From IMG/VR virus record IMGVR_UViG_3300048855_000047, positions 1-46,664 of that record: a stretch of 46,664 nt of DNA; one strand, written 5' to 3'. Below are positions 1 to 46,664 of the stretch, piece by piece (within the stretch, counting starts at the first letter, position 1; each line of letters begins with the position of its first letter). Made by a program: the position numbers and the translations under genes. The notes under the pieces are model-generated. The model saw only the letters and a list, made by a program, of their open reading frames with translations. It did no database searches and had not been told where the DNA came from. Source of the DNA: a virus. Lineage: Duplodnaviria; Caudoviricetes.

Positions 1-127
1 GGGGCGACCATCGACGCGAACGCCTCCAAGCCGTTCAAGTCGTACGTGGCGTCCGCGCTCGGGGTGCCCGTGACGCAACTCACCGGTGACCCGGGCACGA
101 CCGGCGCCCGCGCGGTCGCCGAGACCC
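1..127 (+). repeat. 127-nt direct terminal overlap (copy 1), probably an assembly circularisation overlap
   Basis: 1-127 is identical to 46538-46664. Confidence 0.95.
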
Positions 128-582
128 TGGACGGCCCGCAGCAACTGGACATGGGGCTGCGCCGCGCCGTGTGGACGGACGTGTTCCAGCGGATCGCGGC
201 GCACGTCATCCGGTCCGCCGTGCGGGCCCCGCGTGGTGCGCTCATCGGGTACATCGAGGTGGACGACTGGACCGGGCAGGAGACGGCGGTCCTCGCCGAC
301 GACGCCCCGCAGTCCCTGGACGTGTCGTGGCCGCCGTTCGGTGACGAGTCCACCCTGGACAAGGTGCGGGCCCTCGTGGAGGCGGCCAGCATCACCGACG
401 CCCTGCCGCTGGAGTGGCTGCTGCGGCAGTTGCTGGAGGTCCTCGGCGCCGAGGACGTGGACGAACTCCTGGACGCGATGCGCGACGAGGACGGCACGAT
501 CCGCGACCCCCGGACGACCGCCGGTGAGCAGGCCGTGCAGGCTTTCCGCCGAGGTGATGACCCGGCGGAGACCCTGCGGTGA
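1..582 (+). CDS. portal protein, C-terminal part (continues from 45473 across the circular junction)
   Basis: Frame 1 is open from base 1 to TGA 580-582 and in frame with the ORF starting at 45473 (548 aa total); precedes MuF-like gene. Confidence 0.85.
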   Translation, partial: GATIDANASKPFKSYVASALGVPVTQLTGDPGTTGARAVAETLDGPQQLDMGLRRAVWTDVFQRIAAHVIRSAVRAPRGALIGYIEVDDWTGQETAVLADDAPQSLDVSWPPFGDESTLDKVRALVEAASITDALPLEWLLRQLLEVLGAEDVDELLDAMRDEDGTIRDPRTTAGEQAVQAFRRGDDPAETLR

Positions 583-1679
583 CCGCCTCGGAGGAGACGC
601 TCGCGCACCTGGAGGCCATGCAGGTGGTGGCGCACGGCGCGGTGGACGACGTGACGCGCGCGACCGTCGGCCGGTGGGCTGCCGCGTGGGACGAACTGCG
701 CGACGAGTGGACGAAGGCGGCCGTGCAGATCGTGGCCATGGCCGAGCAGGACGCGGCGGCCACGAGCACGGCTCCGCGCTGGCCGTCGCGGGCCATCATC
801 CTGCGGGCCGAGCGGGCACGGCAGGCCATCACCCTGACCCGCAACGCACTGGAGGAGCTCGCAGCCACCGTCGGGGCGGAGGTGTCCACGCGGCTCCCGC
901 AGGTCGTGGACTCGGCGGTGACCGGGGAGGCCCGGATGATCGCCTCGCAGATGCCCCCGCAGGCGGGCACGCAGGCGTCGCTGGCGGCGTCGTTCGGGCA
1001 GGTGTCGGCGACGCAGGTCCGGGCCATCGTGCAGCGCGGCGTGGACATGACCCTGCGCCCCCTGGCGGGCCTGGGGTCGGCGGTCACGGACACCGTGACG
1101 CGCGAACTCGCGCGGGGCGTGGCCATGGGCACGAACCCCCGGGTAGTCGCCGCGAGGATGACCACCCGGCTGGAGGGTCGGTTCAACGGCGGCGCGGGCC
1201 GGGCGCTGACCATCGCCCGCACGGAGATGCTCGACGCGACGCGCGCGGCGGGCGCCATGGTGGACCAGCGCAACAGCGCGGTGCTGGGCGGGTGGCAGTG
1301 GGTGGCGGCGCTCGACCCGCGCACGTGCCCGTCGTGCTGGGCGCAGCACGGGACGGTGCACCCGCTGGACGAGCCGGGGCCCGACGACCACGCGAACGGG
1401 CGGTGCGCCCGGGTGCCGGTCACCCGGTCGTGGGCGGACCTCGGGTACCCGGGGATCGCGGAGCCCGCGTCGGCCGTCCCGGACGCGCAGGCCACGTTCC
1501 TGGACCTGACCGCCAAGGAGCAACTCCAGGTGATGGGCCCCGGCCGGCTTGCGCTGTTGCGTCGCGGGGACGTGGCGTGGACGGACCTGTCGCAGGAGCG
1601 TCCCGCCCCGGCGGACTGGCGCCGGTCGTACCAGATGACCCCGCTGCGCGACCTCCAGGGGCTCGCCGCCGCCGCCTAG
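579..1679 (+). CDS. MuF/SPP1 gp7-like minor head protein
   Basis: RALTIARTE, W..ALDPRTCPSCWAQHG and HANGRC motifs; GTGA overlap with portal stop. Confidence 0.85.
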   Translation: MTASEETLAHLEAMQVVAHGAVDDVTRATVGRWAAAWDELRDEWTKAAVQIVAMAEQDAAATSTAPRWPSRAIILRAERARQAITLTRNALEELAATVGAEVSTRLPQVVDSAVTGEARMIASQMPPQAGTQASLAASFGQVSATQVRAIVQRGVDMTLRPLAGLGSAVTDTVTRELARGVAMGTNPRVVAARMTTRLEGRFNGGAGRALTIARTEMLDATRAAGAMVDQRNSAVLGGWQWVAALDPRTCPSCWAQHGTVHPLDEPGPDDHANGRCARVPVTRSWADLGYPGIAEPASAVPDAQATFLDLTAKEQLQVMGPGRLALLRRGDVAWTDLSQERPAPADWRRSYQMTPLRDLQGLAAAA

Positions 1680-1706
1680 TGCTAACCCCAGCACTAGTGC
1701 TACGGT
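1677..1706 (+). promoter_or_regulatory. palindrome-containing promoter P1
   Basis: TAGTGC-18 nt-TACGGT with AGCACTAGTGCT at 1690-1701. Confidence 0.7.
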
Positions 1707-1803
1707 AGGCACGTCGCGTCCGCGAGGGCCCCCCGGTTGGTCGCAGACCTGCCGCCTCGCGGCGCGACCCCCTCGCGTGTCGTCGCGCACAGGTGCCTGC
1801 CCG

Positions 1804-1822
1804 TGGCACGATGTGCCCCATG
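1804..1822 (+). promoter_or_regulatory. class-2 motif TGGCACGAT-N7-ATG (putative leaderless late promoter)
   Basis: Same spacing recurs at 6507-6525 and 45457-45475. Confidence 0.5.
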
Positions 1823-3151
1823 ACGACGCGGCTCCAGATCACCGAGTCCCGGCCCTCCCTCGCGGAGGCCCTGGCGCCCGGCAGCGCGGCCGTGTCGTCC
1901 GGCGAGTTCGACGTGCTGCTCATCACCCCCGGCTGGGGGTCGTCCGGCTACTACTCGGCCGAGACCATCGCCGCCGCCGTGGAGGCAGGCGTGTTCGCCC
2001 CCGGCACCCACATGTACCTGGACCACCCCGCCGCCGGTGACCGCCCCGAGCGCAGCGTCCGCGACCTCGCGGGCACCCTCGTGGAGGCCGGACGCCTGGA
2101 CGAGGCGACCGGCGGCGTCCGCGCCCGCATCCGCCCGTACAGCGTCTATGCCCCGTTCCTCACCGAGGCGGCCGGGGACATCGGCCTGTCCATCCGGGGG
2201 TCCGGCGAGTACGTCATGGGCGAAGCCGAGGGTCGACGCGGGCGCATCTTCACCAGCCTGACGGACATCGCGTCCGTGGACTACGTGACCCGCGCCGGGC
2301 GCGGCGGTCGCATCCTGTCCGTCCTGGAGTCCTACCGGCCCGCATTCGCAGCCGCCACGGAGGCCCGCGTCAGCGACCGCCGCGATGCGCTCATCGGCCT
2401 GGTGCGCGAGGCCCACGGCGGCGACGACGTGTGCCTGTGGGTGCGCGACTTCGATGACACCGCCCGGCTCGTGTGGTACGAGCGGGAGGCGCCGGACGAG
2501 TTCGGCATCTACCAGCAGGGCTACACTGTCGCCGACGACGACACCGTGACCAGCCTGGACGGCGAGCCCGTAGAGGTCCACGTCCGCACCGAGTACGTCC
2601 CCATCGACTCGGGCACCGCGCCCGTGACGGACACCACCACCGAGGCCCAGGAGGGTTCCCACATGCCGAACATCGAGGAGGGTCGGCTCGCCGAGCTGAC
2701 CGCCGCCGAGGAGGCCGCACGCCGCGTGCCGACTCTGGAGGCCGAGCTCGCCGAGGCGCGGCGAGCGGTGGCGCTCGCCACCGCCACCGAGGCGGCCCGA
2801 CCCGTCGTGGCCTCCGCGCTGGAGGGTGCCGAACTCCCCGAGCGCATCCTGACCGCGCTGCGCGAGTCCGCGCTGCGTGCCGTCCCCCTGACCGACGCCA
2901 ACACGCTGGACGAGCAGGCGCTCACCGAGAGCGTCCGCACGGCCCGCACCGAGGCCGAGGAGAACGCCGCCGCCGTGCGGGAGGCGCTCGGGTTCGGGCG
3001 TCCGCGCGGGTTCGGCTCCCCGGTCCAGGGCGCCCCGACCCTCGGGGGCACCGGTGAGACCACCGAGTCCACCGCCGCGCTCACCGAGTCCATCGACCGC
3101 CGGTCCCGCCACATCTTCGGCGGTCGGCCCAACGCGCGTACGGAGGCGTGA
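1820..3151 (+). CDS. capsid maturation protease / scaffold fusion
   Basis: ITPGWGSSGYY, MYLDHP, GLSIRG and SVDYVTRAGRGG motifs; Ala/Glu-rich helical C-terminus; upstream of capsid genes. Confidence 0.8.
   Translation: MTTRLQITESRPSLAEALAPGSAAVSSGEFDVLLITPGWGSSGYYSAETIAAAVEAGVFAPGTHMYLDHPAAGDRPERSVRDLAGTLVEAGRLDEATGGVRARIRPYSVYAPFLTEAAGDIGLSIRGSGEYVMGEAEGRRGRIFTSLTDIASVDYVTRAGRGGRILSVLESYRPAFAAATEARVSDRRDALIGLVREAHGGDDVCLWVRDFDDTARLVWYEREAPDEFGIYQQGYTVADDDTVTSLDGEPVEVHVRTEYVPIDSGTAPVTDTTTEAQEGSHMPNIEEGRLAELTAAEEAARRVPTLEAELAEARRAVALATATEAARPVVASALEGAELPERILTALRESALRAVPLTDANTLDEQALTESVRTARTEAEENAAAVREALGFGRPRGFGSPVQGAPTLGGTGETTESTAALTESIDRRSRHIFGGRPNARTEA
2663..3151 (+). CDS. putative nested in-frame scaffolding protein (162 aa)
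   Basis: AGGAGG Shine-Dalgarno before an in-frame ATG (MPNIEEG...) at the start of the helical region. Confidence 0.55.
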   Translation: MPNIEEGRLAELTAAEEAARRVPTLEAELAEARRAVALATATEAARPVVASALEGAELPERILTALRESALRAVPLTDANTLDEQALTESVRTARTEAEENAAAVREALGFGRPRGFGSPVQGAPTLGGTGETTESTAALTESIDRRSRHIFGGRPNARTEA

Positions 3152-3154
3152 CGC

Positions 3155-3496
3155 ATGGCCACGAACGAGATTTACCGGGACGCCGACCACCTCGCGCTCC
3201 CCGTCCCCACCGGGACCAAGGCGAACGACCCGGTGCTCATCGGCGGCCTGAAGGGCGTGGCCGAGACCGACCGCGACGACCAGGGCGAGGCCACCGTGTG
3301 GCTGAAGGGCGGCCACAAGTTCACCGTGGACGGCGCCGTCACCGCCAAGGGCCAGCCGGTCTACTTCCAGGGCGACGGCACCACCCGGAGCGCCACCCTG
3401 TCCACGACCGCCACCGGCAACACCCTGTTCGGCCACGCGCTGGAGACCAAGAGCGCCGCCGCCGCCGCCATCACCGTCCGCATCGCGCGGGCCTGA
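3155..3496 (+). CDS. DUF2190-like capsid cement/decoration protein
   Basis: 113 aa; MATN start, GVAETD and FGHALE pattern; between scaffold and capsid. Confidence 0.75.
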   Translation: MATNEIYRDADHLALPVPTGTKANDPVLIGGLKGVAETDRDDQGEATVWLKGGHKFTVDGAVTAKGQPVYFQGDGTTRSATLSTTATGNTLFGHALETKSAAAAAITVRIARA

Positions 3497-3517
3497 CCGA
3501 GGGGACACCCCAGCACC

Positions 3518-4684
3518 ATGCCGAACATCGACACCTCCACCTCCATCCTGACGGGGGCGGCTGCTGAGGCGGAGACCGGGCACTTCGCCGGTGCCGGCTT
3601 CGGTCGCATCGACCCCATGACCGAGGACCCGCGACTGCTCGCCCGCATGGACGAGGCGGCCGAGGTGCTGGAGGGGGCCCTCACCGGCCGCCGCCGCCCG
3701 GGGGTCCGTTCCCTCCAGGAGGCCCTCGTCATCGGGGACTTCCCGCTGTTCCTGAACGCGGTCCTGGACCGCGAGATGCTCCAGCGCTACGAGGACATCA
3801 CCCCGGTCTGGCAGCAGTACGCCCGGCGGGTCATCGTCCGCGACTTCCGCCCCAAGACGTGGGTGGACCTCATGGGCGGCAAGGCGTTCCTGGACCGCGT
3901 GAAGCCCGGGACCGAGTACCCGGCCCGGTCGGCCGCCGAGGCCAAGTACGAACTCATCGTCGCCAAGTACGGCGCGCGGTACTCCCTGCTGTGGGAGGAC
4001 TTCGTGAACGACGACCTGGACATGCTCCGCGAACTCCCCGACAACCTCGCGGTGGCGGCCCGGGACACCGAGTCGCTCGTGGCCGTCTCGCAGTTGGTCA
4101 CCACGACCGGCGTCAACACGAACTTCTTCAAGACCGCGAACGGGAACGCCCCGGTGAACCTGGACCTCACCCGGGAGAACCTGGAGAACGCCATCATCGC
4201 GGTGACCACCCGCAAGGATGGGGAGAAGCGCCCCATCCAGGTCCTCGGCGGGAACCGGAGGCTCCGGCTCGTGGTTCCCCCCGAGCTCGCGCTCCAGGCG
4301 GAGAAGCTCGTCAACTCCACCGAGGTGCGGACCACGGTCGGTTCGGAGCAGATCATCCAGGCGGGCAACTCCCTGGCCAACCTCGTCACCATCGTGGTGG
4401 AGCCGTGGCTGTCCGTCATCGCCACGGACGCCAAGGCGGGCAAGCGCTGGTTCCTGCTGCCCGACCCGGCGTCGGTGCGCCCGGCCGTCGCGGTCGGCTT
4501 CCTGCGCGGCCACGAGGCGCCGGACCTGCGCGTGAAGGCGGACGCGGGGAACCGCATCAACGGCGGCGCCATCGACCCCACGGAGGGGTCGTTCGACATC
4601 GACGCGGTGGAGTACCGCGTCCGTCAGGTCATCGGTGGGGCGACCATGGACCCCATCGGGACGTACGCCTCCAACGGCGCCTGA
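3518..4684 (+). CDS. major capsid protein (Mu gpT-like)
   Basis: DFP, RDFRP, KYG, FVNDDL, LVVPPEL and GFLRGHEAP motifs; followed by a hairpin terminator. Confidence 0.85.
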   Translation: MPNIDTSTSILTGAAAEAETGHFAGAGFGRIDPMTEDPRLLARMDEAAEVLEGALTGRRRPGVRSLQEALVIGDFPLFLNAVLDREMLQRYEDITPVWQQYARRVIVRDFRPKTWVDLMGGKAFLDRVKPGTEYPARSAAEAKYELIVAKYGARYSLLWEDFVNDDLDMLRELPDNLAVAARDTESLVAVSQLVTTTGVNTNFFKTANGNAPVNLDLTRENLENAIIAVTTRKDGEKRPIQVLGGNRRLRLVVPPELALQAEKLVNSTEVRTTVGSEQIIQAGNSLANLVTIVVEPWLSVIATDAKAGKRWFLLPDPASVRPAVAVGFLRGHEAPDLRVKADAGNRINGGAIDPTEGSFDIDAVEYRVRQVIGGATMDPIGTYASNGA

Positions 4685-4711
4685 CCGGCGACCAGCAGAG
4701 CGCACACACCC

Positions 4712-4754
4712 CGGGCGCCCCGGTGGAGGTACCCACCCTCCGCCGGGGCGCTCG
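4712..4754 (+). terminator. stem-loop after major capsid gene
   Basis: cgggcgccccggtggagg / cctccgccggggcgctcg. Confidence 0.65.
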
Positions 4755-4787
4755 TCCATGTAGGCCCCACCCGAGAGGACAGGCCAG

Positions 4788-5186
4788 GTGGCCATCGACT
4801 ACACCACTCCCGTGGGGGTCCTGCGTCTGCGCATCGCGGACACCGACGAGGACGCGCCGACGCTCACCGACCCGCAGGTGAAGGCGCTCCTGGCCCTGCG
4901 TGGGGTGACCGGTTCGGCCGCCGACGGCGAGTTCCAGGAGGAGCAGCGCGGGCCGCTGCTGCACGCCGCCGCTGACGCCCTGCTGACCATCGCGGCGTCC
5001 GAGACCCTCATCGGGAAGTACATCCGGCAGGCCGACGGCACGACGACGGACGGCACCAAGGTGGGTGCCGAACTCCGCGCCCAGGCCACCCTCATGCGCG
5101 CGGAGGCCGACCTCGCGGACGCGGAGGCCGGGGACGACCCCGACATGCCGGACGTGGTGGAGTTCCGACCGGGGGGGTACCGGTGA
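4788..5186 (+). CDS. head-to-tail adaptor
   Basis: IDYTTPVGVLRLRIADTD and AAADALLTIA patterns; first gene after capsid. Confidence 0.7.
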   Translation: MAIDYTTPVGVLRLRIADTDEDAPTLTDPQVKALLALRGVTGSAADGEFQEEQRGPLLHAAADALLTIAASETLIGKYIRQADGTTTDGTKVGAELRAQATLMRAEADLADAEAGDDPDMPDVVEFRPGGYR

Positions 5187-5638
5187 GCCCCCTGGCGGGC
5201 GCCAGCCCGGTGCACCCCCGGTGGGCTGCGCACCACCGCCCCACCGTGGTGCGCACCTGGCAGGCCACGGGCACCATCACCGGCGCCGGGACCGGATCGG
5301 GCTGGACCGTGGCCGACGGACCCACCTCGGGCGAGGCCGGGCCGGTCCTGTACACCGGGCCGATGAACGCCACGTACGAGTCCACGGTCCCCACGGACGT
5401 GGAGGCCGTCGGGCAGGTGACCTCGGAGTCGGTCGTCACCGTGGCCATCCCGTCCACCGCCCCGGACATCCCCACCGACGGCGCCTACGTGACCGTCACG
5501 GCCGTCTCCGGCAACGCCGACCCCACGCTCGTGGGCCGCAGCCTCCTGGTGCGCAAGTCGGCGCACCAGGCGGGGTCCCTGGAGCGCATCCTGACGTGCA
5601 CCGACGACCAGGGCACACCGCCCACCGGGGAGGGGTGA
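5183..5638 (+). CDS. head-to-tail stopper-like protein
   Basis: Synteny, beta-rich 151 aa, coupled start/stop. Confidence 0.55.
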   Translation: MSPLAGASPVHPRWAAHHRPTVVRTWQATGTITGAGTGSGWTVADGPTSGEAGPVLYTGPMNATYESTVPTDVEAVGQVTSESVVTVAIPSTAPDIPTDGAYVTVTAVSGNADPTLVGRSLLVRKSAHQAGSLERILTCTDDQGTPPTGEG

Positions 5639-6048
5639 TGGCGAACAACCTGGGCCGGTTCAACCAGCGCCGCTCCGCGTCCTCGTCCGCGTGGGCAGGC
5701 GGCTTCGTGGACCCCACCGAGTTGTACGCCTTCGCGGCGGACCTGGAGGCAGCGGCCGAGGGTGTCGTGGAGGACGCCCAGGAGGTCGTCGCCAAGGCGC
5801 TGTACGACATCGAGGCGCGCGGCAAGGCCGGGGCGGCCGTGGACACCGGGTTCCTGCGCTCCAGCATCCGCGTGCAGTTCGACGCGGACCGCCTCGGCGG
5901 CCGGGTCGGGCCGTCCGCGTCGTACGCCTGGTTCGTGGAGCGCGGCACGTCCGTGATGCCGCCGCGCCCGTTCATGGAGCCCGCAGCCGCCGCCGTCGAG
6001 CCGGGGTTCCTGGCCGCCATCGAGCAGATGGGGGGTCGGGGTCTGTGA
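5638..6048 (+). CDS. HK97 gp10-like tail completion protein
   Basis: VDTGFLRSSI and YAWFVERGTSVMPPRPFMEPA; TGATG overlap. Confidence 0.8.
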   Translation: MANNLGRFNQRRSASSSAWAGGFVDPTELYAFAADLEAAAEGVVEDAQEVVAKALYDIEARGKAGAAVDTGFLRSSIRVQFDADRLGGRVGPSASYAWFVERGTSVMPPRPFMEPAAAAVEPGFLAAIEQMGGRGL

Positions 6049-6494
6049 CGACCGCGACGCAACTCACCGCCGCGCTGAAGGCCCTGATCCCGGCGAACGT
6101 CGCCGTGTACGTCGGGGACGTCCCGGGCCGCCTCCCGGACGGTCGGCCCGCGCCGCCCCCGAAGGCGGAGCCCGGCACGAAGCGGGTGTACCCGTACGCG
6201 GTCATCTACCCGGGCGTCGGGGTGTGGCCGCAGGCCGAGGCGTCCACCCTGGACGGCGAGCCCGACGGGGACGCCCTGGACTGGCCCGTCCAGATCACCG
6301 TGGCGTCCGGGGACCCGGACTGGACCCTGGAGGCCACGGACGCTGTGGAGCGGGCTGTGCTGGGCAAGCGGCTCGTGAACGGGGGTGGGCGCCTGTGGCA
6401 CCCTCCCGGTGAGGAGGTCGTCCTCATGGACCGCGACGAGGACCTCACCCCCAACCGGTGGTTCGTGCCACTCCGGTACCGGTACGTGACCTGA
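6045..6494 (+). CDS. tail terminator-like protein
   Basis: VYVGDVP...YPYAVIYPG; position before major tail. Confidence 0.65.
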   Translation: MTTATQLTAALKALIPANVAVYVGDVPGRLPDGRPAPPPKAEPGTKRVYPYAVIYPGVGVWPQAEASTLDGEPDGDALDWPVQITVASGDPDWTLEATDAVERAVLGKRLVNGGGRLWHPPGEEVVLMDRDEDLTPNRWFVPLRYRYVT

Positions 6495-6506
6495 CGAACG
6501 ACGACG

Positions 6507-6525
6507 TGGGAGGATGTGCAGCATG
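6507..6525 (+). promoter_or_regulatory. class-2 motif TGGGAGGAT-N7-ATG
   Basis: Matches 1804-1822 and 45457-45475; also contains GGAGG so could simply be an RBS. Confidence 0.35.
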
Positions 6526-6690
6526 AGCGACGACAGCATGGTGAAGGTCGAGGTGCGCGAGACGGGCGAGGTCACGTACGTGCCCTCGCACTGGATCGAC
6601 CACCCCCGACTGGGGAAGCCGTTCAAGATCGCCGAGGCCAAGCCGGCCAGCGGCACGAACGCGCGGTCCGCCCGCGCCGAGGGGAAGTGA
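6523..6690 (+). CDS. small hypothetical protein (55 aa, MSDDSMVKVEV...)
   Basis: Translated by hand; fills the gap before the major tail gene. Confidence 0.7.
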   Translation: MSDDSMVKVEVRETGEVTYVPSHWIDHPRLGKPFKIAEAKPASGTNARSARAEGK

Positions 6691-6697
6691 CCACAGC

Positions 6698-7228
6698 ATG
6701 CCGCTGACTCTGGCCGATGGCCGCATCAAGCTCACCGCGCTTCCCACGCGGCCGGTGAACCCGCTGGCCATCACCGTGGCCGAACTCACCGCCGTGGGCG
6801 CCGTGCCGCTCGACAAGGCCGTGATGAAGCAGGACTACCGCCTGTCGGCGGTGGCGTCCGACACCGTGGACGAGGCCCCGCTCATCGCGCGCGGCAACGC
6901 GGCGGCGCCCGGGTTCTCCAACTACGAGGGCAACCTCTCCGTGTTCCGCTACCTGGACCGGGAGACGGGCCTGGCCGACGAGGACGAGGACATCGCCTGG
7001 GACCTGTTCAAGCGGAAGGGCACCGAACTCTGGCTCGTGGAGCGCGAGGGCCCCATCGCCGAGGTGGACTGGGCCGTCGCCCAGCCGTACGAGTGCTGGC
7101 ACGTCATCACCGACACGCCGCAGAAGGCGACGGACCGCCAGGCGGGCTACATCAAGCGCACCGTGCCGCTGCTCGTGCAGCGGGTGTGGGGCGTGGACGA
7201 GGACGCGGCGGTCGCGGCCGCCGCCTGA
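6698..7228 (+). CDS. major tail (tube) protein
   Basis: LADGRIKLT, NYEGNLSVFR and KGTELWLVEREG; followed by terminator and chaperone. Confidence 0.8.
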   Translation: MPLTLADGRIKLTALPTRPVNPLAITVAELTAVGAVPLDKAVMKQDYRLSAVASDTVDEAPLIARGNAAAPGFSNYEGNLSVFRYLDRETGLADEDEDIAWDLFKRKGTELWLVEREGPIAEVDWAVAQPYECWHVITDTPQKATDRQAGYIKRTVPLLVQRVWGVDEDAAVAAAA

Positions 7229-7242
7229 CGCCCGCTCGCGCA

Positions 7243-7287
7243 GCGACGGCGCCCCTGGTCTCCCTGGCGGACCAGGGGCGCCGTTGT
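7243..7287 (+). terminator. stem-loop after major tail gene
   Basis: gcgacggcgcccctggtc / gaccaggggcgccgttgt followed by T-rich bases. Confidence 0.75.
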
Positions 7288-7313
7288 GTTAGCCTAAGCA
7301 CTGTCGCTATGGT
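7284..7313 (+). promoter_or_regulatory. palindrome-containing promoter P2
   Basis: TTGTGT-18 nt-TATGGT; imperfect AGCACTGTCGCT. Confidence 0.6.
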
Positions 7314-7343
7314 TGCGACATCGCACCCGCCCTGGAGGTAGCA

Positions 7344-8192
7344 GTGACCGACCGCCCGCAGTCCATCCCCCTGGAGGAGACGGACGCGACCGTGGACGAC
7401 TGGCTCAACGGAGCGTCGTTCAAGGAGACCCGCGTCACGATCCACACCAACCCCGCCCTGTGGGCCGAGTTGGAGCCGCTGTACCAGCAGATCGACGCGG
7501 CCCGGTCCGCCCTGCTGGAGGCCGAGGGGAAGTGGCTGACCCTCCAGCGACCCCAGCAGAACGCCCCGGACGAGGTGCTCGGCGCCGCGTCCGAGCAGAC
7601 CCCCCGCGCCAAGGCCGCCGCCGAGGCGGAGGTCCCGCTCGGCGTGGCCACCCCCGAGCCGTCGCTCATCGCCGAGGCCCGTCAGGCCCTGCGCGACCTG
7701 GAGGCCGAGGCGCAGGCCCTGTGGGACCGGTACGACTCGCAGTCCGAGGTGTGGCACATCCGGGCCCTGGAAAAGGGGGAGATTGAGGAGTCCCTGGAGT
7801 CCGTGCTCCCCTCCCCGGCCGCCCCGAAGAAGAAGAACGTCAAGCCCGAGCGGTACAAGGTGCTGCACGACGCCTACCAGCGCGAGCAGATCAAGCGCGA
7901 CCTGCTGGTGCAGCCCCTCGCGTGGCTCCAGTCGCGCGGCATCGTCCTCAGCCCGGAGGAGCAGGCGCAGCGCTCCGACGTGCTCGCGCGGCACAACGCC
8001 AACCTGCTGAGCATCTCCACGCTGCGCGTCGTCGTGAACGGCGTGGAGCGCCCCGCCCCGAAGCCGGAGTCCATCCTGCGCATGCGGAACCGGCCGCACG
8101 GCAGCGAGCACTTCAACCTCCTGGCCGGGCGCATGTGGGCCGTCTTCACGCAGGACGTGGAACTCCCGGCCCCAAAATCGCAGCGGCCCTAG
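7344..8192 (+). CDS. tail assembly chaperone (G-like)
   Basis: Between major tail and tape measure; slippery heptamer near 3' end. Confidence 0.75.
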   Translation: MTDRPQSIPLEETDATVDDWLNGASFKETRVTIHTNPALWAELEPLYQQIDAARSALLEAEGKWLTLQRPQQNAPDEVLGAASEQTPRAKAAAEAEVPLGVATPEPSLIAEARQALRDLEAEAQALWDRYDSQSEVWHIRALEKGEIEESLESVLPSPAAPKKKNVKPERYKVLHDAYQREQIKRDLLVQPLAWLQSRGIVLSPEEQAQRSDVLARHNANLLSISTLRVVVNGVERPAPKPESILRMRNRPHGSEHFNLLAGRMWAVFTQDVELPAPKSQRP

Positions 8193-8536
8193 TTGACCAC
8201 CCCGGCCTGGTGCTGGCGCTTCAGGCGTCCGCCAGGTGGGGCGTGGCGCCCGTGGAGTACCTGGACTCGTGGTCGGTGCGCAACCGCGCCCTCGCCGAGG
8301 GTCTGATCCTCTACGAGCGGGGGCTAGGGCCCCACGGCATCCCGATGTCCGTGGCCACCGACGGCGAACTCGGCAGCGCCTTCGAGACCGAGACCGCCAC
8401 CGACCACGTGCGGGCCGCGTATGAGGAGTGGCACAAGACCCACCCGGAGAAGACCCGGCGGCCGGGCCAGTTCCCCAGGCTGGTGGACAACACGGCTGTG
8501 CTGCGCGAACGACTGCGCCGCGATCAGGCACACTAG
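8171..8536 (+). CDS. -1 frameshift extension of tail assembly chaperone (GT-like)
   Basis: C CCA AAA at 8171-8177; -1 frame open (...KIAAALVDHPG...) to TAG 8534-8536. Confidence 0.75.
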   Translation, partial: PKIAAALVDHPGLVLALQASARWGVAPVEYLDSWSVRNRALAEGLILYERGLGPHGIPMSVATDGELGSAFETETATDHVRAAYEEWHKTHPEKTRRPGQFPRLVDNTAVLRERLRRDQAH

Positions 8537-8574
8537 GGGCGTGACTCCCGACCACGACCCGGAGGTGTGAGCGC

Positions 8575-11475
8575 GTGGGCCGTTCCATCTTCGTCACCCT
8601 CCGGGCGGCCGTCAGTGGCTACGTCGGTGACATGGCCAAGGCTGGTGCGGCCACCCGCAAGGTCGCCGACGACATGGGCGCGGCCGGGGTCAAGGGGCAG
8701 CAGTCGCTGACCGAGTACGCCAAGGCCGTCCAGCAGAACGTCCAGCGCAACCGCGACAGCCTGAACACCCTGTCGAACCAGGCCGCCATCGCCGGGACCG
8801 CCCTCACGGCGGTGGCGGGCATGGCCGTGAAGTCGTACGCCGACTTCGACCAGGCCATGTCGCACGTGGCCGCCACCGGCAAGGATGCCGTGGCGAACAT
8901 CGACGGCCTGCGCGAGGCCGCCATGGCCGCCGGTCAGGCCACGCAGTTCAGCGCCACCGAGGCCGCTAACGGCGTGGAGGAGCTCGCGAAGGCCGGTGTG
9001 TCCGCCGCCGACATCATGGGCGGCGGCCTCGCGGGGTCCCTGGACCTCGCCGCGTCCGGCGGCCTGGGCGTCGCCGACGCGGCCGAGATTGCCGCCACGG
9101 CCATGACGCAGTTCAACCTGACCGGCGACAAGGTGGGCCACGTCGCCGACCTGCTCGCCGCAGGTGCCTCCGAGGCGCAGGGCAGCGTCGGTGACCTCGG
9201 CGCCGCGCTGCGCCAGTCGGGTCTGGTCGCGAACCAGACGGGGCTGTCCATCGAGGAGACGACGGCCGCCCTCACGGCGTTCGCCTCGGCCGGCCTGGTG
9301 GGTTCCGACGCGGGTACGTCGCTGAAGTCGATGCTCCAGCGCCTCACTCCGCAGTCGGAGGAGGCCCGCAAGGAGATGGAGCGGCTGGGCATCTCCGCGT
9401 ACGACAGCAGCGGGGAGTTCATCGGCCTGTCGCAGTTCGCGGGGAACCTCCAGTCCTCCCTGTCGGGCCTGACGACCGAGCAGCGCAACGCGGCCCTGGC
9501 CACCATCTTCGGGTCCGACGCCGTGCGGGCCGCGAACGTCCTGTACCAGGAGGGGTCCGCCGGGATCGCCGAGTGGACCGAGAAGGTGGACCAGGCCGGG
9601 TTCGCGTCGGAGACGGCCGCCACCCGGATGGACAACCTGAAGGGCGACGTCGAGCAGTTGGGCGGCGCCCTGGAGACCGCGTTCATCAACATGGGCGAGG
9701 GCGCCGACGGGCCGCTGCGGTCCCTGACGCAGTGGGCCACGGACGCCGTGAACAAGTTCTCCGAACTGCCGTCGTGGGTGCAGGGCGCCAGCCTGGCCAT
9801 CGTGGGCGGCGGTGGCCTGGCGCTGCTCGGCGTCGCCGGGCTCATGCGGCTGGTGTCGGCGACGTCCGACGGCATCGACGCCATGCAGCGGCTCGGGATC
9901 ATGTCCCAGGCCACGGCGGGCCGGGTGGGCGCCGTGGGCGTGGCTGCTGCGCGCGTCGCCGGGGCTGCCGGGGCGCTCCTGGCCATCACCTCCACCGTCG
10001 GCCTCATCACCGACCGGTTCGCGTCCGCAGCACCCGAGGCTGAGCGCCTGTCCCAGTCCCTGAACGACATGGCGCACACCGGGGACATCTCCGAGCTCGA
10101 CACCCAGTTCTCCGGGCTGTCCGAGTCGATGGGCCCCCTGGGGGCGGCGGTCGGCTCCATCAACGGCATCGGCGACGCCCTGTCGCACGCGTTCTCCCCG
10201 GGCCTCACCGATCGGGTCACGGGGTTCGTGGACGGCATCCCCGGGATGACCTCCTACCTGGAGCGGGCTGAGGAGCGGTTCCAGGGCGTGGACACCGCGC
10301 TGTCCAACATGGTGTCCAGCGGCAACCTGGACGGCGCCCGCGACGCCTTCGACGTGATCCGCCGGGCGGCAGACGAGCAGGGCATCAGCCTGGAGGAACT
10401 GCGCACGAAGTTCCCCGAGTACGTCGCCGCGCTGGAGGCGTCGAAGGCCGGTGCCGAGGCGGCGGGCGACGCCACCGACGCGAACGCCACCGCCCTGGAC
10501 ACCTACGCCGGGAGCATGGCCAGCGGCATCGCCACCACCGAGGAATACACCTCCGCGCTGGAGGAACTCATCGCGGCGCAGGCCGAGGCGGCGGGCGTCG
10601 TCACCGACCTGTGGACGGCGCAGAACAACCTGGAGGTGGCGTACGAGACCGCCACCGAGGCCGTCGTCGCGAACGGCCAGACGCTGGACGCCACCTCCGA
10701 GAAGGGCCGCGCGAACCGCGACGCCCTCATGGGCATCTCCACCGCCGGGTGGGAACTCATCGACTCGATGCGCGCGAACGGCGCCTCCCAGGCCGAACTC
10801 CAGGGCCAGGTGCAGGCCACCCGCGACCGCTTCGTGGCGGCCGCCGAGGCCATGGGCATGAGCAAGGAGGAGGCCAACCGGCTGGCCGACTCCCTGAACC
10901 TCATCCCGAACAACGTGAACGTGGACGTCAACGCGAACACCGCGAACGCCCGAGCGAACGTGGACCAACTCGTGGCGAACATCAACGCCCGCGTGGCCAC
11001 CATCCAGGTGCGGGCGACCATGCCCGACCTGAACGGCGCGGCGTCCGGCTCCGGCCGCCTGGGCACGTTCGCGCGCGGCGGCGAGGTGCCGTACATGATG
11101 GGCGCCAAGCCGGGCAAGGATTCCGTGCGGGCGCTGCTCATGCCCGGCGAGCACGTGCTCACCGTGGACGACGTGAACGCCATGGGCGGGCAGGCCGCCG
11201 TGTACGACTGGCGCAAGTCCCTGCACGGGTACGCGAACGGCGGCGAGGTGCGCCGGTACGCCAACGGCGGGTCCGTCGGGTCGGCCAGCGCCCTGTCCTA
11301 CGGCTCCGGGTACGGTTCGCACATGACCGAGGTCAGCCGCACACTCGCCGTCCAGGTGGACGCGCGGGGCGGCGCATCCGCTGGGGACATCGCCCGCCGC
11401 ACCGTCGAGCGGCTCATGGACATGGCCGCTGTCTCGCCGGGCGTCGCCCAGGCCGCATCGGGGGTGCTCGGATGA
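8575..11475 (+). CDS. tape measure protein (TP901-like family)
   Basis: 966 aa, Ala/Gly-rich; FDQAMS, TQFSATEAA, GSDAGTSLKSML and MDNLKGD motifs. Confidence 0.92.
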   Translation: MGRSIFVTLRAAVSGYVGDMAKAGAATRKVADDMGAAGVKGQQSLTEYAKAVQQNVQRNRDSLNTLSNQAAIAGTALTAVAGMAVKSYADFDQAMSHVAATGKDAVANIDGLREAAMAAGQATQFSATEAANGVEELAKAGVSAADIMGGGLAGSLDLAASGGLGVADAAEIAATAMTQFNLTGDKVGHVADLLAAGASEAQGSVGDLGAALRQSGLVANQTGLSIEETTAALTAFASAGLVGSDAGTSLKSMLQRLTPQSEEARKEMERLGISAYDSSGEFIGLSQFAGNLQSSLSGLTTEQRNAALATIFGSDAVRAANVLYQEGSAGIAEWTEKVDQAGFASETAATRMDNLKGDVEQLGGALETAFINMGEGADGPLRSLTQWATDAVNKFSELPSWVQGASLAIVGGGGLALLGVAGLMRLVSATSDGIDAMQRLGIMSQATAGRVGAVGVAAARVAGAAGALLAITSTVGLITDRFASAAPEAERLSQSLNDMAHTGDISELDTQFSGLSESMGPLGAAVGSINGIGDALSHAFSPGLTDRVTGFVDGIPGMTSYLERAEERFQGVDTALSNMVSSGNLDGARDAFDVIRRAADEQGISLEELRTKFPEYVAALEASKAGAEAAGDATDANATALDTYAGSMASGIATTEEYTSALEELIAAQAEAAGVVTDLWTAQNNLEVAYETATEAVVANGQTLDATSEKGRANRDALMGISTAGWELIDSMRANGASQAELQGQVQATRDRFVAAAEAMGMSKEEANRLADSLNLIPNNVNVDVNANTANARANVDQLVANINARVATIQVRATMPDLNGAASGSGRLGTFARGGEVPYMMGAKPGKDSVRALLMPGEHVLTVDDVNAMGGQAAVYDWRKSLHGYANGGEVRRYANGGSVGSASALSYGSGYGSHMTEVSRTLAVQVDARGGASAGDIARRTVERLMDMAAVSPGVAQAASGVLG

Positions 11476-12395
11476 GCCAGGGTCTGCTGTACGGGGCAGC
11501 GCCGTTCATCGAGACCCCCGAACTGCCGCCCGGCGTCAAGATGCTGTGGCACGGCGCCGACGGGTCCCTGTGGGACATCGGCGAGCCGGAGGGCGTGTAC
11601 CTGCTCGCCGGGGTGCGCGGGCTGCACCTGCCGCCCCGCACCCGGTGGGCCTCCCCGCAGGGCAGCGGCTCGCGGTACCTCGGTGGCCGTGACGAGGAGC
11701 GGGAGGTGTTCTGGCCGCTGAGCGTCCGCAAGGCCAGCGGCGGTCAGGGGTTCCTGGACTTCGACGCCCTGTGGTGGGAGTCCCTCAGCTACGACACGCC
11801 GGGCACGTGGGAGGTCGTCCAGCCCGACGGCCGTCGGCGCCTGCTCGACCTGCGGCTGACGAACGGCGGTGAGGAGACGGCCGCCCAGTTCCCCACCCTG
11901 TCGGGCGTCCGGCACTACGGCGTGTATCTCGTGGCCACCGACCCGTACTGGCGCTCGGCCCTGCCCGTGAGCCAGCCGTTCATGATCGGCGCCGCGTCCG
12001 AGGACTTCATCCCCCCGACCGGGGCGCCGCCGTTCAACATCGGGCAGGGGACGACGACCACCACCGCCGAGATGGCGAACGAGGGTGACGTGCCCGCGTG
12101 GGTCACGTGGACCGTCGAGGCGGGCACGGGCGGCCTGACGGGCGTCAGCGTCGGCGTCGGGGACGCCACCATCGGCCTGCCGAACATGACGCAGGGGCAG
12201 GTGTACGTCGTGGACACCGTGGCCGAGACGGCCACCCTCAACGGGGTGCGGGTGCGCGGCGTCATGTCCCCGCACGAGTTCGCGCCGCTCCCGCCCCGCA
12301 GCACGACCCCGCTGTCCATCACCGGCACCGGGAACGGGAAGGTGACCGTCGCGTTCACCCCCCGGTACTACCGGGCGTGGGGGCGGGGACGATGA
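11472..12395 (+). CDS. minor tail protein (distal tail/Dit-like)
   Basis: Directly after TMP; WHGADGSLWD, ATDPYW and NEGDVPAWVTW. Confidence 0.75.
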   Translation: MSQGLLYGAAPFIETPELPPGVKMLWHGADGSLWDIGEPEGVYLLAGVRGLHLPPRTRWASPQGSGSRYLGGRDEEREVFWPLSVRKASGGQGFLDFDALWWESLSYDTPGTWEVVQPDGRRRLLDLRLTNGGEETAAQFPTLSGVRHYGVYLVATDPYWRSALPVSQPFMIGAASEDFIPPTGAPPFNIGQGTTTTTAEMANEGDVPAWVTWTVEAGTGGLTGVSVGVGDATIGLPNMTQGQVYVVDTVAETATLNGVRVRGVMSPHEFAPLPPRSTTPLSITGTGNGKVTVAFTPRYYRAWGRGR

Positions 12396-13573
12396 TCGAG
12401 GACGGCCGCCGGCCACTGGAACTCACCGTGTACGACGCGGCGGGCACCCCGCAGGACACCGTGGTGCCCGCCTCGTGCGCGTTCGTCCCGCGCTGGAACC
12501 GCGTGGGCACGGGGGCCCTGGTCATCGACCACGACGACCCGCAGGCGGAGGTGCTCACCGCCAACGGCTCCCGCCTGGGCGTGCGGTACCGCTACGACCC
12601 CGCCGACCCGAGCGCCACGATGCACGTGATGACCGGCGCCATCCAGGAGCGGGAACTGAAGGGGGACCTCGGCAAGCGGCTGCGTGCGTTCACCGTGGCC
12701 GACGACAGCGACCTGTTCGACTACCTGCTGGGCTGGCCGAACCCCACGGGCACCGAGACGCAGCAGGGCGACGACGAGGTGTACGACACCCGCACCGGGC
12801 CCGCCGAGACCGTCCTGAAGGCGTTCGTGTCCGCGAACCTCTCGCACCACCCGTCGCGGCTGCCGATCGTCGTCCCCGCCTCCCTGGGCCGGGGGGCGTC
12901 CATCTCCGCGTCCCTGCGGTTCCACCCGCTGCGCGACCGGCTGTGGCCCGCCGTGGACGCCGCAGGCATCACCGTGAGCGTCCGGCAGGACGCCGCGACG
13001 CTGCGCCTGGAGGTCGATGTCCCCGACGTGTACCCCGAGACCCTCACGGAGGCGTCCGGGGTCGTCGCGCCGGACTCGGAACTGGCCCTCACGCCACCGA
13101 CGTGCACCCGTGCGCTGGTGCTCGGGCAGGGCGAGGGGCTCGCCCGGCAGGTCGTCCTGGTCGCGCCCGGCGGGTCGCGCACCACCCGCACCCCCCTGGA
13201 GCAGGAGTGGGGGATGATCCGCGAGGTGGTCATCGACGCCCGCGACACCAACGACCCGGCCGTGCTCGCGGTGCGCGGCGCCCAGGCCATCGCCGAGGGC
13301 GCCCCGCAGGCCAAGGGCACGGTCCGGCTGTCCGAGACGGAGGACTTCCGCTACGGGGTCGCCGTGAACCTCGGCACGACCGTGACCGTCGAGCTCAACG
13401 GGCAACCCGCGATCACCGACCGAGTGCGGGAGGTCACGCTCGCGTGGGATGCTGAGTCCGGCCTCTCCGTCACCCCCGCCATCGGTGACGCCCCCCGCAG
13501 TCAGCAGGACGCGATCCGCCGGGCCCTGAACAACGTGCTGCGCGTCCAGCGTGACCTGATCGCCGGAAGGTAG
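12392..13573 (+). CDS. minor tail protein (baseplate hub/Tal-like)
   Basis: PRWNRVGTG, TGPAETVLK and LGQGEG motifs; second gene after TMP. Confidence 0.75.
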   Translation: MIEDGRRPLELTVYDAAGTPQDTVVPASCAFVPRWNRVGTGALVIDHDDPQAEVLTANGSRLGVRYRYDPADPSATMHVMTGAIQERELKGDLGKRLRAFTVADDSDLFDYLLGWPNPTGTETQQGDDEVYDTRTGPAETVLKAFVSANLSHHPSRLPIVVPASLGRGASISASLRFHPLRDRLWPAVDAAGITVSVRQDAATLRLEVDVPDVYPETLTEASGVVAPDSELALTPPTCTRALVLGQGEGLARQVVLVAPGGSRTTRTPLEQEWGMIREVVIDARDTNDPAVLAVRGAQAIAEGAPQAKGTVRLSETEDFRYGVAVNLGTTVTVELNGQPAITDRVREVTLAWDAESGLSVTPAIGDAPRSQQDAIRRALNNVLRVQRDLIAGR

Positions 13574-13575
13574 CC

Positions 13576-14076
13576 ATGACCTACGAGTCGCACCACAGCG
13601 GGTCCACCCGTTCGGTCCTCTGGCGCCTCACGCGCGAGCGGTACACGCCCACCCCCATGCCCAGGTGGGCGGGGCCCGTGTGGTCCCTGCTCCTGGCGCT
13701 CATGAGCGTCATCATCGGCGGGGACCTGATCCGCTCGGGCCGGTCCGGGGAGGCGACCGCCGAGCGGCTGTCCTACGTGGAGATGGTCGGCGTGGAGGCG
13801 GCGGGGTGGCTCATGGTCGGCGGGGCTGGCTTCGTGGTCGCGGCGTTCCTGTCGCGGTCCCTGGCCGCCGTGATCCTCACCCACATGGCCGGGGCGGCCA
13901 TCTGGACGTGGCTCGGCATCGCGTACATTCAGGGGCAACTCGTGTCCGACACGTGGGCCGGGACCCGGGTGTCCGCCGCGCTCATGGTGGGTGCGGTCAT
14001 GTGGGCCGTGCGGACCGGTATCCTCGCGGGGGACTTCTACCGTCCACGGCCGACGACCGACACCACCAGGGGGTAG
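13576..14076 (+). CDS. membrane protein (about 4 TM segments)
   Basis: Several hydrophobic stretches. Confidence 0.65.
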   Translation: MTYESHHSGSTRSVLWRLTRERYTPTPMPRWAGPVWSLLLALMSVIIGGDLIRSGRSGEATAERLSYVEMVGVEAAGWLMVGGAGFVVAAFLSRSLAAVILTHMAGAAIWTWLGIAYIQGQLVSDTWAGTRVSAALMVGAVMWAVRTGILAGDFYRPRPTTDTTRG

Positions 14077-14079
14077 GGC

Positions 14080-14571
14080 ATGTGGCCGACCGTCGCAGCG
14101 GCGACCGACCCGGCGTCGCTGGACGGTCTCCTGGCCCCCACCGGCGGCCTGGCCATCTTCCTGGGCCTGGCCGCTGTCGTCGTGCGCGAGTACCGCAAGG
14201 GCCGCGCCGAGACCGTCGAGCAGGCCCAGGCGCAGGTCACCGCGTGCCGCGCCCGCATCGCCGAACTGGAGAAGGAACTCGCCGTCACCCGCCGCCGGGC
14301 GACTGCCCGTGTAGCTGAACTGGAGCAGGAACTCGGCGAGGAGATGGCCAAGGGTGACCAGGCGCGCGAGGCGCTCGGCCGCCAGGCCCAGCAGTACGAG
14401 GCCCGCCTGGCCGCTGAGCGCGACCGCGCGTCCCAGGCGCTGGCCAGGGCGTACACGGACGTGGACATCGCACGCGCCGCCCTGGAGGTTGCCCGGGCCG
14501 AGGCGTGGCAGGTGCGAGAATGGGCCCAGGCCCGGGGCTACCAGCCCCCCACGACCACCGCAGGAGGATGA
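14080..14571 (+). CDS. membrane-anchored coiled-coil protein
   Basis: N-terminal TM helix followed by heptad-like A/E/R/Q region. Confidence 0.65.
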   Translation: MWPTVAAATDPASLDGLLAPTGGLAIFLGLAAVVVREYRKGRAETVEQAQAQVTACRARIAELEKELAVTRRRATARVAELEQELGEEMAKGDQAREALGRQAQQYEARLAAERDRASQALARAYTDVDIARAALEVARAEAWQVREWAQARGYQPPTTTAGG

Positions 14572-14574
14572 CGG

Positions 14575-15534
14575 ATGGCCACGACCTCCAAGGGGTACGC
14601 CGGGAAGATTCAGACCCCCGACTATGCCCGCCTGTCCCTGGAGTGGGGCGTGGCCTACGGGGTGCGCGGGTTCGCCGACTGGCTCCCGGGTGTCACCACG
14701 GCCGTTGCCCGGGGCGTCACCGTCGGGATCGGCGTCGGCTACGGGCGCGGCGTGGAGGACACGGTGGACGCCCCCGTCACCCTCTCCGCCGACGCCGTGG
14801 CCACGGGCACCCGGTACGACACCCTCGTGGCGCACCGCGACTGGCCGAATAGCCTGACCACGTTCAAGCTCGTCAAGGGGCCCACCGCCCTGGGCATCGC
14901 CGCCGACCTGGAGCACATCCCCGGCGTGCGCGATGACCACCCCATCGCCATCTACGCGATCAGCGGGACCACCGCCACCATGGTGGCGGACCTGCGGACC
15001 TGGCACGGCAGCGGCGGCATGATCGCGACCAACGACCTGGTGCTCCAGTTCCTGAACGACCCCGGCACCCGGGTCGTCATCGGCACCACGGAGTACGCAT
15101 ACGAGCCGGGCCCGGGGCAGGTCGGGGTGTGGGTTGCGCGCGACGCTCGGCCGCTGAGCGCGTCGCGTCCGCGCGTCTACTCCGCCTCGCGCGGCGGGTC
15201 GGACTCCTGGGCGGGCTGGGGGAACATGATCGGCCTCACCCTGCCGAACGACGCGCCCACGGGGCTGTACCGGGTGATCGGAATGGCGTTCATCGGGTTC
15301 AACGCATCGTCCCTGTCGCAGGCGTGGGCCGTCACGAAGCGCTTCGTCGGCGCCACCGACGCCATCCCCCTCGGTGGGACGTGGCGCGACGACCACACCG
15401 GCGGCCTTTCGTTCGGCGTGGATTGGGACCACGACTTCACGTTCAGCGCCGGGCAGCGGATCAACTACCAGATTCACAGCCCGGTGCAGACCACCGTGTT
15501 TGCCGCGCGCATCGCCGCGACGTTCCTCGGCTAG
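14575..15534 (+). CDS. minor tail protein
   Basis: TRYDTLVAHRDW...FKLVKG and VADLRTW patterns of actinophage tail proteins. Confidence 0.65.
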   Translation: MATTSKGYAGKIQTPDYARLSLEWGVAYGVRGFADWLPGVTTAVARGVTVGIGVGYGRGVEDTVDAPVTLSADAVATGTRYDTLVAHRDWPNSLTTFKLVKGPTALGIAADLEHIPGVRDDHPIAIYAISGTTATMVADLRTWHGSGGMIATNDLVLQFLNDPGTRVVIGTTEYAYEPGPGQVGVWVARDARPLSASRPRVYSASRGGSDSWAGWGNMIGLTLPNDAPTGLYRVIGMAFIGFNASSLSQAWAVTKRFVGATDAIPLGGTWRDDHTGGLSFGVDWDHDFTFSAGQRINYQIHSPVQTTVFAARIAATFLG

Positions 15535-15573
15535 ACCACACAGGTACACCCGCCCGAGAGAGGACCCCGCATC

Positions 15574-15702
15574 ATGAGCGACACCCCGACCGACGACCTG
15601 GACGCCCGCATCCCCGTCAAGGCCCTGGACGACGACCTCCCCGAGGGGTTCGACCCTGACGACCTGGACGCCGACGAGGACCGCAACCCGGAGGAGGGCT
15701 GA
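15574..15702 (+). CDS. small very acidic protein (42 aa)
   Basis: GAGGA RBS; MSDTPTDDLDARIPVKALDDDLPEGFDPDDLDADEDRNPEEG. Confidence 0.65.
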   Translation: MSDTPTDDLDARIPVKALDDDLPEGFDPDDLDADEDRNPEEG

Positions 15703-15705
15703 CCC

Positions 15706-16707
15706 ATGGGCCAGATCATCACCCGCGCCCAGTGGGGCGCCCGGTACCGCAACGGGTTCGGCTCCCGCCGCGTCGGCAGCCTGGACAAGTGGCTGCACCA
15801 CTCCGTGACCGCCAGCGCCGGGCCGGGCGCCACGCTGGAGCAGGACGCGGCCACGATCCGCGCCCTGGACTCCATCGGCCAGTCCCGGTTCGGCGGCGGC
15901 ATCTCGTACACGTTCGCCATCACCGAGGCCGGCCGGGTGTTCGAAGGTCACAGCGTGGACCGCATCGGCTCGCACACCAAGAACCGGAACACCGCCAGCG
16001 CGGGCATCGTCCTGGTCGGCAACTACTCCACGAAGGCGCCGACGCCCGCGCAGATCGCGGCCCTGGTGTGGCTACTCCAGTACGGCAAGTCCGTCGGCTG
16101 GTGGCAGGTCGCCGGGCTCAACGGCGGGCACCGCGACGCCGTGCGCGGCACCGAGTGCCCCGGGAACGTCGCCTACTCGATGATCGGCGACATCAACCGG
16201 GCCGCCGGGGGCTCGGCCGTCATCCCCGTGTCCAACGGTGGCGGCACCGCCGCCCCGGGGTTCCACGGCATCCCGGGCGTGCACACGGGGCGGCTCACCG
16301 CCGACGGCAACCTGGAACTCGTCCCCGACGGCCTGCGGTTCGGCGCGACCATCGCCCGCTGGCAGCAGGTCATGGGGTTCACGAAGCCGGACGGCTCCAT
16401 CTCCAAGCCGCAGCGCGGCGTGGACCCGGCGCTGTACCTCATGGGCCGCGACCAGATCTTCCTCAACTCGGTCGTGGACCACGGGCACATCCTGAACCTG
16501 ACCGGTCGGCGGGGTCTGCTCGTGGACGCCGACGAGGGCCCCGCGACCATCAAGGTGCGGCAGTTCTGGCTCTACAACACCTTGGGCCGCGAACTCCTGG
16601 GTCGAGCTCCGCGCGGCTCGGACTTCGACGGCATCGCCGGTGGCGAGACGAACGCCCTGCACCAGCACGCCCTGAACCGCGCCACCGCCGGTTCGCGCCG
16701 GTACTGA
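15706..16707 (+). CDS. endolysin, N-acetylmuramoyl-L-alanine amidase (PGRP-like)
   Basis: IITRAQWGA, LHHS, ISYTF, GSHT, GIVLVGNY and GHRD...TECPG motifs. Confidence 0.9.
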   Translation: MGQIITRAQWGARYRNGFGSRRVGSLDKWLHHSVTASAGPGATLEQDAATIRALDSIGQSRFGGGISYTFAITEAGRVFEGHSVDRIGSHTKNRNTASAGIVLVGNYSTKAPTPAQIAALVWLLQYGKSVGWWQVAGLNGGHRDAVRGTECPGNVAYSMIGDINRAAGGSAVIPVSNGGGTAAPGFHGIPGVHTGRLTADGNLELVPDGLRFGATIARWQQVMGFTKPDGSISKPQRGVDPALYLMGRDQIFLNSVVDHGHILNLTGRRGLLVDADEGPATIKVRQFWLYNTLGRELLGRAPRGSDFDGIAGGETNALHQHALNRATAGSRRY

Positions 16708-16726
16708 CACCTGGAGGTCCCACACC

Positions 16727-17212
16727 ATGCCCGGAACGCACACGCTCGCGCCGCACGCGGTGTCCGAGTACACCAAGGCCCTGGCCTACATCCTGACCGC
16801 CGCGCTCGGCGCCCTCGCGGCGGCCATGTCCGGCGGCCTGACCACCCTGGAGGTGCTCCAGGTCAGCGTCCTGGTGCTCGGCGCCGTCGGGGTCTACCTC
16901 GTGCCGCTGGTCGGATACCTGAAGGGCGTCGTCGCGTTCGCGGCGGCGGGGGTGTCCGCGCTCGTGGCCATCTTCGACGCGGGCGGGTTCGCGAGCCTGG
17001 CCGAGGTCCCCACCGAGTCGTGGCTCCTGGTGATCGTGGCCGCCCTCGGTGGCGTCGGCGTCGTCATCCTGCCGAACACCCCGCCGCTGGACCTGGGAGC
17101 CACGCGCGACGGCGCCCACATCGTCACCACCCTGGCGGGTGACCCGGAGGCCATCGCCGATCAGGTCGCGCGTCGCCTGTCCACCGGCGACGCCGGGGGC
17201 GGTACGGTCTGA
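16727..17212 (+). CDS. holin
   Basis: Four hydrophobic helices (YTKALAY...GVYLVP repeat), directly after endolysin. Confidence 0.75.
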   Translation: MPGTHTLAPHAVSEYTKALAYILTAALGALAAAMSGGLTTLEVLQVSVLVLGAVGVYLVPLVGYLKGVVAFAAAGVSALVAIFDAGGFASLAEVPTESWLLVIVAALGGVGVVILPNTPPLDLGATRDGAHIVTTLAGDPEAIADQVARRLSTGDAGGGTV

Positions 17213-17254
17213 CCAGCACCACCACCGCTGACCCCGCACCCTGGAGGTAGTTCC

Positions 17255-20254
17255 GTGCCCCGCGTCTGGTACCCCGCGCACCCGGTGGCCGATCCGGCCA
17301 CGCTGCTCCCGCTCGCCGGTGTGCGCGGGGTGGCCGGGCTGGTCGTCCAGAAGGACACCAACACCCCGGTGACCCTGACGGACTCCAACGGCAACCCCGT
17401 GCCCAACCCCGTGCAGGTCACCGAACTCGGCGTGATGCCCGGGTTCTGGGTGGAGGAGGGGTTCACGCACGTGCAGTGGGTGTCCGGGACGTGGCGCCTG
17501 GACATGCGGTCCGCCGACGGCCTGGAACTCTCGGCCGTCCAGGCGGCCGCGAGTGCGGCGCTGGCCGCCGAGGCCGCCGAGGCCGCCCGCAACGAGGCGC
17601 AGACCCTCGTGGGGGTGATCCCCGACGGCGGGACCGTGGGTCAGGTGCTGACCGTCGCCCAGGAGACCCCCGAGCGCGTCCTGGAGTTCCGCACCCCCTC
17701 CAGCAGCGGCGGCGGCACGGGCGGAGCCGTGGAGTCCGTCGCCGGGCGAACCGGTGTCGTCACCCTGGTGAAGGCCGACGTGGGCCTGTCGAACGTGGAC
17801 AACACGTCCGACGCGAACAAGCCCGTATCGGGCCCGCAGGCCGCCGCGCTGGCCCCGAAGGCCCACACGCACCAGATCGGCGACGTGACCGAACTGACGG
17901 CCACCCTGGCGTCCAAGCGCGGCATGAACGACGCCGTGGACGCGTCGCTGCTCACCGGCACCGTCGCGCAGGCCCGGCTGGGCACCTCGGGTACGCGGGA
18001 CAGCACGACGTTCCTGCGCGGGGACGGCGCCTGGGCCATCCCCCCCGGTGGTGGCGGCGGCGGCGCCGACACCGTGGACACCCTCGGTGGCACGGGCACC
18101 GCCGGTCGCGCCGCGATGAAGGCCGAGACGAAGGCCGCTGGCCGCTCGGCGTTCGACGCGCAGGACGTGGCGTGGCGGCCCGCCATCGCCGACGTCGCGG
18201 GCACCGGCGCGGCCGGGCGATCCGTCATGGCGGCCGCCACCGGCGCCCTGGCCCGCGACGCCATCGGCGCGGCGGCCACCGTGCACACCCACACCGCCTC
18301 GCAGATCACGGACCTTGCCGATGCGGTCGAGCCGCTCATCGAGCCTGCCGTGGCGCAACTCGCCTCCGAGCTCGGCGACCAGGCTGTGGCCCGGACCGTG
18401 TACGGGTCGCACGACGGGGCGATCCTGCGGCCCTGGAACGTGTCCCCGGCCATCGGCGCGGAGTGGTGGAAGACCAGCAACTTCCACGGCTCGGGCCAGA
18501 CCGAGACGGTGGAGCCGTCGCTGACGGCCAACGGGCAGAACATCGAGTCCATCACCTACGTGAAGTTGGACACCGCGAACAACGGCGGCCTGAACCCGTG
18601 GCGCCTGGAGTTCGACTTCGAAGCGCCCGCGTCGGGCTGGGCCAGTATCCACCTGTCCCTGCGGACCGCCGGGCAGGCCATCATCGGCGCCGAGCAGTAC
18701 GTGGTGACGCACGAGTCCCCGCGCCGCACGGGCCACGTCGTGGTGGATTTCCAGGTCCCCGAGTTCAACGGCAACTTCGTGTACCTGAAGGTGCACCTGG
18801 AACTCAAGAACAACGTCACGGCCGGCCAGATTCTGGCCATGCGGAACGCGTCCCTGCGGGCCACCCCGCGCGTGGTCCCGCCGCTGCTCGTGGCCTACGG
18901 GTTCGCGCCCGGGGCGCCCACCGTGTGGATGCGGCACACGAACGCGCGCGGCGTGCGCAAGACCACCAAGACCCTGCTCAACGGCGGCGGCATCGCCTCC
19001 ACCCTCGGGTTCAACACGTGGACCCCGTGGCGGTGGTCCCTGCCGGAGCCGTCGTTCCTGGACGCCACCGGCGCCTGGGACGCCAAGGTCGGGTCCGATG
19101 AGGTGAAGGTGGGTCTGGCGTCCACGGACCTGGACATCGGGAACAACGACCAGATTCTGTCGGTGCAGAAGAACGACCTGAGTTTCGAGCTCCGTGGGAA
19201 TGTTCACGGCGGCGAGACCTCCCAGGCCGGGAACCCCGTCTACAAGATCGATGAGGGGAAGGGCGCCGGGCTGGTCGTGTGGGACGCCACCGAGGCGTAC
19301 CTGCGTCCCTGCCGCCGGTATCAGGTGCAGTGGGACACCGCCCTGACCCGCACCGGCGACACCGAGCCGTTCGCGCTCGTGGACCACCTCACGACCGTGT
19401 TCGATGACGGGATGATGCGGACCGACCGGTCCACGACGTTCCCGAAGGCGGCGGTCATCGGCGACACGTTCGAATGGATGTCCTCGCACAAGGTCAGCCC
19501 GCTGTGGCTGGGCCGCATCGGCAAGGGCCAGACGGTCATCGCCGAGGCGGACACGCGCGGGCTCCTGGCGCCGCCCGCACAGCCGACGGCGACGGGCTCG
19601 ACCACGGGCGGCACCCTCCCGGCGCAAACCTGGAACTACTACACGACGTATGTCACGCCGTTCGGTGAGTCCACGGCCAGCCCGGTGCGCTCGGTGACCA
19701 CCACCGGGACGACGAGTTCCGTCACGGTCGGGTGGGCGCCCCTGCCGACGGGCGCGGCCGGGGTCCGCGTCTACCGCGCGCAGGGCTCGGGCGTGCCGTA
19801 CCTCGTGGCCACGGTCACCGGCGGGCTGTCCTACGTGGACACCGGCATCATGACGCAGCCCGCGACCCTGCCGACGGTCAACACGGCCCGGACCTCCACC
19901 CCCACCCGCCGCGAGGTCGGCGCCACGGACGCGACGTGGGCGGTCTGGTACGACCCGGAGTACGACCTGTGCTACGCGAACATCTTCGACCGGGACGCGC
20001 TGCTGTCCCGGGCAGGGGTGGCGCAGTCCATGACGCGGCTCCAGATGGTCCCCGGGTCCATCACGAAGGAGTACATCAACGCGGTGTGGACCGGGGAGAC
20101 GGGCACCATCGCGGTGGGCCCGAGCACCCCGGCGTGGGTCGCGACCCACTGGGGGTACGTCTACAGCCCGAACGACCCGGTGAACTACCACCGGGAGGTC
20201 GCGGACAAGGCGGCGAACCTCGGGGCGCTGAAGGCCATGTACCCGAACGACTGA
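17255..20254 (+). CDS. large tail fibre / receptor-binding-like protein (999 aa)
   Basis: SVAGRTGVVTLVKADVGLSNVDNTSD, HTHxxxxxTxL repeats, TFLRGDGAW, beta-rich domains and a C-terminal FnIII-like segment. Confidence 0.7.
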   Translation: MPRVWYPAHPVADPATLLPLAGVRGVAGLVVQKDTNTPVTLTDSNGNPVPNPVQVTELGVMPGFWVEEGFTHVQWVSGTWRLDMRSADGLELSAVQAAASAALAAEAAEAARNEAQTLVGVIPDGGTVGQVLTVAQETPERVLEFRTPSSSGGGTGGAVESVAGRTGVVTLVKADVGLSNVDNTSDANKPVSGPQAAALAPKAHTHQIGDVTELTATLASKRGMNDAVDASLLTGTVAQARLGTSGTRDSTTFLRGDGAWAIPPGGGGGGADTVDTLGGTGTAGRAAMKAETKAAGRSAFDAQDVAWRPAIADVAGTGAAGRSVMAAATGALARDAIGAAATVHTHTASQITDLADAVEPLIEPAVAQLASELGDQAVARTVYGSHDGAILRPWNVSPAIGAEWWKTSNFHGSGQTETVEPSLTANGQNIESITYVKLDTANNGGLNPWRLEFDFEAPASGWASIHLSLRTAGQAIIGAEQYVVTHESPRRTGHVVVDFQVPEFNGNFVYLKVHLELKNNVTAGQILAMRNASLRATPRVVPPLLVAYGFAPGAPTVWMRHTNARGVRKTTKTLLNGGGIASTLGFNTWTPWRWSLPEPSFLDATGAWDAKVGSDEVKVGLASTDLDIGNNDQILSVQKNDLSFELRGNVHGGETSQAGNPVYKIDEGKGAGLVVWDATEAYLRPCRRYQVQWDTALTRTGDTEPFALVDHLTTVFDDGMMRTDRSTTFPKAAVIGDTFEWMSSHKVSPLWLGRIGKGQTVIAEADTRGLLAPPAQPTATGSTTGGTLPAQTWNYYTTYVTPFGESTASPVRSVTTTGTTSSVTVGWAPLPTGAAGVRVYRAQGSGVPYLVATVTGGLSYVDTGIMTQPATLPTVNTARTSTPTRREVGATDATWAVWYDPEYDLCYANIFDRDALLSRAGVAQSMTRLQMVPGSITKEYINAVWTGETGTIAVGPSTPAWVATHWGYVYSPNDPVNYHREVADKAANLGALKAMYPND

Positions 20255-20266
20255 CGGGGTGCCCGC

Positions 20267-20311
20267 GAGGGGCGGGGCTGACGGGGGTTCACCCTGTTGG
20301 CCCCGCCCCTC
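20267..20311 (+). terminator. stem-loop ending the structural/lysis region
   Basis: gaggggcggggctgacggg / cctgttggccccgcccctc. Confidence 0.75.
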
Positions 20312-20313
20312 TG

Positions 20314-20343
20314 TTGTACCAACCCTAGCGGTGGTGCTACGGT
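20314..20343 (+). promoter_or_regulatory. palindrome-containing promoter P3 (leaderless start at 20350)
   Basis: TTGTAC-18 nt-TACGGT-6 nt-ATG. Confidence 0.7.
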
Positions 20344-20349
20344 TCGGAC

Positions 20350-20541
20350 ATGCCCACGAACCGTACCGCCCTGCTCCGTCGTCGTCGCCGCATCAGCGAC
20401 ACCGCCGGGATGCTGGCCCTGGCTGGCATCTTCGTCACCTGGGCGCTCGCGCCCCGCTGGCAGGCCGTCGCGGCCCTCGTGGTCACCGGGCTGTGCGTCT
20501 ACACGTGCAACCTGTTCGATGACGACACCCCGGGCTCCTGA
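20350..20541 (+). CDS. small 2-TM membrane protein
   Basis: Poly-Arg N-terminus then two hydrophobic helices; ATG at the predicted +1. Confidence 0.7.
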   Translation: MPTNRTALLRRRRRISDTAGMLALAGIFVTWALAPRWQAVAALVVTGLCVYTCNLFDDDTPGS

Positions 20542-20569
20542 CGCCCCCGCTCCCCGAGAGGCTCCCTTC

Positions 20570-21715
20570 ATGTTCCGTCGCATCACCGTGGCCCTGGTGG
20601 CCACTGCCATCCTGGCGCTCGGCGGCACCGCCGCCCACGCCACCGACGCGCCCCCGCCGGGTCAGTGCGTGCCCACCGAGGGCTCCGAGGCCGTCCCCGC
20701 CCAGTACGCCGTGGAGGCGCAGTTCCTGCGCACCGTGGCCGTCCCGGCCATCGGCGAGCCGACCGTCCCGAACCCGCTGTACGTCGCCCCGCAGGCTGAG
20801 GTGCCCGCCACCTACGCCACGGAGTACCAGTTCGTGCACTTCCTGGACGTGCTGCGGCTGGCCCCCAGGTGGCACGAGGACCCGAAGTGGAACCCCGGCA
20901 AGGGGTGGGTCGCCACCGGCCTGACGCGCTCCGGTCCCGGCGTCACCCGCGAGGTGTCCCCGTACACTCCGCCGGTCCAGGAGCAGGGCACCCCGACCAT
21001 CCGGAACCTGGACTACCAGCCGCCGACGACCCGCACCGAGGAAGCGTGGGTGGAGACGCCCGGCGCCCCCGAGGGCGAGGGGTGGGCCGCCAGCGGCCTG
21101 ACCCGCTCCGGTGAGGGCATCACGCGGCAGACCGCCGCTCCGGTCGCGCCCGTGGAGGCCAACGACTGCACGACGGCCACCGTCCAGTGGCTCACCCCCG
21201 AGGGGTCCACCGAGGGCAACGTCGGCTGGCCTCAGCCCCGTTGGGACGGCCAGTGCACCGAGGGCACGTCCCGCCTCGTCCAGGAGGACGACTACCGCAC
21301 CGGCACGGCGGCCGAGAGGGCCACGTACGACTCCCTCGGTGACGTGCTGGAGCAAGGCGAGGACTCGGCCATCTACATCACGCACCGGTGGCTGTGGACC
21401 GAGGTCTGCCCGGTCGTGACCCCGGAGGACCCCGAGCCGCAGGAGCCGCCCGTGGTGGCCCCTCCGGCCGTGAAGCCGCCGACGCAGGACCCGCCCGTGG
21501 TGGTGACGCCGCCGGTCGTGGCTGACCCCATCGCCCTGGACGTGACCGTCGCACTGCCCGAGCAGGACGAGCTCGACGCGCGCGACGACTACACGCCGGG
21601 CCCGGAGCCGGTGCTCGCGGAGACCGGCGCGGGGGACTACCTGGCCTTGGCCGGCCTGGGCGCGTTGTTCCTCGTGGGTGTCGGGATGCTGCTCCGGCGG
21701 GTGTCCCGCTCCTGA
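20570..21715 (+). CDS. secreted cell-wall-anchored protein with LAxTG sortase signal (381 aa)
   Basis: Signal peptide MFRRITVALVATAILALGGTAAHA; Pro-rich linker; LAETG + hydrophobic helix + RRVSRS. Confidence 0.85.
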   Translation: MFRRITVALVATAILALGGTAAHATDAPPPGQCVPTEGSEAVPAQYAVEAQFLRTVAVPAIGEPTVPNPLYVAPQAEVPATYATEYQFVHFLDVLRLAPRWHEDPKWNPGKGWVATGLTRSGPGVTREVSPYTPPVQEQGTPTIRNLDYQPPTTRTEEAWVETPGAPEGEGWAASGLTRSGEGITRQTAAPVAPVEANDCTTATVQWLTPEGSTEGNVGWPQPRWDGQCTEGTSRLVQEDDYRTGTAAERATYDSLGDVLEQGEDSAIYITHRWLWTEVCPVVTPEDPEPQEPPVVAPPAVKPPTQDPPVVVTPPVVADPIALDVTVALPEQDELDARDDYTPGPEPVLAETGAGDYLALAGLGALFLVGVGMLLRRVSRS

Positions 21716-21725
21716 CCTCCACCGC

Positions 21726-21769
21726 GCTATGGCCCTGGTGTAGCACTAGTGCTATGCTGGGGCCATAGC
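21726..21769 (+). promoter_or_regulatory. promoter P4 inside a 44-bp inverted repeat
   Basis: gctatggccc..TAGCACTAGTGCTA..gggccatagc; -10 TATGCT at 21753-21758. Confidence 0.65.
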
Positions 21770-21796
21770 CGTTCCCGCCCACGACTGGAGTTCCCG

Positions 21797-22150
21797 ATGC
21801 ACGACATCTCCGCCGCCGCCCGGCTGTCCCTCCTGCGCCGCGTCGCGCGGTGGCTCAACGCCGAGCGCGACCGCTGCCACGACGACCACCCCGACATGGC
21901 GGGCGGTCACGAGGCGCAGCGGCTGGCCCACGCCGAGGCGTTCCTCTACAGCCACGGCGTGCCGATCCCGACGCACGTCCTGGACGAGTACGCCACCTCG
22001 TGGCAGGCCGCCGACCGGCTCGCCGACGGGTCGCTCGACATCGCCACGCACCTCGGCGGCGAGCCGATGTCGGACCGGTGGCTCGTCCGCGAGCACGAGG
22101 AGGACCGCCTCCGTGCCGCCGTCCGATGGATCGAGCAGCGGTTCGCCTGA
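21797..22150 (+). CDS. hypothetical protein
   Basis: GGAG RBS before ATG 21797; coding-like GC3. Confidence 0.7.
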   Translation: MHDISAAARLSLLRRVARWLNAERDRCHDDHPDMAGGHEAQRLAHAEAFLYSHGVPIPTHVLDEYATSWQAADRLADGSLDIATHLGGEPMSDRWLVREHEEDRLRAAVRWIEQRFA

Positions 22151-22206
22151 GCGTCACACCCCGCCCGTAGCATCACCAGCACGACCCCGCCCCAAGGAGA
22201 ACCCAC

Positions 22207-24030
22207 ATGCCCACCCCCGCCCGCGAGTTCACGCCCCGCCCCCTGACCGGGCTGCCGTCCTGGCCGGTCCTGCTGGAGGCCGGGGTCCCGAAGTCCGGCA
22301 AGACCTACGCCGCCGTGGAGGCCAGCGCCTCCGACCTCATCGGCCGCACGTTCCTCGTCACCCTCGGCGAGACCGAGCCGGACGAGTACGGGCTGATCCC
22401 CGGCCAGCGCGTGGAACTCATCCCGCACGACGGCGGCTACCGCGACGTGCTCGACGCCCTCACGTGGGCCGCCGCGCAGCCATGGCCCGACCCCGACCAC
22501 CCCAACCTGCTGATCTTCGACGGCGCCACCCGCCTGTGGGACCTCCTGACCGACATGGCCCAGGAGGGCACCTATGCGGCGCTGCGGGCCAAGAACTCGC
22601 GCAAGGGCGCCAACACCGCCCCGATGTCCGACGAGCAGAAGATCACGCCCGACCAGTGGAACATCGCCGCGTCCCGCTGGGGCAACGTGATGTCCGTCCT
22701 GCTGAACGACCACCAGGGGCCCAGCATCATCACCGCCCGGCTGGACCTCGTGATGGTCATGGACGCGAACGGCAACCCGACCAAGGAGAAGGCCTGGAAG
22801 GTCCAGGCGCACAAGTCCCTGGTGTTCGACGTAGACGGCATCATCGAACTGCGCGAGCAGGCCATCCCCGGGCAGCCCGCCCCGGCCACCCTGCGCGGCC
22901 TGAAGTCGCTGCGGTTCAAGGGTGAGGCGCAGGACTTCCCCGACGGCCTGCCCATCGACCAGGTGTGGCGCAGCATGGGCCTGCACGAGGGGTTCGGCAC
23001 CCGCGACCACCGCACGCCCGACACCCTGCGGTCCATGGGGCTGGAGGTCGCGAACGACGCGCGCCGCCAGCAGGATCAGGCCGCCGAGGCCCCGCAGGAG
23101 CGTCCCGCCGCCGCGCCGCAGCAGCGCGAGGCGGCCCGGCCCGCCGCTGCGCCCGGCCAGCCCCCGACGCCCACGCGAGCCGCGCAGTCCCTCGCGGACC
23201 GGTGGGAGGGGGCGCAGACCGAGGAAGCCCTGGCCCGCATGTGGCTCGGCGCCGAGCTCTGGATCATGGGCGGAACCGACGGCAGTGGCAAGACCTGGCC
23301 GCCCATGCCCTGGGCCGGGCAGTACGGCAACCTGGAGGCGTTCGCGCACCAGCAGGGCGTGACCTGGCGCGGTCGCCACACCCGCCTCCTGGAGGTGTTC
23401 CAGGGGCGGCGGTTCGAACTGGCGAACATCCCGCCGGAGGGTGACGGCGGGACCCGACCGCAGGAGCCGCAGGAGCCCCGTGGGGACGACGGGGGGCCGT
23501 CCGCGTCCTCCGGTGCCCCCGAGTCGCCGGAGCCGCCGCAGGACGACGCTCCCCCGCCGTGGGGCCCGGACCCGCGCGACGCCGACGTGCCCCCGTACGA
23601 CACGTCGGACCCGTGGGCCACCCCGCAGCACCCGGGCACGGCCGATGAGGCCATGGGCGAGGCGTTCGCGCCGCCCGCCACGCACGAGCAGGCCGTGGCG
23701 ACCGTCCGTGCCGCCTTCCCCGAGGCTGAGCCGGTGGACTCCACCGCCGACCCCGAGACCCCGGCGCAGCGCGTCGCCCGCGAGCACGCCGACGACCTGG
23801 CCGTGAAGCGGGCACAGCGCGAGGAAGCCGCCAAGGAAGCGGCCGAGGACCAGCGCGGCGCCGTCGGCGGGCAGCCCGGCAAGACCCCGCCGCCCGCCAA
23901 GGGCGAGGGGTACGCCGCGTTCCAGAAGGCCAAGGCGGAGGCCGCCGAGGCCGCCGCACGCATCGCAGCCGAGGATCACTCGGCCTCCGCCGGCAAGGTG
24001 TCGGCGAACACGAAGGGACGGACCAAGTGA
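22207..24030 (+). CDS. AAA/RecA-like ATPase (Sak4-like recombination protein) with long C-terminal extension
   Basis: Walker A GVPKSGKT, Walker B LLIFDG; adjacent to SSB. Confidence 0.7.
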
Positions 24031-24527
24031 GCGGAGAGACCACCATCACGGTGGTGGGGAACCTGACGGCAGACCCGGAGTTGCGGTTCACGCCGTCGGG
24101 CGCGGCCGTGGCCAACTTCACGGTGGCCAGCACCCCACGTGCCTACGACAAGGCGACGAACGAGTGGAAGGACCAGGACACGCTGTTCCTGCGCTGCTCG
24201 ATCTGGCGGGAGGCGGCGGAGAACGTCGCCGAGTCGCTCACCAAGGGCACCCGCGTGATCGTCACGGGGCGGCTCGTCCAGCGGTCCTACGAGACCCGCG
24301 AGGGCGAGAAGCGCACCGTGTACGAACTCCAGGTGGACGAGGTGGGCCCGTCGCTGAAGTACGCCAGCGCCAAGGTCACCCGCACGACGAGCGGCGGCGG
24401 CAACCGCCAGTCGTTCGGCAGCAGCAGCGGTGGTGGCTTCACCGGCGGCCCGGCCGCCACCGACGACGCGTGGGCGACGCCCGCCGGTGGCGGTGCGGGG
24501 TCCTACTCCGACGAGCCGCCGTTCTGA
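24027..24527 (+). CDS. ssb: single-stranded DNA-binding protein
   Basis: [32 protein letters not shown]...DEPPF, typical actinobacterial SSB. Confidence 0.96.
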
Positions 24528-24546
24528 CCTGCGGCTAGCCTGGCCC

Positions 24547-24579
24547 GAGGGGCACCCGGTGAGATACCGGGTGCCCCTC
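24547..24579 (+). terminator. 14-bp perfect stem-loop
   Basis: gaggggcacccggt-gagat-accgggtgcccctc. Confidence 0.75.
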
Positions 24580-24580
24580 A

Positions 24581-24610
24581 GTGTGTTACCCCTAGCGCCT
24601 GTGCTACGGT
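24581..24610 (+). promoter_or_regulatory. palindrome-containing promoter P5
   Basis: GTGTGT-18 nt-TACGGT; AGCGCCTGTGCT. Confidence 0.65.
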
Positions 24611-24660
24611 GTGGACATCCGGGGGACCCGCCCCCGCACACCCGCCCAAGGAGCACGACC

Positions 24661-25194
24661 ATGACCAACCCCGAGTCCCCCGGCCGAACGCCGGTGGAGC
24701 AGGCCGCCGAGGAGGTGGCCGCCCTGACCGCCCTGAAGGCTGGCCTGGACGACCAGATCGCCGCCGCCAAGCGCCGGATGATCGACGCCGCAGCTGGCAT
24801 GACGAAGGCCACCGTCGCCACCCCCTACGGCCGGGTGCTGGTCACCCGCTCCGAGGAGCACGTGGAGTACATCCCGGACCGGTTCCTGGAGTGGGTCAAG
24901 GAGCACCACCCCACGGAGGTCATCACCACGGAGTCCGTCAACCCGGCGTTCGCCCGGGCCATGCTGGAGAACCTCACCATCGTGCGCGGCGAGGTCGTGG
25001 ACAAGCGCAGCGGCGAGTTCGTCGCCTACGCCTACCTCACGGACCAGGGCGACCCCTACGTGGCGTATCCCGCCAGCCGCGAGCAGCGCGACGCCAAGGA
25101 GTACGCCCGCATGCTGTTCCAGGACCGGGCGCTCGCCCTGACCAAGGCCCTGCACGAGGTCGCCGCGCTCCCGTCCACGGAGGAGGCGTCATGA
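24661..25194 (+). CDS. hypothetical protein
   Basis: AAGGAG RBS; N-terminal helix then FLEWVKEHHP...VVDKRSGE. Confidence 0.75.
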   Translation: MTNPESPGRTPVEQAAEEVAALTALKAGLDDQIAAAKRRMIDAAAGMTKATVATPYGRVLVTRSEEHVEYIPDRFLEWVKEHHPTEVITTESVNPAFARAMLENLTIVRGEVVDKRSGEFVAYAYLTDQGDPYVAYPASREQRDAKEYARMLFQDRALALTKALHEVAALPSTEEAS

Positions 25195-25814
25195 GCGGGC
25201 GTCGCGACCGCCGGTCCCTGCTCGCCAAGGCGGTGGCGCGGACCGCTGGCACCCCCAGCCTGCCGCTCGCACCCCCGCCGCCGGAGCCCGAGCACGACCG
25301 GGTGCGTCTCCTGGACCTGGCCGAGCGGCTCCAGGCGCTGCGCGACGGCGGATGGGCCCCCTCCGACCTCACGACCACCGAGGTGGACCTCCTGGTGGCG
25401 CTGACCCGGGCGGGAGCCGTCCACGGCTGGCCGGTCGGTGCGGCCGACCGGCTGGGGCAGGCCACCGAGCACGTCCCGACTGCCCGCAGCACCGACCCGA
25501 GCACGTCCCGGGCGGACCTGCGGCGCCCGACGACGCGCAACCAGGAGGGCCGTCTGCTCGTGGCGTTCCTGGACGACCCCGACGGCCTCACGTCGGAGGA
25601 GGCCGCACACCGCGCCGGGCTGGACCCGCGCTCCGAGTTCGCCAAGCGGTGCTCGGTGCTCCAGTCCTCGGGTCTGCTGCGCGTGGCGACCGACGACCAG
25701 GGCCGCGAGCTAACCCGGCCGGGGCGATCCGGGCGCCAGCGGCTGGTGTTCACCCTGACCGCCCCCGGTCGGCTCCTGGCGCGGCACCTGCGGGCCGAGG
25801 GCACCACGGCCTGA
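25191..25814 (+). CDS. winged HTH DNA-binding protein
   Basis: ARSTDPSTS motif, then GLTSEEAA...KRCSVLQSSGLL...RPGRSGRQRLVF. Confidence 0.65.
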   Translation: MSGRRDRRSLLAKAVARTAGTPSLPLAPPPPEPEHDRVRLLDLAERLQALRDGGWAPSDLTTTEVDLLVALTRAGAVHGWPVGAADRLGQATEHVPTARSTDPSTSRADLRRPTTRNQEGRLLVAFLDDPDGLTSEEAAHRAGLDPRSEFAKRCSVLQSSGLLRVATDDQGRELTRPGRSGRQRLVFTLTAPGRLLARHLRAEGTTA

Positions 25815-25840
25815 CCCCCGCGCCACCCCCCAGGCACGAC

Positions 25841-25873
25841 AGAGGGCCCCCACCTACATGGTGGGGGCCCTCT
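25841..25873 (+). terminator. 14-bp perfect stem-loop
   Basis: agagggcccccacc-tacat-ggtgggggccctct. Confidence 0.75.
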
Positions 25874-25973
25874 CGCCCGTCCGCAGTCCCCCGCCCAGGG
25901 TCCCAACGTGACAGTGCACAGCATACGGCAGCGGCCCACGAGGCGGCGACGGCGCGCGGGTGAACCACCAGGC

Positions 25974-26003
25974 TTGTGCATACCCCAGCACAGGTGCTAC
26001 GGT
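25974..26003 (+). promoter_or_regulatory. palindrome-containing promoter P6
   Basis: TTGTGC-18 nt-TACGGT; AGCACAGGTGCT. Confidence 0.75.
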
Positions 26004-26049
26004 GAGGACATGCCTCACAAGGGGGCACCGGAACTGGAGGATCACCACC

Positions 26050-26310
26050 ATGAGCACCACGAAGCCGGCCGTCAGCGTTCAGACCGAGCAGGGTCTCGTG
26101 ACCGCCACTGCCCTCGGCAACTCCGGCTCCGGCCACTACGCGCTGGCCGTGGACGGCGTGCGCGTCGGCGCCCTCATCCGCACCGGCCGCCAGCGCTACC
26201 TGACGCGCCAGGACAACGCCCCCCGCATGCTGATCGCAGGCACCTACAGCGGGTTGCTGGAGCGGGCAGCCGTGGAGGTCGCGCTCGCCAGCCTCTCGTG
26301 GAAGCACTGA
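26050..26310 (+). CDS. hypothetical protein (86 aa)
   Basis: GGAGG RBS before ATG 26050. Confidence 0.7.
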   Translation: MSTTKPAVSVQTEQGLVTATALGNSGSGHYALAVDGVRVGALIRTGRQRYLTRQDNAPRMLIAGTYSGLLERAAVEVALASLSWKH

Positions 26311-26860
26311 GCACCTACGTACCAGGCACCACCACAGCCCGGGGGTCACTGACCTACGGGGCTGGTGGTGTTCGGACCGCAGGTGGTGAGGGTGGGAGGT
26401 GAGGGAGCAGAGAGGACCCGTGCTCACAAGGAGCGCCGGGCCCCCTCCGCTGGACGTACCGCAGGCGGAGCCGGGCGGTGTGGCGTCATCACGTCGAGGA
26501 GCAGCACGAAGGGCTGCCAGGAACGGTCTGCGCGGGATCACTCGGTACCTGCCCGCGCTGCCCCCCACACGTCGTCGTAGTCACCGTGCACCGCCCGGTT
26601 CTGCCTTGACCGGTGCTGCATGAGGGGTCGGGAAAGTGATCCCGCTCTAACCGGGGACGACACCGGGGACTAGCCGGTTCACCCGACACGTTCGGGCGCA
26701 GACGATCACTCGCGAGCGGGTTGGCACACCTCTCGTGGGCCGAGACGCTAGCACCTTGTCGGAGGTCTCCGGTAGCCTCTGGATCGACGGTCACGCGCAG
26801 ACGGCACACCTCGCACCCGTCGTAGGACCCCCGGGATGGCGGAGCCCCCCGGGGGTCCTC
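26311..26860 (+). ncRNA. candidate large structured non-coding RNA or structured replication origin
   Basis: Largest gene-free gap; at least 10 helices including a 20-bp long-range stem with 4 G-U pairs (26463-26482/26587-26606). Confidence 0.55.
26824..26859 (+). terminator. 12-bp perfect stem-loop closing the non-coding region
   Basis: aggacccccggg / cccgggggtcct. Confidence 0.65.
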
Positions 26861-26873
26861 GCACGTCCAGGCC

Positions 26874-26903
26874 ATGTGCCGCGTGTAGCGCAGGTGCTAT
26901 GGT
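26874..26903 (+). promoter_or_regulatory. palindrome-containing promoter P7 (leaderless start at 26910)
   Basis: ATGTGC-18 nt-TATGGT-6 nt-ATG; TAGCGCAGGTGCTA. Confidence 0.7.
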
Positions 26904-26909
26904 GACCAC

Positions 26910-27344
26910 ATGAGCACCCCGACCATCGAGACCCCACTGACCGCCGAGGCGCGTCGTGGTCGGCTCCTGACGGTTGCTGCCGAGCTGACCACCGAACTCG
27001 GGCACCGACCCTCCCACGCCGACCTCGCGCGCCGCTTCAACGTCACCGCCCGCACCATCGGCCGCGACCTGCGCCAGATGGCGGCGGCCGGCAAGTCCGT
27101 TCCGCTCACGCGCGGGGACGCCGACATGAACGCCGCCGCCACGCGCCGCGCGGGCATGCCCGCCGTCATCCGCCAGTGGGCGGCGCAGCACGGCGGACGC
27201 GCCCCCACGCAGGTGGACCTGGCCGACCACTACGGCGTGAGCCGCCGCTCCATCCAGGTGGACCTGGAGGTGCTGGCCTCGGAGGGGCTGGTCACCGTGG
27301 AGCGCAAGGGCCGACACACCGTGTGGGTCGCCGCCACCGACTGA
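26910..27344 (+). CDS. tandem HTH DNA-binding protein
   Basis: PSHADLARRFNVTARTIGRDL and PTQVDLADHYGVSRRSIQVDL. Confidence 0.8.
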   Translation: MSTPTIETPLTAEARRGRLLTVAAELTTELGHRPSHADLARRFNVTARTIGRDLRQMAAAGKSVPLTRGDADMNAAATRRAGMPAVIRQWAAQHGGRAPTQVDLADHYGVSRRSIQVDLEVLASEGLVTVERKGRHTVWVAATD

Positions 27345-27395
27345 CCACACCCCCGCTCCAACCACCCCGCCCAGGACCCCGAGAGGACCACACCC

Positions 27396-27872
27396 ATGCC
27401 CGCCAAGTACGCCGAGGGGACCACCGTCCCCGCCGAACGCTCCCAGGCCGAAATCGGCGAGACCGTCAGGCGCTACGGCGCCCAGGGGTTCATGTTCGGC
27501 TGGGAGGACAGCCACGCCATGATCGCGTTCCGCGTCGGCGAACGGCAGGTCCGGTTCCTGCTGGACCTGCCCGACCCGGCCGCCAAGGAGTTCACGCTCA
27601 CCCCCACCGGCCAGAAGCGCCGCGACCCCGGAGCCGCCTACGACGCCGAGTTGCGCCGCCGCTGGCGCTGCCTGGCCCTGGCCATCAAGGCCAAGTTGGA
27701 GTCGGTCGCCACCGGGATCACCACGTTCGAGGACGAGTTCCTGGCGCACATCGTGCTGCCCGACGGCTCCACCGTCAGCGACCACGTGCACCAGCAGATC
27801 ACCGAGGCGTGGCGCACGGGCGGGCGGATGCCCGGGCTCCTGCCGCAACTCGGGCCGGGTCCCTCGGCATGA
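27396..27872 (+). CDS. hypothetical phage protein
   Basis: GAGGA RBS; clean 158-aa ORF. Confidence 0.75.
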   Translation: MPAKYAEGTTVPAERSQAEIGETVRRYGAQGFMFGWEDSHAMIAFRVGERQVRFLLDLPDPAAKEFTLTPTGQKRRDPGAAYDAELRRRWRCLALAIKAKLESVATGITTFEDEFLAHIVLPDGSTVSDHVHQQITEAWRTGGRMPGLLPQLGPGPSA

Positions 27873-28180
27873 CCGGCCCGGCGCCGCTGTGGCTGTGGGC
27901 GACACTGCCCCTACGCCGCGAACTGCAAGCCGAGTACGACCTGTTGCTGCAAGCGCACATCGAGCAGGCCGAGCAGGCCACCCGGGGGGTCATGCTGAAC
28001 GCCCGCGCCGTCGCTGCCGGGCGCAGCATCGGCGAGTTGTTCCGGGTGAACACCGCCACCGCGAACGCCTGGGCCTCCGAGGAACTACGCGAGTTCTGGC
28101 GGACTCACCCCCGTCCCACGTTCGTCCAGTACGAGGCGCACCGCCTCGCCGACACCGAGGAGTGGTACCCGTGGTCCTGA
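27869..28180 (+). CDS. hypothetical protein
   Basis: ATGA overlap; WASEELREFW..HPR. Confidence 0.7.
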   Translation: MTGPAPLWLWATLPLRRELQAEYDLLLQAHIEQAEQATRGVMLNARAVAAGRSIGELFRVNTATANAWASEELREFWRTHPRPTFVQYEAHRLADTEEWYPWS

Positions 28181-28377
28181 CCCGCCCCCAGCAGGAGGAC
28201 GTCCACGCCATCGCCCGCGCGATCCGCAGCGCCCCCGGCGGCCACCCCCCGGGCCGGGTGGACACGGCCTACGTGGCGGGTGAGGAGGCGGACCGCATCA
28301 TCGTCCAGGTGGACAGCGGCACCGGCGACGCCCGCGCGTACCGCCTGCGCGTCGAGGCCATCGAGGCGGGGCAGTGA
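28171..28377 (+). CDS. hypothetical protein
   Basis: GAGGAG RBS before GTG; fills gap. Confidence 0.55.
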   Translation: MVLTRPQQEDVHAIARAIRSAPGGHPPGRVDTAYVAGEEADRIIVQVDSGTGDARAYRLRVEAIEAGQ

Positions 28378-28934
28378 GCGCCGTCGTGCTCGGGGTGGAC
28401 CCGGGCGCCAAGGGCACGGGCCTCGCCCTGGTGGCCCATGGCCAACTCCGCCACGCCGAGACGGTCCGCACGGTCCGCGCCGACCCGCTGCGCCCGGCGC
28501 ACACCTACCTGGCGTCCGTCCTGGAGCAGGTGACCCTGGCCCTGATCGACGCTGGACAGCGCGGCGAGCTCGTGGAGGCCATCGCGGTGGAGGGCGTCAC
28601 GAAGCCCAACCCTCACATGAACCGCCGCAACGGGCGGGCCGCCACGGACCCGTCGCACATCATGGGCGCCGCCATGGTGTTCGGCGCCGTCGTCGCCCAC
28701 GACTGGCCGGTGCGCGTCCTCGTGGTCCGGCCCGGCGGGAACGGGTCGCGCCCGCTGGGGGCGTACCCCTCGCCCCTGGTCTCCGACGCGGAGCGACGCG
28801 TCTCGGGCTGGCAGATGCGTCCGGCCGGCACCGGGAAGTTGAAGGATCAGCGGTCCGCCTACGACGTGGCGCGCGAGGCCGCGCAGTACGTCCCGGCCAT
28901 CGCCGGAACGACCCGGCTCACCTACTTGTACTAG
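28374..28934 (+). CDS. RuvC-like Holliday junction resolvase
   Basis: VLGVDPGAKGTGLA, IAVEG and C-terminal DQRSAYD, RNase H-like acidic pattern. Confidence 0.7.
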   Translation: MSAVVLGVDPGAKGTGLALVAHGQLRHAETVRTVRADPLRPAHTYLASVLEQVTLALIDAGQRGELVEAIAVEGVTKPNPHMNRRNGRAATDPSHIMGAAMVFGAVVAHDWPVRVLVVRPGGNGSRPLGAYPSPLVSDAERRVSGWQMRPAGTGKLKDQRSAYDVAREAAQYVPAIAGTTRLTYLY

Positions 28935-28955
28935 TCCTAGCACTAATGCTACGGT
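28926..28955 (+). promoter_or_regulatory. palindrome-containing promoter P8
   Basis: TTGTAC-18 nt-TACGGT; TAGCACTAATGCTA. Confidence 0.7.
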
Positions 28956-28995
28956 CTGGACATCAAGTCGATCCCGTGCAAGAAGGAGCCCCAAC

Positions 28996-30231
28996 ATGAC
29001 CACCAGCCCCACAGACCCCACCGTCGTCGGCCTGTTCGCGGGCCCCGGCGGCTGGGCCCAGGGACTGCGCCACCTCGGCCTCACCGAGCGCGGCCTGGAC
29101 GTGTCCGTCCCCGCCGTCCTGACGGCCACCGCCGCCGGGCACCTGCGCGAGGGAGCCGACGTCGCCCAGGACCCCACGCTCACCCCCAGCGCACGTGCCG
29201 ACGCGCTCATGACCGCCGCCGACGTGGCCGCCACCGACCCGCAGGAGTGGGTGGCCAAGCGGTTCAGCACCCAGCCCACGGGCCACGTGGACTCCCCGCC
29301 CTGCCAGGGGTTCTCGATGGCCGGGAAGGGCCGCAGCCGTGACGACTCCGTGCACCTCCTGCACCGCCTGGAGGGCGTGACCACCCGCAGCGACCTGGAG
29401 CGCGTCGTGCGCGACCTCGGCCCGCGCATGACCGACGCCCGCACGCTGCTCGTCCTGGAGCCGCTGCGCTGGGCCCTGGCCCTCACCCCGTCGTGGGTCG
29501 CCTGGGAGCAGGTCCCCGGCGTCCTGCCGCTGTGGCAGGAGTGCGCCGCCGTCCTGCGTCGCGTCGGGTACAGCGTCGCCACCGGCAACATCCAGGCCGA
29601 GCAGTACGGCGTCCCGCAGACCCGCCGCCGCGCCATCCTCGTGGCCCGCTCCGCCGACTTCGCCGACCAGCACGGGCCCGCCGCGCTGCCCACCCCCACG
29701 CACTCGCGCTACTACCCGCGCACCCCCGAGCGCCGCGACCCGGGCGTGCTGCCCTGGATCAGCATGGGCGAGGCCCTCGGCGGCGGGTACGAAGGGCTGG
29801 CTGTCCGCTCCAACTACGGCACCGGCGGTGACCCCGCCGCGCGCGGCGTCCGCACCGCCGACCAGCCCGCAGCGGCCGTCACCGGCAAGGTCGGCCGGAA
29901 CAAGTGGGTGCCGGAGTTCAACGACCAGACCGGCACCGAGTACGACCCCGACTGGCCGTTCAAGCGCCCCGCCACCGCCGTAGCCGGGCGCGGCCTCGTG
30001 CAGAACCCCGGGGCCACGGCCAACCGGTTCAACGGCTCCACGAAGTCCCGCAACGACGGGGTGCGGGTCACCGTCCAGGAGGCCGCCCTCCTCCAGTCGT
30101 TCCCCGCCGACTACCCGTGGCACGGCACCACCAGCCAGCAGTACCAGCAGGTGGGCGACGCCGTGCCGCCGCTGCTCGCCCGGGCCATCGTGTCCGCCGT
30201 CGCGAACATCCCCCTGGAGGTCCGGCCGTGA
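28996..30231 (+). CDS. DNA (cytosine-5) methyltransferase
   Basis: Motif I LFAGPGG, IV SPPCQGFS, VI EQV, VIII PQTRRR, IX-X EAALLQSFP...QVGDAVPP. Confidence 0.9.
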   Translation: MTTSPTDPTVVGLFAGPGGWAQGLRHLGLTERGLDVSVPAVLTATAAGHLREGADVAQDPTLTPSARADALMTAADVAATDPQEWVAKRFSTQPTGHVDSPPCQGFSMAGKGRSRDDSVHLLHRLEGVTTRSDLERVVRDLGPRMTDARTLLVLEPLRWALALTPSWVAWEQVPGVLPLWQECAAVLRRVGYSVATGNIQAEQYGVPQTRRRAILVARSADFADQHGPAALPTPTHSRYYPRTPERRDPGVLPWISMGEALGGGYEGLAVRSNYGTGGDPAARGVRTADQPAAAVTGKVGRNKWVPEFNDQTGTEYDPDWPFKRPATAVAGRGLVQNPGATANRFNGSTKSRNDGVRVTVQEAALLQSFPADYPWHGTTSQQYQQVGDAVPPLLARAIVSAVANIPLEVRP

Positions 30232-30353
30232 TGTCCCCCGAGTGCGAGCGCCACCAGCACACGACCTGCCCGCGCGTCCTGCCCGCCCAGGGCAACGTCC
30301 GGTGCACATGCCCCTGCCACCGCCAGGTCGGCGTGGCCCCAGCGAACGGATGA
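30231..30353 (+). CDS. small Cys/His-rich protein (40 aa)
   Basis: MSPECERHQHTTC...CTCPCH; coupled start/stop. Confidence 0.6.
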   Translation: MSPECERHQHTTCPRVLPAQGNVRCTCPCHRQVGVAPANG

Positions 30354-30526
30354 CCGCCATGCGCTCCCGCCGCAACCGCCGCGCCGTCGGCTGGTACCAC
30401 CCCATGAGCAACGGGTACCGCCTCGTGATCGCCACGAACTGGCGTGGTGACCACCTGCTCTACCCCCACCGCGTCGTCGTCCGCCAGTACGGGACCGCGT
30501 TCTACGTGGACGCCCGCGACGCCTGA
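30350..30526 (+). CDS. hypothetical protein
   Basis: ATGA overlap. Confidence 0.55.
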   Translation: MTAMRSRRNRRAVGWYHPMSNGYRLVIATNWRGDHLLYPHRVVVRQYGTAFYVDARDA

Positions 30527-30565
30527 CCGCCCGCCCAGCCCTTCCCCCGCCTGAGGAGCCCGACC

Positions 30566-30874
30566 ATGCCCGAGCCGACCATGGGCGTCATCGCCGACGC
30601 CGCCTACGCCTACGACGCCGCCTACCGTGCGGCACCTTCCACCGTGGTGGGTGACCCGCACGTCCTGCGGCACGCCCGCGCGATCAGCGCCGTCCTGGCG
30701 TGGGTCGCCGAGCACCCGGAGGCCATCGGCGCCGTCCGCGAGGACGCGCAGCGCATCCGCACCACCCGGGGCGGCGCGTTCATCGTCCCGGCCGACCAGG
30801 AACTCCGCGTGCACAGCGAGCCGGTCCACCGGTACGTCCTGCCGTGGACCGACACCGAGGACGTGACCGAGTGA
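30566..30874 (+). CDS. hypothetical protein
   Basis: GAGGAG RBS. Confidence 0.7.
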   Translation: MPEPTMGVIADAAYAYDAAYRAAPSTVVGDPHVLRHARAISAVLAWVAEHPEAIGAVREDAQRIRTTRGGAFIVPADQELRVHSEPVHRYVLPWTDTEDVTE

Positions 30875-31749
30875 GCGACCAGACGCCCGGCGGCGCCCGC
30901 ACCATCACCGCCGACCTGCTGGAGCGGCTGCGCCGCCACTACATCAAGCCCGGCCAGGTCCCCGCCGGTGGGGTGTTCCTGCCCGAGGTCGGGTGGAACG
31001 CCACCGGCGGCACCTCCCGCGCCGACGCCCTGTACGTGGGGTTCACCTCCGCGTCCGGGCGGCTGCTCGTGGGCCACGAGGTGAAGGCCAGCCGGTCCGA
31101 CTGGCTCAGCGAGCTCAACAAGCCCGGCAAGGCCGACGGGTGGGCCGACCAGTGCCACGCCTGGTACCTCGTGACCATCCCCGGCGTCGTCGCCGAGGGG
31201 GAACTGCCCCCCGGGTGGGGGCTCATGCACCCGGGCACCTCCCGCACGCGCATGAAGGTCGTCACGACCGCGCACGTCCACCGCGACCGAACCCCCTCCT
31301 GGGATGCGGCCAGGTCCATCATGGCCCGGCTCGACACCCTCCAGATGGACGCCCGGGCCGCCATCCGCGCGGAGGAGCACGCCAAGGTGAAGGGCGAACT
31401 GGACGCGGCGGCCGCCGCCGAGCAGCGGTGGGCCGAGCACGCACAGACGCAGGTGCAGGAACTGCGCACACGCCTGCGGTGGGTCGAGGAGACGCTGGGG
31501 GTGCGCCTGGTGGACGACCACGGCCCGGGCGGGATGCAGAACGGCACCGCGACCCGCGCCGAGCTAGCCGACGTCGCTGGTCTCCTGGCGCACCACACGT
31601 CCCTGCGGGACGCCGCCCGGGCGCTGAGCGACCGCTACGGCCGCACGGACCTGGCGCACCTGCGGCAGGCCCTGGACGCCGTGGAGGCGGCCGTGCAGCG
31701 TGCTCGCGACGGTCTGCCGGCCGAGGCTCGGACGACCTACCGCTACTAG
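30871..31749 (+). CDS. PD-(D/E)XK-like nuclease-fold protein (MmcB-like) with coiled-coil tail
   Basis: PEV...RADAL...HEVKASRSDW..EL..P.K and ELPPGWGL. Confidence 0.65.
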   Translation: MSDQTPGGARTITADLLERLRRHYIKPGQVPAGGVFLPEVGWNATGGTSRADALYVGFTSASGRLLVGHEVKASRSDWLSELNKPGKADGWADQCHAWYLVTIPGVVAEGELPPGWGLMHPGTSRTRMKVVTTAHVHRDRTPSWDAARSIMARLDTLQMDARAAIRAEEHAKVKGELDAAAAAEQRWAEHAQTQVQELRTRLRWVEETLGVRLVDDHGPGGMQNGTATRAELADVAGLLAHHTSLRDAARALSDRYGRTDLAHLRQALDAVEAAVQRARDGLPAEARTTYRY

Positions 31750-31776
31750 TCCCAGCCGTAGCACCAGTGCTACGGT
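31747..31776 (+). promoter_or_regulatory. palindrome-containing promoter P9
   Basis: TAGTCC-18 nt-TACGGT; TAGCACCAGTGCTA. Confidence 0.7.
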
Positions 31777-31807
31777 GAGAACACCCACCCCGCCCTGAGG
31801 AGAGACC

Positions 31808-32122
31808 ATGACCGCGCAAGCCGCACCCGACACCACCGCCACCATCGACGTGGACCCCGACGCGCCCGTCCTGTGCGCCGTCCCCGGCGGGTGCCCCCGC
31901 CGGGCCGTGGCCAGCACCCGGGGTCGCGTGAACCACGACACCGGCGGTGACGGGCACACCGTCTGCGCGACCTACCTCCTGTGCACCCCCTGCGCGGAGA
32001 GGCTGCGGGTCGAGTTCGCCCGGACCATCGTCATTGCCCACATCCTCGGCACCCCGCAGGTGTGCCGCGAGCACGGCGGCGCCCCGTGGTGCCCCGTCGT
32101 CGTCCTCACCCCCCTGGTCTGA
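31808..32122 (+). CDS. Cys-rich (Zn-binding?) hypothetical protein
   Basis: GAGGAG RBS; several Cys including CTPC. Confidence 0.65.
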   Translation: MTAQAAPDTTATIDVDPDAPVLCAVPGGCPRRAVASTRGRVNHDTGGDGHTVCATYLLCTPCAERLRVEFARTIVIAHILGTPQVCREHGGAPWCPVVVLTPLV

Positions 32123-32124
32123 CC

Positions 32125-32799
32125 ATGACCCCCTACCTGTTCGGGCTCCTGGTGGCCTTCGTCAGCCTGTGGGTCGTCTGCTGGGGCCCAGCCGCCGCCA
32201 TCGAGCGCCGGATCACTCACCGACCCGATCTCCCGGACGCCGGGCGGGAGCCCATCACGGGCCCGTCCGGGCACCGCATCATGGCGGGCGCCTGGGAGGA
32301 GCAGTACGTGGAGGCCGCCCTCGCTGCGCCCCTGCCCGGTGACCGCACCGAACGCCTCACCCCCGACGCGCTCGCCCGCTGGCGGCGCCTCTACCTGGCG
32401 CAGGGGGCGCCGGTCGCCACCGATGTCCCGCGCATCGACAGCAACGGCGACCTGCACTCCCAGGGCGGCCTGCACCCCGGGTGGGAGGCCCGGCGCCAGA
32501 TGCAGCCCGGCAGTTCCCAGCCCGCCATGGCGCACGCCCTGCGGCAGCGGTACTCCGTCGGCGGCGTCATCACCCCCGTGTACGCCCCCGAGTTCATCCT
32601 GACGCCCGAGCAGGCCCGGCGGAAGGCCGCCGAGGCTCGTGCGAGCGCCGAGCGGTGGGCGCAGCACCAGGCAACCCTGGAGCGCCAGCGCCGGTGCCCG
32701 CACGACGGGGACCGCGTGACCGAGCAGGACCTCATGGGCCCCCGGCCCACGTCCACCTGCATGATGTGCGGCGCGACCGTCCCGGACGGTGCGCTGTGA
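32125..32799 (+). CDS. N-terminal TM protein with C-terminal CPH...CxxC
   Basis: Hydrophobic N-terminus; CMMCG. Confidence 0.6.
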   Translation: MTPYLFGLLVAFVSLWVVCWGPAAAIERRITHRPDLPDAGREPITGPSGHRIMAGAWEEQYVEAALAAPLPGDRTERLTPDALARWRRLYLAQGAPVATDVPRIDSNGDLHSQGGLHPGWEARRQMQPGSSQPAMAHALRQRYSVGGVITPVYAPEFILTPEQARRKAAEARASAERWAQHQATLERQRRCPHDGDRVTEQDLMGPRPTSTCMMCGATVPDGAL

Positions 32800-33047
32800 C
32801 CGCCGGGCAGGGCAAGTCCCACCACTGCATCCGCTGCGGGAAGATCACCGGCACCACCCTGCGGTCCATCAAGGCTCAGTGCTCGTGGATCGCCCGGGCC
32901 CGCGCCACCGACCCCGACGGCTCGCAACCGCAGCGCCTCGTCTGGTTCTACCTGTGCCGGTACACGGGGTTCTGGCACTGGACGACCGAGCCCAAGCCCG
33001 GGACCCCCGGCTGGAACCCCCTCACTGAGGAGTACGAGCAGACATGA
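32796..33047 (+). CDS. small Zn-finger-like protein
   Basis: CIRCGK...YLCRYTGFWHWT. Confidence 0.6.
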   Translation: MTAGQGKSHHCIRCGKITGTTLRSIKAQCSWIARARATDPDGSQPQRLVWFYLCRYTGFWHWTTEPKPGTPGWNPLTEEYEQT

Positions 33048-33208
33048 CCGCTGGCCTGCCCCTGTCCGACCCCGACGGCGAGCGCCGCCGCAACACCGAG
33101 GCGCTCCTGGAGGAGGGCCTGTGGTACATGGGCAACCAGCGCCCAGGCATCACCCCCGACGACCGCCGCGCGGCCCGCGCACTGCCCAAGGAGACCGACC
33201 ATGGCTGA
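33044..33208 (+). CDS. hypothetical protein (54 aa)
   Basis: GAGGAG RBS, ATGA overlap; translated by hand. Confidence 0.5.
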   Translation: MTAGLPLSDPDGERRRNTEALLEEGLWYMGNQRPGITPDDRRAARALPKETDHG

Positions 33209-34328
33209 CGAGCTCGACACCCCGACCACCGACGACGCCGTAGAGCGAGCGCTGCGCGACCTGGACACGGTGCGAGACGACGACGCCGGGAGCGAGTACC
33301 GCGACGCCGCCGCAGACCGGGTGGCGACCGCGCTCAGAGCCTTCGCCGCTGCCCGTGCTGGGGAGGCGGAGCCGGACCACCCGGACGGGTGCGAGTGCCG
33401 CCGCTGCGCCGACGGCCCCTGGCAGCCCGCCAGCGCCGACGACGCCGTAGAGCGGGCCGCACGGGCGTGGTTTGAGTCATCGCCCGCCGCTGGCGGACCG
33501 GGGGCCTACGACCGCGCGTCGGAGGACATGAAGGTCCGCGTCCGCCTCCGTGTCGCCGCCGCCCTCGCTGCTGCCCGCGATGGGGAGGCGGGCCTACGTG
33601 CGGAGAACGCGCACCTGCTGGAGGCTAACCGACGACTGGAGTTCGACCGCGATGCCTGGCGCGACACGGCGCAGTACCACGCCGCTCAGCGCGGCGGGGA
33701 GGCGGTGGCCCGGGAGGAGCAGGACCTGATCGACCGAGCCCGTGCCCTGGCGCACTGCTTCGACGGCCTGGACGACGGCCCGGTCATGGACCAGTGGGTG
33801 GCTCACGATGGCTTCGCCGCCGGGCAGTTCACGACCGACGATCTGCGGGCCCTCGCGGACCTCGCCGCCCGGGGTAACACCCCAGCGGTGGACCGGGAGG
33901 CGCTGGCCCGCCACCTGTTCACGGAGTGGCGGCGGGTGCACCCCGGGACCCTGACGTGGGAGACGTTCGGTGACCGGCACCGGCAGCCGTTCTACGAGCA
34001 GGCCGACGTGTTCCTCGGCTTCCTCGCCGCCCGGGGTGACGTGCTGGCAGTGGACAGGGAGGCGCTGGCCGAGTTCCTCGCCGACAACGCCGGGGTGGAC
34101 TGGATCGAGCCCGCGACGCCGGGAGCGCTGGCGGACGCCGTGCTGACCTTCCTCTCCGCCCGGGCTGGCACCGCACCGACCGAGGTCGAGTGGGGCGTGC
34201 GGTGGCCCACCGAGAGGGCACCGTCCGCGATGGGTGAGAAAGAAGCCCGTGACATCGTGCAGGAGTCACACCTGGGGGCACGGCTCTACCAGCGCACCGT
34301 GTCCACATGGCGGGAGGTGCAGCCGTGA
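33201..34328 (+). CDS. modular hypothetical protein with repeated linkers
   Basis: DDAVERA x2, AAAR.GEA x2-3, LAARG...AVDREALA x2. Confidence 0.75.
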   Translation: MADELDTPTTDDAVERALRDLDTVRDDDAGSEYRDAAADRVATALRAFAAARAGEAEPDHPDGCECRRCADGPWQPASADDAVERAARAWFESSPAAGGPGAYDRASEDMKVRVRLRVAAALAAARDGEAGLRAENAHLLEANRRLEFDRDAWRDTAQYHAAQRGGEAVAREEQDLIDRARALAHCFDGLDDGPVMDQWVAHDGFAAGQFTTDDLRALADLAARGNTPAVDREALARHLFTEWRRVHPGTLTWETFGDRHRQPFYEQADVFLGFLAARGDVLAVDREALAEFLADNAGVDWIEPATPGALADAVLTFLSARAGTAPTEVEWGVRWPTERAPSAMGEKEARDIVQESHLGARLYQRTVSTWREVQP

Positions 34329-34663
34329 GCGCCCTTTACCCGGACGTGTACGCGGTCGTGGACCCCGTGCAGGACTACGAGGAGACCATGCGCATCCTCG
34401 GCATCTACGCCACCGCCCACGAGGCCCGGGCGGTGGCCGACGCGGCACGGAAGTACGGGGCCGAGCAGTACCCCTCGACCCCCACCGACAAGCCCTACCT
34501 CGACCCGGGACGGACCGCCGAGGTGCAGCACTGGCAGGGGTCGCAGGTCATCGAGCGGTGGGAGCGCCGCGAGGACTGGGAGGCCTGGGACGACAACGAG
34601 GGGCGGGCGATCTACACGCTCCGCCCGTGGACGAAGGTGGAGGTGCCCCGTGGGCGCGTCTGA
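34325..34663 (+). CDS. hypothetical protein
   Basis: GTGA overlap, GGAGG RBS; VYAV...ILGIYAT. Confidence 0.7.
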   Translation: MSALYPDVYAVVDPVQDYEETMRILGIYATAHEARAVADAARKYGAEQYPSTPTDKPYLDPGRTAEVQHWQGSQVIERWERREDWEAWDDNEGRAIYTLRPWTKVEVPRGRV

Positions 34664-34862
34664 GAAGCACGACGCCGCCTTCCACGGCCTCACCCCGAAC
34701 CAGGCGCTCCGCCTGGCCCAGCGCATCATCCGCGCTGAGGCTCGACGCCTGCCCACCGTGGAGGTCGCGTACGGCCAGCAGGGCGAGCACCCCGACGTCC
34801 GAGGCTTGCGCCGGGCCGCCGACCTCATCGAACCGCTCATCGACCCCGGGGAGGAACCGTGA
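34650..34862 (+). CDS. hypothetical protein
   Basis: GGAGG RBS before GTG. Confidence 0.6.
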   Translation: MGASEKHDAAFHGLTPNQALRLAQRIIRAEARRLPTVEVAYGQQGEHPDVRGLRRAADLIEPLIDPGEEP

Positions 34863-35038
34863 TCCGGAAGGCGTGCTACGTCGCCTGCGACGGCCCGTGC
34901 GGTGGTGACCCGGCCGAGGTCGCCGTGGGCGGGGCTGCCGAGGCTCGCGCCTACGCCCGTGCTGACGGCTACGTCCGGGTGAAGGTGGACGGGCGACTGC
35001 TGGACCTGTGCCCCCGCTGCGCCGAGGCGGTGCGGTGA
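34859..35038 (+). CDS. small Zn-finger protein (59 aa)
   Basis: VACDGPC...DLCPRC; translated by hand. Confidence 0.65.
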   Translation: MIRKACYVACDGPCGGDPAEVAVGGAAEARAYARADGYVRVKVDGRLLDLCPRCAEAVR

Positions 35039-35175
35039 TGCCCTCCACCGCCTGCACGTGCATCCGGGGCGACACCCTGACGTGGCTCACCCTGCGGGTC
35101 ATCGACCCCGACTGCCCCGCGTTCGAACTGCACACCCGACTCGGTGTGTACGGACCCCCCCAGGAGACCCCATGA
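35038..35175 (+). CDS. small Cys/His protein (45 aa)
   Basis: CTC...DPDCPAFELH; TGATG overlap. Confidence 0.55.
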   Translation: MPSTACTCIRGDTLTWLTLRVIDPDCPAFELHTRLGVYGPPQETP

Positions 35176-35531
35176 GCCGCGTCATCCCCCCGGCGCCGTC
35201 GCACCGGTACTGCGACACCCCCCGGGACCCCGACATCCTCACTGGCTCCACGTGGTCGTGCGACGACCCCGAGCACGGGTGCGGTCGCGTGTGGGTCAAG
35301 ACCGGCCAGACGTTCCTGATCGGGTCCGAGGTGTGGGTCGCGACCTGGCAGCACGCGGACCGCCGCACCCGCCGCCAGCACCAGCAGGCCCTGCGCCGCG
35401 AGCGCGAACGCCTGTGCCTGCACGTCGGCCTGGACCCGCACGGCGGGCATCCCGGGGTGTGCACCCTGCCCCTCGGCCACCCCGGCGACCACCTGGACGC
35501 TGCCCGAGGCCTGCGGTGGGTGCGGCCATGA
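35172..35531 (+). CDS. Cys/His-rich hypothetical protein
   Basis: AGGAG RBS; CTLPLGHPGDH. Confidence 0.65.
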   Translation: MSRVIPPAPSHRYCDTPRDPDILTGSTWSCDDPEHGCGRVWVKTGQTFLIGSEVWVATWQHADRRTRRQHQQALRRERERLCLHVGLDPHGGHPGVCTLPLGHPGDHLDAARGLRWVRP

Positions 35532-35788
35532 CCCGCACCATGTGGGAGCGCCACCGCGAGCGCGAACGCCTGTGGGATCAGGGACGGTGGGTGCACGTGT
35601 GGATGGCCTGGTGCCACTCGTACCGCCACCTCGCCCCGCGCCACGACCGAGGACGCGACGACGCGATGACCGACCTGCGCGACGACGCGTACACGTGCGC
35701 CGACCTCCTGCGGATGCCCGAGCCTGACGGGCTCCTAGATAGTCCCGAGGGCGCGGCCACGCGCATCATCCGACGGACCCTGCCGTGA
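35528..35788 (+). CDS. hypothetical protein
   Basis: ATGA overlap. Confidence 0.55.
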   Translation: MTRTMWERHRERERLWDQGRWVHVWMAWCHSYRHLAPRHDRGRDDAMTDLRDDAYTCADLLRMPEPDGLLDSPEGAATRIIRRTLP

Positions 35789-35970
35789 GCACCCGCCGCA
35801 CCGTGCACCTGGACCTCACCAAGCGGGAGGCCGAGGTGGTCCGCGACGCCCTCGTCCGCTACGACCTGTGGGTGGCTGGCGGGCTCGACGCCACCCGCGA
35901 GGACCAACGCGACTCCGCCCGCGCGAACGCCGTGCTGCGGCGCCTCTCCCGGCAGGGGGTGACGGAGTGA
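35785..35970 (+). CDS. hypothetical protein
   Basis: GTGA overlap; LDLTKREAEVVRDAL. Confidence 0.6.
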   Translation: MSTRRTVHLDLTKREAEVVRDALVRYDLWVAGGLDATREDQRDSARANAVLRRLSRQGVTE

Positions 35971-36134
35971 GCCCCGAGCAGGACGAGCACGACGACGCCC
36001 TGGCCGAGGCAGGGGCAGCAGCCGCACGCCTCGGTGTCGAACTCGCCCGGTTCCAGAACGCCCTGGACCGACTCGGCCGCGCCACCACGGCGCTCCGCGC
36101 GGCCCGTGACCACGGCGTAGCATCCCGGCCATGA
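35967..36134 (+). CDS. hypothetical protein
   Basis: GTGA overlap. Confidence 0.5.
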   Translation: MSPEQDEHDDALAEAGAAAARLGVELARFQNALDRLGRATTALRAARDHGVASRP

Positions 36135-36967
36135 CCGAGAACCGCCGCCGCAGCGAGCCCACCATCATCGACGCGGGGGACATCACAGCCATCACCCGGG
36201 CCCTGCACGACACCCGGCGGCGCCGCACCCCCGAACCCATGTGGAGCGACGAGCCCACGCAGTGCGCCCAGTGCGGGCAACCCCATGCAACGAAGGCGGG
36301 GAACCCCGCGTGCAAGGGCCACACCCGGGCGGGCAAGCCCTGCGGGAACGACCCGATGGAGAACCAGCGGGTGTGCCGGATGCACGGCGGGAAGTCGCCT
36401 CGTGCGCTCGCGGCGGCGGAGCGGCGGGGTGCGGAGGAGCAGGGGCGGCGTGCGCTGGAGCGGTTCGGTGTGCCCCGGGAGAACCTGGCCGATCCGGCTC
36501 CGATCTTCGTCGAGCTCATCGGGATTTCGGCCGGCCTGATGGACTACTACCTGGAGCGGGTGCGGGAGGTGGAGGACCCGGACGCCCTGGTGTTCGGGGT
36601 CACGGAGCAGGCGGACGAGGACCTCATCACCCGGGCGTGGAAGTCGGAGGAGGACGACGAGGACGGGGACATCACGGAACTGCCCCCGAAGGCCGTGAGC
36701 CGGAAGGTGAAGCGGCAGGCGGGGCCCATCACGTGGCTGTCGCTGTACGACCGGGAGCGGGATCGTCTGGCGAAGTTGTGCGTGGACGCCTTGAACGCGG
36801 GGGTGCAGGAGCGGCGGGTGCGGATGGCGGAGCAGGACGGGGCGCGGTTCAACGATGCGCTGCGGGCGATCCTGGGGGACCTGGACCTGACGCCGGAGCA
36901 GGCGGCGCGGCTGCCGCAGGTGGTTCCGGCGCGGCTGCGGGCGCTTCAGGGCGGCCTGTCCGCGTGA
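36131..36967 (+). CDS. probable terminase small subunit (HGG-motif protein)
   Basis: CKGHTRAGKPC...VCRMHGGKSP; WLSLYDRERDRLAKLC..AL.AGVQERRVRMAE. Confidence 0.6.
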   Translation: MTENRRRSEPTIIDAGDITAITRALHDTRRRRTPEPMWSDEPTQCAQCGQPHATKAGNPACKGHTRAGKPCGNDPMENQRVCRMHGGKSPRALAAAERRGAEEQGRRALERFGVPRENLADPAPIFVELIGISAGLMDYYLERVREVEDPDALVFGVTEQADEDLITRAWKSEEDDEDGDITELPPKAVSRKVKRQAGPITWLSLYDRERDRLAKLCVDALNAGVQERRVRMAEQDGARFNDALRAILGDLDLTPEQAARLPQVVPARLRALQGGLSA

Positions 36968-36972
36968 CCCTG

Positions 36973-37002
36973 TTGTGCACGGCCCAGCACTAGTGCTACG
37001 TT
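36973..37002 (+). promoter_or_regulatory. palindrome-containing promoter P10
   Basis: TTGTGC-18 nt-TACGTT; AGCACTAGTGCT. Confidence 0.75.
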
Positions 37003-37049
37003 GGGGACATGCCCACAGGGGGCAGCAACCAGACCGAGGAGCCAACGCC

Positions 37050-37277
37050 ATGACCACCACGCCCGCCACCCCCGCCCTGACCGACCTGGAGCGCCCCGGC
37101 AAGTTCTCCGTGGAGTCCGTGAACGCCGCGCAGCGTCGCCCCCGCAACGCTGGCCTGTTCTGGCAGAACGACCGCCGCGTGGACGTCGTGGACGCCCAGT
37201 CCGCCATCGACGCCGTGAACCTCGTCACCGCGACCCTGCCGGACGGCTGGCGGGTCGCCTGGGCTGAGGTCGCCTGA
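37050..37277 (+). CDS. hypothetical protein
   Basis: GAGGAG RBS. Confidence 0.7.
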   Translation: MTTTPATPALTDLERPGKFSVESVNAAQRRPRNAGLFWQNDRRVDVVDAQSAIDAVNLVTATLPDGWRVAWAEVA

Positions 37278-37286
37278 CCCCGGGTG

Positions 37287-37316
37287 TTGTGCACACCCCA
37301 GCACCTGTGCTACGGT
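37287..37316 (+). promoter_or_regulatory. palindrome-containing promoter P11 (leaderless start at 37323)
   Basis: TTGTGC-18 nt-TACGGT-6 nt-ATG. Confidence 0.75.
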
Positions 37317-37322
37317 AACGAC

Positions 37323-37565
37323 ATGACGACGACGAGCACCACCACCGACATCCAGGCCCGCGACCTCACCGTGGGCGACGTCCTGATCCTCGGCGAGGGC
37401 CGCGAACTCACCCTGGAGCGCATCGGCCAGGACACCCGCCGGGGCATCATCCGCTGGGAGGGGACGCTGCGCGGCACCTGGGAGGGCGAGCGGTTCGGCA
37501 TGCGCACCGGCCGCAGCCTCCACCTCACCGAGGTCGTCACCGTCCGCCGCACCACCGCCGCCTGA
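37323..37565 (+). CDS. small beta-barrel-like hypothetical protein
   Basis: ARDLTVGDVL motif; ATG at predicted +1. Confidence 0.7.
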   Translation: MTTTSTTTDIQARDLTVGDVLILGEGRELTLERIGQDTRRGIIRWEGTLRGTWEGERFGMRTGRSLHLTEVVTVRRTTAA

Positions 37566-37584
37566 CCCACAAGGAGCCCCCGCC

Positions 37585-37926
37585 ATGCTCAGCATCCGCG
37601 CCCGCATCGAGCACCGCCGCTACACCGCCGTGCAGAACCTCCTGCGCCTCGCCTCCCGCGAGGGCGGCGTCCAGCCCACCCTGCGCCAGCAGCGGGCCGC
37701 CCTCTACCTCGTGGAGCGCGGCACCTGCGAGTGGCAGCACGCCCCCGGCATCGGGCCCATCCTGCGCGTGGCCGTCCCGCCGCTCATGACCGAGCAGCAC
37801 GAGACGCTCGCCGCCGCGATGCTCGCCGACGCCGAGCGCATCAAGGCCGAGGACGCCGCCGTCGCCGAGATGCGCCGCTGGCTCGACTCCACCCCCACCG
37901 CCCACCCCGCCCATGAGGAGAACTGA
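37585..37926 (+). CDS. hypothetical protein
   Basis: AAGGAG RBS. Confidence 0.7.
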   Translation: MLSIRARIEHRRYTAVQNLLRLASREGGVQPTLRQQRAALYLVERGTCEWQHAPGIGPILRVAVPPLMTEQHETLAAAMLADAERIKAEDAAVAEMRRWLDSTPTAHPAHEEN

Positions 37927-37928
37927 CC

Positions 37929-38120
37929 ATGCCCACCGTCCCCGCCACCAAGGTCCAGCCCGGCGACCTCGCCTGGCACAAGACCCGCACTCTGGACCCC
38001 CGGCCCGTCGCCGAGGTGGACCACAAGGCCCGCACCATCCGACTCCAGATCGGGACTCTCGTCACCGACCCCATCCCTCGGGCGAACTACACCTACACCC
38101 GCGACCCCGAGGCGGAGTGA
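37929..38120 (+). CDS. small hypothetical protein
   Basis: GAGGAG RBS; ATKVQPGD. Confidence 0.7.
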   Translation: MPTVPATKVQPGDLAWHKTRTLDPRPVAEVDHKARTIRLQIGTLVTDPIPRANYTYTRDPEAE

Positions 38121-38123
38121 CCC

Positions 38124-38609
38124 ATGCCCACCATGCCCCACCCCGGCGGTGACACCGTGCGCATCCTGCTCGTAGGGGGCCCCGAGCACGGGCGCCGCGT
38201 GCGGGTGCCCGCCAGGCACTGGCCCGGGCTGCACCAGGTGGTCATGCCCACGCGCCGCGAGGCCGCCTACGTCGAGGACGACCAGGACCTGCTGCTGCCC
38301 GAGGTCACGGTCTACCGACGGGTGACCCTCACCCCGGGCGCCGCCCAGGTGCTGGGCGTGCACCCCACCTTCCCGCTGTACGCCGCACCGGGTGCCGCTC
38401 TCGACGTGCTGGAGGTGCGCGACGCGCTGGAGGTGGCCCAGGAGCGGGAGCGCCTGGACCAGGAGGAGGCGGCCCGCGAGGCCGAGCGTGACCGCATCGC
38501 ACGCCTGCCCGTCGCGACCATCTACCCGCCGAGCTACCCGATGCCGGCCGGACGCTTCCGCGTGGAGCGCCACGCGGACGGCACGGTGGTGCTCCACCCC
38601 TACGCCTAG
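38124..38609 (+). CDS. hypothetical protein
   Basis: LVGGPEHG motif. Confidence 0.7.
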   Translation: MPTMPHPGGDTVRILLVGGPEHGRRVRVPARHWPGLHQVVMPTRREAAYVEDDQDLLLPEVTVYRRVTLTPGAAQVLGVHPTFPLYAAPGAALDVLEVRDALEVAQERERLDQEEAAREAERDRIARLPVATIYPPSYPMPAGRFRVERHADGTVVLHPYA

Positions 38610-38637
38610 CGCCCACCCCTAGCACCCGTGCTACGGT
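38607..38637 (+). promoter_or_regulatory. palindrome-containing promoter P12
   Basis: TAGCACCCGTGCTACGGT; weak -35. Confidence 0.65.
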
Positions 38638-38671
38638 GGCGACACTGTGCCCCGCCCAAAGGAGACCGACC

Positions 38672-39268
38672 ATGCCGCTGTCCCCCTGCCGCTCCTGCGG
38701 CCACCCGTACGAGACCCACGCGAGCACCACGTCCGGGTGGTGCTCGCACTACTCCCACGGCTCTGTCGGCCGCGCCTGCAAGCGCTATCGCCCGCGCCGC
38801 CTCTACGGCTACGACGTCGATGACGACGTGCGGCGGGCGATCCTCGCGGCCTACGAGGAGGGCCGCGCCATCGGGGAGGGCGACGAGCCGCCGCCCATCG
38901 GTCGCCACCACCCGGACTACGTGCCCCCGCCGCCGTCCAGGCCCCTGACGCCGGGCACCACGGTCACCTTCGGTGACCTGGACCTCACCGTCCAGGAGGA
39001 CGGCACCGTCTTCGACCGTGCCGTGGGTGCTGCCATGCGGCGCCAGCGGTGGGCGTACGACGTCACCCCCATGGCCTCGCTGCTGCGGGTGCGTCCGCTC
39101 ATCCCCCTGGTGGACGACCGCAGCACCTCCTGGGCGGGGTGCTCATCGGCCATCCCGGGGACCAAGATCGGTCCGCACGGGCAGTGCCCGCTGCGCGGCG
39201 CCCACCGCCACGACCCCGACACGGGCGCCGTGATCCTGCTCGGGCGACGGCACCGGTCGCGCGAGTGA
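38672..39268 (+). CDS. hypothetical protein with N-terminal CxxCGH...H...C metal motif
   Basis: AAGGAG RBS. Confidence 0.65.
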   Translation: MPLSPCRSCGHPYETHASTTSGWCSHYSHGSVGRACKRYRPRRLYGYDVDDDVRRAILAAYEEGRAIGEGDEPPPIGRHHPDYVPPPPSRPLTPGTTVTFGDLDLTVQEDGTVFDRAVGAAMRRQRWAYDVTPMASLLRVRPLIPLVDDRSTSWAGCSSAIPGTKIGPHGQCPLRGAHRHDPDTGAVILLGRRHRSRE

Positions 39269-39573
39269 GCACCCTGTGTCGGCGCTGCCGCCACCCGGAC
39301 CGGTTGCACCGTCATCCGTTCGGGTGTATCGCCCCGGACGCCCGCGAGCCTGGCCGGTCCTGCCGGTGCCAGTCCTACCGTGCCCGCATGACGACCCCTC
39401 GGCTCGCCCTCGCGCTCGTCCTGCTGGTCTCGTCCGTCGCGTTCTCCACCGCCGGGTGGGCCGCCGTCCTCCAGGGACGCCCCTCCCACCCGGCCACGTG
39501 GGCCGTGGCCCTCCTCCTTGGCACCCTCGCCGCCCTGCTCATCATCGAAAGGCCGACCCGTCATGACCGCTGA
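39265..39573 (+). CDS. Cys/His motif plus 2-TM protein
   Basis: CRRCRH...H...C...CRC then two hydrophobic helices. Confidence 0.6.
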   Translation: MSTLCRRCRHPDRLHRHPFGCIAPDAREPGRSCRCQSYRARMTTPRLALALVLLVSSVAFSTAGWAAVLQGRPSHPATWAVALLLGTLAALLIIERPTRHDR

Positions 39574-39778
39574 CCGCCCCGCCCCGAACCTGCTCCTGCC
39601 GGCCGAGGTCGCTGACCTGTTCGGTGTGGACGTCCAGACCCTGCGCCGCTGGGCCCGCGCCGGGAAGTTGCCCGGCATCGTGCTCACCCTCGGCGGGCAC
39701 CGCCGGTACGACCGGGCCACGATGCTGCGCCTGCGGGACCAGGGCTGGAACCCCGACCACCGAGCTACGACCGCATGA
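39563..39778 (+). CDS. BldC-like MerR-family / excisionase-type HTH protein
   Basis: LLLPAEVADLFGVDVQTLRRWARAGKL..I.LTLGGHRRY. Confidence 0.85.
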   Translation: MTADRPAPNLLLPAEVADLFGVDVQTLRRWARAGKLPGIVLTLGGHRRYDRATMLRLRDQGWNPDHRATTA

Positions 39779-39999
39779 TGACGTCGAGCGGGTGCGTCCA
39801 ACTCGGCTGCCCCACCCCCGACGACCGGGTGCGGCAGTACCTGAACGGCGCGTACTGCCACCAGCACCAGCCCGCCATGGTCCGCACCGGCCAGCCCCAC
39901 CCCACCCCGCCACCCACCGGGCTGGTGGCCAGGGGCAAGCACCGGCGCTATGGTAGGGACACCCGAACACCCGCCCCAAGGAGAGGTACCCGCCCATGA
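39775..39999 (+). CDS. hypothetical protein
   Basis: C...C...YLNGAYCHQH; ATGA overlap. Confidence 0.5.
   Translation: MMTSSGCVQLGCPTPDDRVRQYLNGAYCHQHQPAMVRTGQPHPTPPPTGLVARGKHRRYGRDTRTPAPRRGTRP
39925..39954 (+). promoter_or_regulatory. palindrome-containing promoter P13
   Basis: AGCACCGGCGC-TATGGT-AGGGAC. Confidence 0.55.
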
Positions 40000-40298
40000 C
40001 CGACGACACGCAGGCCCACCGCGTGAAGGTGACCCTGACCCGCGAGCAACTCGCCCAGGCGCTCGACCTGCCGTCCCGCGCCAGGGTCGTACACGTCGCC
40101 GGGGGCAGCCCCGACGCCCCCGTCACGGTGTACGTCGAGCACCCCGACCTCCCGCCGGTGCTGCCGGAGGCGGAGACCCCCCGCATGGCCCTGACCACCC
40201 TCCGCGAGATTCGCGGGCCCGGTGAGGTCGCGGGCCCGTCGCCCACGTCCGGCGGCGACATCCGCCCCGCCGCCGCCTTCCCGCACGCCGCTGTCTGA
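39996..40298 (+). CDS. hypothetical protein
   Basis: AAGGAGAGG RBS. Confidence 0.7.
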   Translation: MTDDTQAHRVKVTLTREQLAQALDLPSRARVVHVAGGSPDAPVTVYVEHPDLPPVLPEAETPRMALTTLREIRGPGEVAGPSPTSGGDIRPAAAFPHAAV

Positions 40299-40319
40299 CC
40301 CACCGAGGAGACTGGACGC

Positions 40320-40619
40320 ATGACCACCACCACCATCACCCCCACCACCCGCCGCACCGGCCTGTCCTGGCGCCTGCGGGTCCTCGCCGTCGGCCTGGTC
40401 GCCATGTTCGCGTTCGCGGGGGCCCCGATGCCCGACGCCCGCGCGGACGACCTCATCGCCCGGGCGTCCGCGTGCGCCCCCAACGGGTACTGGAAGCGCT
40501 ACTGCATCGAGCGCGTCGGCTCCTGGTGCCTGCGGGAGCGCACCTACTGGTACCAGTGCCAGATGACCAAGGGCGGCCCCTGGTACGGCGGCACCCACCT
40601 CCCGAAGATCGTGCTGTGA
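40320..40619 (+). CDS. small secreted 4-Cys aromatic/cationic peptide
   Basis: Signal-peptide-like N-terminus; C-x9-C-x7-C-x9-C. Confidence 0.7.
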   Translation: MTTTTITPTTRRTGLSWRLRVLAVGLVAMFAFAGAPMPDARADDLIARASACAPNGYWKRYCIERVGSWCLRERTYWYQCQMTKGGPWYGGTHLPKIVL

Positions 40620-41221
40620 CCACCGAGCAGATGGACGCCGTGGACGCGGCGCGCGACGCCCGGGAGCAGCAGCCCGAGGCGCAGGAGACGGTCCAGGCCG
40701 TCGTCATCTCCGACGACCTGGCGCACGCCCTCATGGTGTCCGCCACGCAGTCCGTCCTCTTGGACGGGTGGCCCTACCGCGACCACCTCCCCGAGGAACT
40801 CCTGCACCACCTGGAGTCCCTCGGCTTCCCCCCGGACCGCACCATCCGGCCCGGGTTCCAGGCGTACCGCTCGGGCGGGCAGTGGCTGCTGCGTGCCTTC
40901 GTCCGGGAGCAGATCGGCCTCCCGGCCGGTGAGTGGCGCGCGGTGCTCCTGGCCCCGGGCGTGGACCTGCCCCCGGGGTTCGTCGCCCCCGGCACCGAGC
41001 AGGGCACCAAGATGGCGCAGGACCTGCTCATGGAGGTCATGGACGCCGTGGCCGAGTACAACGCCGCCCCGGGTCCCATCACGGCGGGCCAGAAGTGGGA
41101 GCCCGAGGACGTCACCCCGGAGAACGTGGTCGAGCAGGTGCGGCACCGGCTGCGGGACCTCGTGAACGTGGAGACCACCCTGGCCCTGGCCCTGGAGCAC
41201 GAGGTGACCAACCATGGCTGA
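40616..41221 (+). CDS. hypothetical protein
   Basis: GTGA overlap; coding-like GC3. Confidence 0.65.
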   Translation: MTTEQMDAVDAARDAREQQPEAQETVQAVVISDDLAHALMVSATQSVLLDGWPYRDHLPEELLHHLESLGFPPDRTIRPGFQAYRSGGQWLLRAFVREQIGLPAGEWRAVLLAPGVDLPPGFVAPGTEQGTKMAQDLLMEVMDAVAEYNAAPGPITAGQKWEPEDVTPENVVEQVRHRLRDLVNVETTLALALEHEVTNHG

Positions 41222-41558
41222 GCGCGAGGTGGTGCGCGACGTGACGTCCGGGAAGTTCGCGTCCGAGGCCGACGCCGAGGCGAACCCCGCCGGGACCGTC
41301 CACGAGACGGTCCACGTGGGCCCGATGGAGCGTGCCGGTCGGGTCGTCATCGCGGCCGCCGAGGCGGCCGTGGCCCGGCACCCGACGGGCATGCCGCAGC
41401 CCGACGTGCTGGAGCTAGCCCGGTGGTCTCAGGGCCTGCTGTCCACGGCGCAGCGGTCCCTGCGTGTGGGTCTGACGGTGACCGCCCGGCAGGAACTGGA
41501 GTGGGCGGCGGCGAACATCCTGCGTGCGCTCGACGCCCTGCCTCCCGAGGAGGGCTGA
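41214..41558 (+). CDS. hypothetical protein
   Basis: GAGGTG RBS; RDVTSGKFAS..A.ANP.GTV.E. Confidence 0.7.
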   Translation: MAEREVVRDVTSGKFASEADAEANPAGTVHETVHVGPMERAGRVVIAAAEAAVARHPTGMPQPDVLELARWSQGLLSTAQRSLRVGLTVTARQELEWAAANILRALDALPPEEG

Positions 41559-41561
41559 GGG

Positions 41562-41858
41562 GTGGCGCAGGTGCGTCCCGAGCGCCCCGTCCTGGGCCGG
41601 GTGCTCCAGGGCGGGACGCTCGCGCACTCCCTGGTGTGGTACGAGCCGACACACCTCGGCAACGGCCGGGTGCGTTCCCGGGCACGCTGCGGGATCCGGG
41701 GTGGGTCGTACCGCCTGTTCGTGCTCATGGCCGACGACGGGACCCGCGTCCTGGACGCCGATGGCCGGGAGCCGGGAGCGTTCACCGTGGACGGCGCCGA
41801 CCGATGCCCCCGGTGCGTGGCCCGCACCCGTGACCCCGACCGGAAGCGGTACCGTTGA
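41562..41858 (+). CDS. hypothetical protein (ARCG...CPRC)
   Basis: Clean ORF before terminator. Confidence 0.6.
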   Translation: MAQVRPERPVLGRVLQGGTLAHSLVWYEPTHLGNGRVRSRARCGIRGGSYRLFVLMADDGTRVLDADGREPGAFTVDGADRCPRCVARTRDPDRKRYR

Positions 41859-41878
41859 CCGTTCGCCTCTCCTGTGTG

Positions 41879-41912
41879 GACGACGCCCCCCGTTGCAGCG
41901 GGGGGCGTCGTT
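41879..41912 (+). terminator. stem-loop terminator
   Basis: gacgacgccccccg / cggggggcgtcgtt followed by gtat. Confidence 0.75.
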
Positions 41913-41926
41913 GTATGCTCACCCTG

Positions 41927-41950
41927 TAGCACTCGTGCGAGGGGAGGGAC
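41927..41950 (+). promoter_or_regulatory. degenerate copy P14 of the palindromic motif (no TANNNT -10)
   Basis: TAGCACTCGTGC-GAGGGG-AGGGAC. Confidence 0.45.
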
Positions 41951-41957
41951 ACCGGCC

Positions 41958-42179
41958 ATGGGCACCACTGAGGAGCAGCACACCACCTGCGCATGCGGGT
42001 GGCCGGCCGCCGTCATCGTCGTGCAGACCACCGCCGGTGTCGTCCGTGTCACCGACTGCATGCAGTGCGACCGCACCACCTGCCGGTCCTGCGGCAACAT
42101 CGTCCCCCAGCGCAAGGTCCGCGCGTGCTCGTGCGGCGCCCGGCTGCCCATGGTCATGGTGCAGCGGAGCGGCTGGTGA
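41958..42179 (+). CDS. Zn-ribbon protein
   Basis: CAC, CMQC, CRSC and CSC motifs. Confidence 0.65.
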   Translation: MGTTEEQHTTCACGWPAAVIVVQTTAGVVRVTDCMQCDRTTCRSCGNIVPQRKVRACSCGARLPMVMVQRSGW

Positions 42180-43774
42180 CGCTCCTCCAGGCCCCGCCTC
42201 CGTCGCTGGACCCCCTGGAGTACGCGGCGCGGGCGTGGGAGCCCCGCCCCCGGGACGAGCGGTTCCCCATGCCCGTGGACCTCGCGCGGGCCGTGGACCC
42301 CACGACCGTGCAGACCCCGGCGCTGGCGCTCATCGACCGCGAACTGGCGGCCGTGGAGCGGGGCGAGACGGACCGGCTCATCATCTCGCTCCCCCCGCAG
42401 GAGGGTAAGTCCACCCGCGTGACCACGGTGGGCGCCCTGTGGTTCCTGCTGCGCAACCCCGACCGACGCGTGGCCGTCGTGTCCTACGGGCAGGAGCTCG
42501 CCGACGAGTTCGGCCGGAACATCCGCAACTTCCTGGCCGTGAACGACGGCGAGGACGGCGGCCTGGACCTCGGGCTGCGGATCGCCCGGGATAACGGGTC
42601 GATCCGCAAGTGGCAGGTGCAGGGCCGTCGCGGCGGCGTGCGCTCCGTCGGTCTGCTCGGTGGCCTGACGGGCCGCGCCGTGGACGCGCTGTTCATCGAT
42701 GACCCCATCTCCAACATGGAGCAGGCGCTGTCGCAGACGTACCGCGACCGGGCGTGGCGGTTCTGGCAGGGCGTCGCCGGTACCCGCCTGGCGCCTGGTG
42801 CGCCCGTCGTGCTGATCCTGACTCGCTGGCACCATGACGACCTCGCGGGCCGCCTGCTGGCCGCCGAGGACGGTGACCGGTGGCGCGTCGTGAACATCCC
42901 GGCGCAGGCCCGGCACGACCCCGCCAAGGGTGAGACGGACCCCCTGGGCCGTGAGCCCGGGGAGTGGCTGCGGTCCGCCCGCGAGTACCGGGACCCGGTG
43001 ACGGGCCTCATGCGCCCCCGCTCCGACGCGGAGTGGGAGGCCATCCGGCGCCAGGTCGGGCCCACGGTGTTCCAGGCGCTGTACCAGGGCGACCCGTCCC
43101 CCGAGGACGGGGACGTGTTCCCCTCGGAGTGGGCGCGGTACACCGAGCCGCTGTGGGTGGAGCAGCACGACGGCTCCCGGTGGGTCCTGGACGAGGACCA
43201 GACGGTGGAGGTCGTGCAGTCCTGGGACATGGCGTTCAAGGATACGAAGGCCAGCGACTACGTGGTGGGGCAGGTGTGGGCCCGCATCGGCAACAAGGCG
43301 TACCTCCTGGACCAGGTGCGCGGCCGGTGGGGGTTCACCGAGACGTGCCGTCAGCTAGTCGCCCTGTCGAGGAAGTGGCCGCAGGCTACGGCCAAGTTCG
43401 TGGAGGACAAGGCGAACGGCCCGGCCGTGATGAACGCCCTCCAGCGGACCATCATCGGGATGATCCCGGTGGAGCCGGAGGGGTCGAAGATGGCCCGCGC
43501 GCAGGCGGTGTCGCCCCTGGCGCACTCGGGGAACATCGTGCTGCCGACGTCGGACCCGGACTCTCCGATGCGGGCGGAGGTGACGTTCGTGGACGACCTG
43601 ACGCTGGAGGCGTCGCAGTTCCCGAACGGCACGCACGACGACCAGGTGGACACCATGTCGCAGGCCGTGAACCGGCTGCTGCTCATGCCGACGCTGGACG
43701 GCGAGGTGCTCGGGCAGGAGGACCTGCTGGACCTCGGCGAGGACCCAACGGGGTATGCCGGCGGGTACGAGTGA
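42176..43774 (+). CDS. terL: terminase large subunit
   Basis: Walker A PPQEGKST, Walker B FIDDP, TRWHHDDL, nuclease SWD...EDKANG...HDDQVD. Confidence 0.93.
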   Translation: MTLLQAPPPSLDPLEYAARAWEPRPRDERFPMPVDLARAVDPTTVQTPALALIDRELAAVERGETDRLIISLPPQEGKSTRVTTVGALWFLLRNPDRRVAVVSYGQELADEFGRNIRNFLAVNDGEDGGLDLGLRIARDNGSIRKWQVQGRRGGVRSVGLLGGLTGRAVDALFIDDPISNMEQALSQTYRDRAWRFWQGVAGTRLAPGAPVVLILTRWHHDDLAGRLLAAEDGDRWRVVNIPAQARHDPAKGETDPLGREPGEWLRSAREYRDPVTGLMRPRSDAEWEAIRRQVGPTVFQALYQGDPSPEDGDVFPSEWARYTEPLWVEQHDGSRWVLDEDQTVEVVQSWDMAFKDTKASDYVVGQVWARIGNKAYLLDQVRGRWGFTETCRQLVALSRKWPQATAKFVEDKANGPAVMNALQRTIIGMIPVEPEGSKMARAQAVSPLAHSGNIVLPTSDPDSPMRAEVTFVDDLTLEASQFPNGTHDDQVDTMSQAVNRLLLMPTLDGEVLGQEDLLDLGEDPTGYAGGYE

Positions 43775-43785
43775 CCCCGCCGGGG

Positions 43786-43815
43786 TTGTGCCCACCCCAG
43801 CACGGGTGCTACGGT
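43786..43815 (+). promoter_or_regulatory. palindrome-containing promoter P15
   Basis: TTGTGC-18 nt-TACGGT; nearly identical to P11. Confidence 0.75.
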
Positions 43816-43866
43816 AACGACATCAGCACCGCACGCCCCGCCCGCCCCAGCAAGGAGACCCCGACC

Positions 43867-44478
43867 ATGAAGTCCAGCGACATCACCCCCGGCGTCGAGT
43901 ACGCCACCAGCAGCAGCAACGACTGGCAGAACTACCCCGCCGGTGGCGGCGGCTACCGAGCCACCACCCGCGTCCGGGTCCTCGCCACCGGCTACGAGCA
44001 GGAGACGACCACCGGGTGGGGCTACGGGAGGCACGACCGGGACGAGAAGCGCCGCGTCGAGACCATCGGCGGCGTCGAGGTCAGCGTCTACGCCCGGCCG
44101 CGCACGAAGGCGTACCAGAACCCGGCCGGGGTCCTCGTCATCGCCCTGGACGCCACCACCGGCGAGCCGACCACGCTCACGGGCGGCAAGCCCCGTGCCT
44201 ACGTCGTGCGGCCCCAGGAGGTCCGCACCGAGTGGACCGAGGCCGTCCGGGTCATCGAGCAGCGGGCCGCCGCCCGGGACGAGGCCCTGCGCAAGCGCCG
44301 CGAGATGGCCACGGACCGCTTCCGTCGGCACGAGACCCTCGTCCACCACCTGACCGACCTCCTGGGCAGCGACCAGGCGGCGCGGGTCCGGTACATCACG
44401 GACTCCGACTCCGTGCGCGTCCCCTACGAGGTCATGGACGCCCTGCTCGCCCGCACCACCGTCGCCCAGGGCTCCTGA
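43867..44478 (+). CDS. hypothetical protein (moron-like, own promoter and terminator)
   Basis: AAGGAG RBS; MKSSDITPGVEYA. Confidence 0.75.
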   Translation: MKSSDITPGVEYATSSSNDWQNYPAGGGGYRATTRVRVLATGYEQETTTGWGYGRHDRDEKRRVETIGGVEVSVYARPRTKAYQNPAGVLVIALDATTGEPTTLTGGKPRAYVVRPQEVRTEWTEAVRVIEQRAAARDEALRKRREMATDRFRRHETLVHHLTDLLGSDQAARVRYITDSDSVRVPYEVMDALLARTTVAQGS

Positions 44479-44480
44479 GC

Positions 44481-44523
44481 CCCGGCCCGGGGCGAGTGCC
44501 CATCCACCCCGCCCCGGGCCGGG
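44481..44523 (+). terminator. 14-bp stem-loop
   Basis: cccggcccggggcg / cgccccgggccggg. Confidence 0.65.
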
Positions 44524-44561
44524 AACCACCCCCCCGCCACACCCACAGGAGGTGCGCCACC

Positions 44562-44801
44562 ATGGTCACCGAAGCCCAGGCCGCACGCATCGCGGCCACC
44601 CTGGAGGACGCCGCCGACCTCGCCCGCTGGGGCGTGGGCCTCACCGAGGCAGCGCGACGGCTCGACCGGCGCAGCGCCAGCGCCCTGGAGGTGTTCCTGC
44701 TGAGGCAGGGAGCGAACGACCTCCTGCGCCGACTCCGCGCCCAGGACCCGCTGGCCGAGTCCGTCATGCGCGGGCAGAAGTCGTGGGACAGTGCCGCATG
44801 A
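44562..44801 (+). CDS. small HTH-like protein
   Basis: AGGAGG RBS; GVGLTEAARRLDRRSASALEVFL. Confidence 0.6.
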   Translation: MVTEAQAARIAATLEDAADLARWGVGLTEAARRLDRRSASALEVFLLRQGANDLLRRLRAQDPLAESVMRGQKSWDSAA

Positions 44802-45004
44802 CCACCGACGCCTGGTTCGGGCTGGCCCTGCTGGCCGCGTCCACCGTGCCGTTCATGCTCGCGGTGCTCGTCATGGTCGTGGCCGAGCAGTGCCCGTGGC
44901 CGATGACCGTCCTGCTGCTGCTCCTGGGGTCCGCCATCGCCGCCGCGTCGCTGCTCATCGGGGCGTGGGGTGCCGTGATCCTCCTGGCGGGGTGGCTCTG
45001 GTGA
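44798..45004 (+). CDS. small 2-TM membrane protein
   Basis: Almost entirely hydrophobic; ATGA overlap. Confidence 0.6.
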   Translation: MTTDAWFGLALLAASTVPFMLAVLVMVVAEQCPWPMTVLLLLLGSAIAAASLLIGAWGAVILLAGWLW

Positions 45005-45435
45005 GCGACGGTAGCTTCAGCACCGCAGCACGCGCCGCCATCTACGGCCGCACGGGCGATCAGTGCGCCGGGTGCCGGGCGCCCGCCACCAACATCCAGC
45101 ACCGGGTCGCCCGGGGCATGGGCGGCACCCGCGACGCCCGCAAGGGTCACCCCGCGAACGGCATCCCCCTGTGCGGGTCCGGCACGACCGGCTGCCACGG
45201 GTGGGCGGAGGCCAACCCCGAGCACGCCCTGGCCCTGGGCTGGCGGCTCCCGCAGGGCGCCGACCCCCTGGAGTGGCCGTACTGGAGCGCCGCCGGGCCG
45301 TGGCGGTGGGTGCTCGTGGACCCCGCCGGGTTCATCGTGTACGTGGACGAGGACGAGGACATCACGCCCGAGCAGCGCGACGCCGCCCGCCTGGCTGTGG
45401 AGTCCCTGCGCGAGGACCGCCGCACCCGCGCGTAG
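45001..45435 (+). CDS. HNH endonuclease
   Basis: CAGC...QHRVARGMGG...ANGIPLCGSGTTGCHG. Confidence 0.85.
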   Translation: MSDGSFSTAARAAIYGRTGDQCAGCRAPATNIQHRVARGMGGTRDARKGHPANGIPLCGSGTTGCHGWAEANPEHALALGWRLPQGADPLEWPYWSAAGPWRWVLVDPAGFIVYVDEDEDITPEQRDAARLAVESLREDRRTRA

Positions 45436-45456
45436 CAGGGCCGCCGGGGTCCCGTC

Positions 45457-45475
45457 TGGCATGATCGGGCCCATG
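45457..45475 (+). promoter_or_regulatory. class-2 motif TGGCATGAT-N7-ATG before portal
   Basis: No SD before ATG 45473; same spacing as 1804-1822. Confidence 0.5.
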
Positions 45476-46664
45476 GGAATCCTGGGGTTCGGTCGGGCCA
45501 GCGAGGCAGAGACCGTCACGCGAGCCGAGTACGACTCCCTGGCCGGCGTGGCCGACGTCATGCGCGAGTCCATCGCGGACCTGGAGCTCGCACTGGAGGA
45601 TCGCGGTTGGGAGTCCATCGACCGCGAGGGTGGCAAGGCGTTCACCCGCGAGGGGCTGCACAAGATCAGCACCCGGTGCCGCACGTACGCCGTCGCGAAC
45701 CCCCTGGTGAAGCGAGGCCTCGCGATCCGCGCCGGGTTCATCTTCGGGCAGGGCGTCACCGTCAACGCCACCGCGAACGGCAAGCCCGAGGCCGACGGCA
45801 CCACGTACCAGAACGTGGACGCCGTGATCCGCGCCGTGTGGGACGACCGCGCGAACCAGCGGTCCGTGTTCTCCCTCCAGGCCCTGGAGCGGCTGGAGCG
45901 TTCGCACGGCACCGACGGCGGCGTGTTCCTGGCCCTGTGGACCTCCCCCCTCACGGGGTTCGTGCGTCCCCGGTCCGTCCCGTTCGATGAGGTGCGGGAC
46001 ATCATCACGAACCCCGAGGACCGCGAGGACCCGTGGTACTACCTGCGCGAGTACGACGTGCGGACCGTGGACACCGCCGGGAAGGTCGGCAGCCGCAAGG
46101 AGTGGGTGGCGCACCCCGCCGAGGGGTTCCGCCCCCGCCAGCGGCCGGACTTCCTGCTGAACCTGCCGGGCCTGCCCGGCGAGGTGCCGATCCTGTGGGA
46201 CGCACCGATGATCCACACCAAGGTGAACGCCCTGGACGGGTGGAAGTTCGGCATCGGTGACGCCTACGCGGCCTTGCCGTGGGCCCGCATGGACCGCGAC
46301 TACCTGCGGAACTGGTCGGTCGTCATGGAGTCCCTGGCGCAGTTCACGTGGCAGGCCACCCCGAAGGGGCAGGCGTCCGCGAAGAAGTCCCAGGCGCTGC
46401 GCGCGGCCATGTCCCGGGTGAAGGGCCCCCAGGTCGGGACCCTCGGGGAGGACATCCCCGGCGCCCCCGGGCAGGCGAACCCCGCCAGCGTCGGCGCGAC
46501 CGCGCAGGGGTTCGACCTGACCGCCATCCCGAAGTCCGGGGCGACCATCGACGCGAACGCCTCCAAGCCGTTCAAGTCGTACGTGGCGTCCGCGCTCGGG
46601 GTGCCCGTGACGCAACTCACCGGTGACCCGGGCACGACCGGCGCCCGCGCGGTCGCCGAGACCC
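45473..46664 (+). CDS. portal protein, N-terminal part (runs off the end and continues at 1..582)
   Basis: Translated by hand: MGILGFG...LEDRGW...NPLVKRGL...FGQGV...IITNPEDRE; in frame with 1..582; absent from the ORF track because it has no stop in the window. Confidence 0.85.
   Translation, partial: MGILGFGRASEAETVTRAEYDSLAGVADVMRESIADLELALEDRGWESIDREGGKAFTREGLHKISTRCRTYAVANPLVKRGLAIRAGFIFGQGVTVNATANGKPEADGTTYQNVDAVIRAVWDDRANQRSVFSLQALERLERSHGTDGGVFLALWTSPLTGFVRPRSVPFDEVRDIITNPEDREDPWYYLREYDVRTVDTAGKVGSRKEWVAHPAEGFRPRQRPDFLLNLPGLPGEVPILWDAPMIHTKVNALDGWKFGIGDAYAALPWARMDRDYLRNWSVVMESLAQFTWQATPKGQASAKKSQALRAAMSRVKGPQVGTLGEDIPGAPGQANPASVGATAQGFDLTAIPKSGATIDANASKPFKSYVASALGVPVTQLTGDPGTTGARAVAET
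46538..46664 (+). repeat. 127-nt direct terminal overlap (copy 2)
   Basis: Identical to 1-127. Confidence 0.95.

Follow-up and report, generated by a model that had tools for sequence, protein, structure and literature searches.

A predicted pseudoknotted RNA related to cluster A prophage origins as the probable replication origin of an actinophage without recognised replication genes

The DNA analysed here (the window, 46,664 nucleotides, IMG/VR record IMGVR_UViG_3300048855_000047) holds in its sole large gene-free gap a segment, 26377-26702, which by its sequence is a homologue of the non-RepA, RNA-based prophage origins (oris) of cluster A phages. This element is probably the phage's own origin, from which a leftward, pseudoknotted RNA of 360 nt would prime DNA synthesis by enzymes of the host. 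Since no polymerase, primase, helicase, Rep, integrase or ParA was detectable, the RNA likely serves as an origin in its own right; origin function in the window is carried over, by analogy, from tested homologues. The element bears directly on how replication starts in small actinophages without replication genes.

The window represents an actinophage genome that is complete and circular. The record has direct terminal repeats, 46538-46664 being identical to 1-127, and this exact overlap of 127 nt gives a circle of about 46,537 bp; CheckV estimates the completeness of the record at only 65 %. The G+C content is about 73 %. According to PHROGs and Pfam the genome encodes siphovirus structural proteins, a single-stranded DNA-binding protein (SSB), an AAA_24 protein, a Gam-like protein, a RuvC-like protein and a methylase. 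Close relatives were not found with the HTH or AAA_24 genes as queries, and the best capsid matches reach about 41 %. Among the matching sequence runs listed was one DNA run, a soil metagenome that is possibly the source of the window and showed no variants, and no RNA run. A gene map based on codon bias contains 75 genes, nearly all in one orientation, and confirms the single large gap of the initial annotation, which it extends to 26311-26909 (599 nt). An apparent second gap of 600 nt (45436-46038) is not a gap, as the portal gene, split across the window ends, wraps round the terminal overlap. A protein-coding role of the gap is ruled out: the seven overlapping ORFs lack codon bias (GC3 0.60-0.74 versus about 0.94 for genes), and no conserved coding frame was found. 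The element is surrounded by small genes of unknown function and helix-turn-helix (HTH) genes. One of these, 26910-27344 on the plus strand, encodes a tandem HTH protein with matches to Pfam HTH_11, GntR and Crp_2 over the cut-off, a candidate regulator and not a recognised initiator. GC skew shows no switch at the element; it is slightly negative over the window and confounded by gene orientation. An ARAGORN call of a tRNA-His at 34680-34762 (minus strand) is likely false, as it overlaps with one of the called genes and lacks support from Rfam.

The gap had been described as a unit of 550 nt folding nearly end to end on the plus strand. Its components are indeed present: the 20-bp helix 26463-26482/26587-26606 consists of 16 Watson-Crick and four G-U pairs on the plus strand (two of the latter internal, two at the end), a length of 20 being reached by none of 100 shuffles; the 12-bp stem 26824-26859 is perfect, the remaining hairpins do fold, and the flanking promoter-like sites exist. 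The whole gap also folds better than shuffles (z −3.3 on the plus and −3.7 on the minus strand), but the element 26376-26738 alone does not (z +0.2/−0.3). The left hairpin (z −3.3) accounts for the signal, together with a weak contribution of the right part, so that the thermodynamic z-score was rejected as evidence for an RNA. Dense folding of the element is what 70 % G+C gives, and the case for structure rests on covariation. The conserved part is narrower than 550 nt, comprising about 26377-26702 plus a promoter at 26745-26756, and its conserved structure is a multi-pseudoknot core instead of the minimum-energy helices listed before. Both flanking hairpins lie outside the conserved RNA. The left one (26325-26372), without a match to the family HMM, is likely the terminator of the upstream gene or a single-strand signal. 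The perfect hairpin at 26824-26859 lies between divergent promoters, as a rightward phage promoter motif follows at 26892-26903 (plus strand), and judged from this position it likely stops read-through from the left operon.

Homologues, which the initial annotation had proposed to look for, were found. With blastn, the 62-nt stretch 26640-26702 matches cluster A phages at 77-84 %, and 91 of the 103 matching records are Mycobacterium phages. In EagleEye and Gladiator, the first two inspected, the match lies upstream of parA. In Gladiator it is contained in 24464-25062, a fragment sufficient for plasmid replication according to Tables 3 and 4 of Wetzel et al. (2020, PMC7157519). As far as the sections of that paper drawn on here report, such regions of roughly 600 bp are required for stable prophages and allow a vector to replicate without any phage protein, lytic growth stays normal after deletion of the ori, and phages of this kind occur almost only in cluster A; no RNA structure is given in them. 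A family HMM built from 41 homologues other than the window matches 26376-26702 (327 nt, E=2.7e-20). Furthermore, a covariance model (CM R1) of 33 sequences excluding the window, Alma, LadyBird and RedRock scores 26593-26701 at 84.9 bits, compared with 82.9, 76.9 and 67.3 bits for the tested oris of Alma, LadyBird and RedRock, respectively. The former reading as a functional RNA or origin therefore stands as regards homology to an RNA-based origin, with another strand (most likely the minus strand), narrower boundaries and a different conserved fold.

Viral, genome and metagenome collections were scanned by pattern, and together with individual records this yielded 66 element sequences, or 42 without near-duplicates (window included); Phlei, dropped by the anchor, one truncated copy and several chance matches are left out of this set. 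The element thus occurs in about 40 distinct variants of actinobacterial phages and prophages, namely in cluster A, in Gordonia phage Daredevil (E=1e-74), in Rhodococcus, Nocardia, Corynebacterium and Aeromicrobium genomes and in uncultured phages; Mycobacterium phage Weirdo19 is a further member. It has reached unrelated phages in several genera of actinobacteria, and its settings vary: by HNH and terminase genes, among tail genes, or within integrated islands. In two larger phages (L031 and L083) it sits among the tail genes; the L031 record contains a Prim-Pol, and neither a tyrosine integrase nor ParA was detected there. Some metagenome contigs carry the element twice, in almost identical copies spaced about 14 kb apart (L076/L089, L080/L088, L077/L092), which suggests tandem small prophages. 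L067 is a truncated copy in which a Nocardia core is separated from its left part, and L160 (6908-7024), truncated as well, is an additional, incomplete core in a Corynebacterium genome. The regions before parA in the parABS phages Mulciber (L017) and 40AC (L024) have the right-hand terminator and the parS-proximal part in common with the family and are devoid of its core; oris of the subcluster A11 type likely use a second, unrelated RNA. Chance pattern matches were discarded (L035, L053, L054, L071, L093, L095, L096, L100, L102, L159), as were 13 of the 27 loci of one further scan, from which L114-116, 119, 121, 122, 125, 126, 128-131, 133 and 135 were kept.

The family is not among the catalogued RNAs searched. 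Rfam (ARRPOF, GEBRO, PAGEV, GOLLD, ROOL, introns and others) gave no match for the window, including the gap, at the gathering threshold or at E<=10, and 12 homologous loci matched only tRNAs. Two queries of a plasmid collection returned a single chance match of 42 nt. A group I or II intron was dropped, since the order of the motifs is wrong and Rfam has no match. A host gene was dropped as well: 150 + 150 sampled genomes (phylum, order), with few candidates scored, contained no real match, the one weak match lying in an ORF. Apart from Wetzel et al. (2020), no publication describing the RNA structure or its occurrence outside cluster A was met in the literature covered, outside of which most subscription journals fall. 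Six motif terms do not occur in six of the nine supplementary files of Fremin (2023, PMC10690425), while files 1, 2 and 4 could hold a fragment.

Read on the minus strand from right to left, the family region forms most of a predicted RNA of about 360 nt (26377-26738), supported by the matches of the family HMM and CM R1. Its first conserved hairpin is stem C (26682-26696; sequence and alignment A3), followed by hairpin B (26662-26678; 5 bp, 7-nt loop) with double-sided changes in all five pairs, and by hairpin A (26641-26655; 4 bp), which has a near-invariant 7-nt loop and, in 40 sequences, two covarying and two invariant pairs. The knotted core (26588-26632) consists of three pairings common to 26 non-cluster-A rows: stem E (26588-26593/26611-26616) encloses motif 6 (26594-26610), which in turn pairs with motif 7 (26629-26632) and motif 5 (26520-26524). 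Further to the left are the partner of the hairpin B loop (26578-26582), the motif-4 hairpin (26501-26517) and then motif 5, in the same order as in the homologues, and motif 3 (26462-26482). The latter is the left arm of the 20-bp helix and resembles a motif in cluster A and EE-type elements. The 3' part of the RNA (26377-26451) contains a strong hairpin (26406-26451) and then a pyrimidine-rich tail (79 % purine on the plus strand); a purine-rich tract forms the left edge of all homologues.

The proposed check for covariation turned out positive for the helices as well as for a loop-loop pseudoknot. In a gapless core of 44 columns and 40 sequences, which leaves out two sequences with a longer loop, 99.4 % of 360 cells are paired and seven of nine pairs have double-sided changes. 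None of 500 shuffles and no slid control comes close; the sequences are related, so no probability is attached to this comparison. The predicted pseudoknot connects the hairpin B loop (26668-26670) with a loop about 90 nt off (26580-26582), and the two triplets covary. An in-register triplet is found in 34 of 39 rows, as GGC/GCC (27, the form of cluster A), GAC/GTC (3, window included), GGT/ACC (2), TGC/GCA (1) and one wobble; there are only nine distinct loops, and the observed mean was reached in 115 of 5000 shuffles of the partners. Outside cluster A (26 rows), motif 6 pairs with motifs 5 and 7, and compensatory changes accompany these pairings, one of them in the window; in cluster A rows the automatic pick of motif 5 is unreliable. 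The window retains all conserved pairings and has compensatory changes of its own. The 20-bp helix occupies the same bases as three covarying helices and is consequently an alternative fold competing with the knotted core, perhaps a switch sequestering it.

The minus strand is most likely the one transcribed, as judged from the promoter motif, the promoters of homologues, tetraloops, core wobbles and published RNA-seq of homologues. A phage promoter motif, RGGTGCTANNGT, is present in four copies in the window where 0.06 are expected: three on the plus strand at gene starts and one on the minus strand at 26756-26745, facing the element. One copy (43804-43815) falls inside the longest ORF at its locus, 43771-44478, and that gene probably starts at a later ATG. 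The copy at 26745-26756 is the predicted extended −10 box of the ori RNA, with a predicted start near 26738, and makes a leftward promoter likelier than the upstream rightward one assumed before. Three gut-type homologues (L099, L105, L107) have canonical TTGACA/TATAGT promoters at the same place and in the same direction. For Alma and LadyBird, a non-coding RNA in reverse direction is reported from RNA-seq in the part of Wetzel et al. (2020, PMC7157519) considered. Hairpins capped by GNRA or UUCG number 21 on the minus versus eight on the plus strand in 51 sequences, and core wobbles seven versus one. Wobble counts and alifold energies over whole alignments are even between the strands. A strict leftward promoter pattern is present in 11 of 35 rows overall and absent from 14 cluster A and Daredevil rows, and a scan of 25500-27500 for sigma-70 and terminator consensus sequences gave nothing; the promoters of this phage have a weak −35.

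Plus-strand selection, as initially proposed, would mean a functional RNA folding into the 20-bp helix. Its 20 contiguous pairs, beyond the reach of the shuffles, and terminal G-T pairs favouring the plus strand in nine of 26 rows speak for such an RNA, and read-through from a promoter at 25992 would span the gap. However, the helix takes the bases of three covarying helices and is not the covarying structure, promoter, tetraloops and published RNA-seq point to the minus strand, and the hairpin 26406-26451 reaches −34.8 kcal/mol on the minus compared with −24.2 kcal/mol on the plus strand; this explanation is extremely improbable. A plus-strand transcript could act as an antisense regulator. 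Quite unlikely, too, is that the structure works as single-stranded DNA, a single-strand origin that transcription opens and for which host primase or RNA polymerase supplies the primer, with the RNA as a by-product. The core stems are almost purely Watson-Crick (seven G-U cells in 360), and such motifs can act as DNA, as stated in the part of Weinberg et al. (2017, PMC5737381) used here, but GNRA and UUCG loops, several pseudoknots, dedicated promoters and a stable RNA in homologues fit an RNA.

Cluster A and Nocardia copies have an additional rightward extended −10 and a terminator at the 5' end of the RNA, located 80-210 nt right of the core in L002, L014-L016, L064 and L073. This unit is a candidate for a short antisense RNA equivalent to RNA I. 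In several cluster A copies the loop of the predicted antisense RNA repeats the pseudoknot loop sequence, and the antisense RNA might block the pseudoknot there. In the window, no rightward promoter was found between the core and the leftward promoter. As this small unit is missing, the origin would, in its context, be used lytically and without copy-number control.

The absence of a visible initiator, noted already in the initial annotation, was upheld in so far as PHROGs and Pfam gave no Rep match, no helicase was detected and polymerase A, Prim-Pol, AAA_25, ResIII, tyrosine integrase and ParA had no match in the window; about half of the genes are unannotated and could hide an initiator. 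The 607-aa protein encoded at 22207-24030 has an AAA_24 ATPase at its N terminus and a long tail of low complexity, and it likely has a role in recombination and is not an initiator. All four replication families are missing from 15 of the 19 records with the element that were compared, and four have their own primase, helicase or polymerase. No replication genes were found in complete element-bearing phages of 14-21 kb, and 134 proteins selected from eight element-bearing records, a set without many of the structural genes, revealed no initiator when compared with PHROGs. As a control, one of three of the replication families is present in 12 of 19 phages without the element. In records of at least 40 kb the tested families are lacking in four of eight with the element versus five of 16 without it, so that absence of replication genes is weak evidence. 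Among 25 phages sharing a 158-aa neighbour gene, the 19 searched whole gave no CM match, and thus no like-for-like swap of origin and initiator is shown.

Alternatively, the origin might maintain an extrachromosomal prophage, lytic replication depending on, for example, an unrecognised initiator encoded by one of the unannotated genes or on recombination by the AAA_24, SSB and RuvC-like proteins. Prophage maintenance is the one function demonstrated for the family in the data taken from Wetzel et al. (2020, PMC7157519), and the window has a recombination set and no integrase. Nevertheless, neither ParA nor an immunity repressor was recognised in the window, nearly all genes point one way, the antisense unit is missing, and in 14 of 22 element-bearing records an integrase is present, which makes a plasmid state unnecessary there. 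We regard this alternative as unlikely. The varied positions of the cassette and the four of 19 carriers with replication proteins of their own would agree with another, trans-acting or regulatory, job of the RNA in this phage or with an inactive passenger cassette. This is very unlikely, as the window copy keeps compensatory changes and an intact promoter and its homologues are proven origins.

In the preferred explanation, the protein-free lytic origin, host RNA polymerase would synthesise the 360-nt minus-strand RNA leftward from the promoter at 26756-26745, and its knotted 5' two-thirds would fold. By analogy to ColE1, the 3' end would stay hybridised to the template near 26377-26450 as an R-loop, RNase H may trim the RNA, DNA polymerase I may extend it with DNA synthesis starting in the tail (26377-26451), and the host restart pathway would load the replisome. 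RNA in R-loops is usually G-rich. The pyrimidine-rich tail of the predicted RNA is the opposite and counts against this explanation.

A distant form exists in phages of Microbacterium cluster EE, which are lytic and lack many non-structural genes according to the part of Jacobs-Sera et al. (2020, PMC7302621) consulted. Kaijohn (L109) has 17.4 kb and 26 genes, none annotated for replication, and its sole large gap (15843-16355, 510 bp) has the purine tract as well as motifs 3, 5, 6 and 7 in common with the element. Of 139 blast records, 135 cover this gap. The main-family HMM does not detect Kaijohn, and the main-family CM gives only sub-threshold matches on EE-type elements. An HMM of nine EE-type elements matches loci of the main family, and does so at the correct position (L084, E=9e-8; L055, E=1e-4); its match to the window is partly circular. 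On these sequence matches, homology of the EE-type elements to the main family is probable. The variant, with a different right-hand domain, was observed at L109 15843-16355 and in L115, L116, L121, L122 and L128-L131, in phages and prophages of 14-27 kb.

Evenly balanced, in our judgement, is a wider proposal: pseudoknotted primer RNAs of a widespread and as yet uncatalogued family would constitute a portable protein-free origin of actinophages. One form, with antisense copy control, would serve plasmid prophages; the other, with a single promoter, would be the sole lytic origin of phages without replication genes, such as this phage and siphoviruses of 14-21 kb (e.g. Microbacterium cluster EE), and the 20-bp helix would be a switch folding only off the template. 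If true, such a two-form family would account for DNA replication in the smallest tailed actinophages. A protein-free replicon of 400 bp would be a compact tool for laboratory actinobacteria. The finding adds a covariation-backed structure and exact bases for mutation.

Among known systems, the plasmid-associated motifs ARRPOF, GEBRO and PAGEV (Weinberg et al. 2017, PMC5737381) are likewise structured, 223-349 nt long and tied to plasmid replication, ARRPOF lying in a rep-independent region, as far as the portion of that paper used here goes; unlike the present element they occur in other phyla, and no Rfam match connects them with it. RNA II of ColE1/pMB1, outlined in the introduction of Wetzel et al. 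(2020, PMC7157519) and accompanied by the antisense RNA I, also stands for a protein-free origin with a long folded transcript from its own promoter (a predicted one here), and the predicted short 5' antisense unit of cluster A and Nocardia copies resembles RNA I. There is no sequence or Rfam match to RNA I or RNA II; the window RNA differs in being about 360 nt long, knotted and pyrimidine-rich in its 3' tail and in having no antisense unit. The closest counterparts are the oris of Gladiator, Alma, LadyBird and RedRock, with homologous sequence and structure, the same order of motifs, an RNA predicted opposite to the neighbouring genes and no Rep protein. In contrast to them, the window has no parABS (no ParA) next to which the element could lie, its phage has an unrelated backbone without polymerase, primase and helicase, the rightward promoter-terminator unit is missing at the RNA 5' end, and the element itself has a diverged motif-4 loop and the extended alternative 20-bp helix. 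Whereas the cluster A oris serve prophages, the copy in the window is likely a lytic origin.
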